From assembly GCA_019894975.1 (NCBI GenBank), contig JAGXNO010000048.1, positions 1-21,640 of the forward strand: a DNA stretch of 21,640 bases, written 5' to 3'. Below, in pieces: positions 1 to 21,640 of the stretch. Position numbers and translations under genes: made by a program. The notes below the pieces were generated by a model. It saw only the letters and a list, made by a program, of their open reading frames with translations. It had not been told where the DNA came from and did no database searches. Source of the stretch: Promethearchaeota archaeon. GTDB lineage: Archaea; Asgardarchaeota; Lokiarchaeia; Sigyniarchaeales; SOKP01. Numbering within the stretch: position 1 is the first letter of the stretch; every line of letters starts with the position of its first letter.

Positions 1-108
1 TTTGTTTTTTATGATGGTAATAAAAAAAAATAAAATAGGTGAAATTGAATCGGATAAGTTCATTGATTCTTTATATGAGAAAAGATAAAAATAAATAAGG
101 AGAATAAA

Positions 109-210
109 ATGGATGATATAATAAAAAATATAATAGCTTTTTTAAAAACTAATGGATGGGAAGAAATGAAAAATACAAAATGTTTATTTTTTATTTCTTC
201 AACATCATAA
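109..210 (+). CDS. Possible small or truncated ORF (33 aa, MDDIIKNIIAFLKTNGWEEMKNTKCLFFISSTS)
   Basis: AAGGAG at 97-102 lies 6 nt before the ATG at 109. It follows another + strand reading frame that ends with TAA at 86-88. Confidence 0.3.
   Translation: MDDIIKNIIAFLKTNGWEEMKNTKCLFFISSTS
160..200. repeat. Imperfect 16-bp inverted repeat (hairpin)
   Basis: GAAGAAATGAAAAATA (160-175) pairs with TATTTTTTATTTCTTC (185-200), with one G-T mismatch and a 9-nt loop. Confidence 0.6.
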
Positions 211-320
211 TTGGAAATAAATAATTCTTTACCTTTCTTTGCTTTCGTTTGCTTGTAATTGTTCCTTCCATATTGTAATTCCCATTCATATAATCGAGCA
301 TAATCAAATAATTCTCTAAT
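207..320 (-). pseudogene. Fragment resembling the extreme C-terminus of a Dam-family DNA adenine methyltransferase
   Basis: The translation IRELFDYARLYEWELQYGRNNYKQTKAKKGKELFISNY ends in the (K)ELxIxNY motif typical of D12-class (Dam) MTase C-termini. Recognised from memory, not searched. Confidence 0.6.
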
Positions 321-713
321 TCTTTTGTAGTCGATTGCAGCCATCCAACAAGTCCCAATTCCGAAACTAATTGCACCGAGTAATATATTCTCAACAGCAG
401 CTCCTACATCAAAATCCACAAAGGCATTTTTAATTTTCTTATTTACTAAAACCACGATATAAGCAGTAGGCTCTCTTCCCTTTTCAGGAGTTCTTTGATC
501 TTCGGGAAGCGAATTTGCCCATCTTACTAATGGGAATAATTTTTGTTTCATTTCAGCGCCATTAACAATTATAAACTCAAGTGCTTGAATATTCCTTGCT
601 ACAGGGGCAACACGAGCATAATCCACTAATTTTTTTAGTGTTTCTAAGGATATTGGGTCTTGTTTGAATCTTCTTATTGTTCTCCTCTTATATACACTTT
701 CTTCTAAATCCAT
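306..713 (-). pseudogene. Nitroreductase family protein, apparently 3'-truncated/chimeric (the ORF runs on to 60 through unrelated sequence)
   Basis: Motifs RRTIRRF (FMN phosphate binding), APVARNIQ, DVGAAVENILLGA and GIGTCW. Similarity stops after IRELF (aa 136), and the usual C-terminal 'IP...LGYP...KR' segment is absent. Confidence 0.8.
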
Positions 714-733
714 TTTTCATCAACTATTTACTA

Positions 734-1759
734 TTATTTCGATTTAAATAAAGTTTCTGCTACTTTATAAAAACTCTGTTCTATATTTTTACCTGTTAAT
801 GCCGATGTTTCAACATAGTCAAGGTTTAGTGTTTCAGCAATCTTTAAAGCTTCTTCACTTAGGATTTGTCGTTCATCAAGCAAATCTTCTTTATTTCCAA
901 AAATTATACCAATTAAATCTTTCTCATACTTTTTTATATCATTAATCCAATTTGAAACACCTTCAAATGATTTGCGATTGGTAAGATCGAATATTAGAAT
1001 CACAGCATCGGTCCCTTTGTAAAAATGTCTTCTCATTAATTCGAATTTCGATTGCCCTGCAATATCCCAGAGAATTAGATTAACATGTTTATCACCTATT
1101 TCCATAAGCCTTTCAGAAATACTTACACCTAGGGTTGGAACATAGGTTCGCATAAAAGCATTATCCGTTAATCGCAAAACGGTACTAGTTTTTCCTACTC
1201 CCGGATCACCGCATACAACGATCTTGAAATTAGATTCTAATAGATCTTTTTTGAGTTCTTCTTCAGGAAAGGCTTCCAATTCGGATGTTGATTTTTCTTT
1301 TTGGTATAAGTCATCTAAGATTTCTGTTAATTTTAGTCGGAAATTATCTATCTCAATAAAGATCTCATCGCTTTTTGCGTCTCTATTTTCTAAATCAATA
1401 AGCTTCTTAGCACTCTCAGAAAAAACGGGTTCAAGGTAATCCATATACTTATAAAAAATAAGATCATCAGCCTCGTTAAACAACAAAGCCATTGATGACA
1501 ATGCAATACCCCCTCGTCGAGAGTCGTCTTCTCTCTCAATATATTTGATAATTCCTTTTAATTTAAATGCCGGGAAGGGCATAATTACTAATGAATTAGG
1601 AACAATTCCTTGATCTGTTGTAAGCATAGTAATAGTCTTAATACTTACACCCATTCGAATCTTTTCTGACAAATCAAGTGGAATCCATAAAAGGGGATTA
1701 GGACCAATAGTCTCGTCTAGTGATGTATATACGATTGCTTTGATAATATCTTCAGACAT
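734..1759 (-). CDS. Longin/uDENN-like domain fused to a Rab-like small GTPase (paralog A)
   Basis: The C-terminal half has G1 GDPGVGKTS, G2 PTLGV, G3 WDIAGQ, G4 NKED and G5 ETSAL. The N-terminal IKAIVYTSLDETIGPNPLLWIP matches the longin/uDENN first beta-hairpin pattern (D-x-x-x-G-P). No C-terminal cysteine for prenylation. Confidence 0.9.
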   Translation of the reverse strand: MSEDIIKAIVYTSLDETIGPNPLLWIPLDLSEKIRMGVSIKTITMLTTDQGIVPNSLVIMPFPAFKLKGIIKYIEREDDSRRGGIALSSMALLFNEADDLIFYKYMDYLEPVFSESAKKLIDLENRDAKSDEIFIEIDNFRLKLTEILDDLYQKEKSTSELEAFPEEELKKDLLESNFKIVVCGDPGVGKTSTVLRLTDNAFMRTYVPTLGVSISERLMEIGDKHVNLILWDIAGQSKFELMRRHFYKGTDAVILIFDLTNRKSFEGVSNWINDIKKYEKDLIGIIFGNKEDLLDERQILSEEALKIAETLNLDYVETSALTGKNIEQSFYKVAETLFKSK

Positions 1760-1887
1760 AGTTTAGGAACGCGTCAAAATGGTATAATAGAACTTTCTAG
1801 TTCAGTTGAGTTTTTTATATAGAGTATAATTATTGGGTTTAAAAAAACTATTTGTCCTTGTTTGTCTAATACCATTTTATAAATTGA

Positions 1888-1909
1888 TCGTGAAACCATC
1901 CTTTCACGA
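1888..1909 (-). terminator. Perfect 8-bp stem-loop 15 nt downstream of the paralog B stop; possible terminator, processing signal or operator
   Basis: TCGTGAAA-CCATCC-TTTCACGA. Confidence 0.4.
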
Positions 1910-1924
1910 AAATTACCTTTTTAA

Positions 1925-2965
1925 TTATTTTCGCGACTCATAAAGCTCTTTAGCAAGAGTTGTGAACGCATTGTCTACATTATCGCCTGAAAAGGCAGAG
2001 GTCTCTAGATACTTGAGGTTAAACTTTTCAGCTAATTTTCGAGCACTTTCAGAAGTTATTTTTTTATTTTTCAAATCTTTTTTGTTCCCAATAATAAAAC
2101 CTGTAATTTCCGCTTCAGGTAGACTAATATCTTTTTTAATATCTGAAAACCAGATGGGGATATTTCCAAAAGAATCAGGATTAGTTAAGTCAAAAACTAG
2201 AAAAACCGCGTCAGATCCTTGATAAAACTGTCTTCTCATGATCTTAAATCTTTCCTGACCCCCCACGTCCCATAAAACAAGTTGGATAATAGTAGAATCT
2301 TCAGTTTTAAAAATTTTATTCGAAACATGAACCCCCATTGTTGAAACATAAGATCTTCTAAAAGCATTATTCGTGTATCTTAAGATTAAGCTTGTTTTTC
2401 CCACCGTCGGGTCACCTACTACAACTATCTTAAATTGATAATCGATCATACTTCGATCAGTAATTTGCTCTGTTACTGCTTCAATTTTAGATTCTTCTAA
2501 TTCTTTTTTTCTAAATTTCTCTAGAAGTTCTACAATTGCATTTTCAAGATTCCTTAATTCCTGTAAAAATTTATCTTCATCCTCATTCGATTGTTCTAGG
2601 AAAGCAATATTTTGTGCGATATCATTGAACGGGTTTGATATCTCTTTCAAGTACTTATAGAAAATTACATCGTCCATTTCCTGAAATAATACAGTTATAT
2701 TTGATTGTCCAACACCCCCTCGCTTATCAGGATCATCCCACTGAATATATTTAATCAAACCTTTCAGTTGTAAGGATGGAAATGGTAAAATCACCAGAGA
2801 TTCTGGAATATGACCTTTCTCGCCAGTAAGAACCGCAAACGATTTGACGCTAATGTGAAGCAAATTTAATTGAGAAAAATCCTCTGGGAAAAATGCTTTT
2901 GGGTTGGGACCAACTTGTTCATCTAAATTGTTGTACATAATAGCTTTGATTATATCTCTTTCCAT
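1925..2965 (-). CDS. Longin/uDENN-like domain fused to a Rab-like small GTPase (paralog B)
   Basis: G1 GDPTVGKTS, G2 STMGV, G3 WDVGGQERF, G4 NKKD, G5 ETSAF. The N-terminal domain is colinear with paralog A (DIIKAI, LDExxGPNP, PFP, LKGxIKYI, RGG, IFYKY). Confidence 0.9.
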   Translation of the reverse strand: MERDIIKAIMYNNLDEQVGPNPKAFFPEDFSQLNLLHISVKSFAVLTGEKGHIPESLVILPFPSLQLKGLIKYIQWDDPDKRGGVGQSNITVLFQEMDDVIFYKYLKEISNPFNDIAQNIAFLEQSNEDEDKFLQELRNLENAIVELLEKFRKKELEESKIEAVTEQITDRSMIDYQFKIVVVGDPTVGKTSLILRYTNNAFRRSYVSTMGVHVSNKIFKTEDSTIIQLVLWDVGGQERFKIMRRQFYQGSDAVFLVFDLTNPDSFGNIPIWFSDIKKDISLPEAEITGFIIGNKKDLKNKKITSESARKLAEKFNLKYLETSAFSGDNVDNAFTTLAKELYESRK

Positions 2966-3050
2966 GATGACTAAAGAATGATAAAAAATCTTATTAGATA
3001 ATTATTTGGATTTAACAAATTATAAATATTCATACTATAAAAAAATTAAT

Positions 3051-3063
3051 AAAAAAAAAAAAA
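3051..3063 (-). terminator. Oligo-T (T13) archaeal terminator candidate
   Basis: 13 consecutive T on the minus strand immediately after the stop of 3064..3774. Confidence 0.6.
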
Positions 3064-3774
3064 TTAAGTTTTTAATCCTAGATACATAAGCCAAAATGAG
3101 CTAAGGTAACCTACCCTTACTAAAATCACAAGAAATCCTGGTACTGTTAATCCTTCTAATAATCCAAATATGCAAAAACATATAGATCCTGCTGATAAAA
3201 ACAAGAAATTTCTTCGTATATCCCCTGATGTTTTTAACCCTTTAATCATGAACCCAAAACCAAGAAAAATTAGAACTGGGAGTAAAAGACCACCCATCAA
3301 AATTCCTGCTAATGTAGTTAAATTGACATTATAATCAATTAAGAGGCCATCTGGGGGAGTGGGGGGTTCAGGGATGAAATTAAACGAATTTAAGGGATCC
3401 ATAAAAATTATTATTTCAAAAGCTATTGAAATGATCAAGAAGATGAGAACGATGTGACGTTTAATCTTTGGAGTTAGAAGCCAAGCACCAATATACATTG
3501 ATGTTATTATCACTGGAGCAAACCAAATATAAGAGATTATAGCAACAATTCCGTTGTTTTCTATATTCTGTTCTAGCGTTAAAACTAATAGAAAATCCAT
3601 AAAAACTCCTAAAAACATTAAACCTGCAAGCATATTTGCTAAACCTAAATATAAAAGAAGTTTTGCTCCTGTTTTTCTTGATTTGTAGATGAAGAAAAGA
3701 CCAAATATAATACCTAGAAGTACCACCCCTGAGGCGGTAATTCCATCGATCCAACCATTAATTTTTAATGCCAA
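3064..3774 (-). CDS. Seven-transmembrane membrane protein, function unknown
   Basis: Seven hydrophobic stretches counted by eye, basic cytoplasmic loops (KSRKTGAK, KIKRH, GDIRRN) and a Pro-rich loop (PEPPTPP). TTG start 9 nt after GGTGA (3784-3788). Confidence 0.8.
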   Translation of the reverse strand: MALKINGWIDGITASGVVLLGIIFGLFFIYKSRKTGAKLLLYLGLANMLAGLMFLGVFMDFLLVLTLEQNIENNGIVAIISYIWFAPVIITSMYIGAWLLTPKIKRHIVLIFLIISIAFEIIIFMDPLNSFNFIPEPPTPPDGLLIDYNVNLTTLAGILMGGLLLPVLIFLGFGFMIKGLKTSGDIRRNFLFLSAGSICFCIFGLLEGLTVPGFLVILVRVGYLSSFWLMYLGLKT

Positions 3775-3922
3775 CTGTAGAATTCACCATCCTAATATAA
3801 ATGATGTACAAGAATAAGATACAATCTTAACTTATTATATGATCTTTCAGTTTAATAAATGATTGGAATGAGAATAGAATAATAATTTGTTTTTAAATCT
3901 CCCTATTTTTAACCTGATTGAT

Positions 3923-4198
3923 TTAATCTTTAATGTTTTCTAAGATAGAGATGATTCGGTAAACTGTTGTGCGGCAATGGAAGGGTATATTTGGGTCAGT
4001 GGAAACATCGTCAACCATATACATTATATTGCTAGAAATAACTCCTTGAGTCTCATCTTCTTTATGCAATTCATCAATGCTTTTTTGAGCTACTCTTTTT
4101 ATGTTTCGGGGGACACTACGATCCCCTAACATTCCATTCAAAAGTTCCTCAACACTTTCAAAAGCCTTTTTTACATCATCACTAAAATCCATGGCCAT
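3923..4198 (-). CDS. UPF0147 family archaeal protein
   Basis: DRSVPRNIKR and DPNIPFHCRT signature segments, 91 aa. GGTGA at 4208-4212 lies 9 nt upstream of the ATG. Confidence 0.9.
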   Translation of the reverse strand: MAMDFSDDVKKAFESVEELLNGMLGDRSVPRNIKRVAQKSIDELHKEDETQGVISSNIMYMVDDVSTDPNIPFHCRTTVYRIISILENIKD

Positions 4199-4293
4199 AG
4201 AACAGAATCACCAAAATTAGAGTTTATAATTAGTGAGAAACGTAGGTTATGGAATATTTTTTGAAATATAATTTTTTGGATTTTAGTAAATTT

Positions 4294-7206
4294 CTAGTAA
4301 ATACCAAACTCACGAATTTCACGTTTTAGCAAGGGTATTTTCTCTTTAAAGCTTCTTATATCACTATTAAATTTCTCGTAATACTTATCAAATTTGTCAA
4401 TTTTACCGTTATCTATTTCTTTCACAAAATCATAGGATACATTTTGAATTTTATTGAAAATATCATCGAATTTGTTAGTGGAATCTAGTAAGTTCTGATT
4501 TACTTTTTTACCTTGTTTCCTTACCATGTTCCGAAGTTTGCCTCTAGGGATTCTAATCTTTTCTATTAGACTATCACATTCATTTAGAAAATCGTAAGAT
4601 TTTTTCTTGTTCTCCTCACTAAGCTTAGCTTCAATTATTTCAGTTCTGTTACAGTTTATACGACCTCGAGCGAATGTATCAAAATTAAGGGAAATAGAAT
4701 CAATTCCTTCCCTTACTAAGAAACGTAGAAAATCAGGGTCATCACTAGGTGCTTGCCCACATATACCTACTTTTCTATCAAATTCGTGAGCTGTTTTAAT
4801 TAGATGACTTACTGATCTTCTTATTGATTCACTATTAGTATTATAATTATAATTATTCATCAAAGGAATCATTTTTTCATTATCTCGACCAACTCCGTAG
4901 GTTAATTGCGTGAGATCATTGCTCCCTATTGAAAACCCGTCAAAGACTTCGCTAAATATGTCAGCACAGATAATATTTGACGGAATTTCAGCCATTACAT
5001 AAACTTTCAGATTATTTTGACCTCGAATTAAACCTTCGGATTCCATAATTTCTATTATCTTTCGAGCTTCTTCAGGGCTCCTACAGAATGGTAGCATAGG
5101 TATAATATTTACCAAACCCCAATCTCTAGCCCTTTTAATTGCTCGTAATTCTAATATAAAAGCTTGCTGAAATTCATCATGTACATATCGTGAACAACCT
5201 CGAAAGCCTAGCATTGGATTATTTTCTTCTCCTTCATAAATCCAACCTCCAATAAGATTCGCATATTCATTAGTTTTAAAATCTGATAATCTGACTACAC
5301 ATTCAGCTAAACTACCATCATTTAATGTTTTCCATACACCTGCTGCAATGGTTGCTATCCCTTCAGCCAATTTATCTACATAAAACTCTTCTTTATCGTC
5401 ATAACCGACTGTTAATTCTCTTATCTTATCTAAAGTCTGCTTTAATTGAAAAATTTCTCGATTGAAAGGATCTTTGTGATAGAGGTCTGATTTTTTAATC
5501 GTTTCTATCTTATTTCTTTGATCTAAAAGAATATCATATCTCATTATTAAAGCTTCAAAATCAATTAATGCATTTGGGTGAATTTGAATCTCATCGTTAA
5601 TTATAAATTCTAATCTTGCTAACCCAGTCCCATCTGGGTGCTTCCCCGAAGAGAGTGCTCCCTTGGGGATTCCTAAATTTACTAAAACTTTGGTTTTTGT
5701 TTTAGGAAGTTTTGCAAATTCAATTGTATCAAAATCATACTCGACATCTTTTAACCATATTCTTGGTTCTCCTTCACTGCAATCAATGGTAACATACTCA
5801 ATACCTTCCCGTTGTTTTTCTTTCATAACTTGGATTATATCATCTGCCCCAACTATAGAAGCAATATTCAATTCTCTCGATACTATGGCAGCATGACAAG
5901 TCGGTCCTCCTCTTTCAGTAATTACTCCGCCTAGATTTTGCATATAAGATGTCCAATCGGGATTAGTTTCTTCTGTAATAAGGATATCTCCGTCTTTTAG
6001 AAGATGAGCATTATTTATTGATTCAATTATTTTTACTTTTCCAAAACCAATTCTTCTTCCTATAGCAATACCAGAATTTTCGATTAATAATTTGTTTTTT
6101 GTTAATTCTTCGGGATCTTCTAGAAGATAAAAGATCTCTTCGACGTCTCCCTTTATACTGTGAACAGTTTCAGGGCGAGCTTGAACAATATAAACTTTTC
6201 CATTGTTTCCTACAGCCCATTCTATATCCATTCTTCTCTCATAATGTTTCCTAATTTTTTGGGCAAAATCTGCTAATATTAAGACTTCCTCATCTTTTAA
6301 ACAATATATCAGTTGCTGATCTTCAGGAACGGGAACCACTTCGGTGCCGATCTTGTCGGTTCCTTCAGAAAAAATCATAATTTTTTCTTTTTTAACGAGT
6401 TCTCGACTAATGATTCTGAGCTCATTAGGATCATGTTTAAAAACTATGAACTCATCACCTTTTTCCACACCCTGTACAATTAGTTCCCCCAAACCCCAAG
6501 TTCCTCTGATTACAATCACGTTAGGGTTACCTGAATCAGGGTCTTCTGTAAACATGACACCAGATGCCTTGACACCTCCCAATCCCCCTGCCATCTCCTG
6601 AATTCCCACAGATAGTTTCACAGAAAAATGATCAAATCCCGCTCGTTCACGGTACATTGTCGCTCTTGTCGTAAAAACTGATGACATATCCCTTAAAATA
6701 TATTCTAAGATCTCCTTTTCTCCTGATATATTCAAATGTGTATCCTGTTGTCCCGCAAATGAAGCATCGGGTAGATCTTCAGCTGTAGCTGAACTTCTCA
6801 CAGCAAATGTAGATTCTTCCCCAATTTTTAAAATTAATTTTGAATAAGCATCTAAGATCTCATCAGCGAGGGAATCCGGTATTTTAGATTGTTCGATCAC
6901 ATATCGGATATTCGCACAAATCTTATCCACTTTTTCTACTGCTTTAATATCCTCTGATTTTAATTCATCAGATATTTTATTTATATCTCTTGCAATTAAC
7001 TCTCGGAGAGAAACTTCCTTCTCTTGAATAGTAAAGAAATTTGTATCTAAAACATAATCAAAAGCTTTCGAAGTTACCGCAAATCCTAGTGGTACAGAAA
7101 TCCCAAAGCTTAATAATTCTCCAAGTGATGCATTTTTACCACCTACAAGAGGTACATCATTAACTCGTACATCTTCAAAGAATTTTATATATCTATAATC
7201 ACTCAT
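4294..7206 (-). CDS. ppsA: Phosphoenolpyruvate synthase (pyruvate, water dikinase) with insertions and a C-terminal extension
   Basis: VGGKNASLGE, AVRSSATAEDLPDASFAGQQDT, DIEWA, QARPETVHS, phospho-His motif GGPTCHAAIVSRELN, EENNPMLGFRG, FSIGSNDLTQL, GICGQAPSD. Confidence 0.95.
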   Translation of the reverse strand: MSDYRYIKFFEDVRVNDVPLVGGKNASLGELLSFGISVPLGFAVTSKAFDYVLDTNFFTIQEKEVSLRELIARDINKISDELKSEDIKAVEKVDKICANIRYVIEQSKIPDSLADEILDAYSKLILKIGEESTFAVRSSATAEDLPDASFAGQQDTHLNISGEKEILEYILRDMSSVFTTRATMYRERAGFDHFSVKLSVGIQEMAGGLGGVKASGVMFTEDPDSGNPNVIVIRGTWGLGELIVQGVEKGDEFIVFKHDPNELRIISRELVKKEKIMIFSEGTDKIGTEVVPVPEDQQLIYCLKDEEVLILADFAQKIRKHYERRMDIEWAVGNNGKVYIVQARPETVHSIKGDVEEIFYLLEDPEELTKNKLLIENSGIAIGRRIGFGKVKIIESINNAHLLKDGDILITEETNPDWTSYMQNLGGVITERGGPTCHAAIVSRELNIASIVGADDIIQVMKEKQREGIEYVTIDCSEGEPRIWLKDVEYDFDTIEFAKLPKTKTKVLVNLGIPKGALSSGKHPDGTGLARLEFIINDEIQIHPNALIDFEALIMRYDILLDQRNKIETIKKSDLYHKDPFNREIFQLKQTLDKIRELTVGYDDKEEFYVDKLAEGIATIAAGVWKTLNDGSLAECVVRLSDFKTNEYANLIGGWIYEGEENNPMLGFRGCSRYVHDEFQQAFILELRAIKRARDWGLVNIIPMLPFCRSPEEARKIIEIMESEGLIRGQNNLKVYVMAEIPSNIICADIFSEVFDGFSIGSNDLTQLTYGVGRDNEKMIPLMNNYNYNTNSESIRRSVSHLIKTAHEFDRKVGICGQAPSDDPDFLRFLVREGIDSISLNFDTFARGRINCNRTEIIEAKLSEENKKKSYDFLNECDSLIEKIRIPRGKLRNMVRKQGKKVNQNLLDSTNKFDDIFNKIQNVSYDFVKEIDNGKIDKFDKYYEKFNSDIRSFKEKIPLLKREIREFGIY

Positions 7207-7317
7207 CTTAAAGAGAACCCTTAAGCGATTCTGGTAACGAGAAATTTCTTAATTAATTATTATTATTCTCCTAATTATAAATTAAACGTTAATAAAAAAA
7301 GTAACGTCAAAAATTAC

Positions 7318-7836
7318 TTAATTTAACTCTTTATTAAATTGTCCAAAATCAGAATCAGTAAATAGACATAAGATAACTTCCTCAATCTTAGTCTCTGCAC
7401 TTAAATATTCCTTTACTGCAGAAATCATTATTTTCGCACATCTATTAACAGGATATCCAAAAATTCCCGTGCTTATTGCTGGGAATGCAACGGATTTTAA
7501 TTCTTTTTCGTCCATTAATTTTAAAGTATTTAAAGTAGCATTTTTCAGCTTCTCATCTTCACTTCCTTCACCCATTCTAGGTCCTACAGCATGTATAACA
7601 TATTTTGCTTTCAAATTTCCTCCTGTTGTAATAACTGCACCACCTACATATGTGCCACCGATTTTGGAACATTCTTCTTGAATAGTAGGTCCACCTTTTT
7701 TCCTAATTGCACCCGCTACGCCCCCTCCAAGAATAAGCTGAGCATTTGCTGCATTGACAATCGCTTCAGTTTCTAACTCGGTTATATCACCTTGTACAAG
7801 CCTAATTTTTGAATTTTTTATAGTAATTTCTTTCAT
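7318..7836 (-). CDS. Macro domain protein (ADP-ribose binding / O-acetyl-ADP-ribose deacetylase, MacroD/YmdB-like)
   Basis: GDIT, IVNAAN, GGGVAGAI, IHAVGP and FPAISTGIFGYP motifs are intact. Confidence 0.95.
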   Translation of the reverse strand: MKEITIKNSKIRLVQGDITELETEAIVNAANAQLILGGGVAGAIRKKGGPTIQEECSKIGGTYVGGAVITTGGNLKAKYVIHAVGPRMGEGSEDEKLKNATLNTLKLMDEKELKSVAFPAISTGIFGYPVNRCAKIMISAVKEYLSAETKIEEVILCLFTDSDFGQFNKELN

Positions 7837-7902
7837 AAAGACTCAATTCAATCATTAATTTCAAGTATAATAATAGAAGACACAATTTTTAAAAAGTATT
7901 AT

Positions 7903-7920
7903 AGAAAGAAAGAAAAAAAA
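7903..7920 (-). terminator. T-rich terminator candidate
   Basis: TTTTTTTTCTTTCTTTCT on the minus strand directly after the stop at 7921. Confidence 0.5.
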
Positions 7921-8679
7921 TTAAGGTTCCTGATCATGGTCGTGCTCATGATCATGTTCTGGTTCTTGCTTTTTAAATATCTCATCCAATTTCGATTTAT
8001 CGTCATCTGACATCTTACTCATTGCTTCCATTTGTTGTCTCATCAACATTTGCATGAAATTACTTGATACAATCTGGTTAAGAACAGGTAAAGCTATTCT
8101 CATCCGAGTTAATTCATAATGCATAGTTTTCGCAGTTTCTCTCATTTGGATTAAATCTTCTTTCGACATACCTTCTTCACCTATACCAGGGCAGTCGGCA
8201 TCAACTACTATGAAGTTTTTTCCATCAAATTCGAGAGGATATGTCCTACAACTCAATGGACGGTTATCATATATTAAGCACTTCTTGTCTTCTTTATTGT
8301 ATAAAGAACATTTAACCTCTAGTAATTCTTCGATTGGCTTAGTAGCAAATGGATCTTGTTGTAGATTAGCTCCTTCTTCTTCTTTAGGTGGAGGTAAGGG
8401 TTTTAGTATTAAATCAATACTGCCATCTGGTTTTTGATAAATATCTAGGTATGGCATAAAATTAGCAACAACCCCATTTTTTGCCCACATTTCTAAATCC
8501 CAAAATGTTATCGGGATTGGTCCTCTACTTAAACAACATGAATCACAACGAGTACACTTGAAGGTAAATTTAGTTTTAACTTCTTGTTCCTTTTCGGGGG
8601 ATTCTGTCGTTTCCGATTCTTGTACATTTGATTCTTCTTTTTCTTCTGAATTTTGATTTTCTGGATTATTTTCTGACAT
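7921..8679 (-). CDS. YkgJ family cysteine-cluster (CxxCxxCC) protein
   Basis: FKCTRCDSCC, CSLY, CLIYDNRPLSCRTYP and CPGIG. The start is placed at ATG 8679 (MSENN) rather than the TTG at 8718. Acidic N-terminus and His/Asp-rich C-terminal tail. Confidence 0.9.
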   Translation of the reverse strand: MSENNPENQNSEEKEESNVQESETTESPEKEQEVKTKFTFKCTRCDSCCLSRGPIPITFWDLEMWAKNGVVANFMPYLDIYQKPDGSIDLILKPLPPPKEEEGANLQQDPFATKPIEELLEVKCSLYNKEDKKCLIYDNRPLSCRTYPLEFDGKNFIVVDADCPGIGEEGMSKEDLIQMRETAKTMHYELTRMRIALPVLNQIVSSNFMQMLMRQQMEAMSKMSDDDKSKLDEIFKKQEPEHDHEHDHDQEP

Positions 8680-8785
8680 ATTTATTCTACCAATATGATG
8701 ATTATCTAATATTTTCAATGATTACAATATTTCTTTGAAAAAAAATATTAGTTTTAGTAATTATAATAATTATTAAAATAGGATT

Positions 8786-9385
8786 TTATCCATTTCTAAA
8801 TAACTTTTGATCTTCTAATAATCTTCCAAGCTTAGCCAGAACGGGTTCAATATCTTTTTCCATTCTAATCCCTGTAAGAACTATCTTACCCGTACTAAAT
8901 ATTAGAAAAACTGCTTTTACAGGAGCAGATATTTTATATGATAATCCTGGAAAAACCTCTGGTTCGTATATCGCATTATTCAATATGATTGATGCTGAAT
9001 CTAAATTAATAATTCTAGCAAAATCTGCGGTTACTACTATATTTACAACTTGAGTATCAATAGCTCCCTTTTTTAGACTAATGCTATTAATTTCATTTAG
9101 TCTTAATATAAGTCGTTCAATTATTAAATCAACATGTGAAAAAGATTTTAATCCTGTCAATATTAGTTTTCCATTTCTAAAAATTATAATAGCACTTTTA
9201 GGGTGGTTAAATCTTGTAAAAAGCCCTGGAAAGCGATCTTTGTCATACTGAGCGTTTTTTAAATTTTCAGATAGTAATAATAAATCTAGATTTTCCTCTA
9301 TATCCAAACGTGATTTAACCACAATATTTTGAATAGTATAGGTTAAACTACTCGTGTTTCCTCTTGATTTAGGTTCAAGAACCAT
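8786..9385 (-). CDS. tbp: TATA-box binding protein (divergent)
   Basis: Two TBP repeats: IQNIVV...RFPGL...IFRNGKLILTG and VVNIVVT...YEPEVFPGL...LIFSTGKIVLTG. The start is more likely ATG 9385 than 9430. Confidence 0.92.
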   Translation of the reverse strand: MVLEPKSRGNTSSLTYTIQNIVVKSRLDIEENLDLLLLSENLKNAQYDKDRFPGLFTRFNHPKSAIIIFRNGKLILTGLKSFSHVDLIIERLILRLNEINSISLKKGAIDTQVVNIVVTADFARIINLDSASIILNNAIYEPEVFPGLSYKISAPVKAVFLIFSTGKIVLTGIRMEKDIEPVLAKLGRLLEDQKLFRNG

Positions 9386-9508
9386 TATTGGACTCCAAAA
9401 CGTAAAGTAACCACAAAACTCTAATAACATATTAAGGTAGCATACTATTTAACTATACTATTTTGCTTAAGATCTGCTTAAAATGAGATTTTAACTTCCT
9501 AAATAAAA

Positions 9509-9631
9509 ATGACTGTTGAAGAGAAACCGCCTATTTCTGATAATGTCATAATGATCGTAATTATTGTTGTGGCAATAACCAGTGTAGTATGAATTGGAAT
9601 AGCAATATCTGTTTTGCGTAAAAAGAGACGA
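9509..9631 (+). pseudogene. Transmembrane helix plus basic tail segment interrupted by an in-frame TGA
   Basis: MTVEEKPPISDNVIMIVIIVVAITSVV*IGIAISVLRKKRR with TGA at 9590-9592, in frame with 9614..10084. Confidence 0.5.
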
Positions 9632-9715
9632 GTAGTTACAGGGAAATTTGTAATTAAAGTTTATAGAGGGAAAATTTGCAGTAAATTTAAATTAGATCTT
9701 GTAATCTGCATATAC

Positions 9716-10084
9716 ATGATATTAACAGTTAATATTCCCCCTGATTGGGAGAATGATAATATAAAACAAGTTTTCAAATCAATTATTGCTGGTTATAATA
9801 TGTATGGAGAGATAACTCTTTCAGAAACCAGCCCGAACGAATTCGAAGGTGTCTGTGGAAAAAATAGAAAATCTTTAGTTCCAGTTCCGGCAAAAATGCA
9901 GTATAAAGCAATTTTCAAAATTGAAAGTGGTTCTAATGGTTCAAAATTGCTTACCGATTATGAAGAAGGAAAAAAATTAAAAATAGGAAAGCTTGGAAAG
10001 AAATTTATTAAGATTTACTTCGAGAGCTTGCAGACAGCTTTTAAAGCAGTATTGGAAAAACCTTTCTCATCATTCAAAGAATAA
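9716..10084 (+). CDS. Hypothetical protein (about 122 aa from ATG 9716)
   Basis: Open frame with protein-like composition and no recognised motif. Start uncertain (9509, 9614 or 9716). Confidence 0.65.
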   Translation: MILTVNIPPDWENDNIKQVFKSIIAGYNMYGEITLSETSPNEFEGVCGKNRKSLVPVPAKMQYKAIFKIESGSNGSKLLTDYEEGKKLKIGKLGKKFIKIYFESLQTAFKAVLEKPFSSFKE

Positions 10085-10319
10085 GCTATTTGCTATTTAA
10101 ATAGTTGATCAGGAGTAAATGGACCAGATCTAATTCTTAATTTGGATGCTTAATATTATAAATTTTTTAAAATTCTATGAGAAGTGTAGTTCTTGAGCAA
10201 TTTACCAAATAATTATAAGACATAAAAATAAATAGAAACGTCATTTTCACATTCTCGTAAATATTTTTTATAGATGCTTAATTTGTTATTTTTATATTAA
10301 AAACGATGTTTTGAATACC

Positions 10320-10583
10320 ATGGAACAAATTAGTTTAAAAAAATTATTCATATGGATTTTGTTATCTATTAATTTATTATTTGCCTATATTATTGGCTTA
10401 AGTGTTCCACAATTGGAGACAACAAGTGGCTATATCTTTGGTTTTGTGATGATCCCGTTGCTGATCATTCTTAATTATATCATATTAGATAGATTTCATT
10501 TTTATACTAAAAAAGTATATCATAAAGAGGAGAAGACATCTGCTAGGGAAGTTAAAGACGTTAACACTATTCCAGAAAATTAA
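10320..10583 (+). CDS. Small two-TM membrane protein; possible N-terminal part or partner of the archaeosortase
   Basis: Two hydrophobic helices (LFIWILLSINLLFAYIIGL; YIFGFVMIPLLIILNYIIL). It overlaps the open frame of the next gene. Confidence 0.7.
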   Translation: MEQISLKKLFIWILLSINLLFAYIIGLSVPQLETTSGYIFGFVMIPLLIILNYIILDRFHFYTKKVYHKEEKTSAREVKDVNTIPEN

Positions 10584-11430
10584 AAAACCGATAATTGAAT
10601 ATAATGAGAAAAGATACGTATTCTCTATTAGATCATTAATTTTATTTGCGATTGGAGCACCAGTTTCAGCTTATCTTATCTATCTATTTTTTGACCTTGA
10701 ATTAAATTATTGGCTTCACGAGATTGTAGTAAAACAAACTGTATACTTCTTAAATCTATTTTTTAATATGGGGGCCACTGCTGATTACGATCCAGGAGCT
10801 GTTAATCATTGGAGCTTTGAAATTCCGGGAAGATCCCCCATTTCCTTTGAAACTTTTTGTACTGGAATTCAAGCGATATGCGTATTTGCAGGAGTAATTA
10901 TTTTCACACCACACAGCCAGGATCCTGATACTAAAAGGGATATAATCTGGAGAAAAACCAAGTCTCTGATTATTTCATCTGTAATCTTTTATGTAGTCAA
11001 TATAATTAGAATGTTAATACAAATAGGATTATATGACATAGGTTATGCTTGGGAAGATATACACTTCTCAATAAGTGCCGCTAGTTCTTTCATCGCAGCA
11101 ATAATTGTCCTATTACTACACAAATGGATTCCTGAGTTTATAATCTCCATTATATATATAGGAACATTAATCAGTGAGCCAGTAAAATACAATAGAAAGG
11201 AAAGGGTTGGTGAGATTGTAAAAATCTCGAAAAAGGTTAAATTAAGTTTAATGAGAAAGATACTTAGAATGGATAAAAAAACTTTTTCTCAAGATGTCGA
11301 AACTTGGTCAAAAGATTTTGGATACACGATTGAAGATGATTTTTTAGTTATTCCAGATAAAGAAGTTTCTAATTTTATTGAATTACTCATGCAACAAAAA
11401 CCATTTGTAAAAGATACTGCTAAAACCTAA
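10540..11430 (+). CDS. Archaeosortase/exosortase family transpeptidase with a C-terminal soluble domain; true start lies upstream of the ORF-track ATG at 10768
   Basis: Catalytic triad pattern Cys (FCTG), Arg (NIIR) and His (DIH). The frame is open from 10489 and encodes an extra TM helix (SLILFAIGAPVSAYLIYLFF). The CTG start at 10540 is tentative. Confidence 0.85.
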   Translation: MLGKLKTLTLFQKIKKPIIEYNEKRYVFSIRSLILFAIGAPVSAYLIYLFFDLELNYWLHEIVVKQTVYFLNLFFNMGATADYDPGAVNHWSFEIPGRSPISFETFCTGIQAICVFAGVIIFTPHSQDPDTKRDIIWRKTKSLIISSVIFYVVNIIRMLIQIGLYDIGYAWEDIHFSISAASSFIAAIIVLLLHKWIPEFIISIIYIGTLISEPVKYNRKERVGEIVKISKKVKLSLMRKILRMDKKTFSQDVETWSKDFGYTIEDDFLVIPDKEVSNFIELLMQQKPFVKDTAKT

Positions 11431-11440
11431 GGCTGTAGAG

Positions 11441-11599
11441 ATGGATACTAGAGTTTATATTTTGGTAAAAGTTCTTACTGCTTTAGCCACACAATATCAA
11501 GAATATCCTTCCATTGAAGGGTTTAAGTGGCAAGTTGAGACTCTTCTGGATATGACTGAAGCCTATAAAGCGATTGGCATGATAACTCCGGAAATATAA
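11441..11599 (+). CDS. Small ORF (52 aa) not in the ORF track
   Basis: MDTRVYILVKVLTALATQYQEYPSIEGFKWQVETLLDMTEAYKAIGMITPEI. It starts 10 nt after the sortase stop and is followed by a T10 tract. Confidence 0.45.
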   Translation: MDTRVYILVKVLTALATQYQEYPSIEGFKWQVETLLDMTEAYKAIGMITPEI

Positions 11600-11623
11600 A
11601 CTAATAAACAAATAATCAAATCC

Positions 11624-11633
11624 TTTTTTTTTT
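11624..11633 (+). terminator. Oligo-T (T10) terminator candidate
   Basis: T10 run 24 nt after the stop at 11599. Confidence 0.45.
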
Positions 11634-11783
11634 AAGATGTAATTCATGTTAAGATTTCTAATAGATCCAAGTGATCGTTTCATTGCTAAAAAAAATAAAA
11701 ATATATTAGGAACTCTTTTTATGTATCTTTTGTAAAAAATTGTAAAATCGGTTGGAGTATTTCGTTTATTAAATGTGTTAGAC

Positions 11784-12767
11784 ATGGCTGAAGAGGATTT
11801 AAGAGAAATATTAGGAATAGCTAAAAAATCAAAATGGAATCAAATAAAGAAATTTATTAAATTTATTATTCAAAATACATTGAAGAAAGATGCAGGATAT
11901 AGCTTAACGGCTCTTGATGTTTCAGTTAATGGGAAAAAAACCCCAAAATATAACCTACTTATTAAAAACAAAGGAGAAATTAACGATATTGATAAAATAC
12001 TTGATTTTAACCACCTCTCTCTATATCAAGCCACCCATAATTCGAATAATCTTATTGAAATTTCTCAAAATAATGGCACGATTACTGTTTTAGCAAAATA
12101 TTTAGGCCCAAGTCTAAATAATTATCAAATTTTCGATTTTTCTGTTCATTTAAATGCATTAACTGAACCCTTTTTTACAATTGGTAATGGAATGAAAATA
12201 AGTTGTACTGGAATTTTAAAAATTATTAATAAAAGAGCAGAACTAATAGCAAAAACTAAAAAAGAGACAACAAAGAAAGAATCAAAGCAAGTAAAAGATA
12301 CAAAAATTCAAAATATAGAAGTGTTTGTATTTGAAAAACTGACTGATAAAAACGCTATTTGGAATGGAACTGAGACAAAAACCTTTCAAAATTGGAAAGC
12401 AAAAACTAAAAACAAATATCGGATAGAATCGGGGAATATTGCTTACTATAAAGGAAAGCCTACAAAAAAATTTTCACAATATTTAGAAAATCTTTATAAG
12501 AACATAAATAATAAAACCAAAAAGCCAAAAAAAAACCTAGATAAAAAAATAATAAGTTCAAAAAAAGATGATAAAGAAGTTTCAGAACAATTCATCTTTG
12601 AGACATTAACAGGCAAGAATGCTATATGGAATGGAACGGAGACAAAAACTTTTCAAAATTGGAAAGCAAAAACTAAAAACAAATATAAGAAAGAAATAGG
12701 AAAAAATCCATATTATAGTGGAAAATTAACTCAAACTTTTAAGAACTACCTAAAAACTCTTAATTAG
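11784..12767 (+). CDS. Lys-rich hypothetical protein with a duplicated C-terminal module
   Basis: Long ORF in which KNAIWNGTETKTFQNWKAKTKNKY occurs twice. The start is probably ATG 11784. Confidence 0.85.
   Translation: MAEEDLREILGIAKKSKWNQIKKFIKFIIQNTLKKDAGYSLTALDVSVNGKKTPKYNLLIKNKGEINDIDKILDFNHLSLYQATHNSNNLIEISQNNGTITVLAKYLGPSLNNYQIFDFSVHLNALTEPFFTIGNGMKISCTGILKIINKRAELIAKTKKETTKKESKQVKDTKIQNIEVFVFEKLTDKNAIWNGTETKTFQNWKAKTKNKYRIESGNIAYYKGKPTKKFSQYLENLYKNINNKTKKPKKNLDKKIISSKKDDKEVSEQFIFETLTGKNAIWNGTETKTFQNWKAKTKNKYKKEIGKNPYYSGKLTQTFKNYLKTLN
12348..12686 (+). repeat. Intragenic 72-bp direct repeat (12348-12419 and 12615-12686)
   Basis: 67/72 nt identical, and all five differences are synonymous third positions. 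Confidence 0.95.
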
Positions 12768-13054
12768 ATTTATATACAATAACATTTTGACTTTTTTACA
12801 TTCTAATTTAGAATAAGATTAAATATTCTATTGTGATTAATCCATTTCCTAATATTTAATTTTGAATAGTTTAATCTGCTTACTTATATGAGATAAAAAA
12901 TCACATGTTTAAAACTCATTTACTTAAGTCATGCAATCTTAATAATACATTTTTTTAGGAAATTAAGCAGATATCGAAATTTCATATCTAAAAGACATTA
13001 ATTCTATTTAGTATTTCAAATAATGATATATTAATAAAACGTATCTGATAAAAT

Positions 13055-13957
13055 ATGTTAGAATTTGAGAAAAAACAAAAAGTTGTAGAAATATGTGGTA
13101 CCCGTATAGGAGGACAGCCGGGAGAAAACCCAATTGTTATGATTGGTACAGTTTTTTACGCTAAACATGCTGCTTTATTAAATGAGAAAACTGGTGAGAT
13201 CGATAAATCTTTAATTGAAAATGAGCTTAACGAATTTACCGAAGTTATAGAAGATACAAAAATGCAGGGAATAGTAGATGTAGTTGGGGCATATCCAGAA
13301 GCATTATTAAAAGAGTGTGAACTTGTGGCAGATTTAGTTGAGTATCCATTCTTAGTTGATGGATTAAATGACTCATCACGAATTCCCGCAATGGAAGGCC
13401 TGAAGGAAGTAGGATTAATTGATCGAGCTATTCTAAATAGTATTGATGAGGCTACTAGTGAAGAGAATCTTGAAAAACTAAAAGAGATTGGAGTTAAAAA
13501 TGCGGTCTTATTGACATTTGGGAGCAAATATATTTTTCCTCATCAAAAACTAAAATTATTAGAAGAAATATTGATTCCCAAGGCTCAAAAAGCAAATATA
13601 GAAAATATTATGATTGATACTGCTGTGCTAGATTTACCATCAATTTCAATAAACTTTGAAACTGGACATTTGGTTAAAAGTCAATTAGGTTTGCCCACAG
13701 GATTTGCTCCAGCAAATGCAATTTATGGATGGAACTTTGTTAAAAAATATGGAGAATCTCCAAGATGTGGAGCTATTGCTTCTATTATGACTTATTGTGC
13801 GAGTGCACCTAGTGACTTTATATTATTTGGTCCTATTAAATTTGCTAAATGTGTTGTACCTTCAGTGTCCTTAATTTCTGGTGTTAATGCTTATTATAGA
13901 AAAAGAATTCTCCGGAAAAAAATTTCAGAGGATACTCCCTTAAATGTAATCTTTTAG
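13055..13957 (+). CDS. mtrH: MtrH-like tetrahydromethanopterin/pterin-dependent methyltransferase, stand-alone
   Basis: N-terminus FEKKQKVVEICGTRIGGQPGENP, GTVFY, RAILNSI, IMIDTAV, GLPTG and DFILFGPI. No other mtr subunits are nearby. Confidence 0.9.
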   Translation: MLEFEKKQKVVEICGTRIGGQPGENPIVMIGTVFYAKHAALLNEKTGEIDKSLIENELNEFTEVIEDTKMQGIVDVVGAYPEALLKECELVADLVEYPFLVDGLNDSSRIPAMEGLKEVGLIDRAILNSIDEATSEENLEKLKEIGVKNAVLLTFGSKYIFPHQKLKLLEEILIPKAQKANIENIMIDTAVLDLPSISINFETGHLVKSQLGLPTGFAPANAIYGWNFVKKYGESPRCGAIASIMTYCASAPSDFILFGPIKFAKCVVPSVSLISGVNAYYRKRILRKKISEDTPLNVIF

Positions 13958-13975
13958 TTTGAAAACGTTTAGATT

Positions 13976-15481
13976 TTAAGCTATATATCTTAATAGTAAA
14001 TCTTGAGTTTGATTTAGAAAATCTTGTAATTCTTCATTTATTTTTTCTTTTCTTTTTTCATTTTCAACCAAGAATAATATGAACATGTCATTATCAGCTA
14101 TTTTAATTTTTCTGAAAAGTATTACTGAGTCAGCAACTTTAAAGATGGCATCCTCTTCCTTTAATGCTTTGAATCTAGAAAATATTTTGAATAACATAGC
14201 AAATTGAGGTGCAGTTATTTCAAAAATATTTACAATTTCTTCGGAATTAGTTATTTTTGTAAGTTTTTTTGCTTTTGGTGAGTAAAAATCGGCTAAAACT
14301 AACCCATCTACGCTCAACAATAATGTTAAGTATGTATTAGTTTTTAAAGAAAAATTTCTGAGATTGTGGTTAATTAGATTCCTATTTGGACTTAACTTTG
14401 ATATTCCCGAAGAAAATGCTCTTAGAATAGTAAAAATTTGGAAAATACTTGTCACATATAATTCGCAGGATTCTTCAGGAGAGACTTCGGCTAATTTTTG
14501 TCTCACAGTTTCAATATTTTCTATAATTTCTCTTGATTTTAGAATGTCAGGATCCCCTTTTGATAAAATATAGATGATCGGGGTATTTTGATTAAATTTC
14601 TTCAATACTTTTTTCAAATCTAAAAGGTATTCAATGCTTTCTTCAAATCTGGGTTTATTTCTTATATCTATAAAGTAAAATAATAAATCCGCTTCATATA
14701 AATATATTTCAGCTTTATTAGTGTATTTCTTTCTAAAAAGTAGTTGACCACCCAAATCCCATAGAAAGATTGTCGCTCCTAATGCTACTATTGAATTGAT
14801 ACTAGCTCCTGTAGTAGGTTTTAATCCAATTAGTTTACTAAATTTTCGATCAACCGAAAGTAGAAAACTAGTTTTTCCACTATCATCAAGACCTGCAAAC
14901 AGAATTTTCATCTTTCGGTGAGAAGTAATTGGAGTTGATGGATTTCTTTCGATGTCAATCAGTTTTTTGAATAAACCATAAAACAATGATTCTATTTTCT
15001 CTTGAGGCGGATAATTATCCATTAGTTCTTTATCAAAAGATTTAAAAAAATCGATAACAATCGGTTTTATTCTATTTATGTTATTATATAAGAAACTTCT
15101 ACGATTTTCATCAACTAATATTGAGAATGCTGTAGGAATCTGAGAATCGGAAGAATTTGTATTGATGTAATGAAAGTAAGTTAAAGAAGTCACATTAAAA
15201 TCAGGATAAGGTAAGATGGCAAAGTATTGTAAATTATCAATGTTTAAATCAGGGGTAAATGCCCTATCACTAATAAACAAACTAAGGTTTTTAATTGATA
15301 TTTGTGTTACATCTCTAGTTGATAATGTGAGGAGATTTTGTTTTTCCCTCTCTTCTTTGATATTTTCTAATTCCTTTTCAGAATAATATTGCGGCCATAC
15401 GTAAATTGGACTTGGACCCAAATCTCCATAAGAGCTGAAAATTAAACCTTTGACTATCGATGTCTTAAATAGTTCTTCCAT
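13976..15481 (-). CDS. Tripartite longin/uDENN-like + Rag/Arf-like GTPase + roadblock-like protein
   Basis: N-terminal GLIFSSYGDLGPSPIYVWP...ILPYPDF aligns with the N-termini of 734..1759 and 1925..2965. G1 GLDDSGKTS, G3 WDLGGQ, G4 SKGD, G5 TSIF. C-terminal LLLSVDGLVLADF roadblock-type hairpin. Confidence 0.85.
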   Translation of the reverse strand: MEELFKTSIVKGLIFSSYGDLGPSPIYVWPQYYSEKELENIKEEREKQNLLTLSTRDVTQISIKNLSLFISDRAFTPDLNIDNLQYFAILPYPDFNVTSLTYFHYINTNSSDSQIPTAFSILVDENRRSFLYNNINRIKPIVIDFFKSFDKELMDNYPPQEKIESLFYGLFKKLIDIERNPSTPITSHRKMKILFAGLDDSGKTSFLLSVDRKFSKLIGLKPTTGASINSIVALGATIFLWDLGGQLLFRKKYTNKAEIYLYEADLLFYFIDIRNKPRFEESIEYLLDLKKVLKKFNQNTPIIYILSKGDPDILKSREIIENIETVRQKLAEVSPEESCELYVTSIFQIFTILRAFSSGISKLSPNRNLINHNLRNFSLKTNTYLTLLLSVDGLVLADFYSPKAKKLTKITNSEEIVNIFEITAPQFAMLFKIFSRFKALKEEDAIFKVADSVILFRKIKIADNDMFILFLVENEKRKEKINEELQDFLNQTQDLLLRYIA

Positions 15482-15576
15482 TTTTTTTAAGTAATTTTTG
15501 TTTTATTTTAAATTTTAAAATATCTTACAATAATTAAGCAAAATTAATTATTTATTACTTTATATTAATTTCATAG

Positions 15577-16542
15577 ATGATACTCGAAAAGATTGCAAAC
15601 AGCATAAGAAATAATCAATATATTATCGAAAAGAAAGAAATCAATCCGATAGTTCAATACATCGAAAAAAATTCTTTCAAGAGTACCAAAATCTTTAGAG
15701 ATATTGGGGAAGACGCTGCTGCTGTAGAAAATGACGATAAATATATTTTAATCACAACAGATAGAATAAAAACCTCATTTATCGAGAATTTCCCTCGAGG
15801 TGCTGGCTATTCATCAATTTTAGTTAGTATCGATGATATTTATGCCTGTGGAGGTATTCCACTCGCAGCAAGTATTATTATTTCCTTAAGAGATCCTAAT
15901 ATCTATGAGGATCTATTAGCAGGAATTTGTGAAGGTTCTATGAAGTTTAAAGTTCCAATAATCCGAGGACATACAAATACCCAAGGAAAATGTTACGAAC
16001 TAAGTTCTACTATGATCGGAGAAATTAATAAACAAGATTATATTTCAGCAGGTAATGCACAAGTTGAAGATAATATAATACTGGTTGTAGATTTTGATGG
16101 AAGAATTGGAAAAGCAAGTAAACTTTTTTATGACACTACAATGTTCAAAAGTTCAGAAGAAGTGCTTTGGAAAAGAAGATCCATGAATATTATAGCAACA
16201 AAACATATTGTAAACGCTTCAAAAGATATTTCTAATGGAGGTATTTTTGGAACTTTATTACAACTTATTAATTATTCAAAGGTTGGCGCGGATGTAAATA
16301 TTTCACAAATTGAAATACCTCCCACATTGATTAATCAAGGATATGATTTAGAAACTTATATTAGAATGTACTTAACAACCTCTTTCTTACTTACTGCACC
16401 AGAAAAAAATTGCACGGAAATTATAGCTATATTTCAAGAATATGGATTAAATGCTAATATTATTGGTAATATTATTAAAGATCCGAATCTTTTGAGAATA
16501 AATAATGGAAAAGAAGAATCTATTGACGTACTCCGATTTTAG
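15577..16542 (+). CDS. AIR synthase-related (PurM-like) ATP-binding protein, methanogenesis marker 2 / sll0787-like
   Basis: IGEDAA, DDIYACGGIP, VPIIRGHT and KDISNGGIFGTL are PurM-superfamily motifs. Confidence 0.8.
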   Translation: MILEKIANSIRNNQYIIEKKEINPIVQYIEKNSFKSTKIFRDIGEDAAAVENDDKYILITTDRIKTSFIENFPRGAGYSSILVSIDDIYACGGIPLAASIIISLRDPNIYEDLLAGICEGSMKFKVPIIRGHTNTQGKCYELSSTMIGEINKQDYISAGNAQVEDNIILVVDFDGRIGKASKLFYDTTMFKSSEEVLWKRRSMNIIATKHIVNASKDISNGGIFGTLLQLINYSKVGADVNISQIEIPPTLINQGYDLETYIRMYLTTSFLLTAPEKNCTEIIAIFQEYGLNANIIGNIIKDPNLLRINNGKEESIDVLRF

Positions 16543-16655
16543 CAATACAAGCGATGGCAACTAATCTTCATAAGAATAAAGCGAGATCCTTAAATCCTTT
16601 GAAAATTATTACCACGTCATAATAGAAGTAAATTACATAACTAATAAATTGAATT

Positions 16656-17147
16656 ATGATAAATTTAGAAGTAAAAATCCCAGATACTCCCGGTAGTTTA
16701 ATTGAATTGATAAAACCAATATCAAATAATGGGGGAAATGTTTATGGTATACTCCATTTTCATGACAGAAAAACAAATAATATGATCCCTGTAAATATTT
16801 CTTTCGAATTAAGCGAATCGATTCAAGAAGTAAGTTTAAAGAAAATAAAAAGTGAGTTAAAAGAAAGAAATATTCAAATAGAGAATATAGCTTATGGGAT
16901 TGAAAAAAAATTAATAACAGTTCTTCTCACTGGACATGTATTTGATACAGATGTAATGGATACTATAAAAAAATTAGCATCTAAAAATATAAGTGTGTTG
17001 GAGTTGCAAGCTAAATTTACAGAGTTAGAAGAAGTGAGTAATGTCAAGCTTAAGATCGAATTCCCTGAAGAAATGAGTAAAAATGAGCTTATTGACACTC
17101 TCAGGGAGATTTGTGATAAAAAAAATCTATTATTAATTACTAGTTAA
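16656..17147 (+). CDS. ACT-domain amino acid-binding protein (archaeal regulatory partner of homoserine dehydrogenase)
   Basis: IPDTPGSLIELIKPISNNGGNV and LTGHVFDTDVMDTI. It lies directly upstream of hom, as in many archaea. Confidence 0.88.
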   Translation: MINLEVKIPDTPGSLIELIKPISNNGGNVYGILHFHDRKTNNMIPVNISFELSESIQEVSLKKIKSELKERNIQIENIAYGIEKKLITVLLTGHVFDTDVMDTIKKLASKNISVLELQAKFTELEEVSNVKLKIEFPEEMSKNELIDTLREICDKKNLLLITS

Positions 17148-17246
17148 AAGAAATTAATTTCTTATATATAAAATGTGGAATGCTACCCTAGCGACTAAAT
17201 TATTAATTTATATTAAATATCAACTAAATAAGACCTGATTGAAAAA

Positions 17247-18260
17247 ATGAATGTTAACATTTGTCTAATCGGAAAGGGGATAGTTGGAACTAGCCTAATT
17301 CAGATTTTATTAAATAAAAAAGAGTTTTTTGAACGAAAATTTAATATTAATTTTGTAGTGAATTCAATAATAGAAATTGATGGTGCTCTTATTAATTCAC
17401 AAGGAATTGATTTAAAGGAAGTTATAGATATCAAAGAAAATTTTAGACGTTTACCCTATTGGGAGAAGGATGCAAAGTTTGAAGATATAACATCGAAACT
17501 AAATATAGCTATCTGTATAGAAACTACACCCACTAATCCGAAGACTGGGGAACCAGGGCTATCTCACATAATCCATGCCCTAGATAATAAAATAGACGCC
17601 GTTTCGTCTAATAAAGGACCGCTTTATCTTGAGTATGAAAAATTAAGAAAGTTAGCTAAATTAAATAATTGTTATTTAAAATATGAGGCAACTGTAGCAA
17701 GTTGTGTTCCCACTTTGGGAATTAAAGAAGCTTTAATTGCGAATGAAATTATCAGTATTAAAGCTATATTAAATGGCACTTCTAATTTTATTTTGAGTAG
17801 AATGACTACTGAGGGTATAAATTTCGATTTAGCTTTAAAAGAAGCACAGGAATTAGGATATGCTGAATCAGATCCTACATTGGATGTCGAAGGCTATGAC
17901 GCTGCAGGGAAGTTGGTAATTTTGGCAAATGAACTACTAGGATGGTCTAAGAAGATAACTGATGTACAAGTAGAGGGTATTTCAAAAGTTTCATCACATA
18001 CAATAGAATTAGCTAATACTGATGGTTATGTTATTAAACATTTAGCGATTGCTGAGAATAACAAACTAATCGTAACCCCTCGTTTAATTGAAAAACATTC
18101 TCCCCTAAATATTAGTGGAAACCTAAACGCTATGGAACTACAAACCAAATATGCAGGCCCAATATTGTTAATAGGAAGAGGTGCTGGAGGATTTGAGGCG
18201 GCATCTGCCATTCTAAATGATTTAATTTATATTTCAAAAAGGAGAGGATATATTACTTGA
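17247..18260 (+). CDS. hom: Homoserine dehydrogenase
   Basis: GKGIVG Rossmann motif, SNKGPL, YEATV, ILNGTSNFIL, AQELGYAESDPTLDVEGYDAAGK, GRGAGG. Confidence 0.96.
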   Translation: MNVNICLIGKGIVGTSLIQILLNKKEFFERKFNINFVVNSIIEIDGALINSQGIDLKEVIDIKENFRRLPYWEKDAKFEDITSKLNIAICIETTPTNPKTGEPGLSHIIHALDNKIDAVSSNKGPLYLEYEKLRKLAKLNNCYLKYEATVASCVPTLGIKEALIANEIISIKAILNGTSNFILSRMTTEGINFDLALKEAQELGYAESDPTLDVEGYDAAGKLVILANELLGWSKKITDVQVEGISKVSSHTIELANTDGYVIKHLAIAENNKLIVTPRLIEKHSPLNISGNLNAMELQTKYAGPILLIGRGAGGFEAASAILNDLIYISKRRGYIT

Positions 18261-18763
18261 AAAGGGATTTTAAAGCAGTCGTTTCTGTAATTGGAGCAAG
18301 TGAAATTAATAAAGAAATAGAAGAAAAAACAATTGAAATTGGAAGATTACTCGCAATTAATAACTACGCGGTGGCATGTGGAGGACTTACGGGCGTAATG
18401 GAAGCAATATGCAAAGGTGCTAAAGAAGAGGGGGGTTTTACAATAGGAATAATTCCTTATACAGAAAAAAGTATGGCAAATAAATATGTTGATGTTGTTA
18501 TCCCCTGTCCTTTCTCTCAAGCTAGAAATATTGTAGTTGTACTAGCTGGAGATATATGTTTAGCTATTAGTGGTAAAGCCGGAACATTATCTGAGATTTG
18601 TTTTGCATGGATATATAATAAACCGATTATAGCCTTATCTAGTGTTGAAGGATGGTCTTCTAATATTGCTAATCAAAGGTTAGATGATAGGAGAAGTGAT
18701 ATGATACATGGAGTAGATAATCCCTCAGAAGTAATCACCAAAATTAATGAATTGCTAAAATAA
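18257..18763 (+). CDS. LOG/TIGR00725-type nucleotide-binding protein
   Basis: CGGLTGVMEA, TIGIIP, ARN and GKAGTLSE. Its TTG start overlaps the hom TGA stop (TTGA). Confidence 0.9.
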   Translation: MKRDFKAVVSVIGASEINKEIEEKTIEIGRLLAINNYAVACGGLTGVMEAICKGAKEEGGFTIGIIPYTEKSMANKYVDVVIPCPFSQARNIVVVLAGDICLAISGKAGTLSEICFAWIYNKPIIALSSVEGWSSNIANQRLDDRRSDMIHGVDNPSEVITKINELLK

Positions 18764-18779
18764 ACATGAGTGATCTCTA

Positions 18780-20135
18780 ATGATAAAATTCCACTCAACA
18801 AATCACAGTACTCCAGATGTCAATTTTAAAACAGCTGTTCTAAAAGGACAAGCCCTAGATAAGGGTTTATATATGTTAAACCAGATTCCGAAAATAAATC
18901 AGGAAGTTATTTTTAATTTTAAGGACTTAAATTTACAGGAAATAGCGTTTCAGGTCTTAAAAATAATTTTAGATCAGCAAATCCCTGAGAAAGATCTGAA
19001 AAAGATTATAAAAAATGCTCTGAATTTCGAAATTGGATTAGAAAAAATTACACAAAATGACTACTTATGCCATTTAACTAAAGGTCCTACTTGCAGTTTT
19101 AAGGATTTTGGAGCTAGAATCTTAGCAAGACTAATGGAATATTTTCTATCAATCGATAAAAAAAACATAATTATTTTAACCGCAACATCTGGTGACACTG
19201 GGGGTGCCGTAGCCCAAGCGATGTATTCTATGTCAAGAATAAAGGTTATTATACTTTATCCAAAAAATGAAGTAAGTGATCTTCAAAGAAAACAGATGAC
19301 AACATTAGGAAAAAACGTTATCGCAATAGGAATTAATGGAAAATTTGATGACTGTCAAAAACTAGTGAAAACAGCATTTGCGGACGAAGAATTAGAGGAC
19401 TATAACCTTTCGTCAGCAAATTCTATCAATATCGGTCGTCTACTTCCGCAATCAATTTATTATTTCTGGAGTTATTCACGTATCGTTAAAACTATGGATG
19501 AAAAAGTAATATTCTCAGTCCCATCAGGTAATTTTGGAAACCTTACAGCGGGAATTATCGCATATAAAATGGGATTGCCTGTTGAAAGATTTGTTTCAGC
19601 CGTAAATGAAAATGATGAATTCCCAAAATTCTTAGAATCTGGAAGTTACCATTCAATCGTACCTTCAAGAAATTGTTTATCATCAGCTATGAATGTTGGT
19701 AACCCTAGTAATCTAGCACGTATTTTTGATTTATATGGGGGACAAATTGATGAAAATGGAATTATCATTAAAAATCCGGCTTTAAATGATCTAAGATCAA
19801 TTATTACTTCCTATTCTATATCTGACAGTTTAACTAAAGAAACAATAGTAGATTTTTATAAACAATATAATAGAATAATTGAACCCCATGGTGCAGTTGG
19901 ATGGGCAGCTCTTCAGAAGTATCATAAGAAAAATTCCCATCAAACTGGAATCAAATCAATTACTTTTGAAACTGCTGATCCTGCAAAATTTCCTAATGAA
20001 ATTATCTCCTTAATAAAAGTCGAACCAAAATTACCAAAATCGTTAGAGAACATTCAGAATAAAGAAGAAAATCCAAATCCTGTTGAAATTACTAAGTATG
20101 AAGATTTCAAATCTTTTGTCCAAAATAAGATGTAA
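18780..20135 (+). CDS. thrC: Threonine synthase, long (E. coli/yeast-like) form
   Basis: N-terminal STN...GQALDKGLY domain, PLP lysine in GPTCSFKDFG, ATSGDTG, FDDCQ, SANSINIGRL, VPSGNFGN, AMNVGNPSN. Confidence 0.96.
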   Translation: MIKFHSTNHSTPDVNFKTAVLKGQALDKGLYMLNQIPKINQEVIFNFKDLNLQEIAFQVLKIILDQQIPEKDLKKIIKNALNFEIGLEKITQNDYLCHLTKGPTCSFKDFGARILARLMEYFLSIDKKNIIILTATSGDTGGAVAQAMYSMSRIKVIILYPKNEVSDLQRKQMTTLGKNVIAIGINGKFDDCQKLVKTAFADEELEDYNLSSANSINIGRLLPQSIYYFWSYSRIVKTMDEKVIFSVPSGNFGNLTAGIIAYKMGLPVERFVSAVNENDEFPKFLESGSYHSIVPSRNCLSSAMNVGNPSNLARIFDLYGGQIDENGIIIKNPALNDLRSIITSYSISDSLTKETIVDFYKQYNRIIEPHGAVGWAALQKYHKKNSHQTGIKSITFETADPAKFPNEIISLIKVEPKLPKSLENIQNKEENPNPVEITKYEDFKSFVQNKM

Positions 20136-20228
20136 TGCGTAATTTAAATAAATGATAATATTATTTTTATCTTACAAAAGAATATATTAATTAATATCTT
20201 CCTATACGTAAAAAGGTGAAATTTAACT

Positions 20229-21203
20229 TTGGAGAAGGATCTAAAACAATCAATCTTATATCTGAAAAAAGAAGAACCTGAAGCCCAAGTGGCTGCTACC
20301 AAAATCTTATTCACGGGGCTCGACGATGCAGGCAAAACAAGTATTATCCTTGCTCTTCAGAGAGAATTTTCAAAAATCGCAGTACTCTCTCCTACTAGAG
20401 GCGCACAGAGAAGAGTCTTTGATTTTTTAGGAAAAGAAATCGCAGAATGGGATCTTGGGGGACAAATTAGTTATAGAATTTCATACTTAAAGAACCCGAG
20501 TAAGTTTTTTGATGGAACTGAGATTGCAATTTATGTTATCGATATTCAAAATAAACCAAGAATACCTGAAGCAATAAGTTATTTTAAGGATGTAGTAGTG
20601 CAATTTAACCAATTAGAAATCGAACCCCCAATCTATATATTCCTTCATAAATTAGATCCTGCTTTAAGAAGAGGTGCTGCAAATGAAATGCAAAATCTTA
20701 CAATAGACTTAAAAGAACAAGTAAAAAAGGCTACAGATTATAAAGAATTATACTTCTATGAAACTTCGATTTACGATTTTAGTACCATTATACGAGCAAT
20801 GTCTGAAATTATGCTTAGTTTATACCCAAAATCTGAATTGATAGAAAAGACCATTACCGAATTCGCAAAAAAGATTGACTCCCAAGGAGTGGTTGTAATT
20901 GATGATAATTCCCTTGTAATCGGTTCTTATTATAAAGATGATGAAACTAAACACCTACTAACGGCCTCAACTCCGTATTTTCTTACATTAAATGATAACA
21001 TTCAGTACACTGGTGTGCTGGAAAACAAATATGAAGATAAAATGATTGTTCAAAGATTTGGAAAGAACTTTATCTTTAAGCAAATTAGCTTAAAAAAGGA
21101 TTCAACACCATATTATTTACTGCTTCTCAAGGAAGATCCTGTATTTCAAAAAGAAGATTTTTTCTTCTTTGCAAATATAATGAAGGAGATTTTGTACAAG
21201 TAG
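20229..21203 (+). CDS. Rag/Gtr-like small GTPase with a C-terminal roadblock-like domain
   Basis: G1 GLDDAGKTS, G3 WDLGGQ, Rag-type G4 HKLD and G5 TSIYD, C-terminal VVVIDDNSLVIGSY. TTG start 9 nt after GGTGA (20215-20219). Confidence 0.88.
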   Translation: MEKDLKQSILYLKKEEPEAQVAATKILFTGLDDAGKTSIILALQREFSKIAVLSPTRGAQRRVFDFLGKEIAEWDLGGQISYRISYLKNPSKFFDGTEIAIYVIDIQNKPRIPEAISYFKDVVVQFNQLEIEPPIYIFLHKLDPALRRGAANEMQNLTIDLKEQVKKATDYKELYFYETSIYDFSTIIRAMSEIMLSLYPKSELIEKTITEFAKKIDSQGVVVIDDNSLVIGSYYKDDETKHLLTASTPYFLTLNDNIQYTGVLENKYEDKMIVQRFGKNFIFKQISLKKDSTPYYLLLLKEDPVFQKEDFFFFANIMKEILYK

Positions 21204-21386
21204 AAGTAAAAAATTATGTTGTATAATATTTGTCTAATTTATCGTAGCTAAAATTAATAAAATCAAATTTTTACTAATAAATTATACAACAAAAAACTAA
21301 AAATCAAGACTTTCTTATATTTCTATAAGGATTATTGGCTATAACAGTTTTTTAAGATTTTAAATTCATGGAGGAGAGATAATACA

Positions 21387-21640
21387 ATTATCATTTGTCA
21401 AAATTGTGGTACAACAAATAACGAAAAAGTAAATCGCACTTGTAGAACATGTGGTGCTTTACTTCCAATCTCTTCAAAATCAAAAAAAACTCGGAAACCA
21501 AGAATTGTTGTAGAACAACAAGACAATACAAAATCCTCTAATCAAAAGGTTGAATTACAAGAAATTCCAAAAGAACCGAAGTTAACTCTCAATGAAATTC
21601 CGGTAGAGACCAACCAAACTGTTGAGAATGAATCTCTTAT
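21387..21640 (+). CDS. Zinc-ribbon protein, partial (runs off the window), probable ATT start
   Basis: (M)IICQNCGTTNNEKVNRTCRTCGALLP followed by a low-complexity linker. The frame has no ATG, GTG or TTG after the TAA at 21342. GGAGGAGA at 21370-21377. Confidence 0.75.
   Translation, partial: MIICQNCGTTNNEKVNRTCRTCGALLPISSKSKKTRKPRIVVEQQDNTKSSNQKVELQEIPKEPKLTLNEIPVETNQTVENESL

Follow-up and report, generated by a model that had tools for sequence, protein, structure and literature searches.

What is a lokiarchaeal GTPase doing with a longin domain from which the arginine finger is missing, and with which protein would it work? Eukaryotic nutrient signalling relies on Rag heterodimers that hold opposite nucleotides in their two G domains, and it also relies on longin GAP heterodimers in which the arginine finger comes from one subunit only. 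The gene considered here, P0001, lies in a window of 21,640 nucleotides (the whole stretch of DNA that was analysed), and a preliminary description had proposed that it encodes a longin-Rag-roadblock fusion acting as an inactive partner subunit. We call the Arg-less form of this protein type A and its Arg-bearing paralog, introduced below, type B. The features of the window needed for the argument are the following.

13976..15481, minus strand: P0001, type-A longin-Rag-roadblock GTPase, whole gene, 501 aa, intact ORF.
14942..15466, minus strand: P0001 longin domain, residues ~6-180, FLCN/FNIP/C9orf72-SMCR8 structural class (AF2, VIA-align, Foldseek, hhalign).
15413..15418, minus strand: P0001 GP motif, G22-P23, in the β1-β2 loop (alignments).
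15314..15385, minus strand: P0001 type-A-specific charged insertion of ~20 aa after β2, residues ~33-56, predicted to be helical (alignments, AF2).
15137..15166, minus strand: P0001 β4-β5 loop INTNSSDSQI, residues 106-115, no Arg (alignments).
14396..14911, minus strand: P0001 Rag/Gtr-type G domain, residues ~191-362 (Pfam, phmmer, motif conservation).
14870-14893, 14744-14758 and 14552-14563, minus strand: P0001 motifs G1 GLDDSGKT, G3 DLGGQ and G4 SKGD, respectively; G5 is TSIF.
13979..14386, minus strand: P0001 C-terminal roadblock domain, residues ~366-501 (AF2 topology, Foldseek).
20229..21203, plus strand: Rag324, plain Rag-roadblock GTPase, 324 aa, LokiRagO-like (Pfam 4.6e-26; 8yl2 E 4.7e-85; synteny to family f3).
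734..2965, minus strand: two tandem longin-Rab-like fusions, 341 and 346 aa, longins with GP and R-G.

The proposed triple fusion stands, with Pfam Gtr1_RagA (PF04670) covering residues 192-419 of P0001 over profile positions 1-231 of 232 (E 1e-19, 71.3 bits against a cutoff of 22) and with AF2 topologies of the N-domain and the C-terminus providing the longin and the roadblock on either side. Tran et al. (2024; PMC10933270) describe longin-GTPase-roadblock proteins from 'Ca. Prometheoarchaeum syntrophicum' MK-D1 in which a Rag-like G domain is set between a longin and a roadblock, and by Pfam, AF2 and VIA-align P0001 matches this layout. The full-length AF2 model is of moderate quality (pLDDT 69.7, pTM 0.51), with pLDDT of 28-49 over residues ~200-260 in the G domain. 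We found 362 homologues of P0001, and the 120 of these listed are mostly ~500 aa long and 60-91% identical to it.

The G domain of P0001 retains every nucleotide-binding and catalytic motif. It matches 8yl2 at 6e-28 and RagA at ~1e-11 in phmmer, and across 37 type-A orthologs GLDDSGKT, T223, WDLGGQ, SKGD and TSIF are unchanged or near-invariant, with the switch II Gln kept; in some type-A copies of family f3 WDIPGK stands in place of WDLGGQ. The G4 motif, which had been singled out as atypical, does read SKGD, but S307, K308 and D310 do not vary among the 37 aligned orthologs and the second family has TKxD, making it a conserved and conservative variant of [NT]KxD rather than a sign of decay. 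The C-terminus is predicted by AF2 to have the roadblock-type topology α-ββ-α-βββ-α, and Foldseek aligns P0001 over ~300-340 columns with full-length RagA, Gtr1 and LokiRagO chains, roadblocks included, the best matches among Rag/Gtr structures reaching E 9e-15. The roadblock domain is Rag-like.

The N-terminal 185 aa are without any match in the Pfam scan, and Pfam Folliculin (PF11704) gives none to P0001 at E 0.1 or better. AF2 nevertheless predicts a longin topology for this domain, ββαβββαα, with pLDDT 86.7 and pTM 0.85. The nearest solved folds are a Lokiarchaeal longin, Lst4/FNIP2, FLCN and C9orf72-SMCR8, with VIA-align Z of 17.4 for 8yqg, 13.6 for Lst4, 12.6 for 7o2w_A, 12.2 for 6nzd_H, 12.0 for 6ulg_N and 10.9 for 6lt0_B; TRAPP and adaptin longins score 10.7 or lower, below all of these matches to the FLCN/SMCR8/NPRL2 class. 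The sequence profile of Arg-bearing longins matched only 8yqg among PDB sequences (E 0.0095) and no FLCN, SMCR8 or NPRL2, so that the link of the subfamily to eukaryotic GAP longins is a structural one, complemented by a sub-threshold Pfam hit (see below). No DENN domain follows the longin in P0001; the Rag G domain and the roadblock stand there instead.

The longin model also aligns with roadblock structures (Z 7-8.5). Longin and roadblock folds are related and dimerise in the same way, so the two domains of one chain could pair with each other and form a platform for their own G domain, with no partner subunit. That 8yqg derives from a natural Roadblock-Longin protein would suit such an intramolecular pseudo-dimer, as would the observation by Tran et al. 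(PMC10933270) that the G domain varies in where it stands with respect to longin and roadblock. We give this arrangement little chance, since the contacts are unreadable in a full-length model of such pTM, 8yqg is by its title a dimeric longin domain, i.e. a longin-longin dimer, and the arrangement leaves unexplained why the Arg is constant in one paralog and absent throughout from the other.

Homology between this N-domain and the longins of both longin-Rab fusions in the window had been suggested from three motif alignments. These were reproduced by BLASTP against 734-1759 (E 2e-5) and by profile-profile hhalign, and the homology extends to both fusions (hhalign 96.8%, E 4.1e-10, 152 columns), although BLASTP of the P0001 N-domain against that of the 1925-2965 fusion gave no match and profiles were required there. 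The longin of P0001 and the Rab-fused longins belong to a single subfamily. The loop INTNSSDSQI is found at nt 15137-15166 and contains no conserved Arg, either in the 37 orthologs or in a set of 20 type-A sequences drawn from both families. At the column where type B and the Rab fusions show an invariant R-G, type A has a one-residue gap, and alignments confirm that the Arg is absent from P0001 while the Rab-fused longins keep it. The GP motif is common to types A and B and the Rab fusions, G22-P23 being invariant in type-A orthologs. The charged insertion of ~20 aa is real as well and is present in all type-A sequences; an insertion of 11-22 aa after β2 also occurs in most Arg-less, GP-bearing sequences of the wider subfamily. 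An exhaustive profile search of the subfamily returned 251 representatives, and most of the 150 listed keep R-G. Type A has lost the Arg-Gly of the loop, a feature retained by the majority of the subfamily, and has gained an insertion after β2.

The longer or oddly built representatives that were scanned comprise eight Rag fusions, one Ras-TIR fusion and two proteins without a Pfam match, none of them a eukaryote-like folliculin. P0449 equals folliculin in length (579 aa) but is a longin-Rag fusion. Could another arginine of type A serve as the finger? R56 varies among type-A sequences. R128 is present throughout the type-A alignment, but our reading of the predicted topology places it at the β5-α2 junction, on the far side from the GP loop. 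Neither therefore seems a likely replacement finger. R128 is one of the A-specific invariant residues, together with N133-N134 and R137.

A longin that has lost its Arg might be a functionless remnant, in decay since the gene was duplicated. It is the least conserved domain of type A, and type A is the fastest-evolving of the three genes compared between family f3 and the window genome (identities of 32-34% for A, 40-43% for B and 44-48% for Rag324). Against this, dN is 0.09 and dS 1.19 for the P0001 longin versus its counterpart at locus L002 (dN/dS about 0.08), the blocks TQISIKNLSL, ILPYPDF and RSFLYNN are invariant across the 37 orthologs, and the gene is intact at every locus examined in both families. 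P0001, including its longin, is under purifying selection, and the relic reading, scarcely credible in our view, is already contradicted by these conservation data. The type-A gene is restricted to one Lokiarchaeial order.

What would an Arg-less longin of this kind be conserved for? The genome itself offers a candidate answer, as a paralog that shares all three domains over its full length, the type-B protein P0242, is encoded some 10 kb from P0001 on the adjoining contig C144, outside the window (32% identity, E 9e-80). Every type-B sequence of both families has an A-R-G loop; the Arg is never lost in type B and never present in type A. Pfam Folliculin matches P0242 over the ARG region at a sub-threshold level (3.1e-4, 21.0 bits versus a cutoff of 23.3), and we equate the type-B loop with that of FLCN R164 by the A-R-G motif, this Pfam hit and the similarity of fold, rather than by residue-level superposition. 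In a tree of the G domain and roadblock, A and B form clades (supports of 97/94 and 96/90) that are sisters (93/82), each with f1 and f3 subclades, which makes the duplication older than the split of the two families. By a hand count, 117 of the 154 genomes of the order have at least two matches (type A and the cross-hit to type B), usually exactly two, and in family f1 each of the two genes is present in nearly every genome. Among near-complete assemblies five are without A (G178, G199, G168, G240 and G262) and three without B (G188, G203 and G209), several of these cases being truncations at contig ends.

In most genomes sampled A and B are divergent on one contig, 4-22 kb apart, while in the 4.36-Mb single-contig genome G135 they are separated by ~80 kb. 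The pair flanks Rag324 in a core neighbourhood of A, AIRS-like, SLOG, Rag324, NERD-like and B, which is kept in family f3. The two genes do not form an operon and housekeeping genes (thr biosynthesis, NrdD, AIRS-like, SLOG) stand between them, so that the linkage may be inherited gene order.

The originally proposed role of non-catalytic partner fits much of this: the triple fusion, the shared longin subfamily, the loss of the Arg and a conserved gene under selection are all in place, and in both families type A lacks the finger while its sister paralog carries A-R-G. It is the proposed partners that find no support in the form given. P0001 was to act as a bridge, its longin paired with a longin-Rab (734-1759 or 1925-2965) and its roadblock with the Rag at 20229. 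All four GTPase genes do lie on one 21-kb contig, the longins are homologous, the Rab fusions keep R-G, and the Rag at 20229 stays a neighbour of type A down to family f3. However, synteny of the longin-Rabs with P0001 is confined to genera g1 and g12 and is missing from the flanks examined in g2, g7 and f3, and LokiRagO, the close solved homologue of Rag324 (8yl2, E 4.7e-85), is titled a homotetramer. Full-length B would supply both interfaces together and is hence the more economical partner, which makes the bridge improbable. Since the longin-Rabs are linked to P0001 only in close relatives and A and B are linked in most genomes sampled, type B is the better candidate partner.

Our preferred reading, to which we assign slightly less than an even chance, is therefore that P0001 is the Arg-less type-A member of an old and conserved longin-Rag-roadblock pair and forms with B a heterodimer served by the single finger of B. 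As B keeps the Arg that A lacks, the two may act as a catalytic/non-catalytic pair. By analogy with RagA-RagC and Gtr1-Gtr2, A and B would assemble 1:1 via their roadblocks, and by analogy with FLCN-FNIP and SMCR8-C9orf72 they would also be joined via their longins. Evidence for dimerisation through the roadblocks is indirect, namely the two copies usual in a genome and the conserved linkage of A with its paralog. With 1:1 pairing and the Arg only in B, there would be one finger per complex, supplied by B. The A longin would form the non-catalytic half of the pocket, in the manner of C9orf72, with GP kept and no Arg. The finger of B could then stimulate GTP hydrolysis on one G domain at a time, which would give the unequal nucleotide states of the two G domains that are typical of Rag dimers.

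It is also conceivable, though in our opinion less likely, that P0001 works independently of B as a homodimer or monomer, with its longin as a non-catalytic platform (an effector or membrane surface, or an allosteric or GEF-like element) and GAP activity provided in trans by other Arg-bearing longin proteins of the genome. Homodimers were modelled for these architectures by Tran et al. (PMC10933270), of the solved Loki Rags LokiRagO is a homotetramer and LokiRagM a monomer, A occurs without B in some assemblies, and R128, N133-N134, R137 and the insertion suggest that A has a surface of its own. Such independence sits poorly with the usual two copies per genome, the mirrored clades and the divergent linkage conserved across the order, as well as with an Arg loss that is stable throughout the A clade next to a B that never loses its Arg.

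The A:B heterodimer, if real, would give a small two-protein system in which each chain joins a Rag-like G domain to both a longin and a roadblock, with the Arg in one chain only, so that GAP action in cis versus in trans, nucleotide asymmetry and longin pairing would become biochemically accessible. If the heterodimer is also obligate, the asymmetric logic of Rag signalling would already exist in compact form in Lokiarchaeia. We suggest tentatively, and with more doubt than conviction, that such an obligate complex is a single-complex forerunner or analogue of the RagA-RagC and FLCN-FNIP / SMCR8-C9orf72 asymmetries, its GAP covalently tethered to the client GTPases and one finger serving two G domains in turn. 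According to Tran et al. (PMC10933270), Asgard GTPases could not be matched to regulators via genome layout, and the A/B pair names likely candidate partners for GTPases left in this position.

How does this pair compare with known systems? The three-domain layout (Tran et al., 2024) and the GP/Arg motifs in Asgard proteins (Traffic 2025) are already published; an asymmetric Arg-bearing/Arg-less pair was not found in the literature searched. The proteins of Tran et al. (PMC10933270) have a layout identical to that of P0001, and the text of that paper as searched draws no distinction between paralogs with and without the Arg, is silent on how these are linked, and models homodimers. Relatives of both types occur in G135 (loci L017 and L018), from the same order as P0001's genome, and P0001 is only ~32-34% identical to type-A proteins of family f3, those of G135 included. 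Rag/Gtr proteins (RagA/B-RagC/D, Gtr1-Gtr2), LokiRagO (8yl2) and LokiRagM (8zla, 9m28) share with P0001 the G domain and C-terminal roadblock, P0001 having an extra N-terminal longin, and G4 is SKGD in P0001 versus HKLD in the plain Rag of the window. A and B form a paralog pair per genome, as RagA and RagC do, although the A/B duplication does not extend beyond a single archaeal order.

Among solved folds the longin of P0001 comes closest to 8yqg, which represents the longin domain in a Roadblock-Longin protein that is Lokiarchaeal; the Z is 17.4 with an rmsd of 2.3 Å for 144 residues, and Foldseek gives E 4.5e-7. 8yqg also shows a weak profile match (E 0.0095) with GP aligned and a loop without Arg; it differs in that its partner domain is a roadblock, with no GTPase, and identity is 16-18%. 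After this Loki longin the best structural matches are FLCN-FNIP (Lst7-Lst4), NPRL2-NPRL3 (GATOR1) and SMCR8-C9orf72, with Z of 13.6 for Lst4, 12.6 for C9orf72-SMCR8 and 12.0-12.2 for chains of the FLCN complex. Unlike these eukaryotic longin GAPs, P0001 is without DENN and has its longin fused to the presumed client GTPase, and Pfam Folliculin has no significant match in P0001, type B alone being hit, below threshold. The GP motif has been described for GAP-type longins and is present in both SMCR8 and C9orf72, while FNIP2 and NPRL3 are without it (PMC12290439), so that P0001 in keeping GP resembles C9orf72 and not FNIP2 or NPRL3. Each eukaryotic longin GAP pair has the Arg finger in one subunit only (PMC12290439), and with GP in the β1-β2 loop and Arg in a single member these pairs are like A and B.

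P0001, the product of the target gene, is an intact GTPase under selection, whose folliculin-class longin lacks the loop arginine kept by its sister paralog and by most of the longin subfamily. Its genome is an Asgard assembly of 3.9 Mb in 175 contigs (~30% GC), and the relevant genes of the window, which spans all of the 21.6-kb contig C118, are:

734-1759 and 1925-2965, minus strand: two tandem Ras/Rab-like genes (longin-Rabs), each with an unassigned N-domain of ~170 aa
13055-13957: mtrH, adjoining the AIRS-like/SLOG block
13976-15481, minus strand: ORF of P0001, 501 aa
20229-21203, plus strand: plain Rag-like gene (Rag324), 324 aa

Residues 192-419 of P0001 match nearly the whole Gtr1/RagA profile of Pfam (E 1e-19, 71 bits against a cutoff of 22), while the first 185 residues have no Pfam match. 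The G motifs are intact, with GLDDSGKT, T223, WDLGGQ and TSIF conserved across 37 orthologs. The Lys and Asp of the G4 motif [NT]KxD specify guanine. The G4 sequence of P0001, SKGD, had been called atypical, and it does differ from this consensus, but it is a conservative variant that keeps both residues, since S307, K308 and D310 are invariant in the 37 orthologs and a second family has TKxD at this position.

The AF2 model of the full-length protein is of moderate quality (pLDDT 69.7) and its best Foldseek matches are full-length Rag chains (the Lokiarchaeal LokiRagO, 8yl2, E 9e-15; RagA; Gtr1; the Lokiarchaeal LokiRagM), aligned over ~300-340 columns that include the roadblock domain. Modelled alone from a 40-sequence alignment, the N-domain is confident (pLDDT 86.7, pTM 0.85) and follows the longin order ββαβββαα. 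Foldseek matched it to the Lokiarchaeal longin 8yqg (E 4.5e-7) and the K. lactis Lst4 longin (E 2.7e-4), as well as to chains of the GATOR1-KICSTOR entries 9o5a, 9v0j and 9o5d, the active FLCN complex (8dhb) and C9orf72-SMCR8. VIA-align against 48,161 representative chains placed 8yqg first (Z 17.4), followed by Lst4 (4zy8_C, 13.6), C9orf72-SMCR8 (7o2w_A, 12.6), chains of FLCN complexes (6nzd_H, 12.2; 6ulg_N, 12.0) and 6lt0_B (10.9), with TRAPP, adaptin and SNARE longins at 10.7 or less. By these rankings the N-domain belongs to the longin class from which eukaryotic Rag/Arf GAPs are built. Residues G22-P23 of P0001 are invariant and form the 'GP motif', which adjoins the arginine finger and is specific to FLCN, NPRL2, SMCR8 and C9orf72, being absent from FNIP2 and NPRL3; stand-alone Asgard longins are reported to carry both motifs (PMC12290439).

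The proposed homology to the Rab-fused N-domains holds: BLASTP matched the N-domain of P0001 to 734-1759 (E 2e-5; no match to the 1925-2965 N-domain), and hhalign of profiles from 37 P0001 orthologs and 35 Rab-fusion orthologs gave 96.8% probability (E 4.1e-10, 152 columns), recovering all three motif pairs picked out in the preliminary description and its ~20-residue insertion after the first hairpin. The loop INTNSSDSQI does lie at residues 106-115 (nt 15137-15166), and it is variable across the 37 orthologs, with no conserved arginine. We searched the six-frame ORFs of the source genome with an HMM for each N-domain family and found one more protein:

contig C144, 8512-9978, minus strand: P0242, 488 aa

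P0242 is colinear with P0001 over the full length (32% identity, E 9e-80), has a Gtr1_RagA domain (4.5e-24) with a canonical G4 (NKFD), and lacks the insertion. Its loop reads D-E-T-A-R-G-Q and gives a sub-threshold Pfam Folliculin match (21.0 bits against 23.3). Its orthogroup is separate and tightly conserved; we refer to P0001-like proteins as type A and to P0242-like proteins as type B.

When 1.84 billion representative proteins were scored with a profile built from the Arg-bearing longins, only 251 matched at E <= 0.001; their lengths cluster around ~340-360 aa for longin-Rab and ~460-525 aa for longin-Rag-roadblock proteins, and there are shorter ones as well. Pfam analysis of about ten longer or odd-architecture matches found eight Gtr1_RagA fusions, one longin-Ras-TIR and two without a match; the TIR protein, P0395 (525 aa), consists of a subfamily longin with GP and R-G, a Ras-family GTPase and, at the C-terminus, a TIR domain. 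Since R-G is kept in most of 150 representatives among the matches listed, and most of the Arg-less, GP-bearing ones among them carry 11-22 inserted residues after β2 (one protein breaks the pattern by combining the insertion with A-R-G), the loss of the arginine is a derived, stable state accompanying the insertion.

Among 400 genomes of the phylum, relatives of P0001 (E <= 1e-40) are almost confined to the window's own order, families f1-f4 (125 of the 134 f1 genomes), with matches outside it only in two f5 genomes (~1e-41), and there are usually two matches per genome. P0242 orthologs occur in 131 of the order's 154 genomes. We fetched 20 loci from several f1 genera and family f3, including the single-contig genomes G135 (4.36 Mb) and G138 (6.04 Mb), and both classes are present throughout: type A has the insertion, GP and a loop without conserved arginine, one residue short at the R-G column; type B lacks the insertion and has invariant A-R-G. 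Rab-fusion longins have R-G in the same column as type B (R88 and G89 invariant in a 20-sequence alignment). In an IQ-TREE phylogeny of the G+roadblock region, A (97/94) and B (96/90) are sister clades (93/82), each holding f1 and f3 subclades, and Rag324 forms a separate clade (100/100); this topology fits a single duplication that preceded the f1-f3 split and copied a gene already in its fused form. Type A evolves faster (the f3 proteins share 32-34% identity with the window's copy in A, 40-43% in B and 44-48% in Rag324), yet purifying selection acts on its longin (dN 0.09 and dS 1.19 in comparison with the nearest relative fetched). Two type-A proteins of f3 (L015:11437-12978 and L017:401-1936, the latter from the 4.36-Mb single-contig genome) have WDIPGK as switch II, with Lys in place of the catalytic Gln; sister f3 sequences have WDIPGQ. 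Some lineages may have a type A impaired in hydrolysis. Both type-B proteins of genus g2 (L008:9056-10552, L009:8846-10330) have G3 WELGGQ, with the DxxG Asp changed to Glu.

Nearly every genome with both genes on one contig has A and B divergent and 4-22 kb apart, the exception being G135 (~80 kb); most f1 genera have them at ~7-10 kb and two f3 genomes at ~4 kb. The core order, kept down to f3, is A, AIRS-like, SLOG (LDcluster4), Rag324, (Zn-ribbon protein), NERD-like, B, with threonine genes (ACT, hom, thrC) and nrdD as variable inserts. In L002, the closest fetched relative, the genes that come after the Rag324 ortholog (Zn-ribbon, NERD-like, nrdD, type B) are precisely those that end C144, so C118 and C144 abut (window 21204-21640; C144 13069-13608), which places A and B ~10 kb apart in the source genome. 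The contig break cuts the Zn-ribbon gene. The AIR-synthase-related gene (15577-16542) and the SLOG/LDcluster4 gene (18257-18763) lie between A and Rag324 in both families; such a pair occurs in tetrahydromethanopterin-linked clusters, and the two may therefore be housekeeping genes rather than parts of a GTPase system. In the single-contig assembly G188 (L019, C1:2790000-2809999) the block is broken beside type A, which still has mtrH as its neighbour on one side and none of AIRS-like, SLOG and Rag324 on the other. No type B turned up in the whole assembly, its best P0242 match (7e-69) being the type-A gene itself. Elsewhere in the window, 11775-12767 (plus strand) is a 330-aa Lys-rich ORF in which a ~60-aa repeat (…KNAIWNGTETKTFQNWKAKTKNKY…) occurs twice; it has no Pfam match and did not turn up in the flanks checked in relatives; 4294-7206 (minus strand), conserved in syntenic relatives, encodes 970 aa resembling by eye a PEP-utilising enzyme, with a ~130-aa Lys/Glu-rich C-terminal extension.

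The longin-GTPase-roadblock architecture was already published for MK-D1 (PMC10933270), as were the GP and Arg motifs of Asgard longins (PMC12290439). In the literature searched we found no description of an Arg-less paralog paired with an Arg-bearing one, nor of the linkage between the two. What is the role of P0001 then? It had been proposed as a bridge, binding a longin-Rab at one end and Rag324 at the other. However, only genera g1 and g12 have longin-Rab genes in synteny with A, the fetched flanks of A in g2, g7 and f3 lacking them, and Rag324 is a close homologue (E 4.7e-85) of LokiRagO, deposited as a homotetramer. Comparative support is thus weaker for the bridge than for a putative A:B heterodimer, of which we infer P0001 to be the non-catalytic half. 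Such a heterodimer would be held by roadblock pairing and longin pairing, with B supplying its single arginine finger. Against it speak the housekeeping genes between A and B, the ~80 kb separation in G135, the presence of one paralog only in a few near-complete assemblies (some of these being contig-end truncations) and the publication of related Loki Rags as homo-oligomers or monomers. The A:B heterodimer is favoured by the usual single copy of each type per genome, the mirrored A and B clades, the conserved divergent linkage and a parallel with FLCN-FNIP, NPRL2-NPRL3 and SMCR8-C9orf72, which follow a rule of one Arg per pair: like them, the A/B pair has the arginine in one member only.
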